Shown here piece by piece: positions 1-64,000 of a stretch of 64,000 nucleotides of DNA. Numbering within the stretch: position 1 is the first letter of the stretch; each line of letters starts with the position of its first letter. The DNA comes from Octopus vulgaris (taxonomy: Eukaryota). Under the pieces are notes generated by a model, which did no database searches, had not been told where the DNA came from, and saw nothing but the letters and a program-made list of their open reading frames with translations. The translations under genes were made by a program, and so were the position numbers. The stretch is from assembly GCA_951406725.2 (NCBI GenBank), contig OX597818.1, forward strand, positions 97,712,001-97,776,000. Reading direction: 5' to 3'.

Positions 1-43
1 CTGATTTTTGTAGGTGTTCTACTTTCTATGTTTGCTAAAAAAA

Positions 44-96
44 TTATTATTACTATTATTATTATTATTGTTGTTGTTGTCGTCGTCTCCATCGTC

Positions 97-165
<69 letters not shown>
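44..165. repeat. (ATT)n/(GTT)n microsatellite
   Basis: Direct reading; explains the poly-Ile ORF 28..216. Confidence 0.95.
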
Positions 166-587
166 TGTTTTTCTTTTAATTTATTGCAACTAGCTCCTTC
201 GTTGCCATCAAGCTAATGAATCTTCCACGAACCCCGAATGACTCGCCAGCCTTTGATCTTTCTACCAGTGTTATCTCCGCGGCACAGTTTGTGCAAATAT
301 AACACTTTCAGAAGTCACCGTTATGCTCACTGGCGCGACTCTCTTGATCCTCTTCCGATAAAGGATCACGGGGATTACGACCACAATCAAGTTGTAAAAA
401 AGCAATAAGAAAAGACAAAAAAAAAAAAAAAAAACAACCGAAAAACTAAAAAATACTTATCTAATGCGCACAGACGTTAAAACGCATAGATACAGACACA
501 CACTTACACACACAAACACACATTCACATATAAAAGAGAGACTTACAAATACAAATACTCTTACAAACATATCTATATGGATAAACT

Positions 588-616
<29 letters not shown>

Positions 617-619
<3 letters not shown>

Positions 620-706
620 CCCTTTCTATTCCTGAGCGTTATACTAATACATCTGTTTGTTTTGTACACCACCTGTCTTCGTCTTTTGTTTTCTTTCGTA
701 AACTTT

Positions 707-710
<4 letters not shown>
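617..710 (+). mobile_element. Fragment of a (TA)n-embedded repeat, probably Penelope pLTR-derived
   Basis: Near-identical to 20313-20398 (ttcctgagcgtt..actaatacatctgtttgttttgtacaccacctgtct..), which is preceded by a hammerhead-like motif. Confidence 0.55.
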
Positions 711-753
<43 letters not shown>

Positions 754-764
754 TTTTATATATA

Positions 765-1102
765 TTCTTTTATTCTTTTACTTGTTTCAGTCATTTGACT
801 GCAGCCATGCTGGAGCACCGCTTTTACTCGAACAAATCGATCCCAGAACTTATTGTTTGTAAGCCTAGTACTTATTCTATCGGTCTCTTTTTGCAGAACC
901 GCTAAGTGACGGGGACGTAAACACACCGACATCGGTTGTCAAGCAATGGTGGAGGGACAAACACAGACACGAATAACAAATACATACACACACACTTATA
1001 TATATATATGTGTGTGTGTATATATATATATATATATGTCTGTGTGTGTGTGTGTGTGTGTGTATACACAACATATATATATATATGTATATATATATAT
1101 AT

Positions 1103-1152
<50 letters not shown>

Positions 1153-1333
1153 TATATATATATACATATATATATATATGTTGTGTATACACACACACAC
1201 ACATATATATATACGACGGGCTTTGGTCGGCCCAAGGCTATTCTAGAAGACACTTGCCCCAGGTACCATGCCGTGGAACTGAACTCGGAACCATGTGGTT
1301 GGGAAGCAAGCTTATCTCAAGTCACTCCTGCGC
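765..1333 (-). mobile_element. tRNA-derived SINE family A with expanded internal (CA)n/(TA)n
   Basis: Matches about 10 other copies in the window; tRNA-like head, ccttgggcaagtgtctt body, tail ggtgctccagcatggc..gactgaaacaagtaaaagaataaaagaa. Confidence 0.9.
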
Positions 1334-1436
1334 GTGTATATATATATATATGTTTTATCTGTTAAAGTAAAGTTTAAAAATTACCTGTTAAAGGGTAGTT
1401 TTCTCTTGTGTTTAAATGTACACTATATTATATTTG

Positions 1437-1502
<66 letters not shown>

Positions 1503-1691
1503 TATGAATTTAAACTCTAGTATCGAATAGTGAGAGGTGAGTGCTCAGCACCGCATTGGTGGTTAAGTATTCGTTATTTGTAGACTGAAAGACAACCATT
1601 GATGGCATTGTTAATCCACAAATGAAGAATATCATTTTATAAACATACATAAATTATACATTAAATTTGATAAAAAAATATATGTATATAT

Positions 1692-1811
1692 GGTTACAGC
1701 TATATCATGCTGAATACACAGGTTCTCGTCCGATCACCGAAGTTAAGCAACGTCGATTCTAGTGAGTACTTAGATGGGTGACCGCTTGGGGAACCTAAGT
1801 GCTGTAAGCAT
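1692..1811 (+). rRNA. 5S rRNA: 5S rRNA copy, diverged, likely a retropseudogene
   Basis: 120 nt, ggttacagc...ggttctcgtccgatcaccgaagttaagcaacgtc...gatgggtgaccgcttggg...gctgtaagca. Box A and box C recognisable; terminal helix pairs 8/9; several substitutions in helices IV/V. Confidence 0.9.
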
Positions 1812-1818
1812 CTCACAC

Positions 1819-1824
1819 TTTTTT
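1819..1824 (+). terminator. Pol III terminator-like T6 run after the 5S copy
   Basis: tttttt begins 8 nt downstream of the 5S 3' end. Confidence 0.6.
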
Positions 1825-1884
1825 AGGGCGGTGTTCCAGCGTGGCCGCAGTCAATGACTGAAACAAGTAAAAGAATAAAAGAAT
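1825..1884 (+). mobile_element. Isolated SINE-A/LINE 3' tail fused to the 5S copy
   Basis: agggcggtgttccagcgtggccgcagtcaatgactgaaacaagtaaaagaataaaagaat matches the family A tail. Confidence 0.85.
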
Positions 1885-1915
1885 ATATATATATATGTGT
1901 GTGTGTGTATGTATA

Positions 1916-2333
<418 letters not shown>

Positions 2334-3174
2334 GTAAACACACACATACATACAAACACACACACACACACATATAGGTTTCAAATTTTGGCTCAAGGTC
2401 AGGAATTTTGGGACAGGAGTTAGTCAATTACCTCGACCTCGGTACATAGTTGGTACTTATTTTATCGAACACACAACCTTTCGATCGTAGCTCGAATACA
2501 CCAACCACTAAGCAACTCGCCCTCACTTACGTGCAAAAAATATCAAATTGATATATTCTGGTACTTTTTACTCTTTGGTTTAAATTTCAAACTTCTAAAC
2601 TGAACATTTTAACGAAATTTTTCTTTTTAAACCAAAGACGAACGATATGAAATAAAGATGTGGATTTGTGGGCCAAGGAAGAAAAAAAAATGTCTGTGAC
2701 AAGCGAAGTAGACAACCAAGATCAAAATATTGGTTTGGTCGGGAAAACGGAAATAGTGAAGAAAAAATATGGATGTAAAGAAGAAACAAAAGTACAGATG
2801 TACATATATAGATAAGAAACGGCACTAAAATATAAAAAGGATGGAAGAAACAGAAAGTATGAAACGAAGAAGATGCAAAGGGATGTGGAGAGGAGGATTT
2901 TTGAGCTGGAAATTAAAGAACACCTTTTGTCATTAATATTTCAGTAGTCAGTGGAAAGGTTAATAGAATCCTGTGGACAAATGGCGACGCTGAAACATCG
3001 TCCGTTCTATGTGGATGTCCGTCACCCGACGACAATTCGTTAGATGCAAATCAAATTAGATGTTCCTCCAGAAAAAAAGATCACACTTTGGAGGTGTCGT
3101 CAGCCGTGACTTCGTCCCTTGTTTGTCACCCTCCACCACTCTTTCTTTCTCTGTTTACCATTTACTCGCTCAGG

Positions 3175-3221
<47 letters not shown>

Positions 3222-3349
3222 TGTGTGTATGTGTGCATAAATGTGTTCGTATACTTCCTAGTGTGTGTGTACGTATGTAAGTGTCTTTCTACATGTGTGC
3301 ATACGTATGTGCGTGTGCAGGTGTGTGCGTGTCTCTGTATGTATGTATG

Positions 3350-3401
<52 letters not shown>

Positions 3402-3674
3402 TGTGTGTGTATATATATGTATGTGTATAGGTGTGTATATGTATGTATATGTGTAGGTATCTGTCTATATATGTATATATATATGTCTGCATATATTACT
3501 TAAATGTAATACTTACATAATAGATAGAAATATGTATGTATGCCTGTGTATGTGGGTATGCGTGCATGTGTGTGTGTGCGTGTATATATATATATATATA
3601 CATGTATACCTATGTGTTCGTAGGTATATATGTTTATATGTATATAAATATAATATACATGTGTATACAGCATA

Positions 3675-3718
<44 letters not shown>

Positions 3719-4104
3719 CCTAGAACTAGGCGTGTTGGGTCTGTGTGTATGTGTATATACACACACACTCATATACACATATATATGTGTATGTGTTTTT
3801 GTGTGTGCGAACGTCTGTATTTTTTCCCTAATTATGCAGGTCGCGTTAAGAAAGTGGGGAAAGAAGGGCAGGAGTTCACACTGAAGTGAAAGTATGTTTA
3901 AGGTCATTTCAGTAAAATGTTAGGTATTAATTAATCTGCCTTTGCTTTCTAGCACTAAACAGAATTGGACGGAGGTTAAACAGCAGTTTAAACCCAATAC
4001 CACGCATCCATTCTACAGCAAAAATAAATGTTCTGAAATCAATATTAAACAATTCTCGCCGAACATTTCATAAAATTCTCTATATGAAGATACTAAACCA
4101 AATG

Positions 4105-4547
4105 TGATTAAAGACGCTCCAGACATGACCATACCGTCTTCTGTTCATCTAGCATTGCGTCTCGTAAAGTTTGATTTGATAGAGATTCAGTATCTTGCTG
4201 ACAAGTGTAGTTCATTTCAGACTTATAATAAAAGTATGTATCCTGCATTTGATCAAAGACACGCCTTCTTGACCATTCCGTCTGTTATTCAGTTAACTGT
4301 GCATAAAATTGCATAAAATCTCTCATTTGTATTCTTAAAAGTGTGATTTGAAAGAGATTTAGTATCTTGCTGATAGGCATAGTTTATCTTAGAACTTACA
4401 CTTAAAAAAGTGTATCCTACGCCTGATCAAAGATACTCCAGTTGTGACTAAACCGTCTTTTGATGAGCCAGCATTGCGTCTAATCGCTCTTTTCTTTTCT
4501 TTAAATACAATAGAATTTGATTTGAAAGAGATCCAGTATCTTGCCGC
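4105..4547. repeat. Three diverged tandem units of about 145-175 bp
   Basis: Recurring aaaga..ctccag..tgac.a..ccgtct and tgatttga.agagatt.agtatcttgc motifs. Confidence 0.7.
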
Positions 4548-4793
4548 AGCACTGCCTTTAGTCGAGCAAATCGACCCCAGGGCTCATTCTTTGTAAGCCT
4601 AGTACTTATTCTATCGGTCTCTTTTGCCGAACCGCTAAGTTATGGGGACGTAAACACACCAGCATCGGTTGTCAAGCGATGTTGGGGGACAAATACACAC
4701 ATGCACACACACACACACACACATACACACATATATATATATACACATATATACGGCGGGCTTCTTTCAGTTTCCGTCTATCAAATCCACTGA
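4548..4793 (-). mobile_element. SINE family A, partial
   Basis: gcctttagtcgagcaaatcgacccc...cttctttcagtttccgtcta. Confidence 0.85.
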
Positions 4794-4794
4794 C

Positions 4795-4841
<47 letters not shown>

Positions 4842-4871
4842 TGTATGTATGTATGTATGTATGTATGTATG

Positions 4872-4987
4872 TCACTGTTCAGTTTTATTTCAAGATTTCT
4901 TGCCAACAGAGAAAGAGCCGGTTTCTAACCTAGGTTCAAGGCTCCTTCATTGGAATTTCAACATCAACAACAGAGTATTTTTTTTTG
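4872..4987 (-). mobile_element. 3' tail of R4/Dong-like element within (TATG)n
   Basis: Reverse complement matches the 3' end (24735-24803) of the RLE-coding fragment; flanked by (TATG)n on both sides. Confidence 0.7.
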
Positions 4988-5047
4988 TATGCATGTATAT
5001 GTGCAGATTTGTATGTATGTATGCATTATGTATGTATGTATGTATGT

Positions 5048-5280
5048 AAGGCGGCGAGCTGGCAGAATCGTTAGCACGCCGGGCGAAATGCTTAGCGGTA
5101 TTTCGTCTGCCGTTACGTTCTGAGTTCAAATTCCGCCGAGGTCGACTTTGCCTTTCATCCTTTCGGGGTCGATAAATTAAGAACCAGTTTCGCACTGGGG
5201 TCGATGTAATCAACTTAATCCGTTTGTCTGTCCTTGTTTGTCCCCTCTGTGTTTAGCCCCTTGTGGGTAGTAAAGAAATA
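5048..5280 (+). mobile_element. tRNA-derived SINE family B, full length
   Basis: A-box tggcagaatcgttag, B-box gagttcaaattc, central gcctttcatcctttcggggtcgataaa (Meta-domain-like); many copies in the window. Confidence 0.9.
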
Positions 5281-5464
5281 ATGTATGTATGTATGTATGT
5301 ATTCACACGCGCGCGAACACAGACACACACGCACTCGCACACATTATCTATTAATATGGTAACGTATGGTAACGAGTAAATGACATTAGGGTACTGTTAC
5401 TTTGGCAGTAAGGTTTCAATTATATGAATGGTTGTGATGCCATTTGTATTGGAGAGAGAGAGCG

Positions 5465-5503
<39 letters not shown>

Positions 5504-6413
5504 GATAGATAGATAGAGAGGAGTTAATGTTTGTGGTGTCATTATACTTGGATAACGCTCGAAGATATTGGTGTCAATGGTGCCATTGGTATTAGGGGGG
5601 GGGGAGGGGAAGGTAAACACATTGTTTCCGGGATCAAATGTAGCGACGGAGCAGCGTGGCTAAAATGGTTAAAAGATGCTAACGGCAGTTGTGATAGTAG
5701 TGATGAAATTCTTATGAGTTGGGAGTTATGAAGGAGTAGCTGGCTTAACTGCTGATTGTGAAAACACGGGGGAATAGGTTTAAAAAGGACAATAAAAAGT
5801 AAAGAAACTAACAAAAGAACAGAAATAAGGAAAAGAATGAAAGATTGAAGAACTAGAAGGAAAACAAGGCGACTAATAAAAATAAGAGTTCATCCCGTAA
5901 TTTTTGCCTCTATATCACCTTCTGTCACCAACCCGTTAGATGTAGTATCATGCTTATTCTTTGCTAACACGTGACTGAATGATTTTTGGTATGACCAGAA
6001 ATCAAATTATGGTGACACCGCTCGCCACACAGATTAGACTTACATTTTGTTTTTGTATATTACGCCGACATAAATGCGACTTCTGTTAGAACTCGAATTT
6101 AAGCTGATCTTCAGTAGTTTTCTTTTTGGCGTATAACAAAACAAAAACAATCTTTAGTTATGACCTTCCAAATAATTATTGCCTCTTCCAACAAAATTCC
6201 CGAATGCTTACAATAAATTGCGATGTTTTAATTAAATTTATGAGAAAATTAATTAAAATCAAAAAGAAGTTTAAGTAAAACTATCCATTTGTAAATCTAG
6301 TTTCTGTTATTGCTGCTTACTATTAAATATGAACCAGTATAAACATAGTTTATGAGTGGTATCTACGAAGTAAATTCATTGCAGGGTATGTTATTTAATA
6401 CTAAGTTCACTGT

Positions 6414-6931
6414 GGAGACGCAATGGCCCTGTGGTTAAGGCAGTGGAGTCGCAATCGTTGGATCGCGGTTTCGATTCCCAGACCGAGCGTTGTGAGCGTT
6501 TATTGAGCGAAAACACCTAAAGCTCCACAAGGCACTGGCAGTGGGTGGTGGTGAAACCTGCTGTGCACTTTCACTCACTTTTTCTTCCTGCGCAGTGGAC
6601 TCGCAGTCGTAGGATCGCGGTTTCGATTCCCAGACCAGGCGTTATGAGTGTTTATTGAGCGAAAACACATAAAGCTCCACAAGGCACCGGCAGTGGGTGG
6701 TGGTGAAACCTGCTGTACACTTTCACTCACTCTTTCTTCCTGTTTCTGTTGTACCTGTATTTCAAAGGGCCAGCTTGTCACACTCAGTGTCACGCTGAAT
6801 CTCTCCGAGAACTACCTTAAGAGTACACGTGTCTGTGGAGTGCTCAGTCACTTGCACGTTAATTTCACGAGCAGGCTGTTCCATTGAAGGATCAACTGGA
6901 ACCCTCGTCATCGTAACCGACCGAGTGCCAC
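6414..6931 (+). mobile_element. SINE family C (tail type 1) with tandem partial duplication of its 5' half
   Basis: ggagacgcaatggccc.gtggtta head, ggtttcgattccc B-box present twice; matches 41756 and 61866. Confidence 0.9.
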
Positions 6932-7097
6932 GACTACGTGCACTCTTGATCGTGAAGTTAGACAGTGAGTCAAGGGCCGAAAATTTTGAAAACTGCCAAG
7001 GCATCTCGACTCTTGAGTTACTCTTCTGCCAGTTATTCTTTCTTTTTCTTTTGTCCCGTCTGTCTTGATAGACAATGGGTCGCGCCAAGGGTGGGGC

Positions 7098-7340
7098 CTA
7101 CTTTGATGATGAGCAGCGTCTGCTGTGACTGAACAGTCCAATTCTAGAGTGGCAGTCCCTGGTACAGTTGCTGCACACGAACATCGATGGGTACGTGTGG
7201 GGTGTTGCTGCAGTTGTCCTCCTCCTGTCCCGCCTGTCCGACCACAGCTGTGCTCTCCTTTCCTCAGCCATGGAAACGCCTTTCCTCACTGTCCGACGCC
7301 AGGCAGAGCGGTCAGCAGCTGTTACCTCCCACGTGTCCAC
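7098..7340 (-). CDS. RTE ORF part 3: C-terminus with zinc-finger motif
   Basis: AADRSAWR and CSNCTRDCHSRIGLFSHSRRC; the usual segment after WLGHV appears deleted. Confidence 0.8.
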   Translation of the reverse strand: MDTWEVTAADRSAWRRTVRKGVSMAEERRAQLWSDRRDRRRTTAATPHTYPSMFVCSNCTRDCHSRIGLFSHSRRCSSSK

Positions 7341-7357
7341 ACAGATGTTGGCAGTCC

Positions 7358-8173
7358 TCAGACGTGTCCGAGCCAGCGCAGTCGTCTCCGCACAAGGAGG
7401 GCATGCATGCTTGGCATATTAGTCTGTTCTAGGATGACTCCGTTTGGTACTCGGTCCTTCCAGGAGATGCCAAGGATTCGTCGAAGACACCGCATGTGGA
7501 AGCCGCTGAGGCGGCATTCTTGCCGGGTGTATGTTGTCCAGCTCTCGCTGCCGTAGAGTAGGGTGCTCAGCACGCAGGCTCGGTACACTGCGATCTTGGT
7601 GGTTATTGTGAGCATGTTGTTTTCCCACACTCTCCCGAAGAGCTTAGCCATGGCAGCAGCATCCTTCCCAATCCGTCTGTTCAGCTCCGGCTCGAGGGAC
7701 AGGCTGCTGGAGACCGTCGATCCCAGGTAAGTGAACTCGTTCACCACCTGCAAGCTGTGGTCGCCGACACTGATGCTGGGGACCCCTCCGACGCCCTGGC
7801 CCATGATCTCTGTCTTTTTCAGGCCGATGGTAAGGCCGAACTCTTGGCAGGCATCCGCCAGGGAGCTGACCAGCCTCTGGAGACCCGGCTGGTTGTGTGA
7901 TGTTAGGGCGGCATCGTCAGCAAAGAGGATCTCTCTGATCAGCACCTGACGGACTTTGGTCTTAGCTCTGAGGCGCGCAAGATTGAACAATCCACCATCA
8001 GCCCTGGTGTGGAGGAACACTCCGTCGTCGGACGTTCTGAAGGCATAGGACAGGACAAGGGAGAAGAAAATTCCGAAGAGCGTCGGCGCCAGAACGCAAC
8101 CCTGTTTCACTCCACTCTGGATGGGGAACGACTCCGAGGGCGATCCGTCAAACTGCAGTTCCCTGCATACCAT
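7358..8173 (-). CDS. RTE ORF part 2: RT core and thumb
   Basis: GVKQGCVLAPTLF, LFADD, FTYLG, LLYGSESW, LRWLGHV. Confidence 0.92.
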   Translation of the reverse strand: MVCRELQFDGSPSESFPIQSGVKQGCVLAPTLFGIFFSLVLSYAFRTSDDGVFLHTRADGGLFNLARLRAKTKVRQVLIREILFADDAALTSHNQPGLQRLVSSLADACQEFGLTIGLKKTEIMGQGVGGVPSISVGDHSLQVVNEFTYLGSTVSSSLSLEPELNRRIGKDAAAMAKLFGRVWENNMLTITTKIAVYRACVLSTLLYGSESWTTYTRQECRLSGFHMRCLRRILGISWKDRVPNGVILEQTNMPSMHALLVRRRLRWLGHV

Positions 8174-10226
8174 CGTGAAAGGAGGTGATGAGTTTCAGCA
8201 GTCTGGGAGGGCAACCTATCCTACCCAGGAGCGCAAACAGCCCCTCCCTGCTGACTGAGTCGAACGCCTTAGCCAGGTCGATGAAGGCCACGTATAGGGG
8301 CTGTCTCTGTTCTCGACTCTTTTCTTGAAGCTGCCTGAGTGAGATCATGTCGATTGTAGACCTCTCTGCCCTAAAGCCAGACTGAGACTCGGGGTACACA
8401 CGCTCTGCAAGCATTTGCAACCTCTTCAGGACCACCCTGGCAAATGCCTTACCGACAGTGCTGAGCAGTGATATGCCCCTGTAATTATTACAGTCGCTTC
8501 TGTCCCCTTTGTTTTTATACAGTGTGATGATGTTTGCGTCACGCATATCCTTAGGGACAGAGCCCTCCTCCCAGCACTGACAGAGCAGCTCGTGGAGATG
8601 GACCAGAAGGGCTGGCTTCCCGCACTGGATGACTTCTGCGGGGATGCCGTCTTGCCCTGGTGCCTTGCCCCGAGCGAGTGAGTCAATTGCTTTGCTCAGT
8701 TCTTCCTTTGTTGGAGGCAGGTCAAGCTCCTCCATGACAGGCAGAGCAGGAATGCCGGCGAGGGCAGACCTGGTGACCACATTCTCAGTGGAGTAGAGGT
8801 CCTGGTAATGCTCGACCCACCTCTCCATCTGCTTCGCTTGGTCCTTGATGACCTCGCCATCCCTGGACTTCAGTGGAGCAACCTTGCTGACAGTGGGCCC
8901 GAATGCTTTCTTCATCCCCTCGTACATCCCTTTCACGTTACCACTGTCAGCACAGCACTGGATGTTCTGGCATAAGTTCTGCCAGTAGATGTTGGTGCAA
9001 CGTCTGGCCGTCCTCTGGACGTCGCTTCTGGCTGTTCTCAGAGTAGCCAGGTTCTTTTCTGATGGGTCGCGCTTATAGTTGACCAGTGCTTCCCTCTTGG
9101 CAGCAATGACAGGCTCCATCTCAAGCAGGTGAGCTTCAAACCAGTCTTGATTTCTCCGCTCCCTCTTTCCTAGGGATGACATGGCTATTCTGCAAGTGGT
9201 GTCGCGAATAAGCTGCCATCTCTCCTCGATGGACGTGGCTGCGTGATCTTTAAGGGCCTCCTCCATGCGGTTGGTGAATTCTGAGCGGAGGTCGGGGTTG
9301 GTTGTCCTGGCGGTGTTGATGCGTGGGCGGCTTTTCCCTACGGGACGGCGGATTTTCTTTGAGGCCAATCGGACCCTGCTGCACACCAGAGAGTGGTCTG
9401 TATCACAGTCAGCACCATGGTAGCTGCGTGTGAGAAGCACACTGCCGAGGTGGGCTCGCCGGGTGATGACCATGTCCAGTTGGTGCCAGTGTCCGGACCT
9501 TGGGTGCCTCCATGAGACCTGGTGTTGTGGCTTAGCCATGAAGAATGTGTTGGTAACGCAGAGTTTCCGGTAAGAGCAAAGCTCCAACAGTCTCTGGCCA
9601 TTCTCATTCATCTTCCCCACGCCAAAGCGTCCAAGGCAATCTGGCCATGCCCCATGATCGGATCCCACCCTTGCGTTGAAGTCGCCCAGAAGGAAGATGG
9701 GCTCCGACCCTGGTATCTGGCTGATGGTGGCGTCGAGCTCCTCATAGAACCGGTCTTTTATTTCCTGAGGAGAGTGGAGTGTTGGGGCATAAGCACTAAT
9801 TATGTTTACCTTCCCCGTTGATGTTGCAAGGCCAAGAGTGAGGATGCGCTCTGAGCCATTTGAAGGAGGGATCGCCATGGGGAGCAAGCTGTTCCTCACG
9901 GCAAACCCCACGCCATGCTGGCGGACCTCCTCGACGGGTCTCCCCTGCCAGTAGAAGGTGTAGTCCTCCCGTAGCATGCCGTCTGCGGCGAGCCTGGTCT
10001 CTTGCAGCGCCGCTATGTCGATGTTCAGCCTTTTCAATTCGGTGTTGATGACTACTGTCTTCCTACTGTCGTTCATCTGTCGTAGATCGTCAATGATGCC
10101 AGGGCACATGGTCCTGACATTCCAGGTGGCCAGTCGCAAGACTGGTGACTGGGTATTTGTTTTTCCTTTGTTTGCTGGTGCAGGGTTTTCAGTCTGCTTT
10201 TCAGATTTTGTCCTAGCTCCAAGCAC
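8148..10226 (-). CDS. RTE ORF part 1: APE endonuclease and N-terminal RT
   Basis: LATWNVRT, IAALQETR, LGDFNARVG, DTDHSLV, KAPGQDG, NYRGISLL, QSGFR, FIDLAKAFDSV; frameshift near 8160. Confidence 0.92.
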   Translation of the reverse strand: MLGARTKSEKQTENPAPANKGKTNTQSPVLRLATWNVRTMCPGIIDDLRQMNDSRKTVVINTELKRLNIDIAALQETRLAADGMLREDYTFYWQGRPVEEVRQHGVGFAVRNSLLPMAIPPSNGSERILTLGLATSTGKVNIISAYAPTLHSPQEIKDRFYEELDATISQIPGSEPIFLLGDFNARVGSDHGAWPDCLGRFGVGKMNENGQRLLELCSYRKLCVTNTFFMAKPQHQVSWRHPRSGHWHQLDMVITRRAHLGSVLLTRSYHGADCDTDHSLVCSRVRLASKKIRRPVGKSRPRINTARTTNPDLRSEFTNRMEEALKDHAATSIEERWQLIRDTTCRIAMSSLGKRERRNQDWFEAHLLEMEPVIAAKREALVNYKRDPSEKNLATLRTARSDVQRTARRCTNIYWQNLCQNIQCCADSGNVKGMYEGMKKAFGPTVSKVAPLKSRDGEVIKDQAKQMERWVEHYQDLYSTENVVTRSALAGIPALPVMEELDLPPTKEELSKAIDSLARGKAPGQDGIPAEVIQCGKPALLVHLHELLCQCWEEGSVPKDMRDANIITLYKNKGDRSDCNNYRGISLLSTVGKAFARVVLKRLQMLAERVYPESQSGFRAERSTIDMISLRQLQEKSREQRQPLYVAFIDLAKAFDSVSREGLFALLGRIGCPPRLLKLITSFHDGMQGTAV

Positions 10227-10435
10227 CCATTGAAGCGGGCAGTCTGTGGAGGGTCAGCACCATTATTGGCCGGGGGCTGCCCAGCTTAAGGCGGGCGGTA
10301 GCTGAACCAGTTATTAATAATTATATATAATTATGCCAGTTATTAATAATTATATATATATACTTATCCTTGAGTTCTATCTTCCTGTTAGTATTAGAAA
10401 ACACACACACACACACACATTGCATACGCTGGAAG

Positions 10436-10712
10436 ACCTTCTTCTACAATTTGGCATTCAAGGGCCCACAGCTATTTAACACTTTGCCAAAACAACTGAA
10501 GGATCTTCATGGAGTGGGGTTGGATGTTTTTAAAGAAACATCTTCACCTCCTGCTATCCAAAGTCTCAGATAAACCAGTAACAAGACAGCAGACTGAAAA
10601 GAGGGCAGCAATGTTGAATTCCTGCCTTCACCAAAAGCCAGTCACATAGGATGATTACATTGGCGGTGCCCCGGCATGGCCACAACCTTAGGGCTGAAAT
10701 ATAAGAAAGAAT
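10436..10712 (+). mobile_element. 3' end of a decayed CR1/L2-group LINE
   Basis: NLAFKGPQLFNTLPKQLKDLHGVGLDVFK resembles the C-terminus of CR1/L2-group ORF2; followed by tail ggcggtgccccggcatggccaca..ctgaaa. Confidence 0.7.
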
Positions 10713-10961
10713 ACACATATACACATACACACACATATATATATAGAGAGAGACAAAGACAGAGAGAGAAAGAGAGAGGGGAAGAAAGAGTGGAGGAGAT
10801 AGGGAAGCTGAGAAAAGGAGAGAAAGACAGAAAGATAGATGAATTAGACAACTAGCTAAATAAATAGACAAATTAGTGAAGTAAAAGACACATAGCTAGA
10901 ATATGATTGAGGAAAAGGAAAAGGGAAAGTGATAGAAACAAAGGAGATAGATATGGACAGA

Positions 10962-11012
<51 letters not shown>

Positions 11013-11379
11013 ATGAGGGAAAGAGAAAGAATGAGCAAAAACAGCAGCCATTGTATAAGATTCGTTGAAATATTCCTGTGAGGAATGTAAAAAGAAAAAT
11101 ATAAAAAAAAAATCAACGGAAATACCGGGATGAAATGATCAATAAGTTACATAACGTAGATTAGGTTAAAAATACATAAAAAAAATAAAAGTGTAAATAA
11201 ATGAATGAACCAATAATTATAAGGATTTTAACTAAACCATGTGTATAGTTTAATAACAAATTTCTGCAAATATTATAGAATATATTAAACTTAATTTGGA
11301 AATGTGTAAAGATTGTTAGAAAGTTAAAGGACAGGAGAGGCGGAAGAAAGGGCGCAGCATGAGCGAGAAATAATCAAGC

Positions 11380-11418
<39 letters not shown>

Positions 11419-11423
11419 TAATC

Positions 11424-11601
11424 CTTTCTACTATAGGCACAAGGCCTGAAATTTGGGAGAGGGGGCAGTCGGTTACATCGATCCCAGTGATTCACTGGTA
11501 CTTAATTTATCGTCCTCGACGGAATTTGAACTCAGAACGTATTGGCAGACGAAATACCGCTATTTCGCCCGGCGTGCTAACAATTCTGCCAGCTCGCCGC
11601 C

Positions 11602-11603
<2 letters not shown>
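11424..11603 (-). mobile_element. SINE family B variant within (AAT)n
   Basis: ggaatttgaactcagaacg...ttctgccagctcgccgcctt. Confidence 0.85.
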
Positions 11604-11653
<50 letters not shown>

Positions 11654-11747
11654 TAATAATAATAATAATAACAACCACGTTAGTAACAATAAACGTATCA
11701 ATAGTAACAATAATTACAACACCAACGATACCACCACCACCACCACC

Positions 11748-11803
<56 letters not shown>

Positions 11804-12039
11804 TGATGATGATGATGATGATAAATAAATAAATAACAAAGAATATGAATAAAACAAAAAAAAAAACGATTAGTAAACAAAATGGTTGTGTGCCGTGTAA
11901 TGACAAAAGAATAATTATTCTCTTCTACTTTGGTGCAGATGTTAAACGTTTCTTAACATTCAATCATTTTCAAATTTTCTTCTCTTCATATTTTAATAGT
12001 TAAACGTTCTCCAGAGGATTTTTTCTTTTCTTACTTCAT

Positions 12040-12058
12040 CATTATAATCAGCAACAAC

Positions 12059-12092
<34 letters not shown>

Positions 12093-12327
12093 CAACAGCA
12101 CTCCACAACGATGACGACCACTACACTACCTGCTATCATCGTTGTGACCATCGTAGTCGCCATCATCATCATGTAGTCGGTGTCGTCGTCATCGTTGTCG
12201 CATTTGCCTCATTGTCTTCGTCGTCGTCCTCCTCCTCTTCCTCCTCCTCTTCCTCATCATCACTGTCATTGTTGTCAATCACGTCATCGACATCATTATT
12301 AACATCATCTTACTAGTTCCTCCTCCA

Positions 12328-12358
<31 letters not shown>

Positions 12359-12405
12359 ATCATCATCATCATCATCACCAGCATCATAATCTTTATCATC
12401 ATCGC
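12040..12405. repeat. Compound triplet repeat region (CAG, CTC, CAT, GTC)
   Basis: Direct reading. Confidence 0.8.
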
Positions 12406-12561
12406 ACGTTTAATTACCATTGCATTTAATAAAACCACCTTCGAGGCGACCTCTTGAAAAAGAGCACGTTGCATAATGTGATCTTAGGCTCTCGACATAT
12501 AAAAAAAAGGCCAGATGCATATATACATATATGTGCGTGTATGCTTAATACGCGAGTGTAG

Positions 12562-12593
<32 letters not shown>

Positions 12594-12841
12594 TGTATGT
12601 ATGTATATACGCTAGGTTCGGGTGGTAAGAAGGATGCTGAGTGTAAGGTGGCTCTTCAAAGATCTTTAAGTGAATTAAAGGTGGGAAAATATTTCTTGCG
12701 TAGAATCAGTTGCGTGTTGAAGTTGCGAAGTTAGAGTAGAAAGGGGTTCAATCGGTGGAATGAGAGTAGATGGGAAAAATAAAGGAAAAGTAAACTAAGG
12801 GTCGACTCGAGGTGCAGGGTACAAAAATGTGTTCTTTTTTT

Positions 12842-12873
<32 letters not shown>

Positions 12874-13487
12874 AGACAAAGAAAGACGGGTTGGTTTAGT
12901 AAGATGACATCAAGAGGGGAAATAACAATATGGATGTTCAACTGACATGGATTGAGGTAATTTCTGTAACGGAGGTGGTGATGGTCATGTTTATGGTGAC
13001 ATGAGGGAAGATTACTTAATCAGATGGACGGTGAGGAACTATTGAAAATTGTATGGTGGTTTGGCTTCAACTGCCGAGGCGTTAGGCATTTGTAGACTTG
13101 ATGGAGCCCATCCCTCTCCAGATCGGACCACAACCAATTTCTTCTGAAGAGAGAAGAAGAATCGATACCAGTAATTGATCAAATGGGACTTTATTTATTC
13201 ACCATGAAAGGACGAAAAATAAATTTGATGTTGTGTGATTTGAACTCAGAGCATATAGTGCCGAAAAGAGTTCGGTAATGCAATGGTCCCCAACCCGCTT
13301 CTTTTTTTGCATTACTGGCCAGTCTTGAGTAAACCAGTGAGACAATTTTTCTGCAGACCGGGATATCATGCAGTATGAACATTTAATGTGGTTTTAGAGT
13401 CAAGATTTGGCTGCTATTTCCAACGTGGTGGTATCTCTTAGATACCCTAAATTATAATTGTAATAATAATTATATATATATATATAT

Positions 13488-13642
13488 AAATTAGAAAAAA
13501 AACACCATTTATCAATTCAATAATGAAAAATTAAATTATACCATTTAGAAAAAATACATATTATAGAAAGATTAAATATAAGATAAAACATATAACAATG
13601 ATTAAGTAATGTGCAAAATAAAAGGTGTTTTTTTTCTAATTT
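13488..13642. repeat. Short AT-rich element with about 22-bp inverted ends in (TA)n
   Basis: aaattagaaaaaaaacacc ... ggtgttttttttctaattt. Confidence 0.55.
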
Positions 13643-13762
13643 ATATATATATATATATATATTAGATTTTGTGAAATTTGATTTAGTATTTCGAAATTGA
13701 ATTTTTCCTTGTAAATTTGGAATATTTCCTCATATTATTATTATTATTGTTATATATGTATG

Positions 13763-13848
<86 letters not shown>

Positions 13849-14598
13849 TTGCATTTTGTGTGGAGGAGATTAGTCAATTACATCGACCCCAGTATTTGTC
13901 TTGACACTTTATTATAATTTTTACCCGCAACCCCGCCCCGAAAGGATGAAAAGCAAAGTTGACCTCGGTTGGATTTGAACTCAAAATGTAAATAATCGGA
14001 AAGAGATACCGCTGTAACCATTCTGCCAAACCAACGCTCTTTAACAATATTTTCTATTACAGGCACGAGGCCTGACATTTTGGAGGGTATTAGTGATGGT
14101 GGTGGTGGTAAGGGGGGGGCTAGTTGACTCATCGACGCCAGTACTTGAATAGTACTCTACTTTATCGAACCTGTAAGGGATGGAAGGAGGAGGAAGAGGA
14201 GAAGGAGGAGGAGGAGGAGGGGAAGCGGAAGATGTGGTTAGCCATATTAAAATAATACAAAGCTAAGTGATTATGATATAATATGATAGATATCAAAGCA
14301 GAAACCGCAGAAAAATTACAAACTAATAAATAAACAAGTAGATAAAAGGAGAAGAGGGGAGGGGGAGAAAATGATAAGAGTATATTGTAAACTTGAACAT
14401 AATGAAGCTCTTGAAGGCAAAAATTTCTACCAGAAGCAAACTAATTAACTTCACCAATAATAAGCTTAGCTTTATATTGGCGAAATTAGGGAGAAAGAAG
14501 AAGAAGGCAGATTTAGCTTTGGGTTCCTTTGAAATAATTCTGCCGCGAAGAAAATTAACTGATATTTCGCAATCGATTACAAAAGCTACGGTTGGGTC

Positions 14599-14665
<67 letters not shown>

Positions 14666-14889
14666 TACATACATACACACACACATACACACACATATAT
14701 ATATATACATATATATACACACACTTATATTTATGTACATACATACATATATATATACACAGACACAAAACTATATATATATATATGTATACACAAATAC
14801 ATATGCATATATATACACACACATACATATGTGTATGTATATATGAGGATATGAGTATATGTACGTACCTCTGACACTCTTTCTGTCTC

Positions 14890-14967
<78 letters not shown>

Positions 14968-15643
14968 TACACACACACATATATATATACATGTATATTT
15001 ATATACTATATCTATATCTATCTATATACATACACGCACACTTACACACGCACATATAAATATCACGTACACACACACGCTCAAAGCCTATATACATATA
15101 CACACAACAGAAGTAATAACAAACCTGCAGTCGACAAATGAAAAACAATAATAAAACAATGATAATATTATTACAAAACAACAAAAAAAAAAACAAAGAC
15201 GTAAACAAATAAACACACAAATAAACAAATAAATGAATAAAGATGGAAAGAAAAAGAGAGGAAAAAGAAAGGAAAAACGGTGAAATGTCTTCAGCGATTT
15301 CAAAGATAGTTTAATCATGTTGAGGTGGAAGAATTTTGAGCTAAATTGTTGATCGTCGCCGATAATTGCAATTGGGTGGTTTCGTTGTGTCATCTGCTTC
15401 CCGCGTTGTCTAATAAACGCTAATCCGCTATCACTGCAATTCCAAACTAACTCCATGTGATATATATGTCTGTCTGTCTGTCTGTCTGCTTGTCTATCTG
15501 CCTGCCTGCTTGCCTGCCTGCCTTCTGCCTGTCTGTCTGTCTGTATGTATGTATGTCTGTATGTATGCATGTATGTATGTATATGTACGTACGTGTGTGC
15601 GTATGCATGTATAGATGATTGAGACTAGGTATGTATGTATGTA

Positions 15644-15692
<49 letters not shown>

Positions 15693-15713
15693 ATATATAT
15701 GTATATGCGTATG

Positions 15714-15759
<46 letters not shown>

Positions 15760-15906
15760 AACATGTTCATATACACGCGTATATATAGGTATATATGTAT
15801 ATATATGTATACACACATACATATATATATATATTATATCTATATCTATCTATCTATCTATCTATATATATATATATATACGCACACACATATACGTATA
15901 TATATG

Positions 15907-15976
<70 letters not shown>

Positions 15977-16065
15977 TATACATACATATCTATATGTGTA
16001 TATATACGTATGTGTGTATGTATGTATTATAAAGATAGGTAGATAGATAGATAAATAGATAGATA

Positions 16066-16265
16066 TGACAGGTTTCAAATTCGCCCACAAGTCATCAGTC
16101 AGCCCGGCGCTATGGTAGAAGACACTTGCCCAAAGTGCCGCGTAGTGGTACAAGGCCCAAACATATGAATGACAATACCAAGTCACTCAATCTCTCTCAT
16201 AAAACATATATATATATATATATATACACACACACGCACACATACATACGCATATACATATATAT

Positions 16266-16312
<47 letters not shown>

Positions 16313-16470
16313 TATACATATATACACACTTAGTCTCAATCAACTATACATGCATACGCACACACACGTACGTTCATATACATACATACATACATGCATA
16401 CAGATAGACAGACAGACAGACAGACATTGGCTGCAAAGCAAATCTTCTTAACCATACAGCCACTCCCGCT
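16066..16470 (-). mobile_element. Diverged SINE A-type copy split by a templated insertion (16159-16426)
   Basis: gaagacacttgcccaaagtgccgc on the left resumes as tggctgcaaagcaaatcttcttaaccatacagccactcc on the right. Confidence 0.75.
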
Positions 16471-16715
16471 TTGTAACACGTCATCTAGCAAAGATAAGCG
16501 GGAATGTAAGAAACCAAGATGGGTTAACCCAAGCTGGCACTTAATGGGTGCTGGGGGTACTCGAGTAGGATTTGCGTAAGAAACCCGATTGAAAAGAGTA
16601 AGCTTTTGAATATCAGGAAACAACATCGTTTAAAGGATTCTTTCGTTTTAAAGTCGATTGGGTGTTTTATGAGAGAGACTAAGTGACTTGATATTGTCAT
16701 TCATATGTTTACAGT

Positions 16716-17010
16716 GAAGCTGCATGGCCTAATGGTAAGGCTGTTGTACTCACGATCGCAAAATCGGGATTTCGATTTCCAGACCGGCAGTGCATTGTGT
16801 TCTTGAGCAAATCACTTCATTTTACGTTGCGGTCTCCCATCCACTCAGTTCTAAATGAGGGAACCCAGCAACGGACTGAAATTCTGTCCAGGGGAATGTT
16901 GGCCTGTTCACCTAACCAGCGAGTTGACATCATTTCCAAGCTACACCGATGCGAGGAAGTACATTGTGACCAGCCGTGTATAACAGCTTCTGATAATCTG
17001 GTCGATGGAA
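16716..17010 (+). mobile_element. Old tRNA-derived SINE with CORE-like body and C2-type tail
   Basis: tggcctaatggtaag head, gtgttcttgagcaaatcactt body, cattgtgaccagc..ctgata.tctggtcg tail. Confidence 0.7.
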
Positions 17011-18447
17011 TGTTAAAAACTACTTTTGTTTCTAATCTTCTTGAGATCATTAGCGAATTTTAGGACGTCGTGTGAACATATAAGACCATGCTTTAAACCA
17101 ATGGGGAAATCATAAATACCTAGGGACAGGACTAAGCTATGCTAGTGTACATTTTTATACCATTAACCTTTGTCGTCTGCTATAGGTAGTCTTCGTATCT
17201 ATGTCTTGAAACTTCCTCTCCAGAGCGCAGGCCTGAGCAAGTGTGTGTGTGTGTGTCAGTGTGTGCATAATACCAGCAGTTGTTCATATATGCAAGTCTT
17301 CCTTCTCTTCGCTACTGATTTTGCTTTGAGACCGATACAATTTGGGCCTTTTTGATGCAGAGAACCAGAGCATAACACTGAAAGCATCTAGTCCGATGCT
17401 CCACCAATTCCGCCTGTTCATCAGTAATTATAGTACTTATTTTATTAGGCTTGATGAGATGACTAAGATAACTACATGTGTTGATCGAATAGATTATACT
17501 TCACAAATGAATTATTAATTATTAATTATTAATTATGGTGTTGCTTTTGTCGTTCAAGGGAAAATGATACGAACCATAGGGATATATTATATAAGATATT
17601 ATACAATATGCTTATACTATACCGTTCACTTTTCAATGTTTCCAACAGCAATTAACAACCTAAATCAACTTCTTTTATCTTACAGATCTTAAAGTACGGC
17701 AATAATTTTATAGCAAAGCAATCATCCAGGTTCACATGATGAATCTATTTTTAACATAGACAAAACGTCTTAAATTTAGAGGAAGTATATAGTCGGGTTC
17801 ATTGACCTCAGTATTTCGCAGGTACTTTATTTGATGTATCGTGAAAGGCAGAATTGACCAGGGTAATATATACTGACTTCAGAAGTATTTGAAATAGAAG
17901 CGTAGAATTTTTTTTTTCTACAATGAGCACAAGCCTTGAAATTTGGGATGGCGTGGGGAGGACCAGTCGACTACATTAACCCCAGTGCTCAGATGATATC
18001 TATTTTATCGACCCCAAAAAGATGAGATGCAAAGTCAACCTAAGCGGTTTTTGAACTTAGAACATTCAACTTAGGCGCAAAATTATATTTATAGATAAAA
18101 CTATAAAGAAGACAATCGTGTAAAATTACGCCTACGTTCTGGACAGTGGCACAGTGATACTGGTTGCCCAATAGATATGATTCTAACAATTTCTTTTATT
18201 TTTTAATCAGAGGGAAGGTAATGCTCATGACCTGGTACAAGGCCTCTAAGCCTGATGCTAGTGAGAGGAAATAAGGAAGGTATCCTCAAATCAGAAACCG
18301 GACCCGAATATTTGCAACATAGAAGACACCACTAAAGGCAATGAAATTGCCAGGTGGTAGTGTTAACCGGACGATGGTTGAAATCTGCCACTAAAGTTGG
18401 CCTTGGCGTGTTTTGAACTCAGAACGCAGAAAGCTCGAGCAAATGCT

Positions 18448-18857
18448 TATTTCTTTACTACCCACAAGGGGCTACACACAGAGAGGACAAACAAGGACAG
18501 ACAAACGGATTAAGTCGATTTTATCGACCCCGGTGCGTAACTGGTACTTATTTAATTGACCCCGAAAGGATGAAAGGCAAAGTCGACCTTGGCGGAATTT
18601 GAACTCAGAACGTAGCGGCAGGCGAAATACCTATTTCTTTACTACACACAAGGGGCTACACACAGAGAGGACAAACAAGGACAGACAAACGGATTAAGTC
18701 GATTATATCGACCCCAGTGCGTAACTGGTACTTATTTAATCGACCCCGAAAGGATGAAAGGCAAAGTCGACCTCTGCGGAATTTGAACTCAGAACGTAAC
18801 GGCAGACGAAATACCGCTAAGCGTTTCGCCCGGCGTGCTAGCTTTTCTGCCAGCTCG
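18448..18857 (-). mobile_element. Dimeric SINE family B
   Basis: Full monomer followed by a second monomer starting at ggtatttcg; agctcgagcaaat(g/a)ct repeated at both ends. Confidence 0.9.
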
Positions 18858-19358
18858 AGCAAATACTGAAAGGCACCTTGTCCAGTGTTCTTACACTTCA
18901 GTCAATCGACCGCCTTGGATTGATGTTATTTTTTATCAACACCGAAAAGATGAAAGGCAAAATTTATCTCGGTGAGATTTGAACGCAAAGAATCAGGACA
19001 AATACCGTGAGGCACTCGGTGTCATGTTCTAATCGCTCAACGAATTCATTGTCTAAACCAAATTGCAATCAAAGTCGTTTCACAAAGCAGAAACATTCTC
19101 TCCCTCTAGACTGGAATGGGTTGGTGAAAGCATCTCTGAAGAAGCGTTAGGTTTTATTGTCATCGTTTGGAAATTTCCTTTAGCTTCTCTGTTATTATCT
19201 ACCATATTATCTTGTTAATAGATTATCTTCTCTTGTGTTTCTTTACTCACGCTTTTCGGTCGTGGGATTGGGGATAAGGCGTATAGATTCAAAGTTAGTG
19301 GAACGAAAACATTCAGACGACACATATTTAATGCGTAGAGAAAACAAAATTATAGTTT

Positions 19359-19399
<41 letters not shown>

Positions 19400-19536
19400 G
19401 TTATTATTGTTGTTGTTGTTGTTGTTGTTATCATCCTTATTACTATTATTATTGGTGTTATTATTATTATTATTATTATTGTTGTTGTTGTTGTTATTAT
19501 TATTATTATCATCATTATTACTATTATTATTGGTCG

Positions 19537-19596
<60 letters not shown>

Positions 19597-19629
19597 CATC
19601 ATCATCATCATTATTACTATTATTATTGG

Positions 19630-19695
<66 letters not shown>

Positions 19696-19724
19696 TATCA
19701 TCATCATCACCATCATTATTATTA

Positions 19725-19791
<67 letters not shown>

Positions 19792-19792
19792 C
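19359..19792. repeat. Long compound (ATT)n microsatellite
   Basis: Direct reading. Confidence 0.95.
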
Positions 19793-20270
19793 AAAGGAGC
19801 AATAGCTTGCTGATAAGCAGCTTGATTCTCAGCTTTGAAATGATGAATCCCACCGTATTTTGCTGAGCTCTTGGCAAAATACATATCTCTACTTATCTAG
19901 CGTTTCGTCTCTAATTAATATCACTCCAGCTTCATTTTATTTTCATCTTCATTTAATTCATCACTATCTTATGTGTCGTTTGACTAGACTGTGTGGTTGG
20001 AATAGCCCGTGTATCATTTCACTAGCCTGTCTATTGCCTCGTCAACCTATGTATTGTAGCCTATATGTGTATAGTATATTAGCCAACGTGTCTACACCAC
20101 CTGTCTTCGTCTTTTGTTTTTCCTTTGTGAATTCTCCTCCTAAAGATAAAACTTACTTGGAAGAGGATGCGTTGCGTTCAATCATATAATAATATATAGA
20201 TATATAGATCTTTAGCCACTACACACATTTTTTTCTCTCCTTGTTTCTCTCTTTGTTCTTTTCTGTGTCC

Positions 20271-20306
20271 CTTTCTGTAGAAGAGCGTAGGCTCGAAACG
20301 TAAAAG
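20271..20306 (+). ncRNA. Minimal type I hammerhead-ribozyme-like motif
   Basis: cttt-CTGtAGA-a-gagc(gtag)gctc-GAAA-cg-TA-aaag: stems I and II pair, with one core substitution. Confidence 0.55.
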
Positions 20307-20472
20307 ACTTTTACTATTCCTGAGCGTTTTACTAATACATCTGTTTGTTTTGTACACCACCTGTCTTTGTCTTTTGTTTTTTTCGTAAACTCTCCCTATA
20401 TATATATATTTATATATATATATACATACGTATATGTACATACTTACGTCTATAAGTATATATATATATGCA

Positions 20473-20522
<50 letters not shown>

Positions 20523-20523
20523 T

Positions 20524-21096
20524 ATGTGGGCACAGGACGTCACGTAACGTGTACAACAAAAAAAATAAGAAGCCCGAGTACATGGAACATGAACTATTCT
20601 TTCGAACAATGAAAGACAAATGGAAATAAAACAAACAACATAAAGAACAACCCTTTATCAATTGTTGGCCGTTTTTCTACTATCGTATTTCGAGTATTTA
20701 ACAATAATATACGCTTTCAATAAAGCAGTTGCTCCCGCAAAGCAAATTAAATAAAATTTGGGATTTTGCGGAGGGTCAAAGTTGGTAAAACAAACAGGTT
20801 GGGCTGCTAAGCCTAAATGAGGTTGTGGTGGCGAACGCGTAAATCAAGCGTGGACAGGAGACAAACAAGAACACATCTTCCTTGTTCCAGCTACAACGAA
20901 GAGAATGAAAGAAACACAAGTTAGGAGAAGAAAGAAAGATGGCCGATGGTCACGTGAGCAAGGGAGGAGGAGTGAGGTAGAGAGAATGACAGAGTAATAG
21001 GATAGAAAAGTGGGAGAAGGTAAAAGAAAGAGCGAGAAAGAGAGAAAAATGAAAGAGCGAAAAGATCGTATAGAGGATGCGTATGATTGAACGCCA

Positions 21097-21098
<2 letters not shown>
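20524..21098 (-). mobile_element. (TA)n-embedded repeat family, probably Penelope-derived
   Basis: Shares the tgggYacaggac edge and A-rich body with 46311-46448 and 59896-60067, which carry CTGANGAAGG on the minus strand. Confidence 0.45.
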
Positions 21099-21145
<47 letters not shown>

Positions 21146-21451
21146 CATTGGCACACGAAGTACGGTAATTGCTAGCAATAGCAGCCGGGTAAGCTTTCGG
21201 CGCTATGTAGAGCTTCGATGAATATTTACAGGCAGAGGTGTGTGCGGGTGGTGAATACAGACAAACTTGGCCTTACCTCTACGGAGACCGTTAGAGGAAT
21301 AAACGACAGCTCAAAAGTGCAGTTTCAAACTCTTCAGATCACATGCGTGAGCGCGAATCTGATTGGTTTTCATCAGTTGAGTCTGTTATGGAAAATGAAA
21401 TTTTTAAATATTCACTACATCTCTGCCTGTTTGAGATGTGTGCGGGCGGCG

Positions 21452-22282
21452 AAATTTTTTTCCACGAGAGTTCCCTACCCCATTAATGAACTCATTTACA
21501 TACAGCCAATCAGTGCTCACCTTGACCTTGTTGTCAAATCAACAAACACATTCTACCTAGTAAACTCAAGACGACGAACGGTGTTGTAAGTCGACCGATC
21601 ACCAAGTTTTTACTTGATTTTAGAAGGAGACAAGTAATTAGATAGATTTGCATCTATACATATTATCGGATTTTGTTCGGGCCCCCATATGGTAAAGATG
21701 TGGATGAGAAAAAATGTGGGTAGAGGGTGATGTGCTAGCAACCCCTTTCTGTTTTACAAAGTAAACAACAACACAAATAGCTATGAAGAGCTAGCCATGG
21801 TTGAACCAAGAACAAGAACAAGCATTATTAAAAAAGAAAAGAAGTATGACATTCCTTAACCAAGTGACCTTACCTTATCGCTTGACTGGGTGAAAATGAT
21901 CAAATTTAAACTTCTATAACTTTTTAAAAGCATTTTACTGGGAAAAAATTAAGTAACTCCAGCAATTCAGTTTGGGCAAGTGTACTATTGTGCCAACGCT
22001 GGAGTAACTAGTGAACATCGAAGGATCAACACCAAGAAGGAAGAAATATTTACCTATATTTATTCGTTCGCTTGACAGGTTGTTAGAGACAGTAGTACTT
22101 GTAGTGATAGCGAAATTATTTTTCGATAGAGACGAAAAGGTTGTTGTCTGCCAGTAGAGAGGAAAAGAGTAAGGAATGCACGGGGTTGACTAGACAGAGA
22201 GGATAAAGGTGGCTCTGCTCTGATTGGCTGTATGCAAATGAGTTTATTACTGAGGTCCGGAACTCTCGTGGGAAAAAGTTTT
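21452..22282. repeat. Inverted pair of a CCAAT/octamer-containing module (21452-21545 and 22185-22282)
   Basis: ccacgagagttcc..aactcattt(a/g)catacagccaatcag present on opposite strands. Confidence 0.75.
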
Positions 22283-22557
22283 GCGTCCTGTTCGGTCACT
22301 TGTACGCCATAGAGAAAGGCTCAAGTTCCGGTCTTATGGTTCTTAGGGATCATAACTGACCTAGGGTGTATGTGCCCATAGGCATAAAAGTTTTTTGTAC
22401 GAAAGAGAGAAGAGAGAGGGAAAGAGAGAGAGCAAGAAAGAAAGACAGACAAATCGAAGAATCGAACTCAAATAATGGATTGATACGTTATTTGATACTT
22501 ATTTAATCAATAGTAAACTATTAAAACTAACTGGTAAATTTTTTATGTCCGCCCTCC

Positions 22558-22661
<104 letters not shown>

Positions 22662-23339
22662 GTATATATATATGCATGTGTGTGTGTGTATGCTTTAAGC
22701 ATCAGGAATGTAAACAGAGAAACTCAGAAAGAAAAAGGGATCTGTTGCAGTATTAAGTGGAACTTTATCGAGCACCAAAAGAGAGAAAGTAAAACTTGCC
22801 TCAGCAGAATTTGAACTCAGAGATCAGAGAACCGAAAGACATACCGCAAGATATTTTATCCTGCGCGCTATCGACTCCTTTCATGCACACACACACACAC
22901 ACACACACGCACGCGCACGTACACCTACACATGCATACATACATGTACGTACATATGCATATACATGCATACCCACACATACTTATAAAGAAGCATCAGA
23001 TAAACTGATGAACTGGCAAAGTTAAAAGAAACTGGTTCTCTTTATTTTATATATTTTATTTCTGTGTTTTATTTATTTATTTATTTATTTATTATTAGTT
23101 AGCTAATTAATTATTTTATTTATTCATTTATTCATTTTCAGACAATTGGGCCCTTACAATCAAAGTATCTCGCATTGCCCCCTTTAGGGGACTGAAGCAA
23201 TTAGTCGCAAAGTCACATGACATCAAATCTCTTACTAATCATTGTTATTTTGCTAAAAGAGTCTTATTAAAAACAACGTGATTCAAGCTGCAAGTCTTGA
23301 GGAACCCGAGGCACCAATTTCCAAATCGTATGATAGGAG

Positions 23340-23760
23340 CATACGTGATAGTGGCGGTGATTGTACTGGCTTCTGTGGTAGTGGCGGTGGTTGCACTGAC
23401 TGCTGTGGTAGTGGTGGTAGCGTTGGTAATTTTGTTAGTAAGTGTATGGTTTGTGTTAAATGTAGAAACAGTAATAATTGCAGTGTTAGTGATATTGGTG
23501 GTAGAGGAGGTTGTGGTGGTTGGGATTGTAGTAGTAGTATTCGTAACAGCTGTTGTTGTAGTCTATTGTAGGTGGTTGAGATGGTGGTGGTGGTGGTGGC
23601 GGTAGTAGCAGGGATGCTGATGGTTGTGATGATGGTTGTGGTGATAGAGGTAGTTGTCGATATGGGTGTGTGGGTGGAGGTAGTAGTGGTGGTGGCGGTG
23701 GTGGTGGTGGTGATAAAGATAGAAGTACCAGAGATGACAATAATGATAGTAACATTGATG
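23340..23760. repeat. GTG/GTA-rich low-complexity tract
   Basis: Direct reading. Confidence 0.75.
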
Positions 23761-23770
23761 AGTCAGTGAA

Positions 23771-23807
<37 letters not shown>

Positions 23808-24014
23808 TAGAGAGAGAGACAGAGAAAGAGAAACAGAAAGAGAGGCACAGAGAGAAGTGCATGCATCACTCTCAGTAGTTGCACATGCACATTTGAGGGA
23901 CGAAAGCGGCTGACATACATACATACATACATAATACATACACATATAATACATACATACGTACATACATACATACATACATACATACATACATACATAC
24001 ATACATACATACAT

Positions 24015-24803
24015 AGACCTGACACAGTGATTTGAGCCAGAGAAGAGAAATTCCGTACAGCTGTGGAAATCAGTTGCCCAGCGAATGTTAACATAAATCT
24101 AAAGATCAGCAGAAAAGAAAATACCTACGCTGAACTCTTTTACTTGTTTCAGTCATTTGACTGTAACCATGCTGGAACATCGCCTTTAGTCGAGCAAATC
24201 GACCCTAGGACTTATTCTATCGGACTCTTTAGCCGAACTGCTAAGTTACGGGGACGTAAGCATACCACCATCGGTTGTCAAACGATGTTGGGGGGACAAA
24301 CACAGACACACACACACACTGAGACACATACACACACACACTTAGACACATACACACACACACTGAGACACGCACACACACACATATATATATATATACG
24401 ACGGGTTTCTTTCAGTTTCCGTCTACCGAATTCACTCACAAGGCTTTGGTCGGCCCGTTGTTATACTAGAAGACACTTGTCCAAGGTGCCACGTAGTGGG
24501 ACTGAAACTGGAACCATGTGGTTCATAAGCAAGCTACTTACCACACAGCCATTCCTACGCCTATTGAGAAATCTAGAGTTACTCTACCCGGATTACAAGT
24601 TTAGGCTTACATCTGTAATTATTGGGGTACTGGGATATGTAACACTGTCTAAGTACCAACCTTGTGAAATTAGGCTTCTCAAAACCAGAAAAGAGAAAGC
24701 TAATTCTAAGTCTCCAGATTCAAGCCATCGTTGGAAGAAGCCTTAGATCTAGATTAGAAAGTGGTTCTTTCTCTATTGGCAAGAAATTTTGAAATAAAAT
24801 AAT
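24015..24803 (+). mobile_element. R4/Dong-like non-LTR fragment (restriction-like endonuclease and 3' UTR), interrupted by a SINE
   Basis: RPDTVI..VEISCPANVNINLKISRKENTYAEL / LRNLELLYPDYKFRLTSVIIGVLG is a PD-(D/E)xK RLE signature; (CATA)n on both sides. Confidence 0.75.
24136..24563 (-). mobile_element. SINE family A nested in the R4/Dong fragment
   Basis: Full family A body; host reading frame continues on both sides. Confidence 0.9.
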
Positions 24804-24859
24804 CACATACATACATACATACATACATACATACATACATACATACATACATACGTACA

Positions 24860-24893
<34 letters not shown>

Positions 24894-24898
24894 CATAC

Positions 24899-25047
24899 TG
24901 TTATGTCGCACGTTCGGATGCCTCTACTACTCAACTCTACACCACTTTACTCTGTTCTGGTCTACTTCACTCTGACGTCTAGGCTTCTCCATCTATATCT
25001 ACGTATTATGCTAGCCTACTTCATTGTCTGGGGGCGTCCGCACAACA
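24899..25047. mobile_element. Possible miniature solo LTR
   Basis: TGTTATG...CACAACA ends with catac on both sides, although inside (CATA)n. Confidence 0.3.
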
Positions 25048-25342
25048 CATACATACATACATACATACATACATACATACATACATACATACATACATAC
25101 ACACATTGATACATACATACATACATACATACATACATACATACATACATACATACATACATACATACATGCATACATGCATGCATGCATACATACATAC
25201 ATACATACATAGATGTATGACGGATTTGCTGGCTGAAATTTCGAAATCACTATTATTCTTGTTAAAGAATAATTAATTAGAATTCTACCGAATGTACTGA
25301 GCAATCCTCCGGTTTAATGTAAAATTGTTTGTATTATAACAT

Positions 25343-25408
<66 letters not shown>

Positions 25409-25924
25409 GGACACAAAGGGAGAGACACATCCATACGTAACAAACGCATGTCCATAGTCACACAAACCCATACACATAGACACACTCAAACACGCATACA
25501 CAAGGAAGCAAAGGTACACACACAAATACACACACACACGCGCACACGTACAAGCACACAAACGTGCACACACAAACACATGCATATGCAGAATACACAC
25601 ATACAAACGTGCATACACACACACACACACACACATATATGCATATGCATACACACACACGCATACATGTATACATACATGCATACATGCATAAATATAC
25701 ATATGTGTATACACACGCACACTGACGCGCGCACACGCGTACAAAAAACAAACAAAAAAAAACAAACAGACAGACAGACAAACAAAAAGAACAGAGCTTC
25801 TATAACGGACAGAGTCAACAACTATTGAAAGGTTGCAAGAAGCAACGAAAATTATAAAGAAGAAAACGAGTGGAAATTGAACTGGCGTTTTAATTAATAA
25901 GGTATTAAAACAGAATGACTCCCC

Positions 25925-25969
<45 letters not shown>

Positions 25970-26071
25970 ATATATATATGTATATATATATCAATATATA
26001 TATGTATGTATATATGTATGTATATTTATATGTATATATATGTATATATATATATGTATATGTATATGTAT

Positions 26072-26103
<32 letters not shown>

Positions 26104-26295
26104 GTATATACACACACCTACTCACAAACACACACACAAACACGTATATGAATATGAAAAATAAATGGTGTATGCTTATAGATAGACAAGCAGGCAGACT
26201 GACAGACCCACAGCGAAATAGATAGATAAATAGATAGAGAGATAGATAAATAGATAAGAACACACATGCACACACGTTATATATACATGTATATA

Positions 26296-26408
<113 letters not shown>

Positions 26409-26552
26409 ATATACACACACACATATACATATATATACATACATACATATATATATATATATACATGGATTCATACATACATACATACATGCATACATAC
26501 ATACATCTATCTATCTATCTATCTATCTATATATATATATATACATACATAC

Positions 26553-26606
<54 letters not shown>

Positions 26607-26638
26607 ATATGCACACATGCACAGTCATGCATTTGTGT

Positions 26639-26692
<54 letters not shown>

Positions 26693-27033
26693 GTTAGCTG
26701 GGAAGTGATGCATTGGCTGAGACAGAGAGTAAGAGAGAGAGACCGATAGACAGGCAATTAAACCATAACGGCTCTCGCAAAACAGTGCTGAAGCCCTGGT
26801 CACTAATTCTTGGTTCATTGGTCCAGTGTATTCATTTAGACATAAGCTACTTAGCAGTAATAATCCTTGATTTTCGTTGGTCGGATTAAGGCTATTGTCT
26901 GCATGGTGCCAGGGACCGAGAGATAACCAAGACGATATTTATGATGAATTGCTGGGAATTCGACTGACTTGCATTTATCTTGAGATTAACTGCATCGATT
27001 GTTTATGCTGAAAACGTGTGTGCGTGTGTGTTC

Positions 27034-27132
<99 letters not shown>

Positions 27133-27249
27133 CTTAGCTCTCTCCTCTCCCCCTTCCCTTCCTCTCTCCTCTCTCTCACATTCTCCCTCCCTTTCCCTCC
27201 CCCTTTCACTTTATTTGTCTATCTGTATATATACATTCATATACATACA

Positions 27250-27325
<76 letters not shown>

Positions 27326-27377
27326 ATAAATATAAGAGAGTGACTATATTGCTCTATACATATACATATATATATGA

Positions 27378-27420
<43 letters not shown>

Positions 27421-27610
27421 ACCCTCGCTTTATGCGCCACTCAGTTTGCACGGTTCCTCTGTATTTAGTGTTTTATTTTTATTAGATAATTAGATACATA
27501 GAATTATCACTCCATGATATTACAAATCTGGTCTGTGTTTAATCATTAAAAAAATGAACACTTATAAAAAAAATTCTGTTTCACCTTTATATTTTACTTT
27601 CATTTTGCAA

Positions 27611-27700
27611 TCTCGTTTCCGATCGTCGGCGGCGGGCGGCTGCTTCCCGAGCTTCCGCCGCCGCCGCGCGCTTCGTTCTCTCGAAACGTAACGTCGGTGA
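27611..27700 (+). other. GC-rich probable 5' ETS remnant
   Basis: Sharp GC/CpG-rich island directly abutting the 18S 5' end. Confidence 0.65.
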
Positions 27701-27830
27701 TACCTGGTTGATCCTGCCAGTAGTCATATGCTTGTCTCAAAGCTTAAGCCATGCAAGTGTAAGTTCATGCCGTAAACGAATGGTGAAACCGCGAATGGCT
27801 CAGGAACCGGACCTAATCCTCGGGACCGTA
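27701..27830 (+). rRNA. 18S rRNA: 18S rRNA 5' fragment (orphan pseudogene)
   Basis: tacctggttgatcctgccagtagtcatatgcttgtctcaaag.ttaagccatgca...gtgaaaccgcgaatggctca; truncated after about 130 nt. Confidence 0.95.
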
Positions 27831-28216
27831 TTCTTCGATAGCATGTTAGACAACACGTGGAACTAATAAGTTTAAGTTAGAAATAATTTTTTTTATTATA
27901 TTTTGTTAAATATTTTCAGGATCGGATTATGAAGTTTCCGATGTCAAGAACGTAGATTTTCCTAGAAATTATAATTAATTCATTGAATGAACTTACTAAA
28001 TTGCAAAGCCGTTCAATAGAAACTGTGAAACATTTGAGCATAAAAGAAATAATTGAGTGAACAATTTAAAAAGAAAAGAAAGTGTAACTATGAAAACCAG
28101 AATAATGGGGGTGGGATTTTCAAGAATTTTAAAGCCCAATGTCATGCATACGTAGTAACACTATAGAAACAATAGGGGGAAAAAAAAAAGAAACTCTTAT
28201 CATACTGGATAAAAGA

Positions 28217-28410
28217 TGGCGGTGAGCTGGCAGGATTGTCCGCGCGTCGGACAATGTTTAACAGTATTTCGTTTGTCTTTACGTTTTGAACTCAAATTAC
28301 GTTGAGGTCGACTTTGCTTTTCTTTCTTTTGGTGTCAAGAACTGGGGATGATATAATCGACAAGCCCCTCTCTTGAAAATTGATGGCCTTGTGCCCAAGT
28401 TTGAAAGAAT
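28217..28410 (+). mobile_element. Diverged SINE family B variant
   Basis: ggcggtgagctggcagga...gaggtcgactttgcttt. Confidence 0.75.
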
Positions 28411-28451
28411 TATTTTAAATAGAAGATAAACCCAATATTTAGACAGTACCC

Positions 28452-28537
<86 letters not shown>

Positions 28538-28546
28538 CCTTAATTA

Positions 28547-28765
28547 CCTATTTGTTTATGACCCACAAGGGGCTAAACACAGAGAGGACAAACAAGGACA
28601 GACAAACAGATTAAGTCGATTATATCAACCCCAGTGCGTAACTGGTACTTATTTAATCGACCCCGAAAGGATGAAAGTCAGAGTTGACCTCGGCGGAATT
28701 TGAACTCCGAACGTAGCGGCCGACGAAATACCGCTAAGCATTTCGCCCGGCGTGCTAACGATTCT
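28547..28765 (-). mobile_element. SINE family B
   Basis: Reverse complement matches 5048-5280. Confidence 0.9.
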
Positions 28766-29206
28766 TAATTACCATGACTCACATGCCCGTTCTGATCCAC
28801 AACGGTAGCACCTCTTCAAGGTACCATCTATGGCTTAAATAATCTCTCAGGTGTAGAGCAGGTGCCTTTCATTTTTGGCAAAGCTGTGAGAAAGGCAGCT
28901 CTTCTAGGGGAAACATACTCCGGCATAAAACTTGCCCTCAAAATAGTATCACTCATCTTGCAATGCTTGTCAATGGAACCCACTTTTGCCCGAGAGAGTG
29001 GCAAAAGTGTTGTACAAGTTTTTGTAAATTAAATCCGGTGACGTACAACTGTTTCTCTCAGTATCAATTGAAACGGCTATCATCTGACAAAATGAAGTAA
29101 TCGTGTATGTATGTATGTACGTATGTATGTATGTATGTATGCATGTATGTATGTATGTATGTATGTATGTATGTATGTATGTATGTATGTATGTGTGTGT
29201 CTATGT

Positions 29207-29407
29207 CATTATTCAGTTTTTCAAGATTTCTTGCCAATAGAGAAAGAACCGGTTTCAAACCTAAATCCAAGGCTCCTTCATTGGAATTTCAAGATCAACA
29301 ACAGAGTATTTTTGTTTGTATGCGCGCGCGCGTGTGTATGTGTATGTATGTATGTTGTTATTTAGTTTTATTTCAAGATTTCTTGCCAATAGAGACAGAG
29401 TCGGTTG

Positions 29408-29408
<1 letters not shown>
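29207..29408 (-). mobile_element. Two R4/Dong-like 3' tails within (TATG)n
   Basis: tcaagatttcttgccaatagaga occurs twice; matches 4872-4987. Confidence 0.7.
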
Positions 29409-29438
<30 letters not shown>

Positions 29439-29763
29439 TTCGTTTTTGAATTTAATTGGATTGTGGTTTGCAAGATTCTTGTTGTGAAACAGATTTTGTT
29501 GTATTTCAGTTGGTCATTACGACAATAATAAACGCACTGGCTCTATTTCACTTATTCTGTTATAATTAGTCGATTGTTTCATTAATCATTCGGTTAATCA
29601 CTCAATCAGCTATATTTAACATACATGCACCATTATTCAATTTTTTTTATATCATTTGATCGGTCTGTCAGAAAATGTAACCTAAACTTCAAATCGCATC
29701 CGCCCCCACAGTCTTGCAAAAAGGAAAGTTGTTGGATACATGACTAAAGCTGCACCATGTTTC

Positions 29764-29798
<35 letters not shown>

Positions 29799-30170
29799 TC
29801 GATTCTTTCTTTATAGTTTGGTATCGAGTAGGGGGCTGTGCCTACGACCTTCGCTAAAAACCCTCCGTGACGGAAGAGAATTATCTGAATAGAAGATGGG
29901 ATGGCCACAGCTGGAATGGTTTTGGTCATTGGTTTTTCTTTCAATCAATCTTGAATTTGGGTGTTAAACAGCAACTACAACATTTAACATCATTGTCATT
30001 TTACGCTTCCATAGTCACGATCAAAATTAAACACTTCTGCCATTTTTAAGTCCCCTAAAGTACCACTATATTAGTATAAAATAGTGCATTAGTAGAATGT
30101 ACACAATACCACCATCACCATCACCACGACAAACTACCACCGCCACCGTCGCTGCTACCGTCATCATCAT

Positions 30171-30233
<63 letters not shown>

Positions 30234-30391
30234 CGCCATCAGTACCAATACTACTGCACTGAACACCATCTGAACTATGAGCTAAGTACTATGACCATTA
30301 TCTCCATTTTAATTATTGCGATTCTTTTTTTCCTTCCACTATTACTACCAAATCTCGACAGCCCATTACTACTACTACTACTACTACTACA

Positions 30392-30424
<33 letters not shown>

Positions 30425-30872
30425 GTATAATAATGACGGTAACTTCCGTTATTCAAACAACTGCCATAACCAACACCTTCATCATCTGCTTTCAGAGAAG
30501 TATGGCATCGACTAATCCCCTTTCAAAAAAAAAAAAAAAAAAAAAAAAAAATTGCTGGTCTTGTGCCTAAATCGGAAGAATCTATTTTCTGGCAGTAGTT
30601 GCAACTGAAAGTTAGTATCAGCTGGAAAAAAAAAATAAGAGACAGTTTCAGTGCTTTTTTTTGAAAAATCGTCAGTGATTCGGTTACAAGTTCCGTCATT
30701 CTACTTTCGAAGTTCAGATTTTTTCGATATTAGTAACATGATTATCAGACAGAACATCTGATTGACGGGTGAAATGCCGCTAAGCATTTTGCCCGGACTG
30801 CTAATGATTCTGCTTACTCGCCGCCTTAGAATATAGAAATATCCATTTTTATTAAGTGCTGGATACACATCT

Positions 30873-31135
30873 GTGAGGGCGAATAGTCTAGTGGTTAGTG
30901 TATTCCACCCACAATCGTAAGACCAAGGTTTCAATTCACGGACCGGGCTAAGCACGTTATTTCCCGTTGCCCCAGTCCAGTCAGCTGTAAATGTGCGCCA
31001 GCAATAGAGGGAAGTTCACCTTGTGATGGATCGACGTCCTGTCCAGGGTGGTGTGTTGTAATCTAAGTCACTTATACGCCATGGAAAACGGGTCAAGCTC
31101 CGGCCATATGATTTCTAGGGCTTATGACAGACCTA
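30873..31135 (+). mobile_element. Old tRNA-derived SINE with CORE-like body
   Basis: tagtctagtggttag head, ggtttcaattc B-box, gttgccccagtccagtcagctgtaaat body. Confidence 0.6.
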
Positions 31136-31204
31136 AGTCAAAGTCTTTAGGCACAAAGCCATTCAGATTTTAAATGATTGGTTTTAATGGGAAGTTGTGA
31201 TGTT

Positions 31205-32640
31205 TATAGTTTACCGATTCCTTTATTATTGCTTGCAGTTTCAACAAAGCAAAATATGCTTCAAATAAGAACTGAAACCAAGATGAAACCTTATATGCTT
31301 ATTTACCAGGGATACGAGGTGAAGATGTATCACCAGTTTATAATTCTTCCTTTTAAATTCTGAGACATTTCTCCTAGTAAAAATTCGTACCAAAAGGTAA
31401 ATAGCCAATATAATAGAATTTACATAGATACTCAACAATATATGGACCACTACTTAACTGTCATTAGTTTAAATCGCATCAGGATCATTTAAGGGAATTT
31501 ATTTATTTATTTATTTATTTATTTATTCGAGAAAGGTAGATACGCAACTGAAATATTCTGTTTTTAATACAATCCATTTACAAATTGTTTAATGATAAGA
31601 AAAGAGCATTTATAAGAAATAATATTCCGTGGAGGCCTTTTGTGAATTACATGTCTATTAGTCCAGATAGTTATTCTGGTATGGTTTTCCATGCTGTGTG
31701 GAACCGAACCATTGAAGTCGATAGAATAAACGAAAAACGATGAAACTATAATACACAATCCAGTCAGCAGTTCTGTTTCCAATACAGCTCTTAGGTACAA
31801 AACATTTAAAGAAATGATATCGAAACAATATGTCCAAGAAATCAGGGCCGCATTAGCAGCATAATAGGCTCCCGGACAAATCACTGCATTGGGCCGACAG
31901 TATTTATCGTATTTTCTGGAATACAAGTCAACATAGTGAGTAGTGTATCGTCTCTATCTTTCTAAGTCCTGCTGCATTTCACATGGAACTTTTAGTCTTC
32001 TAAAATTGTCTTCGTGCCAAGTCGACTTACCATTTTTTTGTTGTAAATTTTTGGTCTGAAAAAAAATCGACTTATATGCAAGAAAATAGGTATTCATTAA
32101 CAACAAACCACAGTCTGCATACTTGAGACCCCCGTGAAACCACCTGGTGTGTCCATGCCTTAAGATGGCACACTGCACAAAGAGTAAATGTTTTGTCAAA
32201 TGCATATATCTCAGGAGACCACAGCTATATAAAGGACCATACATCATTTTGGCACAAAGTCAGCAAGTTCGAAGGTGGGGGGTTACTCTTATTATATCGA
32301 CCTCAGTGCTCAATTAGCATTTATCTTATCGACCCCCGAAAGGATGAAAGGCGAAGTCGACCGTCACGAAATTTGAAACTAGAATGTAAAAACGGACGAA
32401 ATGGTGCAAAGTATTTTGCCCGGGGTATTGACGGTTCTGTCAGCTCACCTCCTTAAGGACCTTGTATCATATTAAAGAACTAAACCAGACATAGACAACC
32501 TTTCTCGAGAAGCAGGCCACTTGACACATAACTCATCATCAGACGAGCCGCACATTATAAACAAAATTCGAAGTAATTTTTCACTAGGTTTTTCGTTCAG
32601 AAAGTCCCGCGGGTTGCAGTTTTTTCCATGAGACTAAACT
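31205..32640 (-). pseudogene. Probable decayed class-B-like (adhesion/Methuselah-like) GPCR
   Basis: Manual multi-frame reading gives, in order: Cys-rich region (CAVCH), LLTGLCIIVSSFFV, WKTIP..ILFLINALF, TICKWIVLKTEYF, LSIYVNSIILAIYLLVRI, W.ISI.GFILV, SIFCFV. Many stops and frameshifts. Confidence 0.45.
32248..32454 (-). mobile_element. Old SINE family B variant with decayed 16-bp TSD
   Basis: aaggaccatacatcat (32232-32247) vs aaggaccttgtatcat (32455-32470). Confidence 0.8.
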
Positions 32641-32836
32641 AAATCATTAAAAATTTTATTTTTACTCATGATGACATTTTCGAAACATCACAACGATGAC
32701 GGCAATGTCACATTAACCACCGACCTCGCCACCATGACAGCTAACACCATCATGACCGCTTTCATCTCCGCAGTCACCCACGTTGACAATGACAATATAC
32801 AACTCCATCATTCCATATCACCCCATATAGGAACTT

Positions 32837-32867
<31 letters not shown>

Positions 32868-33135
32868 AATTGTCACGCATACTCAGACACACGCAAACAC
32901 CCACCCACGCATACACACATACATACACAGACATAGACACGTACATAAATACACATACACACACATATATATCAACCTCAAACATAGACACGCATACATA
33001 CAGACACATACACGCACATACAGACACACATACACGCATACATACACACACATACTCACACATATATTCACACGTGACATTATCCCTCAACGACCTAACA
33101 ATCCTATCTCCACTAATCCAGTCCCTTTATAGACT

Positions 33136-33233
33136 CACCACCACACCACCACCACCACCACCACCACCACCACCACCACCACCACCACCACCACCACCAC
33201 CACAACCACCACCACCACCACTAGCACCACCAT
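33136..33233. repeat. (CCA)n microsatellite
   Basis: Direct reading. Confidence 0.95.
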
Positions 33234-33641
33234 CACGGGTTCCATCTGAGTCTATTCTCGTCCCCCACAATCCATGCTCTCAGCAAGTAAACAGAGGCTG
33301 ACAGTCACGAAAACAGATGATTAAAAGCGTGCCAGTAATCCGCCCAACATCGGGCCCACCCCTTCACTATCTGTCTCTCACACTACTCCTCTACCTCTCC
33401 CTATTCGTGTCTGTAACACAATCCACGCTTATCCCGCACAATCAACTTTCTACATACCTTCTTTGTCTGTTCTCCCTCTGTTTTTTTTAATGATTTTCTT
33501 CTACAACACCACGGCCAACACCTTCAGCGCTTCTACAATCCCCACCGACATATCATAATTACCATTAACACCATACACACATGCACACATTGTGCATACT
33601 TTAAGGTGATACATACATACATACATACATACATACATACA

Positions 33642-33677
<36 letters not shown>

Positions 33678-33757
33678 TATAAATATATATATGTAGGTCC
33701 CGGGTTGATTCGGGGTTAACCACAGTAAGTAAGGTACTCAATACATAGCAGAGTAAA

Positions 33758-33886
33758 ATTAATTTATTATATAGAAGGAGCTTCTACAGGACTAGTACTG
33801 TTTCATTCAAGAGAAATCTTCAGGAGATTTCTCTTGAATGAAACAGTACTAGTCCTGTAGAAGCTCCTTCTATATAATAAATTAAT
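33758..33886. repeat. Perfect inverted repeat, 62-bp arms and 5-nt loop
   Basis: 33758-33819 is the exact reverse complement of 33825-33886. Confidence 0.95.
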
Positions 33887-33906
33887 ATAAATATATATAT
33901 ATATAT

Positions 33907-34076
33907 ATTCTACTTGTTTCAGTCATTTGGCTGCACCGCCTTTAGTCGAACAAATCGACCCCGAGATTTATTCTTTGTAAGCGTCTAGTACTTATTCTAT
34001 CGGTCTATTTTGCCGAACTGCTAAGTTACGGGGACGTAAAGACACCAACATCGGTTGTCAAGCGATGGTGGTGGGA

Positions 34077-34141
<65 letters not shown>

Positions 34142-34298
34142 GACGGTCTTCTTACAGTTTCCGTCTACAAAATCCACTGATATGGCTTTGGTCGGCCCGA
34201 GGCTATAGCAGAAGACACTTGCCCAAGGTGCCACGCAGTGGGACTGAACCCGGAAGCATGTGGTTGGGAAGCAAATTTCTTACCACACAGCCACGCCT
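33907..34298 (-). mobile_element. SINE family A
   Basis: Full body with internal (CA)n. Confidence 0.9.
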
Positions 34299-34423
34299 AT
34301 ATATTCACATGCATTCATACATATATACATACATACTCACATATATACACACACATACATACATACATACATACATACATACATACATACATACATACAT
34401 ACATACATACATACATACATACA

Positions 34424-34517
<94 letters not shown>

Positions 34518-34997
34518 ACATATATTGTATATATTATATATATATATATGTATGCATGTATGTATGAATGCATGTGAATATATATATATATTGAATGACA
34601 TACACAAGAAGAACAAATAAAGTTTCAATGAAATGAAGTTTTTTTCTGAGTAGAGAAAGTAAAAAAAAAGCGTAGTGTTACTAGTTATCGACTCTCAAAG
34701 AAAAGGGAATTTCAAAAAATCTAATATTAATTTTATAGAAGACTTAATTTTCAAACACAAGTTTGTGCTAATATGGGGGAAGAATTCTAATGTTTGTTAA
34801 CAACCAATATGATGGCTGTGAAGATACGTTTTGGTCGTATTAATATCTCATTAGTGAAATGTAGTCCTCTCAAGCCTGTTTCATAAGTGAATATAGATTT
34901 TTGACGACTTGTTATAGATAACATTGGTCAACAACAAAAACGCTGCCAAGACCAGAGTAGAAATTTCCAACTACTTTTAGGTTGCTGATAACGAATA

Positions 34998-35392
34998 TCT
35001 ATATATATAAAAGTGAAGTTGTGTGAGTGTCTGTCTCCTACGATTTAGATTCCTAACTACTCCCACATTTTGCGGTGCAGATTAACCAAAACCGGGTATC
35101 TTATAGTCGTGATTCATATCGAGCCCTTCTGGGTATTAGCGCGCGTCTACGATGAGTCTACGATTTTAAAAATAATTTACCATAATTATTTTTCCATTTT
35201 AAAGCATATTTTTAAATAAAGGGAAGTAACTCTCTAAAAATGTCTACGATGAGTCAACGATTTAAAAAAAATTTACCATAATTTTTTTTCCATTTTTAAT
35301 GCATTTTTTGCTATCTTTTGGCTATAACTCTCTAAAAATGCTTTATAGTTATTTCCCTTACAAACCCGAGCAACGCCGGACGATACTGCTAG
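34998..35392 (+). mobile_element. Non-autonomous Helitron nested in the Chapaev3 element
   Basis: A|TC 5' end, 3' hairpin cccgagcaacgccgg then CTAG|T, no TSD, internal tandem duplication. Confidence 0.85.
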
Positions 35393-35789
35393 TCATGGTT
35401 AAATTTGTTTGTTAGCTCCGCTTTTGAAGATACGCTTACTTATCACAACAGATTCCAACACGATTGTGGATGTGTGTTTTATTTACCACACTCATAGTCT
35501 CACTGCCATTCAGTATTGTTCCAGCAGTAATAGAAGGTGGTTGTGCTGTGCAGGTTTACATGTTGAGTTGTAAGGTAGGTGATTTTCCTCGTCAAACACT
35601 TTTTAAAACTTATAATAAATATTCATCGAGCAAGCTTTTCATATGCATGTGAGACATTTTATATTAATTTCATTTTCCTACTGAATAATATAAATAATTC
35701 TGCTAAGCTGTTATGCTCTGTATGATAGCGATAAATTTATGAATAAATTTTTGTTTATCTTCTAATTGTTTGTTGTTTTCTCCTTTCAG

Positions 35790-36960
35790 ATGCCTTGTGC
35801 TTGTGTGAATAAGGCAGACAACTTTTGCTACATTTGTGATAGAGTGACCTTTGGATCACAGAAGCGCCGTATAACTGTTATGGTTGGAAAGGCATATCAC
35901 CTATATTTGGGATGCAAGATTGGTAACCAGGGTAAGGATTTGGTTCCTCACATATGCTGCAACACTTGTGCTACAAGCCTTTGCCAATGGTTTAACAGGA
36001 AGACGAAAGGAATGCCTTTTGCTGTGCCAATGAGGTGGCGGGAGCCAACAGACCATATCCACAATTGTTATTTCTGCATGGTAACCCAAGTACAAAAGAG
36101 CTTGTCAAAGGAGTAAAGGAGTCTTTTGAATATCCAAACATTCCATCAGCTATTCGCCCATAGCTGTCACTATGCATAAGATATAATGAACGTCAATGGC
36201 AGCTCTGTGGTGACTTAAAGGTTGTTGCTCTTGTGATTGGCTTGCAGGGTGGATACACCAAGTACTGCTGCTTTCTGTGTGAATGGGACAGCTGTGCAAG
36301 AGGTTCCCACTGTATCAGGAGAGACTGGCCACCTCATCAATCATTGGAGCCTGGGGTGAAAAATGTTCAGCATCCACCTCTCACAGAACCAAACAAAATT
36401 TTGCTACCACCACTACACATAAAACGGGCTAATGAAAATCTTTGTAAAAACTATGGACACACTTGGTCAGAGAATCAAGTATTTAACATCAAAATTCCCC
36501 ATTCTGAGCGATGGTAATATAAAAGCGGGAGTTTTTATTGGTCCTCAGATTCGGAAGATTCTTAAAAATTGTGACTTTGAATCAACCCTTCATGAGGAGG
36601 AGGAAGCTGTCTCGTAAGCATTCAAGTTAGTAGCGAAGGGATTTCTCGGAAGCAGAAGGGAAAGAAACTATAAAGAATTGGTGGAAAACCTCATTAAGGC
36701 TTACAAGAACACGGAATGTAACATATCCCTTAAAATCTACTTTTTGGACTCACATTTAGATTTTTTTTCCAGAGAACTGTGGGACAGTTCGTGACGAACA
36801 TGGTGAAAGGTTTCACCAAGATATTTCAACCATGGAAAAGCGGTACCACGGTAAACGGAGCACAACAATGCTTGCAGACTATTGCTGGACATTGGCAAGA
36901 GATGATTCTTCAGCCCACTATAAGCGTGAAGTAAAAAGGAAGAAAGTTGCTATGGACTAG
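35790..36960 (+). pseudogene. Chapaev3 transposase with stops, frameshifts and an internal deletion
   Basis: CVNKADNFCYICD, PHICCNTC, MPFAVPMRWREP..CYFC, CGDLKVV, GGYTKYCCFLCEWDS, LLPPLHIK, GVFIGPQIR, FLDSHLDFF, DEHGERFHQDI, MLADYCW. Confidence 0.85.
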
Positions 36961-37212
36961 AGTTTAAAACATGTAATGACACATACTGTACGTTCTAAAA
37001 AAATAATTGAATATTACATGCCGCTTATCTTTTTAATCTATAGCCAATAAGCAGTTTTCAAGGTGATATTTGGATTCAGTGCATAAAAATGCTTAAGAAT
37101 AAACTAATATCATTTAAGAAGCAGACAACTTTTCAAAAATTGTTGACCAGTGTAATTGAGACACTAGTAATTGACAAATATATATATATATATATATATA
37201 CATACACAAATC

Positions 37213-37330
<118 letters not shown>

Positions 37331-37404
37331 GCTAAGTTATATGGGCAAAAACAAACCAGCACCGGTCGGTAAGCGAGTGCGACAATAATACATCCAGCCA
37401 TCCT

Positions 37405-37443
<39 letters not shown>

Positions 37444-37576
37444 TGTAGAAGACATCTGCCCAAGGAGGACCCGGAACCGTATAGTTCCAATGCGAACTTC
37501 TTGACCTGCGCCTATGCGTGTGCGTGTGCGTGTGTGTATGTATGTATGTATGTATGTATGTATGTATGTATGTATG

Positions 37577-37615
<39 letters not shown>

Positions 37616-37866
37616 GTGTGTGTGTGTATGTATGTATGTATGTATGTATGTATGTATGTATGTATGTATGTATGTATGTCCGTACGCGAACGGGAAACTC
37701 CGAAGAGTGACTCATGTACCATCAGCTTTGCTTATAACCTACGCCATTCTACATTGACAATAGCATTTAATTTTTTATTCTTACACCATTGCAATTAATA
37801 CAAAATGTGAACCGAGAATCAACTTCATTATTTTTATATATTCATACGCAATATAGATCTATACGT

Positions 37867-38137
37867 GGAGGCGCAATGGCCCAGTGGTTAGGGCAGCGGA
37901 CTCGCGGTTTCTATTCCCAGACCGGGCGTTGTGAGTGTTTTTTTGAGCGAAAATACCTAATAGCTCCACGAGGCCCCGGCTGGGGGTGGTGATCCCTGCT
38001 GTACTCCTTCACCATTCTTTCTCTCACTCTTTCTTCTGTTGGCCTGCTCGCTTAGCCACCGGGGTGGCGTCATTCGAAGGCTAAAACAATGCGAACGCAT
38101 TGTGTAGCAACATCTGATGGTCTGGTCGGTCACGTGA
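37867..38137 (+). mobile_element. SINE family C (tail type 2)
   Basis: Matches 46500 and 51204. Confidence 0.9.
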
Positions 38138-39196
38138 TATATCTATACACAATATTGAATCCTCGGTGATATGCACTTTTGCTGTTAACGATTTTTTGAA
38201 CCAGGTAAAATGCTAAGCAATAAACTCACGTTATAGAAATACATCAGTTACCTGATATTTGCATATAATGGGAGAGTCTATTGTTTAAATTCTACACTGG
38301 ATGAATAAGAAGTTAAAGGTGAAACAGAAACCACCGATCAATCCAATATTCTTTTCTACTCTAGTTCGCAACTGGTACTTAATTTATCGACCCCGAAAGG
38401 ATGAAAGGCAAAGTCGACTTCGACGGAATTTGAATTCAGAACGAAAAGCCGATCAATTCCAATATTATCAATAAACTGCACCTTATTAAAGGCATAGTGT
38501 CTCACCGACAGTAAATATTTTGTTGTTTCTCAATAATACGATCACCTATACAGAAATATATATGTGTAGTTATATCTATAACCTCTTGTCTATCAATTTA
38601 TGATCTATCCAGGCATTTTTATATACATATGTACAAACACGAACAGACATGTATGTCAGTGTTTGTATTAAATATACATTAAATATATATAGGTATATAA
38701 ATATGCATGCATGCATCTTTATATGCACATCTGTCTGTCTGTCTATCTCTGTCTGCCTGTCTCTCTCTCTTCCCCCTCTCCCCCCCTCTCTCTCTCTCTA
38801 TTTATATATATATATATATATTATATATATTACAACAAAAATTTTATATCTTGGGCATAGAGTTATCGAAGGTTTCGATTCCACAGCTCGTCAGACTATA
38901 TATAAATACAAAATTTAAAATATCAACGTTGCAGACGTGAAGAACTTGTGGAATACGTCTTAACATAAAAACGTAGTATCATGTACTCATTCCCTTTTGC
39001 CGAGCCGCTAAGTTACATGGGCAAAAACAAACCAACATTATTTATTATTAGCAGAGTAACCAGTTCTCACGCCAATACAGTTGCCACGCCCATAGATAAT
39101 AACCAGTCCGGGACCAGCTTCACAGAAAGCGTCACCGAAGACCCCTGTACCACCGCCACGGATAATGAACAAATCAGATAGAGTGATAGACCCGCA

Positions 39197-39736
39197 ATGT
39201 ATGTTACCACCTGTACAAACGCCGCACCTAGAAATAATGACCGATCGAGGACCAGCGACTTGGAGGAGGTATCCGCCGTTTCCAGTTCCGCCACCTCAGA
39301 AGATGACCAAATATTTGTCTTCGACACCGATGAGATGACCAACCCCGCGCCATATGTTACCAGGAGTGCAAATAGGGCCACATCTCATGTGTGTAAATAT
39401 ATTGGTTCTGCGAGTACTTCGTTCAAGCAACGTTTTCTTAACTACCAGTCATCATTCAGAGTCCCAGAAAGACGGTTTGACACGTCCCTAGCCTGCCATA
39501 TATGGCACCTCAAAGATCAACAAACTCCGTGTGATATCATGTGGAAAATAATTGATCATCCTGGCCCGTATATTAATAGAAGTGGCCGTTGCAAGATCTG
39601 CATCGAGGAGAGAGCCAAAATTCTTAAGGACTGTAAGAAACCTCGCGCATTAAACAGGCATAAAGAAGTGTTTTCTAAATGTACCCACTTCAAGCGCTAC
39701 TTACTGGAAAATTGGATCTCCTCGTTTGCTTGTTAG
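39197..39736 (+). CDS. Penelope-type GIY-YIG endonuclease fragment, no RT
   Basis: YIG..FKQRF..SF..TSLACHIWHLK..WKII..Y..CKICIEE..LN..E...CTH; sits in an insert of about 750 bp splitting a SINE A copy. Confidence 0.75.
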   Translation: MYVTTCTNAAPRNNDRSRTSDLEEVSAVSSSATSEDDQIFVFDTDEMTNPAPYVTRSANRATSHVCKYIGSASTSFKQRFLNYQSSFRVPERRFDTSLACHIWHLKDQQTPCDIMWKIIDHPGPYINRSGRCKICIEERAKILKDCKKPRALNRHKEVFSKCTHFKRYLLENWISSFAC

Positions 39737-40006
39737 GCCTCTTCGGGGTTTTTTTCGCTCTGATTTAGGGGAGATAACCCGTCTTCATTAACGTAAACAC
39801 ACCAGCATTGGTTGTCAAGCGAGGGAGTGGGGACAAAGGCACATACATACGAATATACACACACACACAGACAGTCACACACACACACTCACACACACAC
39901 ACACATATATGTGTCTATGTGTCTGTGTGTGCTTACATGTGTATGTATGTATCTCACTCACTCTGTCTGTCTGTCTCTCTCTCTCTGTCTCTCTCTCTCG
40001 CTCTCG

Positions 40007-40040
<34 letters not shown>

Positions 40041-40274
40041 ATATATATTTACGTGTGTGTGTGCGTGTGCGTGTGCGTGTGCGTGTGCGTGTGCGTGTGC
40101 GTGTTTATGTAAAATCCAATGTCATTTCAGATCGCGTACACGATTCGATAAATATGGATCGATAAATTCGTACTAAGCCAAATAAATTCGAGGGATATCG
40201 TTCAATAAACGCTTGAAAACTTTAGCCCTAACTCCAACATGCACACACACACACGATTTTATATTATGTATATA

Positions 40275-40324
<50 letters not shown>

Positions 40325-40491
40325 TGTATGTATGCACGCACATGCAAATACCTGTGCTGTATCAGTCATGGGCGCCCACATCGAAACGTCTAATCTACGA
40401 ACACAGGGCATACGCGCATATGCGTGCGCCTGAGTATATGTAAGTGGATGTATGTTTGCAAGCGTGCTTGTGTGTATGTGTGTGTGTGTGG

Positions 40492-40524
<33 letters not shown>

Positions 40525-40646
40525 AGAGAGAGAGAGAGAGAGAGAGATAGGGAGAGAGAGACTGTGTGCTTTATTTAGCTTTATCTGTTTTTAAGCAGAT
40601 ATAAAAGGTGAGTTTAAATGGCTCTAAGATACAAGAGCCACACACA

Positions 40647-40698
<52 letters not shown>

Positions 40699-40778
40699 TG
40701 TATATATGTATATATGCATGTGTATATGTAGATAGGTATATAATTATATTTATACACACACATCGGACACACACACAC

Positions 40779-40827
<49 letters not shown>

Positions 40828-41531
40828 CATATGCATGTATACATATATATATATATATAGAAGCTATCGATCACATCGTGTAGTCATTTAATCACTCGAT
40901 GTTCGTCAGAAATTACATTTAGATAACACTGGAAGGTTTACACCTTGCTTTATATGCAATCGACCTTACAATATCGACTTTAGAATCTAGACGCTACTCC
41001 ATCAGTCTTCGTTCCGTTACAACCTACTGCTTCTTTCTCTCTGCTTACCTCAGTCTTCTATTCCCTTTGGGAGATCTGCTTGATCCAGTTTGCTTCTGTA
41101 ACCTCAGCACCTTTTGCTAAAAGATAACACTTTGTGTACTGTGCAAGTAACAAGCATATCAGTTCTCAATATACTTAATATGGCGACACTGGAACTGACT
41201 TCATGATTGGTATGGCAGGAAGGAAAACATGTGGATCAAGATGTTTTTGAGTCGCCTATCGATCGAAGTTTTTATAACGATCTCAAGGATGTGTTGCGAT
41301 GTTGAGGAGCGATACAGTCAAATGAATGAAACCCAGCCGAGAGCAAATTTCAAGGTAATTTATTCATCTCATAACGGACGATGGATAAAGGTTATTTTGA
41401 CAGGGTTCGTACTTCAAATATAAAGACTAGTTAGCATTTTTGACTGAGATGGAGGGGTAGTGTTTATCTGTCTGATCACATTTGTGAAAAGAACCAGGCA
41501 CTATTATTATTATTATTATTATTATTATTGA

Positions 41532-41720
41532 GAACCGGTGTTGGTGTGTTTACATTTCCGTAACATAGCGGTTTGACAAAAGAAACCGATAGAATAAGTA
41601 CTAGGCTTAACAAATAAGTCCTGGCGTCGATTGGTTCGGCTAAAACCCTTCGAGGTGGTGCTCCAACATGGCCGCAGTCAAGTCACTGAAACAAGTAAAA
41701 GATTAAAAGAATAAAAGAAT
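41532..41720 (+). mobile_element. SINE family A, 3' half
   Basis: accgatagaataagtactaggctta...ctgaaacaagtaaaa. Confidence 0.85.
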
Positions 41721-41755
41721 ATATGTATACCTCATATATATAAATATACATATTT

Positions 41756-42127
41756 GGAGGCACAATGGCTCAGTGGATAAGGCAGCGGACTCGCGGTCGT
41801 AGGATCGCAGTTTCGATTCCCAGACCGGGGGTTGTGAGTGTTTATTGAGCGAAAACACCTAAAAGCTCCATGAGGCTCTGGCAGAGGGTGGCGGCGAACC
41901 CTTTTACCAGTATCTTTCTATCACTCATTCTTCCTGTTTCTGTTGTACCTGTATTTCGAAAGGCCAACCATGTCAGACTCTGTATCACGCTGAATCTCCC
42001 CGAGAACTATGTTAGGGGTACACATGTCTGTGGAGTGCTCAGTCACTTGCACGTTAATTTCACGAGCAGGCTGTTCCGTTGATCGGATCAACTGGAACCT
42101 TCGTCGTCGTAACCGACAGAGTTCCAC
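41756..42127 (+). mobile_element. SINE family C (tail type 1)
   Basis: Matches 61866-62240. Confidence 0.9.
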
Positions 42128-42494
42128 CAAATATAAACATACATTTGCATATCTCTTTCTCGTTCCTTTTGGTCTTCTGCACGTCACCATGCTTACTATT
42201 ACACGAGTACATTGTTAATGCTTTCTTTCCCAAATAGACGACCTCCGTTACTTGGCAGAGTTAATTGTTTATTTAACAGAAGATTAAACAATAGCAATGT
42301 TTGGCAATTTGTTCTTTAGAAAAAGGGAACCTATTTTAATTTAAACAGAGCTGCAGTTACTTTATTACAGCTGAGCGTTTGGAAGAATCACTGCAACGTA
42401 ATTGGAAGAAATGACAGCAAAACAAATAATTCATGAACTTTCTTGAATGCTTATGTTGTGTGTGTGTGTGTGTGTGTGTACTTTTATGTGCACG

Positions 42495-42541
<47 letters not shown>

Positions 42542-42965
42542 CACACACATATACACACATATATGTGTGTGCATATACATGCATATAAGCATAAATATTA
42601 TATACATGTATGTGTGTGTGTGTATGTATATATTTATACATATATACAAACGTACACATACATTTACCTAGATATGTGCCTGGGTCGATGTGTGACGTTA
42701 TTTTACAAGCAAACATTCGTAAGAATATATGCACACACGAAAATACGTAAATTCTCTTAACTTCTTCATTACAGGTTCCTTTCTTAAATTGTGTATTTAG
42801 TAGTTCATTTATTTATTTAATTAATTCTCTTTTAGGTTTGTAACCCAATCAATTTAGCAAGTCAACAAATAATAAGATTTTGTCAACTCTGCAAAAACTA
42901 CGAAAGAAATTTAGCGACTGAGAAAATGAAAAAACAACTCAACCAATGTATTAGCTGATATACAA

Positions 42966-43262
42966 GGGCAGCGAGCTGGCAGAATCGTTAGCATGCCGGG
43001 CGAAATGCTTAGCGATATTTCGTCTGTCGATAAGTTCAGAGTTCAAATTCTGCCGAAGTCGACTTCGCCTTTCATCCTTTCGGGGTCGATAAATTAAGTA
43101 CCAGTTACGCACTGAGGTCGATATAATCGACTTAATCCGTTTGTCTGTCCTTGTTTGTCCTCTCTGTGTTTAGCCCCTTGTGTGTAGTAAAGAAATAGGC
43201 ATTTCGTCTGCCGTTACGTTCTGAGTTGAAATTCCGCCGAGGTCGACTTTGCCTTTCATCTT
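42966..43262 (+). mobile_element. Dimeric SINE family B, second monomer truncated
   Basis: Same junction as the 18448-18857 dimer. Confidence 0.88.
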
Positions 43263-43324
43263 TTCAAAATTTGGCACAAGGCCAGCAATTTCGGGTGGAG
43301 GGGGTAGGGGTAAATCGATTAGAT

Positions 43325-43762
43325 TATCTATCTATCTATCTATCTCGCTCTCTCTCTCCAATACAAATGGCATCACAACCATTCATATAATTGAAACCTT
43401 ACTGCCAAAGTAACAGTACCCTAATGTCATTTACTCGTTACCATACGTTACCATATTAATAGATAATGTGTGCGAGTGCGTGTGTGTCTGTGTTCGCGCG
43501 CGTGTGAATACATACATACATACATACATTATTTCTTTACTACCCACAAGGGGCTAAACACAGAGGGGACAAACAAGGACAGACAAACGGATTAAGTTGA
43601 TTACATCGACCCCAGTGCGAAACTGGTTCTTAATTTATCGACCCCGAAAGGATGAAAGGCAAAGTCGACCTCGGCGGAATTTGAACTCAGAACGTAAAGG
43701 CAGACGAAATACCGCTAAACATTTCGCCCGGCGTGCTAACGATTCTGCCAGCTCGCCGCCTT
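43325..43762 (-). repeat. Inverted copy of 5048-5485 (SINE B plus unique flank)
   Basis: Near-identical; I count two substitutions and one 1-bp indel. Confidence 0.95.
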
Positions 43763-46147
43763 GCTGGTAAGATGTTCTGGTGGCGTTATTAACTCTATAT
43801 GGCAGTTAAAGGAGATACATATAGTTTCTAGATTTCAGTGTGCTTAAAGAAGAAAATCAAATTATTTTTTCATTACTGAACAGCGGTACGTCTATCATAG
43901 AGCACAAATGTATGCAGCACAATATTACAGGCTTCTATCTTTCTATAACTAAAACACTTGACAGCAAATTCTTTACTTTTGCTTACAATATCGTACCAAT
44001 TAGTTAAACGGATTGTATGATCATTATTAATGCAAGGAAATAACAAAAAGCAAAAAAAAAAAAAAATGCATTTCTCGATCATTCCGTAGGATTCCACGAT
44101 AGGACGAAATATGCGAAGTTATCGGAATTTATATTCTGGATCTTCTGCAGAAAATATTTCCTATCTTATGAAACGGTTTATACAGATACGATGTTCTTAT
44201 AGTCTCCTGTAATATGAACAGCCACGAACCAGAATTATTCTGAGAAATAGGCTTAAGAATCATAGCTTGGACTGACCTTGGCAGTGTTAATTTTCTGGAT
44301 ATTTAAATTTAGAGACAAACAAATTCAGCAATAAAACCAATAAAAGATTATTTTATATAAAATTTCAAATTATGCCTCCACCCTCAACTGTTTTAAAAAG
44401 TTTAATTTTCAACATTAAGTAAACATATAACCTCCTTATTTCCAAACAAAACTGCTTTCAATTATGCTTCACATTATAATAACGAAAGACTTTGTAATAG
44501 TAAATTTTTCAGGTAAACCACTAAACACGATTCCAACCAGTGTTCTCAAGTGTAAAAGCAGAAACATTTATAGCAAACATTTTGACATTAATGAAGCAGC
44601 TTCTAAAACGCAGAAGAAACTGTTTGAATCTAATTAACTATTTTCTCCAAGTGATATTACTGCTTTTGATCAAATGATACATCAGCCTTGGTTTTCACTA
44701 TGAACTCTAGAAGTTAAAGTCTAGAGTGCTCTAGATCGATTCCTACAGCACATCTCCCCAGTTCAAACTGCCTCATTGAGATATAAACCTTCAGTTCATA
44801 GAATACAGAAGGACCATCAGATTCTTACTGCTAAAAAATCGTAAAGAGTCACGTTAAAGAAAATATGCTTCTCTTTGGAATTGGTAAACGAAATTAATCT
44901 GGTGCAGCTGGTCATGTGCAATCTCTTTTAGGGTTAGGGTTATCTTTTTTTCTTCACAAATGTAAATAAACCCAATCTGTTTCTTAAACGAGGGACATAT
45001 TCATACGGCACAGAATGCTTTTTAACTCAATGGACGTCACTGGTTGAAATTGCAGAAATTGAAGAAAAAAAAAACAACAACAAATATCTTACAAACTATA
45101 GAATTTTCTCAATAAAGCCAAGAGAAAAAGATGTTTTATAAACACATTCTACCAGTATACGAAGTTTAACAATTTTTAGTTACCTAGAAATTATGTTAAG
45201 AACTGCCGTTCAAACCGAAAAGATCCCTATCAACTTATAAGCAGGACAACGAGCCTATCTCTCCCACTTCCGCAACCCGCTATTCTATATTTGTGATGAC
45301 CGAAGTTGTGCATATCGCAAATAAGGAAAAGACAGCAGCATGGAGAAATCATTGACTGTCGTAATTTTCTCGCCTGTAAATTAAACACCTTTTCCTTTCC
45401 TTGACAACCATATAAGGTAAACAGCAATTGACACACGAATGAAGTGAATTTTATATACATGATAGATATTATTAGCACTTAAGGCAAACATTTAGATGAC
45501 ACATGACAAGTATTTTTGTCACGCAAGATAAACATTATCGTTATGCGGGCAAAGCATTATAGTGCCGTAAGGCTATAAAAAACTTCTTTTACGTTTTAAT
45601 ATGCTTGTTGTTGAAGTTGTTATTGTTGATGTTGTTATTATTATTATTGTTGATGTTTTATTCCTCTCTTTTCACGCTTGTGTTACAATAAAACGAACGT
45701 TATTGCCACATAAATCGAATATTACAGTCAAATAATCCGCACTTTATTGTCACCTCAGTGAAATAAAGGTCAAATTGCATTTAAAACGTAGATTGACGTC
45801 ACATTTCACAGTTATTATATCAAACCTGTCAGGGTAGTTGTGTACAGGAAGGGATCGATACAAAATCGCAAAAACGCCCTTGTACATTGCGGTGTTTTGT
45901 TAAAATCCTTAACATGGTGGGTTCAAATCTTGTCTATGTTAGCTTTGTATTTTACTCTTTAGCGATCGATAAAATAATTACTAATTAAGCACTGCAGTCA
46001 ATTCAATTTGATTGTATCTTTCTACAAATTATCTAAGGAGTGGCAGAAGATAATATAAATAATTGGACTCTACTTCGTTATTGAGTACTTTTCATCTCCC
46101 TCCCTCCCTCCCCCTCTCTCTCTATATATGTGCACGCTTACATACAT

Positions 46148-46187
<40 letters not shown>

Positions 46188-46443
46188 TTGGAAAAGGATG
46201 CGTGGCGTTCGATCATATAATAATATAAATAATATATAAATATATAAATATTGGCATATATGCATACATATATGTACATACCTACATATATATGTATATA
46301 TACATGCATATATGGGTAAAGGACATAAAAAAACGTTGAAACGAAAACATGAAAGTAAAAACAAAGAAAACGAACTTTTTTTTTCGAACAACGAAAAAAA
46401 CAGAGAAACGAGACATGCAACATAAAGAATATTCCCCTTCGTC

Positions 46444-46499
<56 letters not shown>

Positions 46500-46500
<1 letters not shown>

Positions 46501-46787
46501 GAGGCGTAATGGCTCAGTGGTTAGGGCAGCGGACTCGCGGTTTCGATTCCCAGACCGGGCGTTGTGAGTGTTTATTGAGCGAGAGCACCTAAAAAGCTCC
46601 ACGATGCTCCGGCAGGAGGTGGTGGCTATCCCTGCTGTACTCTTTCGCTGCAACTTTCTCTCCCTCTTTCTTCTGTTGGCCTGCTCGCTTAGCCAGCGGG
46701 GTGGCGTCATTTGAAGGCTAAAACAATGCGAAGTGCATTGTGACCAGCGATGTGTAGCAACATCTGAAAGCCTGGTCGGTCACGGTG
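46500..46787 (+). mobile_element. SINE family C (tail type 2)
   Basis: Matches 37867 and 51204. Confidence 0.9.
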
Positions 46788-46835
<48 letters not shown>

Positions 46836-46867
46836 GTGTGTGTGTGTTTATGTGTGTGTGTGTGTGT

Positions 46868-47032
46868 GTAAATAATAATTATAAGCTTTGAGCTTATAAG
46901 GGTTCAACGTGTTTTGTACGCGTGAGACCCCACTTTTTCCGACGCGGGCTTTATATGTCCCAATATTAAACTACTTTCTTCAGCAAATACGCGTTGATGC
47001 TTAAAAGCTCTAAGCTTTTAATTATTATTTAC
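46868..47032 (-). repeat. Imperfect hairpin (about 48-bp arms) closing on a hammerhead-like core
   Basis: gtaaataataatta.aagctt.gagctt.taag arms; minus strand reads tttg-CTGAAGA...GAAA...TA-caaa. Confidence 0.6.
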
Positions 47033-47277
47033 AGAATTTTCACTCGTCACCGCTTCTCCATTTTAACTCATTACTCAGCTCCGATAACGAACAGAAGATA
47101 ACGAACATTGAAGAGGTTGCAGGAAGCAAAGAAAATTTTAGAAAAAAAAAAAGATAAAAAACAAAAAAAAAAAACCAACTAAATTACTAAATGAGTGGAA
47201 ATCGAATCGGTGAGTGTGTTAATTAATTAGACATTAAAACAGAATGGCTCTCCCCAGACACAACAATATATATATAT

Positions 47278-47626
47278 AGCTTGCTAACCAACCACATGGT
47301 TCTGGGTTCAGTCCCACTGCGTGGCATCTTGGGCAAGTGTCTTCTGCTATAGCCCCGGGCCGACCAATGCCTTGTGAGTGGATTTTGTAGACGGAAACTG
47401 AAAGAAGCCTGTCGTATATATGTATGTGTGTGTGTGTTTGTGTGTCTGCTTGACAGCCGATGGTGGTGTGTTTACGTCCCCGTCACTTAACGGTTCGGCA
47501 AAAGAGACCGATAGAATAAATACTGGGCTTACATAGAATAAGTCCCGGGGTCGATTTGCTCGACTAAAGGCGGTGCTCCAGCATGGCCGCAGTGAAATGA
47601 CTGAAACAAGTAAAAGAGAGTAAAAG

Positions 47627-47627
<1 letters not shown>
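47278..47627 (+). mobile_element. SINE family A
   Basis: Plus-strand copy with slight 5' truncation. Confidence 0.9.
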
Positions 47628-47662
<35 letters not shown>

Positions 47663-47675
47663 ACACACACACACA

Positions 47676-47892
47676 CGAGGGATGCCAAAATGTTCTTGGC
47701 TTTGGGTAAAAGGATATACAGGAGGATCAGTTAATTATGATTTTATTCAACAGATTCCTCTCTCAGATTCACACCCTTATCGCAGTGGTCCTTCAGGTTT
47801 TCTAAGCCTTGTAAAAGAACCCACAAGTTTGGGCCTCCAACCAGGCATTTCGCGACACCCTTAAAGCCAAGAACTTTTCAGCTTCCCCCTGG
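47676..47892. mobile_element. Mariner-type MITE
   Basis: cgagggatgccaaaatgttcttggcttt / aaagccaagaacttttcagcttccccct inverted ends; body matches 61140-61361. Confidence 0.75.
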
Positions 47893-48105
47893 TGTATCTC
47901 TTTCACCTTTTATGTCTTGTTTCGCTCAGTAGACTTCAGTCATTGTAAGAAATTGCATTGAAGGGTTTAACGGGAAAAAAAAAAAAAATTCATCTGTCTG
48001 TTTTGTCGAACCGCTATTTACAGGGACGTAAATAAACCAACTATGGTTGTCAAGCGACGGTGAGGGATGAACACAAACTCAAAGACGTGCACTTGCAGAC
48101 ACACA

Positions 48106-48157
<52 letters not shown>

Positions 48158-48177
48158 AACACACACACACACGCACG

Positions 48178-48213
<36 letters not shown>

Positions 48214-48415
48214 CTCGTGTACATATACACGTAAAAGATATGCATGTATATTTGTATTTGAATATATGTATATGTGGATGTTTGCATGTATACACACACG
48301 GATACATACACATATATATATGCACATATATATACATAAATACACGCGCGCGCACACACACGCACACACGTGTACATATATATGTAAAAAATATGCATGT
48401 ATACTTGTATTTGAA

Positions 48416-48479
<64 letters not shown>

Positions 48480-48591
48480 GACACATACATATATATATGT
48501 GCATATATATATATTTACATATATACATGAATACATCCCCCACACATATACATATATGTATGGAAATGTATATTCTATATACATAGATTTG

Positions 48592-48664
<73 letters not shown>

Positions 48665-49323
48665 GTTTGTCAATAATGTATGTTTGTTTGTGTGGGGGGT
48701 GGGTGGCGGAGAGAAGAGACACACAATAGTAATTTTTAAAATAACATTTCGGAAACCATTTTAGTCGAACTTTCTCTTAAAAACCTCTAAAGTCATCGTA
48801 TTTAAACCTTTGGTTACTCAAGTCAATGGTGTTTGCATTGAATCAAAATATATATGAATTGCTCCTTATCGCCATCATAAGCTTCGAAATCCCTTCTCTA
48901 GTGGATGAAATGAACCTTTCATAAACCAACGATTGAAAGAAAGTAGTTTTTACATTGAAAGTTATCTATAACTAATTAACATTTAATTAGAACGACAACG
49001 AATGTCTATCTGAAAGAAATATGATGGAAGGTAAAAGTATTGTACATACAGTGGTGTGTGTACTCATATATACACACATATATACATACGCATGCGCACA
49101 CAGAAACGCACATGCACACACATATAGTTATATGCATCTTAAATATTTGTTGGTTCATTCTGCATTCATAATTCCCGTCTTATTTCTTAGCAATAAGCTC
49201 TTGTAACTCTAATTAATTAATTCTTAATTTGTTGAAGATGAATCAGATTAATCTCTGGTAATATATATATATGTATGTATATATATATATCTATATCTAT
49301 ATCTATCTATCTATCTATCTATC

Positions 49324-49370
<47 letters not shown>

Positions 49371-49387
49371 TTGTATACATTTGTATG

Positions 49388-49447
<60 letters not shown>

Positions 49448-49577
49448 AATATATATTTGTATATATATATATATGTCCATGGATACTACAGACTGTACTG
49501 TAACCATCCCAGGAATACAGACTACGATCTTAAGAAACATCTGAATTGTGGAAACGCGCGTAACGATACATCCAAAG

Positions 49578-49663
<86 letters not shown>

Positions 49664-50225
49664 TACTACTACTATATATATAGGCAAATCCAAGAACAAA
49701 AAAAGGAAAAACTACAAAAGTCAATTGGGCTCGGTGAATGTGTGTTGGTTGGTTCTAGTGAGGGAGCTAGCGTTATTGATGAAAGGACAAGTGTGGTACA
49801 GGGGTCAGAAACAAGGGAATGATCCTGGATGGGTGGGAGGTAGGAGAAGAAAATATGTATGTATGTACGTATGTATGTATATCGCATTATGTGACACAGG
49901 AGGACGACCAAGAAACATACGGCGAAAAGGAGGAATTAGCAATCTAAGGATGTTGACAGGCTCATCCCTCATCAGTTACCGACCAAATATCATCAGAATT
50001 TCGGTACATGCATATATATATATATGAATGGGTAATTTATGCTTATATATATATGCATATATATATGCGTGTGTCTAAGTGTATGCGTTGATTTCTCGGT
50101 GTTGGTTAAAAGACAAGTTAGGAAACATAACTGTGTCTCTCATATCTACGTTGTGAAATCTCTGGATGTGCACTTTTGGGATAAGGGCCGCTTTTCGGGG
50201 AAGGAATGTGTCATGTGAAGCACAT

Positions 50226-50265
<40 letters not shown>

Positions 50266-50441
50266 ATCAATCAATCAATCAATCAGTCACTCAATCACTC
50301 ACTCACTCATTCACAGAATCAAATAATGTTATGTATATATGTATGTGTGCATGTATGTATGTATGAATGTATGTATGTATGTATGTATGTTACTATCTGT
50401 CTGTCTATCTATCTATCTATCTATCTATGCATACGAATATG

Positions 50442-50502
<61 letters not shown>

Positions 50503-50737
50503 CACACATGCAGTTATATATACATACATACACACATACAGTTATATATATATAGACAGCGCTGTGAAGTGCTCAGGGAGACAACCTTATATATATATAT
50601 ATTATATTATATCATATTATATTATATTATATTATATTTAAAAGGATAATTCAGGTAGGTTCAACAATTTAGAATAATAATACAACTCAACCATAAAACC
50701 GGTGTATGCAAATTATTAAAATATTTTTAATGTAATA

Positions 50738-50833
50738 CATTCTCCCCGATGAAGGAGGCAATGTCTAAAATTTGGATAGGAATAGCTTTTATTTGTATGG
50801 ATTACTTTAGCCGTGAAACGACCGCCAGAGTAT
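50738..50833 (+). ncRNA. Decayed hammerhead-like motif in a probable Penelope pLTR remnant
   Basis: ttctc-cCGATGA-agg...ccgt-GAAA-cgaccg-cc-agag; core mutated. Confidence 0.35.
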
Positions 50834-51064
50834 CACCACTTAATATTTACAAATTCCATCCTAGAATTATTGTTATTAATATATTTATCCTACATTATAT
50901 CGGTATGACCATGATGCAACCCCGAAAAACTGACTCACTTGTCAGTATCATTAGACGGTAGTTGGCATAATGAAATAGGAGCTTTATTTACATACCCTCA
51001 ATGTTACCATGAACGGATTTAAAAGATATCTATCTATCTATTACGTAATTTATATATTACGTTA

Positions 51065-51100
<36 letters not shown>

Positions 51101-51203
51101 TGTATATATATGTAGGGAAAGAGATAAACATACATAGATTGATACATATAGGTACACATACATACACACACACAGATATACGCATTTATATATACATATG
51201 TGT

Positions 51204-51514
51204 GGAGGCGCAATGGCCCAGTGGTTAGGGCAGCAGACTCGCGTTTGTAGGATCGCGGTTTCGATTCCCAGACCGGGCATTGTGAGTGTCTATTGAGCAA
51301 AAACACCTAAAGCTCCACGAGGTTCCTGCAGGGGCTGGTGGCGATCCCTGCTGTACTCTTTCACCACAACTTTCTCTCCCTCTTTCTTCTGTTGGCCTGC
51401 TCGGTTAGCCAGCGGGGTGGCGTCATTTGAAGGCTAAAACAATGCGAAGTGCATTGTGACCAGCGATGTGTAGCAGCGTCTGATAGCCTGGTCGGTCACG
51501 GTCACTTCACAGTG
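51204..51514 (+). mobile_element. SINE family C (tail type 2)
   Basis: Matches 46500-46787. Confidence 0.9.
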
Positions 51515-51964
51515 ATATATACATATGTATGTGTATATGTGCGTGTGTGTGTGTTGTCTACACGTATATCATTTAAGCAATTTGTCAGTAATATTTTTTG
51601 GAGTTTTCCCTTTTTTGTTTTATTTTTGTTGTTCTTTTACTTTTGTTTCATGTTCGCGTAGGATTCTCGAGTTCTTCCACCCACCTCTTTACTCGCTCCA
51701 CCGATATTCCAAAGAATGACAATGTCCGAAATATCGAAATGACTTCATCACTCTTCTCCAAGCGACAAACCATATTTTTTTTTTAATTTAAAAAAAAAAT
51801 TTCTTCACTCCCCTTTTCGTTCACTCATACATCTCCCTCTCTGAAATGAAATGCATGCATGAGTGTGTCTGCATATGTGTATGTGCATACGTAAATGAAC
51901 TTGATTTTTTACAAATTAGCTTCTAAAACAATACTTGGGTTGTTATATCACATCTCTCAGATTC

Positions 51965-52675
51965 TGTCAGAATCGTCTACTTACGTTTAATAAATTGCCT
52001 GCAGATCGTCTTCGAAAATCACGAGGAAGATCGGTACCTGTATGCAGAGTTGAGGCTGCGATTACCAGTACCGTTCTTTTACCTGTCGTTTTCATCCCTT
52101 TTCCCTCATCGGCAGGACTATTCTTCTTCCCTGCGCTAAGTAGTTTTAAAGTAAAAGTCATTCCATGCGCCCCGGTCCCACTCTTCAGAGCTGGCGGTCT
52201 GACCACTGTGGATCAGCGAGCCAAGACGGCTGCGGTGACCAGGAAGCTGTAGGCTTTACATTGATGTAGTCATCTGTGAAGGCACATGGCTCAGTGGTTA
52301 GAGCGTCGAGCTTACGATCGTGAGGTTGCGAGTTTGAATCCTGGACCGGGCTGCGTGTTGTGTTCTTGAGCAAGACACTTTGTTTCACGTTGCCCCAGTT
52401 CACTCAGCTGTAGAAAGGAGTTGCGACGTCAAAGGGGCCAAGCTATAACGGCCTTTGCCTTTCCCTTGGATAACACTGGTGGTGTGGAGAGGGGAGGCCG
52501 GTATGCATGAGCGACTGCTGGTCTTCCATAAATCACCTTGCCTGGACTTGTGCCTCGGAGGGTAACTTTCTAGGTGCAATCCTACGGTCAGTCATGACCG
52601 AAGGGGGTCTCAGTAGTCATCTCTAAGGTGAATTACATTCCAGAGGTTGAGAGCCCCACCTACCCTAGGTTTAAT
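51965..52675 (-). mobile_element. Repeat fragment, possibly a LINE 5' region; second copy at 53483-53660
   Basis: About 170 bp shared (ctgcgctaagtagttttaaag...gacggctgcggtgaccaggaag...gtagtcatct). LINE identity is inference. Confidence 0.45.
52276..52612 (+). mobile_element. tRNA-derived SINE family D (CORE-like body) with 10-bp TSD
   Basis: gtagtcatct at 52266-52275 and 52613-52622; tggctcagtggttagagc head. Confidence 0.9.
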
Positions 52676-52750
52676 AGATATTTCAATACCAAATCCCTAT
52701 CTGATATACTGATGATACACGGGCCTTATGTGCCGCGACAGATTTCTACA

Positions 52751-52787
<37 letters not shown>

Positions 52788-53070
52788 AATGCTGACGTCA
52801 ATAGAATTTGAAAAACTTTAGGGAGACCGTGAACTAATTTTTTGGAATACTGGATTTCGAGGAACATCGCAAAAAAGAAAAAAAACCTTATAAATAACAA
52901 CATAAATTTTGTGTTGAAAACTCCATATGGATACTTGGTTTTATTTTTTAGGAAGTAATTTGTCCCGAAATCCGTTTTTTCAAAAAGGAATATATATATA
53001 TATATTTCGTTTTTGGATTTGGTTTGCAAGATTCTTTATTTGAGTTCGTGTGTTGAAGCATATTCTATTG

Positions 53071-53240
53071 TGTCTGGGGAGAGTCATTTTTTTTGTGCCT
53101 TATTATGTAACACACTCACAGGTAAAATTTCTACTGTTTTCTTATTCCTATTTTAGGAGAATAAAAATAAGAAAAAAGTGGAAATTTTACCGGTGAGTGT
53201 GTTACATAATAAGGCACAAAAAGAAAATGACTCTCCCCAG

Positions 53241-53243
<3 letters not shown>
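53071..53243. repeat. Imperfect inverted repeat, about 77-bp arms
   Basis: tgtctggggagagtcatttt..gtgccttattatgtaacacactcac and its reverse complement. Confidence 0.9.
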
Positions 53244-53307
<64 letters not shown>

Positions 53308-53353
53308 CGTACATATATACATACACACCACACACAAACACAGACTCACTCAC

Positions 53354-53425
<72 letters not shown>

Positions 53426-53948
53426 GCAACACCAAAAAAGTGAGACCTCGATATTAGATAAATAGAGGATTACTTCCATTATTGCAGGGCTTTTCTTCTT
53501 GCCTGCGCTAAGTAGTTTTAAAGCAAAAGTCATTCCGTGCGCCCCGATCCCACTCTTTAGAGCTGGAGGTCTGACCACCGTGGGTCAGTGAGCTAAGACG
53601 GCTGCGGTGACCAGGAAGTTGTGGCCTTACACTGATGTAGTCATCTGTAAGCTGAATTACTTCACACGGCTGGTGTACTATAATCACAACCTTATGCTGT
53701 CTGTTCTAAATTATAATATATATATACATATATATATAGAGAGAGAGAGAATGGTTGTATTCTGACAACATAACGTGACAGTCCCGTATGGGAATTACAC
53801 CACAGCTGTTTAGCCCTAGGAAGCATCGACGCTTCCTGTCGGCTTTGACACATTTCCTGTGCCCTTATATTTGTGAAGGGGAGGCAAGCAGCTCCACCAG
53901 CCAAGATTCACACCTGAGGACATGCATGTTTCTGGGTCTTAACCCGTC

Positions 53949-54100
<152 letters not shown>

Positions 54101-54331
54101 GTATAAAAACAAAGTGAAGTTGTAAGGTACCGCACGAGTATTTTTCCTTGTAGACTGTTTTTAACATTTTCTTATTATTATCAAAGAATGTATATATGTA
54201 TTGTAATATTTTGTGACAACCAGCACATAATACAACAAAGCTTTTACATTTTACTTTTGACAATCTTTTTCTAAAAAAGTGAAACCGGTCAAGTGAATAA
54301 ACACCTTTTAAAATTGCATTTTTGAACCTTC

Positions 54332-54376
<45 letters not shown>

Positions 54377-54684
54377 TAGTTTACAGATCCAATAGAGGTA
54401 GAATCAAGTTACTCCATCCAGTGAGAAATAAATATCAGTTTAATATGCAACACCAATTTGACAAAAGAAGCCTGTTTTTTCTTATTTTCTCACTGTTCAG
54501 TGTCCTTGTTTTTAAAATATATATAACGCATAAAAGGAGCCTGACAGATTGCTTTGAGATAAATGCCATATTTTATAAATATGCCTGTTCATAAAGTATG
54601 AAACTATTACTAGCATTTTCGATTGTGTATAAGATTGATTATGTGTATATATGTTTATATATATACATACATATTTTATATGTG

Positions 54685-54826
<142 letters not shown>

Positions 54827-55187
54827 TATGTTTTTTATACATACTTACAAACATATATATGTGTGCATATATATATTTATAATAAGTGTAGGTGGTATAC
54901 GAGTGGGTATATATTTATATAAAAAAAGTTTGAAAACGCCACTATATAAGATAAATTTTGATTTTCTTAGAAATTTGAACAGCTCTTAGCATGTATGAAT
55001 GTATATATAAGTATATATACACACATATATACATATATATGCATGTATGAATGTATATATATATATATATGCATATACACACGTATAAATATATATGTAT
55101 GTATCTATATATACGTAAATATATATGCATATATGAATATAGGTATACATATATATATGTATAAATATGTATATACATATGTATGTG

Positions 55188-55237
<50 letters not shown>

Positions 55238-55751
55238 TATATATATATATTATATATAACTTATATTATATATAACTTATAAGCCAATGCATTTAGCAGA
55301 GTATAATCTGTCGTAGTTCCACTTGAGAACATAATAGTTATTACAGAACATAACTATATAAAAACATACAAGCCCAAATATGAAGCCACTCTTCTGTTCG
55401 AGTGTTATGTATACTGCATTCTTTAGGTGCTTCTTGGAAACATCACTGTTGCACGCAATCAGAACCGGGATTCCCCGACAAATTTCCGGAAGACATTAAT
55501 TTGCATATGTTTAACAGAATGAGGCACATCAGCAGCCGACACCTAGAAAGTTTGCAGCCGGAATTGCCAATAGCATTGTGGATAATTTTTATACACTAAA
55601 AAAAATTAAAAAATAATACACAACTCGATTAATTACGTACACTTACACACATACACTTACAGACATCTACATATATATATGTATATGTACTTAAAAATGC
55701 GCACGCGAGCACACGCATATGTATACATACATAGATACATAAATACATACA

Positions 55752-55823
<72 letters not shown>

Positions 55824-56050
55824 CATATATCGGTTAGGCGCGAAATTACGACTGACCCGCTGGCTCGATAACAGATGAGTTGGCGCCCAACTACGTCTGT
55901 TTCTCGTTTGTTGGCGCGTATATTATATGTTACTTAAATAATTATGTCTATATATATAAAGATATATGTGTATATATATATATATGAATATATATACATA
56001 TATGTATATATATGAATATATATGAATATATATGTATATATATATGTATG

Positions 56051-56083
<33 letters not shown>

Positions 56084-56095
56084 GTATATATATAC

Positions 56096-56215
<120 letters not shown>

Positions 56216-56548
56216 GAATAATATATATGAATATCAAAGCAAGTGATAATTATTAGTTGTTATACAAACTGATATTTACAAATATATTGTTAGACATATG
56301 TAACACACATACACACACACACACACACATATATAAGCACACACACACACACATATGTATACATAAATATTTGTTGACTATTTTCAGCCTCAAGCATCAT
56401 ATATGCGCGATATATCATCTTGGTATTATTAGTATCATAAGTCCAATAAATATAGTCATGAGCATATCACATAAGGCCCTAATTGCTCTAGTTCGCCTCT
56501 CTTTCATTCTGTACCATTTACTAGAGTGCACACACACGCTCACACACG

Positions 56549-56599
<51 letters not shown>

Positions 56600-56661
56600 A
56601 CACATATTCTATTATTTCTATTTTGTCTCTCTATCTCTGCCTCTTTATATACATACATACA

Positions 56662-56695
<34 letters not shown>

Positions 56696-56748
56696 CAAAC
56701 ATGCATATATACGTACGTACATACATAATATATACATACATATATATG

Positions 56749-56809
<61 letters not shown>

Positions 56810-56867
56810 ATATATGTATGTATATGCGTATGTGTGTGTGTGTTTGCGTATGTATGTATGTGTATGC

Positions 56868-56915
<48 letters not shown>

Positions 56916-56983
56916 GTATATATATATACATATACATATATATATATATACATATACATATATATATATATATGTATATGTAT

Positions 56984-57072
<89 letters not shown>

Positions 57073-57074
<2 letters not shown>

Positions 57075-57498
57075 TCTTTATTCCTTTACTTTTCAGTCAT
57101 ATAACAGCGGCCATTTTGAAGCACAGCCTTTAGTCGAACAAACCGACCCCAGGAATTATTATTTTGCTGCAAACCTAGTACTCGTTCTATCGGTTTCTTT
57201 TGCCGAACCGTTAAGTTACGAGGATGTAAAGACACCAGCACTGGTTGTCAAGCGACCAACAGAAACTCATACAAACATAAACAGAAACTCATACAAACAC
57301 ACACTAGCACACACACACACAGACACACACACACACACACACACACACGACGGGCTTCTTTCAGTTTCCGTCTACCAAATTCACTTGCAAGGCTTTGGGC
57401 GGCCCGAGGCAATAATAGAAGACACTTGCCCAAGGTGTCATGCAGTGGGACTGAACCTGGAAACATGTGGTTGGGAAGCAAGCTTCTTACTACACAAC

Positions 57499-57500
<2 letters not shown>
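57073..57500 (-). mobile_element. SINE family A, diverged
   Basis: Family body and tail. Confidence 0.85.
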
Positions 57501-57533
<33 letters not shown>

Positions 57534-57825
57534 CATGAAATAGGTATACATATAACCTATATAAGTTAAACCTACGTATATGAATATTCTATTACGTAGC
57601 ATAAAACAATAAAACAAACGAAATTTGTTCTCAAAACTGTGTGTATATAAATGTATTTACACCTTTTTATGTAGCTATAAGCATAGATACACACACGAAC
57701 ATATACATGTATATTGTTTATATATGCACTGATACGTATATTCATATCTATTGATGTATGTATAAATATATGTATATTTGTAGACATATATGTATTTATG
57801 GAGTTTCCTCTGTGATATTTTTTAT

Positions 57826-57971
57826 AGGTGTATGAGTGGCTGTGTGGTAAGTAGCTTGCTTATGAACCACATGGTTCGGGGTTCAGTCCTACTGCGTGGC
57901 ACCTTGGGCAAGTGTATTCGACCAAAGCCTTGTGAGTGGATTTAGTAAACGGAAACTGAAAGAAGTCCGTC

Positions 57972-58021
<50 letters not shown>

Positions 58022-58213
58022 TTGTGTGTCTGTGTTTGTCCCCTATGCTGATATGTTTACGTCCTCATAACTTAGCGGTTCGCCAAAAGACACCGATAGA
58101 ATAGGTAATAGGCTTACAAAGATTGAGTCTTTGGGTCGATTTGCTCGACTAATGACGGTGCTCCAGCATGGTCACAGTCAAATGACTGAAACAAGTAAAA
58201 GAGCAAAAGAAGA
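57826..58213 (+). mobile_element. SINE family A
   Basis: gagtggctgtgtggtaagtagcttgc head. Confidence 0.9.
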
Positions 58214-58260
58214 GTATATATATAAATGTATAACTGTATTTACAAATGTATGCATATATA

Positions 58261-58321
<61 letters not shown>

Positions 58322-58723
58322 ATGTATGTATATAAACGTGAGTTTTGTGCATTTCCGATATCTATTTGTATGCACTAAAAATATCCGTGAAATATGTGAA
58401 GTAACGAAAATTTCTCATATCCTTTGAAACTGTATCAGGACCTACAGCAAAGATATCTTAGATAATCTGAACAGATTTCCACCAAAAACGTTCATCAAAC
58501 CCTTTAGAATTATGCGCTTTCAAAATATGATAGAAAATTTTTACCTTTGGTTTCATTTAAGATATATACTTTATGTGTCGTAACTTGTCGGAAGTTAATC
58601 TAAAGTGTGTTTATATAAACTTAGGTACAAAATATAGAACAAAATCCATACAATATAAGTGAAAGTTACGTAAATTAAATTCTATATATGTATATATGTG
58701 TGTGTGTGTGTATGTATGTATGT

Positions 58724-58807
<84 letters not shown>

Positions 58808-58854
58808 CTGTATATAGATATATATAGGTATGTATGCAAATATATATATTTATA

Positions 58855-58906
<52 letters not shown>

Positions 58907-58916
58907 ATACATACAT

Positions 58917-58961
<45 letters not shown>

Positions 58962-59299
58962 CATGCGTATACGAATATATGTGTGCGTTCATGCATTATA
59001 CAAATACATATATAAACCCACATATATTTATATAGATAGGAATACAGATTGATCTATATAAGATAAATTTAAATGTAAATTTTATCAAAGGGAAGCCAAA
59101 ATATTACAAAATAGTATATTCTCAATTAGATATCAAGAAATTGGTAGCTTGGATCTTAGCATTTGATAAGAAAAAAAAATCTCTTGCCGTCATCATTTGA
59201 TTTAACTCACTTCACAACTGAACCGAAAGAACTTTAGAAAGTTGGAAAATATTTTGTGTGCGAGTGTATGTACGTATGTACACACACACACACACACAC

Positions 59300-59404
<105 letters not shown>

Positions 59405-59476
59405 TATATATATGTATATACATACATAGATGCATACACACACATATGTATATATATAGATATATATACATACTTA

Positions 59477-59766
59477 TAGGCGTAGGAGTGGCTGTGTGGT
59501 AAATAGCTTGCTTACCAGCCACATGGTCTTCTACTATAGCCTCGGGCCGACCAAAGCTTTATGAGTGGATTTGGTAGACGGAAACTGAAAGAAGCCCGTG
59601 TTTGTGTGTGTGTATGTTTGTGTTTGTTTCCCCAACATCGCTTGAAAACCGATGCTGGTGGTTCGAGACCGATAGAAAAGTCCTGGGGTCGATTTGCTCG
59701 ACTAAAGGCGGTGCTCCTGCATGGCCACAGTCAAATGACTGAAACAAGTGAGAGAGTAAAAAGAGT
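59477..59766 (+). mobile_element. SINE family A with internal deletions
   Basis: aggcgtaggagtggctgtgtggtaa head and family tail. Confidence 0.85.
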
Positions 59767-59774
59767 ATATATGT

Positions 59775-59812
<38 letters not shown>

Positions 59813-60090
59813 ATAACATAAGTGATATATAAACATATGCCTATATACATACATGTATGTACATAGCTACATCTATATGTATATATACATACATATATGG
59901 GTACAGGACACCAAAAAAACGTTGGTGAACACAATGAGAAATGAAAACATAAAAACAAAAACATGGAAACGAACTTTTTTCAAACAACGAAAAAAAGCAG
60001 AGTACATGACATACAACACAAGGAATATTTCCCTTCCTCAGGTGTACCTGTTTCGTCTACTCCGCGTATATATATATATCTATATCTATA

Positions 60091-60183
<93 letters not shown>

Positions 60184-60483
60184 AAACATGTATATGTATG
60201 TATGTTGATTGACAGATAAATTGTTGAGGGCATATGCATTTAACAACTCTGACAACGTGAAAACTTTTTAAGAATTATGATTCTCGAATCGAAAAGAACT
60301 ATTATTATAACATATGAATATTTGGGTAAATCCTCTTTGCATATATTGTCCCCTACTTCGGGGCAACCTTGACCTTTAATAACCCAAAATGTTTTTAATA
60401 CTCTATTTAAACGCTATTATTTATAGCCGTATTTGCTTCAAGATTCACCACTTCTGAAAAGATTACAGTGTGCGTGCGTGTGT

Positions 60484-60529
<46 letters not shown>

Positions 60530-60608
60530 TTGTACATATATATATACATATATACTTACATATATATGTATATATATACAAATATGTATAGATGTGTATA
60601 TATGTATA

Positions 60609-60669
<61 letters not shown>

Positions 60670-61139
60670 TAATCCATTCTTGTTGCTTTTTTCTCGTTTA
60701 TAATCACCCCACATTATTGTATGGTTAATACCATATAGTTTTCTGGTGCATCTAAGTTAAGTACCGCATTCAAGTGAATTCATTAGAACTGACTTGAATC
60801 TTAATTGCTTTTACTTATATATATATATATGTGTGTGTGTGCGTGTATTATATATATATATATATATGTATCCGTATGTGCGAGTATATTATTGTTTAAC
60901 AAGAATAGTGTTGTCAGTGACTTCGAAGATTCGGCCTGCTAACAAATCATCGGAGTGCAAGTGACTTTAAAGGCTCTTCGTTAAAGAAGAGTAAATATCT
61001 TCTGTACAAAAGGCATTGAGTAAATCCTTCAGTTCAAGCTAAAATCCTTTTCATTGTAATTCGACATAAAAACAAACAATAATACATACAGACAGTCACA
61101 CACACACACACACACACAAACACACACACCTTACATGTA

Positions 61140-61361
61140 CGAGGTGGGTGCTGATAAGTTCCTGACTTTAGGTAGAAGAAAATACAGGAAGATCGGTTAA
61201 TTATGATTTTATCCAACATATACCCCTCTCAGAATCACACACTTATTTGCAGCAGCGGACCTTCAATTTTTCCAAGCCCTTTAAAAGAACTCGGAAAGTT
61301 CGGTCTCCAATCAGGCCTTCCACGACACCTGTAAAGTCAAGACCTTTTCAGCAACCTTTTG
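61140..61361. mobile_element. Mariner-type MITE
   Basis: TA flanks; cgaggtgggtgctgataagttcctgacttt / aaagtcaagaccttttcagcaacc ends. Confidence 0.78.
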
Positions 61362-61370
61362 TATATATAC

Positions 61371-61426
<56 letters not shown>

Positions 61427-61427
61427 G

Positions 61428-61458
<31 letters not shown>

Positions 61459-61492
61459 CATACATACATGCACACATACATACATTCATACA

Positions 61493-61531
<39 letters not shown>

Positions 61532-61567
61532 GGGATATATTTATATATATGTACGTACACACACACG

Positions 61568-61615
<48 letters not shown>

Positions 61616-61616
61616 T

Positions 61617-61649
<33 letters not shown>

Positions 61650-61713
61650 TTATAAGTACAAAGTGCGGTAGGGGTTATGAGTGTAACCCAGTTGGGATAT
61701 ATTTATATATTTG

Positions 61714-61846
<133 letters not shown>

Positions 61847-61865
61847 CATATATATATATAAATAT

Positions 61866-62240
61866 GGAGACGCAATGGCCCAGTGGTTAGGGCAGCTGAC
61901 TCGCGGTCGTAGGATCGCGGTTTCGATTCCCAGACCGGGCGTTGTGAGTGTTTATTGAGCGAAAACACCTTAAGCTCCACGAGGCTCCGGCAGGGATGGT
62001 GGTGAGCCCTGCTATACTCTTTCACCACAACTTTCTCTCACTCTTTTTCCTGTTTCTGTTGTACCTGTATTTCAAAGGGCCGGCCTTGTCACTCTCTGTG
62101 TCACGCTGAATATCCCCGAGAACTACGTTAAGGGTACACGTGTCTGTGGAGTGCTCAGCCACTTACACGTTAATTTCACGAGCAGGCTGTTCCGTTGATC
62201 GGATCAACTGGAACCCTCGTCGTCGTAACCGACGGAGTGC
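61866..62240 (+). mobile_element. SINE family C (tail type 1), full length
   Basis: tRNA-like head; matches 6592 and 41756. Confidence 0.92.
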
Positions 62241-62259
62241 TTCTATATATAAATATATC

Positions 62260-62348
<89 letters not shown>

Positions 62349-62811
62349 ATCGTTCATTCGTTTCAGTCATTGAGCTATGGTCATGCTAGTCATTGAGCTA
62401 TGGTCACCTCACTACTTCTTTCTTTTTCTTTAAGCTGGGAGTTATTCTACCACATATACCTACAAATATATGCAAATACATACATACATACATACATACA
62501 TACATACATACATACATACATACATACATACATAAATACAGACTTACATACATTCATATATGCATGTAAATACATACATACATGTATGCATATATATATA
62601 AAAAATAAAAGGCAAAAATTTAAAATTCATACTTACTTTTCAACACTCCTTGATTTATTATATTTTTACGTTCATCATTTCATATTCGTTATATTTCGAC
62701 CAATAAATATATATAAAAATATATTTATAGACATATACCAGTTTGTTTACTATATTTTTAATTGAGTCTCGTCTTTGGAAATTGAGTACCGTTTAGAATT
62801 CAACATAAGAA

Positions 62812-63030
62812 CATGACGGCCGCTGTTTTATTTTCAATTATTTTCAAAGCGGTTTTTGTTGTCAACGTCGTTCGGTGTTTTGATAGTCGTGTGGTCCGGA
62901 AGAGGCAGACGTAGCCTGCTTGACGAATGAATGAATGAGCGGAAGAGAAGCACATGCGCATTGTTTTTATATATAAAGGATTGGGTCGGCTACACGTGTG
63001 CCGTTGCCGCTGCTACCTCCTCCTGCTCCT
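62812..63030. promoter_or_regulatory. Candidate CpG-rich promoter
   Basis: Non-repeat CpG-rich patch with ccggaag (62896), gcggaag (62939), catgcgca (62953) and tatataaag. Confidence 0.25.
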
Positions 63031-63124
63031 CCTTCTCCCACCATTTTATTTATTTATTTATTTGTTTATTTTACGACTTAATTCTTTCGTTTTCTTATTC
63101 GCTGACAAGACAATCGGAGAGACT

Positions 63125-63613
63125 AATGCATATATACGAATGTATGCACATATATATGTATGTATCTGTGTGCGTGTATGTATATGTATCTATGCGTATA
63201 TATATATATGTATGTACGTACATATATATGTGTGCGTATGTGTGTCTGTATGTGCGTATGTGTGTCTGTATGTGCGTATGTATATGTATATAGGTAATAT
63301 GTACGCATGTGTGTGTTTGTATACATGTATGTATGTCTATACATATATACATGTATGTATATATATGCATATATGCGTACATACTCATATACATAATTAC
63401 ATACTTACATATATACTTGCAGTCATACATACATGCATACATACATACATACATACATACATACATACATACGTATAGACATACATACGTATATACATAC
63501 ATTCATACATACATACATACTTACATTCATACATATATACATACATACATACATACATACATAGCTACATACATACATACATACATACATATATACATAC
63601 ATACATACATACA

Positions 63614-63647
<34 letters not shown>

Positions 63648-63749
63648 CATACATACATACATACGTATATACATGCATACATACATGCATACATACATAC
63701 ACACATACATACATACATGCATACATACATACATACATACATACATACA

Positions 63750-63783
<34 letters not shown>

Positions 63784-63890
63784 CAAGTACATGTGTATTT
63801 GTGTATGCACGCATGCACGATATATGTTTGCAGGCATATATATATGTGTATGTATATGTACGTCGTATATGCCGTGTATGTATCTATGTG
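63125..63890. repeat. (TATG)n/(CATA)n compound microsatellite
   Basis: Direct reading; representative of dozens of similar tracts not listed individually. Confidence 0.95.
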
Positions 63891-64000
63891 TGTTCATTTG
63901 CAGTAGATGTGGATAGAGTCATTGAATCGTGTCCATAGTTCACCCGAATGAGTTTATGTTTACGTATAACCGTGTGCGTATTGTGTGTGCGTGTGCGTGT

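Follow-up and report, generated by a model that had tools for sequence, protein, structure and literature searches.

The accessible text of Doucet et al. (2015, PMC4476161) describes U6-L2 and U6-Mon-1 chimeras in platypus, and U6-L1, U6-L2, U6-RTE and U6-AnolisSINE2 chimeras in Anolis. According to the same text, stringent LINEs leave only chimeric pseudogenes. SINE3, and composites of 5S with tRNA-SINEs, were described by Kapitonov and Jurka (2003) and Nishihara et al. (2006), as cited in the available parts of PMC4494074 and PMC4758252. In the former, Kojima separates SINE families from independent chimeras by their junctions and diagnostic changes.

Here, we analysed a window of 64,000 nt from the Octopus vulgaris genome (contig OX597818.1, positions 97,712,001 to 97,776,000). 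Within it, a 5S rRNA sequence is joined to the 3' tail of a retroposon. This kind of fusion is already known from U6 chimeras (PMC4476161, in the portion available). The window locus has the testable features of a chimeric retropseudogene. The parts are in sense order, the copy starts at +1 without gene flank, the 5S part stops at the transcript end and the junctions are independent. We consider it probable, at roughly 0.7, that the locus represents a dead retrocopy of chimeric type, combining a 5S precursor with a 58-60-nt tail. It would have arisen in one insertion event, when a tail-specific LINE reverse transcriptase (RT) jumped from the tail RNA onto the 5S oligo-U.

Several properties are shared with the platypus and Anolis U6 chimeras, as set out in the text seen of PMC4476161. 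A small RNA lies 5' of a stringent LINE, or its SINE, in the same orientation. Nearly all pseudogenes are chimeric, target duplications are short or missing and the LINE part is short. Conversely, the host here is an invertebrate, 5S, 7SL and pre-tRNA serve as acceptors besides U6, and hundreds of loci are involved. Acceptors in the octopus are mostly near full length, whereas 5' truncation prevails in platypus U6. The octopus donors include a CR1-like LINE; in that source, one CR1 case is unresolved. Finally, octopus junctions are fixed at SINE 5' ends or at a hairpin base, unlike those of platypus and Anolis.

In human U6/L1 and 5S/L1 chimeras, too, a single insertion links a Pol III RNA, through its oligo-U end, with a 5'-truncated retroposon, in the parts available of two reports (bioRxiv 10.1101/2025.02.02.635956; Moldovan et al. 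2019, PMC6789731). However, human 5S/L1 copies are described in the former as truncated and often antisense. The octopus 5S is full length, in sense and retains its trailer. As far as those texts go, human L1 depends on poly(A) and leaves clear duplications. Here, the tail is a hairpin structure with short simple repeats, and there is no poly(A) L1 partner.

A 5S precursor with a SINE A-type tail

The original prediction, made from the sequence alone, was of a full 5S, a short trailer and T6, followed by the tail of a SINE family (SINE A) in TA-rich flanks. Rfam and blast searches confirmed this arrangement, with a tail length of 58-60 nt (Table 1). The Rfam 5S_rRNA model matched in full (81.3 bits, E 1.1e-15) and was the only Rfam match in the window. 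ARAGORN found no match in the window. Over 64 nt, the tail shares 93.75% identity with a SINE copy at 821-758; eight further matches to it lie in the window. For the whole window, the output of a repeat finder was dominated by microsatellites.

Table 1. Coordinates of the fusion, its surroundings and a related LINE fragment in the window
Feature	Position	Strand	Basis or remark
SINE A copy, closest match in the window to the chimera tail	758..1334	-	blast of tail
TA-rich flank of the insertion site	1678..1691	+	unlike upstream sequence of the 5S array; 0.40 identity in register
Full-length 5S rRNA retrocopy	1692..1810	+	12/117 aligned bases differ from majority of dispersed copies
3' trailer of the 5S precursor, TCTCACAC	1811..1818	+	sequence read
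T6, copied oligo-U end of Pol III transcript	1819..1824	+	sequence read
Junction bases AG (AAA here in the SINE)	1825..1826	+	alignment to SINE
Retroposon 3' tail, SINE A type, from GGCGGTG	1827..1884	+	match to SINE copies in the window
Predicted hairpin 1	1827-1846	+	folding
Predicted hairpin 2, then GAAAC and short A-rich terminal repeats	1848-1860	+	folding
Downstream flank, (TA)n/(TG)n	1885..1910	+	sequence read
Separate SINE A copy outside the chimera, head slightly 5'-truncated	1908..2332	-	tail-to-tail with chimera
Old 3' fragment of a related LINE, same two-hairpin tail type	10400..10715	+	47-50% amino acid identity to C-terminus of young ORF2

Positions 30-65 and 74-99 of the 5S are unchanged in the window copy. 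We take these to be most of the internal promoter. Pol III would terminate at T6, ahead of the tail. The locus is best seen as a dead pseudogene that, with T6 in this place, would not be transcribed as a mobile unit. From the alignment, the AG at the junction would be one templated base and one changed or added base. Since the tail type is common to the SINE and several LINEs, and just one or two upstream bases are kept, the donor cannot be named. The sequence TATATATG is present on both sides of the unit (1685-1692 and 1890-1897) and is possibly a short duplication or a microsatellite target.

Elements with this tail often lie tail-to-tail over a short TA tract (window 1827-2332; loci L051, L167/L168 and L193). 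Separately, the window has a 438-nt inverted pair with 100% identity, 38 kb apart (5048-5485 and 43325-43762).

An assembly artefact joining two repeats was weighed as an explanation. No contig among the public contigs listed bridges the T6/tail joint with 31 letters per side. However, contigs from three public runs link the upstream flank to the diverged 5' half of the 5S (1600-1745), and depth from run X1 is present in all 29 bins across the locus. Furthermore, hundreds of loci have the same grammar with locus-specific decay. Hence, we regard an artefact as scarcely credible. An empty site, with a joint that skips the whole unit, was not seen in the public contigs, which are short here. Contigs of a public run that we guess to be RNA cover only the tail at this locus. 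Similarly, junction RNA was not found in the public contigs, which are fragmented at the locus.

Dispersed 5S copies and other small RNAs

The 5S gene array lies at C4:35.21-35.34 Mb. It has 137 blast hits with a conserved upstream flank, varied short trailers and long T-run ends. In layout, the array (L112-L132, assembly G000) consists of both a 507-bp tandem unit and inverted units of several genes, and its trailers are of many different kinds. Identity of array flanks to the array majority has a median of 0.97 (n=124, in register). For dispersed copies with intact 5' ends (n=55) it is at most 0.43. Consistent with this, blast of positions 1201-1691 against the array matched only SINE fragments. 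The possibility that the window copy is a functional 5S gene was rejected; it has no array flank and 12/117 bases are changed.

Dispersed 5S copies differ from their majority by a median of 5%, and 94 of 109 begin within 15 nt of +1. The trailers TCTCACAC and TCACACAT are absent from the 137 hits in the array stretches fetched; other or unassembled arrays may hold the source. The window variant likely came from an older source gene. Other chimeras carry array-like trailers (TTCCATT, TTCCCTT, TTACCT). Hence, trailers appear to track source genes of differing age.

A DNA search of the genome reported 1359 5S-like candidates, 40 of which were scored. We also assembled a set of 88 dispersed copies, using an exact pattern of 5S end plus this trailer type. 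The pattern had no control hits and all 88 copies were read, though 3'-truncated 5S copies are missed. In 85 of the 88, the 5S continues in sense, within ~26 nt, into a recognisable retroposon. Full-length SINE heads are the partner in 61/88 copies: 55 of SINE A, 4 of SINE B and 2 of other tRNA-SINEs. Other partners are 18 GGCGG-type tails, 2 RTE-like tails and 4 internal truncations, the internal positions being assigned by eye. Partners consisting of the type-A tail only, as in the window, occur in 7 of the 88. Outside the fused set, one copy joins a repeat of unknown type, one has a weak match and one is followed by (TA)n.

The chance of a SINE A head starting within a given 20 nt is ~6e-4. 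Genome-wide, a 5S end followed after 4-18 nt by GGCGGTG was found 64 times, against 2 in the reversed control. Chance is therefore excluded for the 5S/tail arrangement, even though 2 of 30 hits fetched were not 5S. The equivalent pattern for 5S and a SINE A head gave 81 hits (control 3). Both counts are lower bounds because exact motifs are needed.

Junctions are bimodal. They fall at the 5' end of a full-length SINE or at the base of the terminal two-hairpin tail. As to whether such junctions vary, the check put forward with the original prediction, 27 of 28 tail chimeras and 41 of 61 head chimeras have distinct junctions, as for independent chimeras. The 5S parts are star-like. Thus, 5528 of 5886 pairs (109 copies) have no common derived non-CpG change, no pair has more than three derived changes in common and the top pairs have different partners. 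One spurious reverse match among 110 rows was left out of these counts. The window copy is one of many independent chimeric retrocopies, with hundreds in the genome.

These data bear on whether the locus is a minimal 5S-headed SINE, of SINE3 type, amplified from one or a few master copies. Like SINE3, as described in the sources seen in part, the chimeras begin with a 5S head that contains an internal promoter, and a SINE body or LINE tail follows. They also have a tail type common to LINEs (a young LINE and an older fragment). In addition, the joint lacks T4 in 46 of 81 classified 5S chimeras, which would permit read-through. However, T6 separates head from tail in the window copy, nearly all junctions are different and shared derived changes are few. 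In contrast to SINE3 there is no master copy and no uniform junction, the T-run is often kept, and no amplification of any 5S chimera was seen among the copies compared. For the sampled copies, a SINE3 family is largely refuted, and we consider it very improbable for the window. The preference for a chimera in the original prediction is thereby supported, as it is by the non-array flank.

Alternatively, a 5S pseudogene could have inserted first, and a truncated SINE or LINE later at its T-run, with a preference for T/TA steps or Pol III terminators. ATA precedes most of the solo SINE A heads displayed and is common at chimera joints, as this order of events would allow. On the other hand, unfused precursors are nearly absent (at most 3/88 for 5S and 1/11 for 7SL). 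Array genes have longer T-runs, yet these elements are not found downstream of them. Partners are all in sense and represent at least four tail classes. A truncated SINE beside a 5S gene, raised in the original prediction as the outcome that would overturn it, implies an array-like upstream flank and a duplication around the tail alone. The flank does not resemble the array (0.40 in register versus the median of 0.97), and partner-only duplications are not above chance (4/90 versus 3.7% expected). We conclude that sequential insertion is improbable.

Two results lend little weight to insertion of both parts in a single event. The chimeric unit as a whole has no clear target-site duplication: it is flanked by shared sequence of at least 7 nt in 14/90 cases, mostly microsatellite, compared with 8.2% in permutations (maximum 15.9%). 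Divergence of the 5S part correlates weakly with that of the SINE part (rho 0.24, p 0.11, n=45).

Other small RNAs gave a similar picture. The original prediction did not foresee this genome-wide process, nor that full-length SINEs are the commonest partners of 5S. For U6, the best 30 of 48 loci comprised 22 fused to the same partners, 5 in the array and 3 unfused. Thus, 22 of 25 non-array copies among those 30 are fused. A U6 junction pattern gave 272 rows, 87 on the forward strand and none in the control; reverse rows are partly listed twice. The 25 loci of 7SL include 14 genes and 11 dispersed copies. Fusion in sense was seen for 10 of these 11, in 9 cases to tail-only pieces. At L175 (G000:C1, ~10.2098 Mb, minus strand), a tRNA-Leu(CAA) that retains its intron, its trailer and T6 is joined to a LINE piece of the tail-only form. 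Since intron and trailer are kept, the acceptor was an unprocessed transcript.

Additional arrangements were noted. A 3' fragment of the same kind as this pre-tRNA-Leu is found at L289. An unnamed tRNA-like RNA of ~95 nt is fused to LINE tails at L306:662-762, L311 and L180. It has a common 5' leader, a T-run end and weak Rfam tRNA scores, and two copies are 87% alike. At L153, U6 is followed by three successive SINE A head starts, as if the 5' end had been re-copied repeatedly by the enzyme. Six U6-tail chimeras with one junction are spaced ~20 kb apart at G000:C1:132.42-132.53 Mb. These likely reflect tandem segmental duplication, not RNA amplification. The 7SL and U6 arrays are at C5:143.07-143.12 Mb and C1:139.42 Mb, respectively.

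U2 was used as a Pol II control. None of 30 copies was fused in the family search, but all 30 were gene-like, which makes this a weak control. The U2 genes (L226-L255) have near-identical upstream and downstream flanks and are dispersed over C1, C2, C5, C6, C7, C9, C14 and C23, suggesting DNA-level dispersal. By pattern, U2 gave 3 rows and 2 independent chimeras. These have a bearing on the predicted fusion through oligo-U. That prediction stands for the window, where T6 is present, and T-runs are common at joints (lengths 0-8 in the 88 copies). A strict oligo-U requirement was rejected, given the two U2 chimeras and the 4/88 5S joints with no T-run.

Tail donors and a proposed route of fusion

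SINE A is an abundant tRNA-SINE; exact matches to a 32-mer from its tail number 59,526 in the genome of 2.8 Gb. When type-A tails were sampled, 28/30 carried the SINE body (two read by eye). The type-A tail on its own appears to be uncommon outside chimeras. Type C, a sister of this tail, gave 2827 exact hits. It forms the 3' end of a young LINE with two ORFs, and was found at the end of 29/30 LINE loci fetched. The ORF2 frames of this LINE are open for 1038-1039 aa and encode RT and endonuclease (APE) domains. No LINE with precisely the type-A tail was found; of 150 protein hits, 30 loci were fetched, and all belong to the type-C family. Because the young LINE carries sister tail C rather than A, it is not shown to be the maker of the window copy.

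From its C-terminal motifs we assume that the young LINE is CR1-like, a label that does not come from a tree. It has the APE and RT domains in ORF2, and the structured 3' tail with short repeats, by which CR1 is recognised. No named reference element is among its 120 listed homologues, and the one species-named entry is an Argonauta hians homologue (61%). Identity to the RTE-type ORF of the window is only 26%. The latter belongs to a minus-strand LINE at 7358-10253, presumably of the RTE clade, in which endonuclease and RT domains are split by a frameshift. By its tail type, the older LINE fragment in Table 1 represents a second donor family.

Both the window tail and the LINE tail fold as two adjacent hairpins. 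The second stem is predicted to vary between families yet stay paired. Folding z-scores are -0.62 for the window tail, which is not significant, and -2.23 for the LINE tail. Hence, the hairpins of the window tail are predicted structures, for which the sister tails give support. As for a possible self-cleaving ribozyme in the tail, no Rfam family matched at gathering score.

We inspected the first 90 type-C tails on contig C1. In 55 of them the element breaks off no more than 6 nt upstream of hairpin 1 (26 at 4 nt), in 4 it does so at 7-29 nt, and in 31 it runs at least 30 nt upstream. The stop point is blurred by AT-rich flanks. Tail-only pieces are the usual truncation product of a LINE of the partner type, a point absent from the original prediction. 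Rfam found U6 or tRNA directly upstream in 4/90; 80 were scanned and the other 10 continue into LINE. Similarly, in 22 of 27 LINE-tail chimeras, counting once a locus listed twice, 3-4 bases of LINE sequence remain ahead of the hairpin. Extra non-T letters occur at 12 of these 27 junctions, nearly all A or G; they could have been added by the enzyme or by tailing of the acceptor RNA. Many joints are at a T/A step. An unrelated RTE-like tail is likewise joined at its stem base. Since SINE B and other SINEs end in different tails, several enzymes are likely to be involved.

We propose the following route for the window copy. The LINE enzyme would bind the two-hairpin tail and prime at TA-rich DNA. 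Synthesis of cDNA would often end just past hairpin 1, either because RNA upstream of the protein-bound tail had been trimmed or because the template was released. The enzyme might then add or use one to a few unpaired bases and take a free RNA 3' end, mostly that of a nascent Pol III transcript. Finally, the 5' end would be joined to the target, often with loss of up to 15 nt. The R2 RT is described as reaching the 5' end of one template and then jumping to a second RNA at its 3' end, with 0-2 overhanging bases aiding the jump (PMC11789487, in the text available; Bibillo and Eickbush 2004, as cited there). Junctions at SINE 5' ends and at the hairpin base fit such run-off jumping, provided that the tail-only donor is protected or released. 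As seen in that text, R2 jumping was measured in vitro with an element of the restriction-like-endonuclease type. The LINEs here are of APE type, and the jump is proposed by analogy.

RNA ligation could instead precede retrotransposition. In this case, cleavage at a U/A step immediately before hairpin 1 would leave a tail fragment with a 5'-OH, to which RtcB or a similar ligase would attach the trimmed 5S precursor, as for human U6/L1. The sharp 5' end of tail-only pieces is what a cleavage site would give, and variable U-run lengths show 3' trimming. Joints at T/A steps would also suit cleavage and ligation, and the extra A or G letters could be RNA tailing of the acceptor. Furthermore, ligation is established for U6/L1 in the part seen of PMC6789731, where 5S chimeras are left open. 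RtcB requires a 5'-OH and a cyclic phosphate (same text).

The same requirements count against ligation in the octopus. Full-length Pol III SINE RNAs are expected to have a 5' triphosphate. Ligation is thus disfavoured by the 61/88 partners that are full-length SINE heads. We know of no cyclic-phosphate 3' ends on 5S, 7SL or pre-tRNA. In addition, most LINE tail copies are tail-only insertions that have no acceptor, and so a short donor needs no ligase. RtcB ligation, on the portions available of the human work, fits U6/L1 but not the full-length SINE partners found here. Hence, ligation is unlikely, though of the rival explanations it is the one we would weigh first. We retain the end-to-end jump for the window copy. 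Its generalisation is more tentative, and we consider it somewhat less likely than not. In this wider form, tail-specific LINEs would routinely yield a discrete 55-60-nt donor and jump onto nascent Pol III RNAs, making a proto-SINE in one step in several percent of LINE tail insertions.

Proposed newborn-SINE anatomy in the octopus genome

In the literature searched, which lies outside subscription papers, Repbase and supplements, we found no cephalopod report of such chimeras. Within the same scope, neither a fixed minimal tail nor such numbers of fusions to 5S, 7SL and pre-tRNA were on record. The parts seen of PMC9115989 and PMC10886601 held nothing relevant. A set of four acceptor RNAs was likewise not found in the papers searched.

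The acquisition of a LINE tail by a Pol III head is the founding of a SINE, and is usually inferred from a single ancient outcome. In anatomy, the chimeras described here correspond to what has been proposed for the first member of a SINE3-type family. In the octopus, hundreds of loci display the proposed founding step, with heads derived from 5S, 7SL, U6 and pre-tRNA, and the genome also has a young LINE with open ORF2. The interest lies in this genome-wide set rather than in a single dead locus. The junction pattern makes the question of jump versus ligation testable outside mammals. The sharp truncation point probably marks the smallest element that a stringent LINE recognises. Kept trailers record the 3' ends of precursors, and 5S gene variants now missing from the assembled array. 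If tail-only donors do routinely jump, the genome would preserve a dated fossil record of SINE births, hundreds to thousands in number, with all the classic heads (tRNA, 7SL and 5S). It could then be asked what lets one proto-SINE take off, and why no 5S-headed one has.

Follow-up and report, generated by a model that had tools for sequence, protein, structure and literature searches.

The 438 bases at positions 43325-43762 of the window (the whole stretch of 64,000 nucleotides that was analysed) are probably a one-off, DNA-templated repair copy of the segment at 5048-5485, begun in a SINE that was resident at 43.7 kb. The duplication is real and young, and it carries no sign of function; the copy touches none of the genes found in the window.

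The duplicated segment, its donor and the SINE family

In a self-BLAST of the 64-kb window, positions 5048-5485 of the plus strand matched positions 43762-43325 of the minus strand at 436 of 438 bases (99.5%), with two mismatches and no gaps, and this pair was the best non-self match. The duplicated segment consists of a 234-base SINE and 204 bases of its 3' flank, and the copy lies inverted 38 kb from the donor. The match extends from SINE position 1 through five GATA units, where it stops. The initial annotation had described both the near-identity of the two segments and the limits of homology, at the SINE 5' end and inside (GATA)n, and its coordinates proved exact. The mismatches between the copies are located at 5091/43719 and 5112/43698, which are element positions 44 and 65. 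Both fall within the first 65 of the 438 bases (chance 0.022, computed after the fact), and past SINE position 65 there were no differences between donor and copy in 373 bases.

The SINE variants 135A, 143T and 165A, which had been pointed out as private to the two segments, do depart from the majority of the 93 A-tailed copies found in 864 kb around the window; the donor departs from the A majority at these positions and at the polymorphic position 21. When the 2.8-Gb genome was searched with the 151-base core of the flank, ignoring simple repeats, two full-length matches were obtained, the donor and the copy, and the four other matches reached only the first 39-40 bases of the core. This search had been proposed as the test to discriminate between transduction and repair, and the finding of two copies only favours templated repair. 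The flank had also been suspected of belonging to a longer SINE subfamily; with only two full-length matches, it does not. No match to the SINE or to the copied flank was found with Rfam or ARAGORN, and no description of the 5048/43.3-kb locus or of cephalopod SINE transduction was found in the literature searched.

The donor SINE (5048..5281, plus strand) has a tRNA-like head and an A-type tail and is embedded in a (TATG)n array. Its head presumably contains an A-box-like motif at element positions 13-23 and a B-box-like motif at 75-87. The copied 3' flank (5282..5485, plus strand) comprises (TATG)5, approximately 150 bases of two-copy DNA, (GA)n and the first five units of (GATA)n, and the remainder of the donor (GATA)n array (5486..5517, plus strand) is absent from the copy. 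Because (TATG)n flanks the donor SINE on both sides, with a 24-base match between the sides, the SINE must have inserted at 5048, and this is where SINE and flank became joined. The GATA array of the donor is continuous to 5517, whereas the copy has neither (TATG)n upstream nor further GATA. Judged by these repeats, 5048 is the original and the inverted copy at 43325-43762 is the derived one, since (TATG)n on both sides and a continuing GATA array occur at the donor only.

Several other features were observed in the window. On the minus strand, 7358-10253 is occupied by a non-LTR retrotransposon reading frame that is split in two and encodes endonuclease (PF03372) and reverse transcriptase (RT, PF00078) domains; it appears RTE-like. 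A full-length 5S rRNA match was found at 1692-1810 on the plus strand (81 bits, E 1e-15). A frame at approximately 27700-27860 on the minus strand resembles the translated 5' end of 18S rRNA, and it scored under the Rfam gathering score. At 6440-6742, another interspersed repeat is present as two tandem units of 152 bases.

The donor SINE gave 260 matches in the 864 kb around the window, of which 93 had an A-type tail, 41 a B-type tail and 26 a C-type tail, and 100 were left unsorted. The A-, B- and C-tailed copies share approximately 165 bases, so that a common head and middle are followed by three tails. Most A copies are 90-96% identical to the donor and are young, and B copies are old, with 69-86% identity in 23 of the 29 aligned relatives of the stub described below. 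The donor SINE may carry a sequence like the Meta domain of MetaSINEs. The MetaSINE superfamily is described as a tRNA head followed by a 66-base Meta domain and variable tails (PMC4824008).

Target-site duplications (TSDs) of at least 8 bases were found in 13 of 23 A monomers compared to 3 of 506 mismatched pairs; the 23 monomers were those with a non-repetitive upstream flank, and 4 of them are really composites. The possibility that the donor SINE family makes no TSDs was thereby ruled out. In the 864-kb region, TSDs of 11-19 bases at A-type SINEs often start with GGTA, several two-unit A composites have a TSD that encloses both units (offset 181-189), and a second entry point was observed at element position 17. 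Self-insertions were frequent, as 22 of 46 full-headed A copies continue directly into a second unit from position 50. A tandem A-type SINE array with a period of 184, in which later units begin at position 50, lies at 18393-18857 on the minus strand. The stretch G000:C3:100000001-100400000 was SINE-poor: its 400 kb gave 18 matches, as against 106 for a 400-kb stretch of C17 and 247 for the 864 kb of C5.

The acceptor site and its earlier state

Read along the minus strand, the copy begins with a SINE head (43698..43762, element positions 1-65) that contains both non-donor bases, at 43719 and 43698, and was likely retained from the resident element. The switch to the donor likely falls in the interval that follows (43629..43697, element positions 66-134), between the last non-donor base at 43698 and the first private donor variant at 43628. 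The donor-derived SINE body and A-type tail (43529..43628) carry the private variants at 43628, 43620 and 43598, and the 204-base copied flank (43325..43528) is identical to 5282-5485. The adjoining stub (43263..43324, also on the minus strand) is the 3' end of a B-type SINE from approximately element position 158, as the initial annotation had recognised. Upstream of the acceptor head, the flank at 43763..43960 (plus strand) is single-copy, with one genome match.

At the 43325/43324 joint, the GATA end meets the stub with 0-2 shared bases. A 5-base palindrome spans this joint; it was found after the fact, 0.6% of simulated joints have one, and it is left unexplained by DNA repair. No TSD of the copy was found within 650 bases, in agreement with its reported absence, and the resident's own TSD was not found either. 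The sequence after the copy is ATCT, compared to GGTA, GAAA or TA-repeats after other monomers. A snap-back insertion of the C in ATCT is unneeded, since ATCT occurs at the same place in 7 of 21 B copies. Copying of the stub itself from elsewhere was also rejected, as no identical match was found among the 40 scored of 281 candidates.

A second joint was found at 43262-43265. Here an opposite-strand A-type SINE with a second unit cut at approximately 117-122 (42967..43265, plus strand) breaks off and meets the B-type end, tail to tail, over a 4-base match. No TSD was found for this element, and the lack of TSDs in both SINEs that meet at 43262-43265 would fit a deletion in the middle of an inverted pair. 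The opposite-strand SINE also makes a close inverted pair with the copy, and a close inverted SINE pair with signs of a second loss at 43.3 kb would make a fragile site. Among SINE pairs 30-500 bases apart, 11 were inverted compared to 45 direct, the direct count being inflated by tandem units.

Contigs of four runs (X2, X4, X18 and X19) were aligned to 42850-44150, the alignment taking in 76% of X18. The tables of contig joints and loose ends were left unused because they were swamped by SINE contigs, and uncovered parts prove nothing. Common flank variants were carried by X18, X4 and X19 and were absent from X2 and the window. Contig 8 of X18 (43739-44037) contains the unique flank together with 24 bases of SINE head, with 4 differences from the window in 299 bases; contig 1 of X18 has three substitutions and one gap in 139 bases, so that over both contigs the haplotype differs at 8 of 438. 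At this rate, 6.8 differences would be expected in the 373 bases where donor and copy have none (Poisson P 0.001; 0.007 when 4/299 is taken as the rate). From this deficit, the copy likely arose after the haplotypes had split, although gene conversion could hide its age.

The flank contig had a depth of 39.5 in X18, where its single-copy neighbours had 37.6 and 46.8, and of 33.2 in X4, where the neighbour had 41.2; both values correspond to one copy. Double depth occurred in no run, so the comparison is made without a positive control, and X2, which has the window-like alleles, gave no contig on the flank. Because the head is present in a diverged haplotype, the flank there has single-copy depth and the copy is young, a SINE head at 43762 likely preceded the doubling of the flank, the pre-event allele being seen at its two outer edges only.

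The repair model of the initial annotation had drawn on the stub of a B-type 3' end. An old B head at the copy does not fit: over positions 5-65, each of the 17 B heads has 11-23 differences from the donor, and the copy has 2. A heads have 2-14 differences there, 4 of 46 having just two. Both mismatched bases in the copy's head are non-majority bases, and they were found together in three other copies. They are not diagnostic, and they were ruled out as a mark of the B subfamily, as their carriers are two A-tailed copies and one C-tailed copy. A match to the donor over positions 3-24, as the X18 head seems to show, occurs in only 4 of 44 A heads and in none of 16 B heads. Young heads do occur in composites that end in a B- or C-type tail (e.g. 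315788, 365069 and 193516), and none of 17 B-tailed monomers had a young head; two full-headed B-tailed copies have 7-8 mismatches. Since an old B head is excluded, the stub is B-type and such composites occur, the simplest candidate for the resident is a composite of a young head and a B-type last unit, of which approximately 210-280 bases were likely replaced or lost. Apart from the kind of resident, repair through SINE homology, as originally modelled, agrees with the two-copy count and the lack of a TSD.

Templated repair and rival explanations

At the resident SINE, which adjoined the SINE at 42967 in tail-to-tail orientation, a break or a stalled fork within the element or just behind it would have left a free end with the resident head, and this end could have paired with the 97%-alike donor head 38 kb away. 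After a switch to the donor between element positions 66 and 134, synthesis would have passed through the donor tail and the 204 bases of flank, with 300-370 bases copied, before falling off in (GATA)n. With no homology left, the end would have been joined near-bluntly to the B-type stub, at the cost of the middle of the resident. The locus does not discriminate between a replication template switch and strand invasion followed by end-joining. The locus shows a gain in copy number with an intact template nearby, as the two copies are 38 kb apart and the donor is whole. The chance of a random landing within 38 kb is 3e-5, a value that counts only together with the absence of distant daughters because a 64-kb window shows near pairs only.

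When the genome was searched with a 46-mer containing all three private donor variants, two exact matches were found, the donor and the copy, compared to 2,418 matches for a control 40-mer of the common head. Because the private 46-mer occurs only at these two places, there is no other intact daughter of the donor in the assembly, and the designation of 5048 as a source element is not supported. No T4 run was found in 5048-5485. Its lack in the copied flank had been reported correctly, yet it is no more than expected by chance, as 33% of random 204-mers of the region are also without T4. Since the first T4 past the donor is at 5901, 416 bases beyond the copied end, a read-through transcript should terminate approximately 416 bases further on than the copy does. 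No GATA for priming was found at the target, where the joint shares 0-2 bases.

The same chimera would be obtained if a read-through transcript of the donor had been reverse-transcribed at a break in the resident and the cDNA had ended by pairing with the resident head, with the middle deleted. Such an RNA template is considered unlikely. The copy takes in the SINE from its first base, read-through is possible because no T4 follows the donor before 5901, and the LINE at 7358-10253 places endonuclease and RT domains in the window. The seamless self-insertions in 22 of 46 full-headed A copies point in the same direction, and the joint palindrome resembles the complementarity of tail and target at the self-insertions of the family. 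However, the donor has no other daughter, the copy has no TSD and no GGTA or GAAA start, its end lies 416 bases before the first T4, and the joint shares only 0-2 bases. Moreover, we know of no reason for a trans-acting RNA to land 38 kb from its source. If the template was RNA, the locus would show local RNA-templated repair guided by a SINE flank. It is very unlikely that read-through SINE RNA near its gene was the repair template and that its new (GAUA)n end picked the site via ATCTA of the resident SINE; the (GAUA)n-ATCTA pairing, an equally improbable part of the same reading, would parallel the normal tail of the family, which is complementary to the usual landing site. If this were true, SINE flanks would reprogram where the partner LINE machinery inserts.

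Canonical 3' transduction from 5048 by target-primed reverse transcription, accompanied by a target deletion and two later mutations, is extremely improbable. The start of the copy at the SINE 5' end, the position of the copied DNA 3' of the element and the lack of a terminator inside it would agree with such an event. Against this stand the two-copy count, the missing TSD and the presence of the SINE head in a diverged haplotype with a single-copy flank. In addition, no distant TSD enclosing unique flank held up among 11 TSD-poor copies inspected. None of the three marks of 3' transduction (a TSD, dispersed daughters, and an end at the transcript end or at a priming match) was found at the copy. 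The first model of the initial annotation, Pol III read-through with transduction primed at GATA, is thus not supported: there are no other daughters, no TSD and no target GATA, and the end is not at a terminator.

The chance of an assembly artefact is likewise very slight. No read or contig was seen across the 43325 joint and X2 has no cover on the flank, but there are two differences between the copies, the joints are precise to the base, the window is free of N inside a 147.5-Mb contig, and the two outer flanks, each with its SINE head, are also present in independent runs. Staggered-break inversions are marked by inverted duplicates at the two ends of a segment, and no host gene with exons across the segment ends was found by which to test order; nevertheless, the two copies are most improbable as the ends of a 38-kb inversion, which would require that a GATA array was split and rejoined by chance to another GATA array, whereas the donor array is continuous, and that the stub was native to the donor flank, whereas a SINE head was already at 43762.

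Frequency of such events and comparison with known systems

Among 371 SINE matches in 1.66 Mb of three chromosomes, four pairs share the SINE together with other sequence, and three of them are SINE tails or tandem units. The 5048/43762 pair is the sole SINE-plus-unique-flank pair in the 1.66 Mb, with none in the 1.6 Mb outside the window. The earlier statement that SINEs are moving unique DNA locally describes one real event; as a general process it met with no second case in the other 1.6 Mb.

Short near-identical inverted pairs without the donor-type SINE occur at 0.1-3 kb spacing, as they do in humans (PMC4617611). Those at G000:C5:97938333-97939313, 97797922-97798954 and 97554694-97555670 are 99.5-100% identical over 122-423 bases, lie 0.1-0.7 kb apart and are not at this SINE. 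Most of the other near-identical pairs in this part of the chromosome can be put down to transposon copies, tandem units or fold-backs, and a tandem array of approximately 843-base units with 99.6-99.9% identity was observed at G000:C5:97856812-97860438.

Events of 3' transduction by L1 and SVA carry a tail and a TSD and go back to source elements that have produced several daughters (PMC9311842, PMC12350158); the passages cited describe the process for L1 and SVA and not for Pol III SINEs. The 43.3-kb copy resembles such events in that an element and its 3' flank are found at a second place. In contrast, no tail, TSD or multiple daughters were seen for it. Class 2 templated sequence insertions (PMC5110952) are likewise patches a few hundred bases in length that lack a TSD and poly(A). 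They come, however, from distant loci with no long homology, and the review favours RNA templates for them.

The 1000 Genomes classes 'Inverted Dup' and 'Ins with Dup and Del' (Sudmant et al. 2015, PMC4617611) are described as inverted events shorter than 1 kb that copy a template close by, lose sequence at the target and are not typically linked to retrotransposition. The 43.3-kb copy shares the size below 1 kb, the inversion, the nearby template and the loss at the target. Nearly all of the human cases fall within 5 kb, compared to 38 kb here, and SINE homology may explain this distance. In non-canonical termination of gene conversion (Hartlerode et al. 2016, PMC5104497), an end that has invaded by homology copies beyond it, and the event is completed through end-joining that uses microhomology or adds bases. 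The octopus locus likewise has its second joint outside homology, with 0-2 shared bases; that study concerns a sister-chromatid donor in a reporter with tracts >1 kb, whereas an ectopic repeat and 300-370 bases are involved here.

A close likeness in kind is found in Alu/Alu-mediated insertional duplication (PMC13041450), in which unique DNA was copied 24 kb away in one example with a chimeric SINE joint and was read as template switching. As in that example, unique DNA was inserted tens of kilobases from its origin. The head of the copy may mark a chimeric-SINE joint: both mismatches lie in the first 65 bases and none after, and a head is present on the diverged haplotype, although the variants are not diagnostic. 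Unlike the Alu/Alu case, only one joint here would be a SINE chimera and the other is near-blunt in a microsatellite, and the element is an invertebrate tRNA-type SINE with no gene affected. The kind of event is thus already known from Alu-mediated insertional duplication and aborted gene conversion, and the 43.3-kb copy would be a clean, young invertebrate example of a repeat-guided repair scar that mimics SINE 3' transduction, which calls for caution when source elements are called from an element plus its flank.
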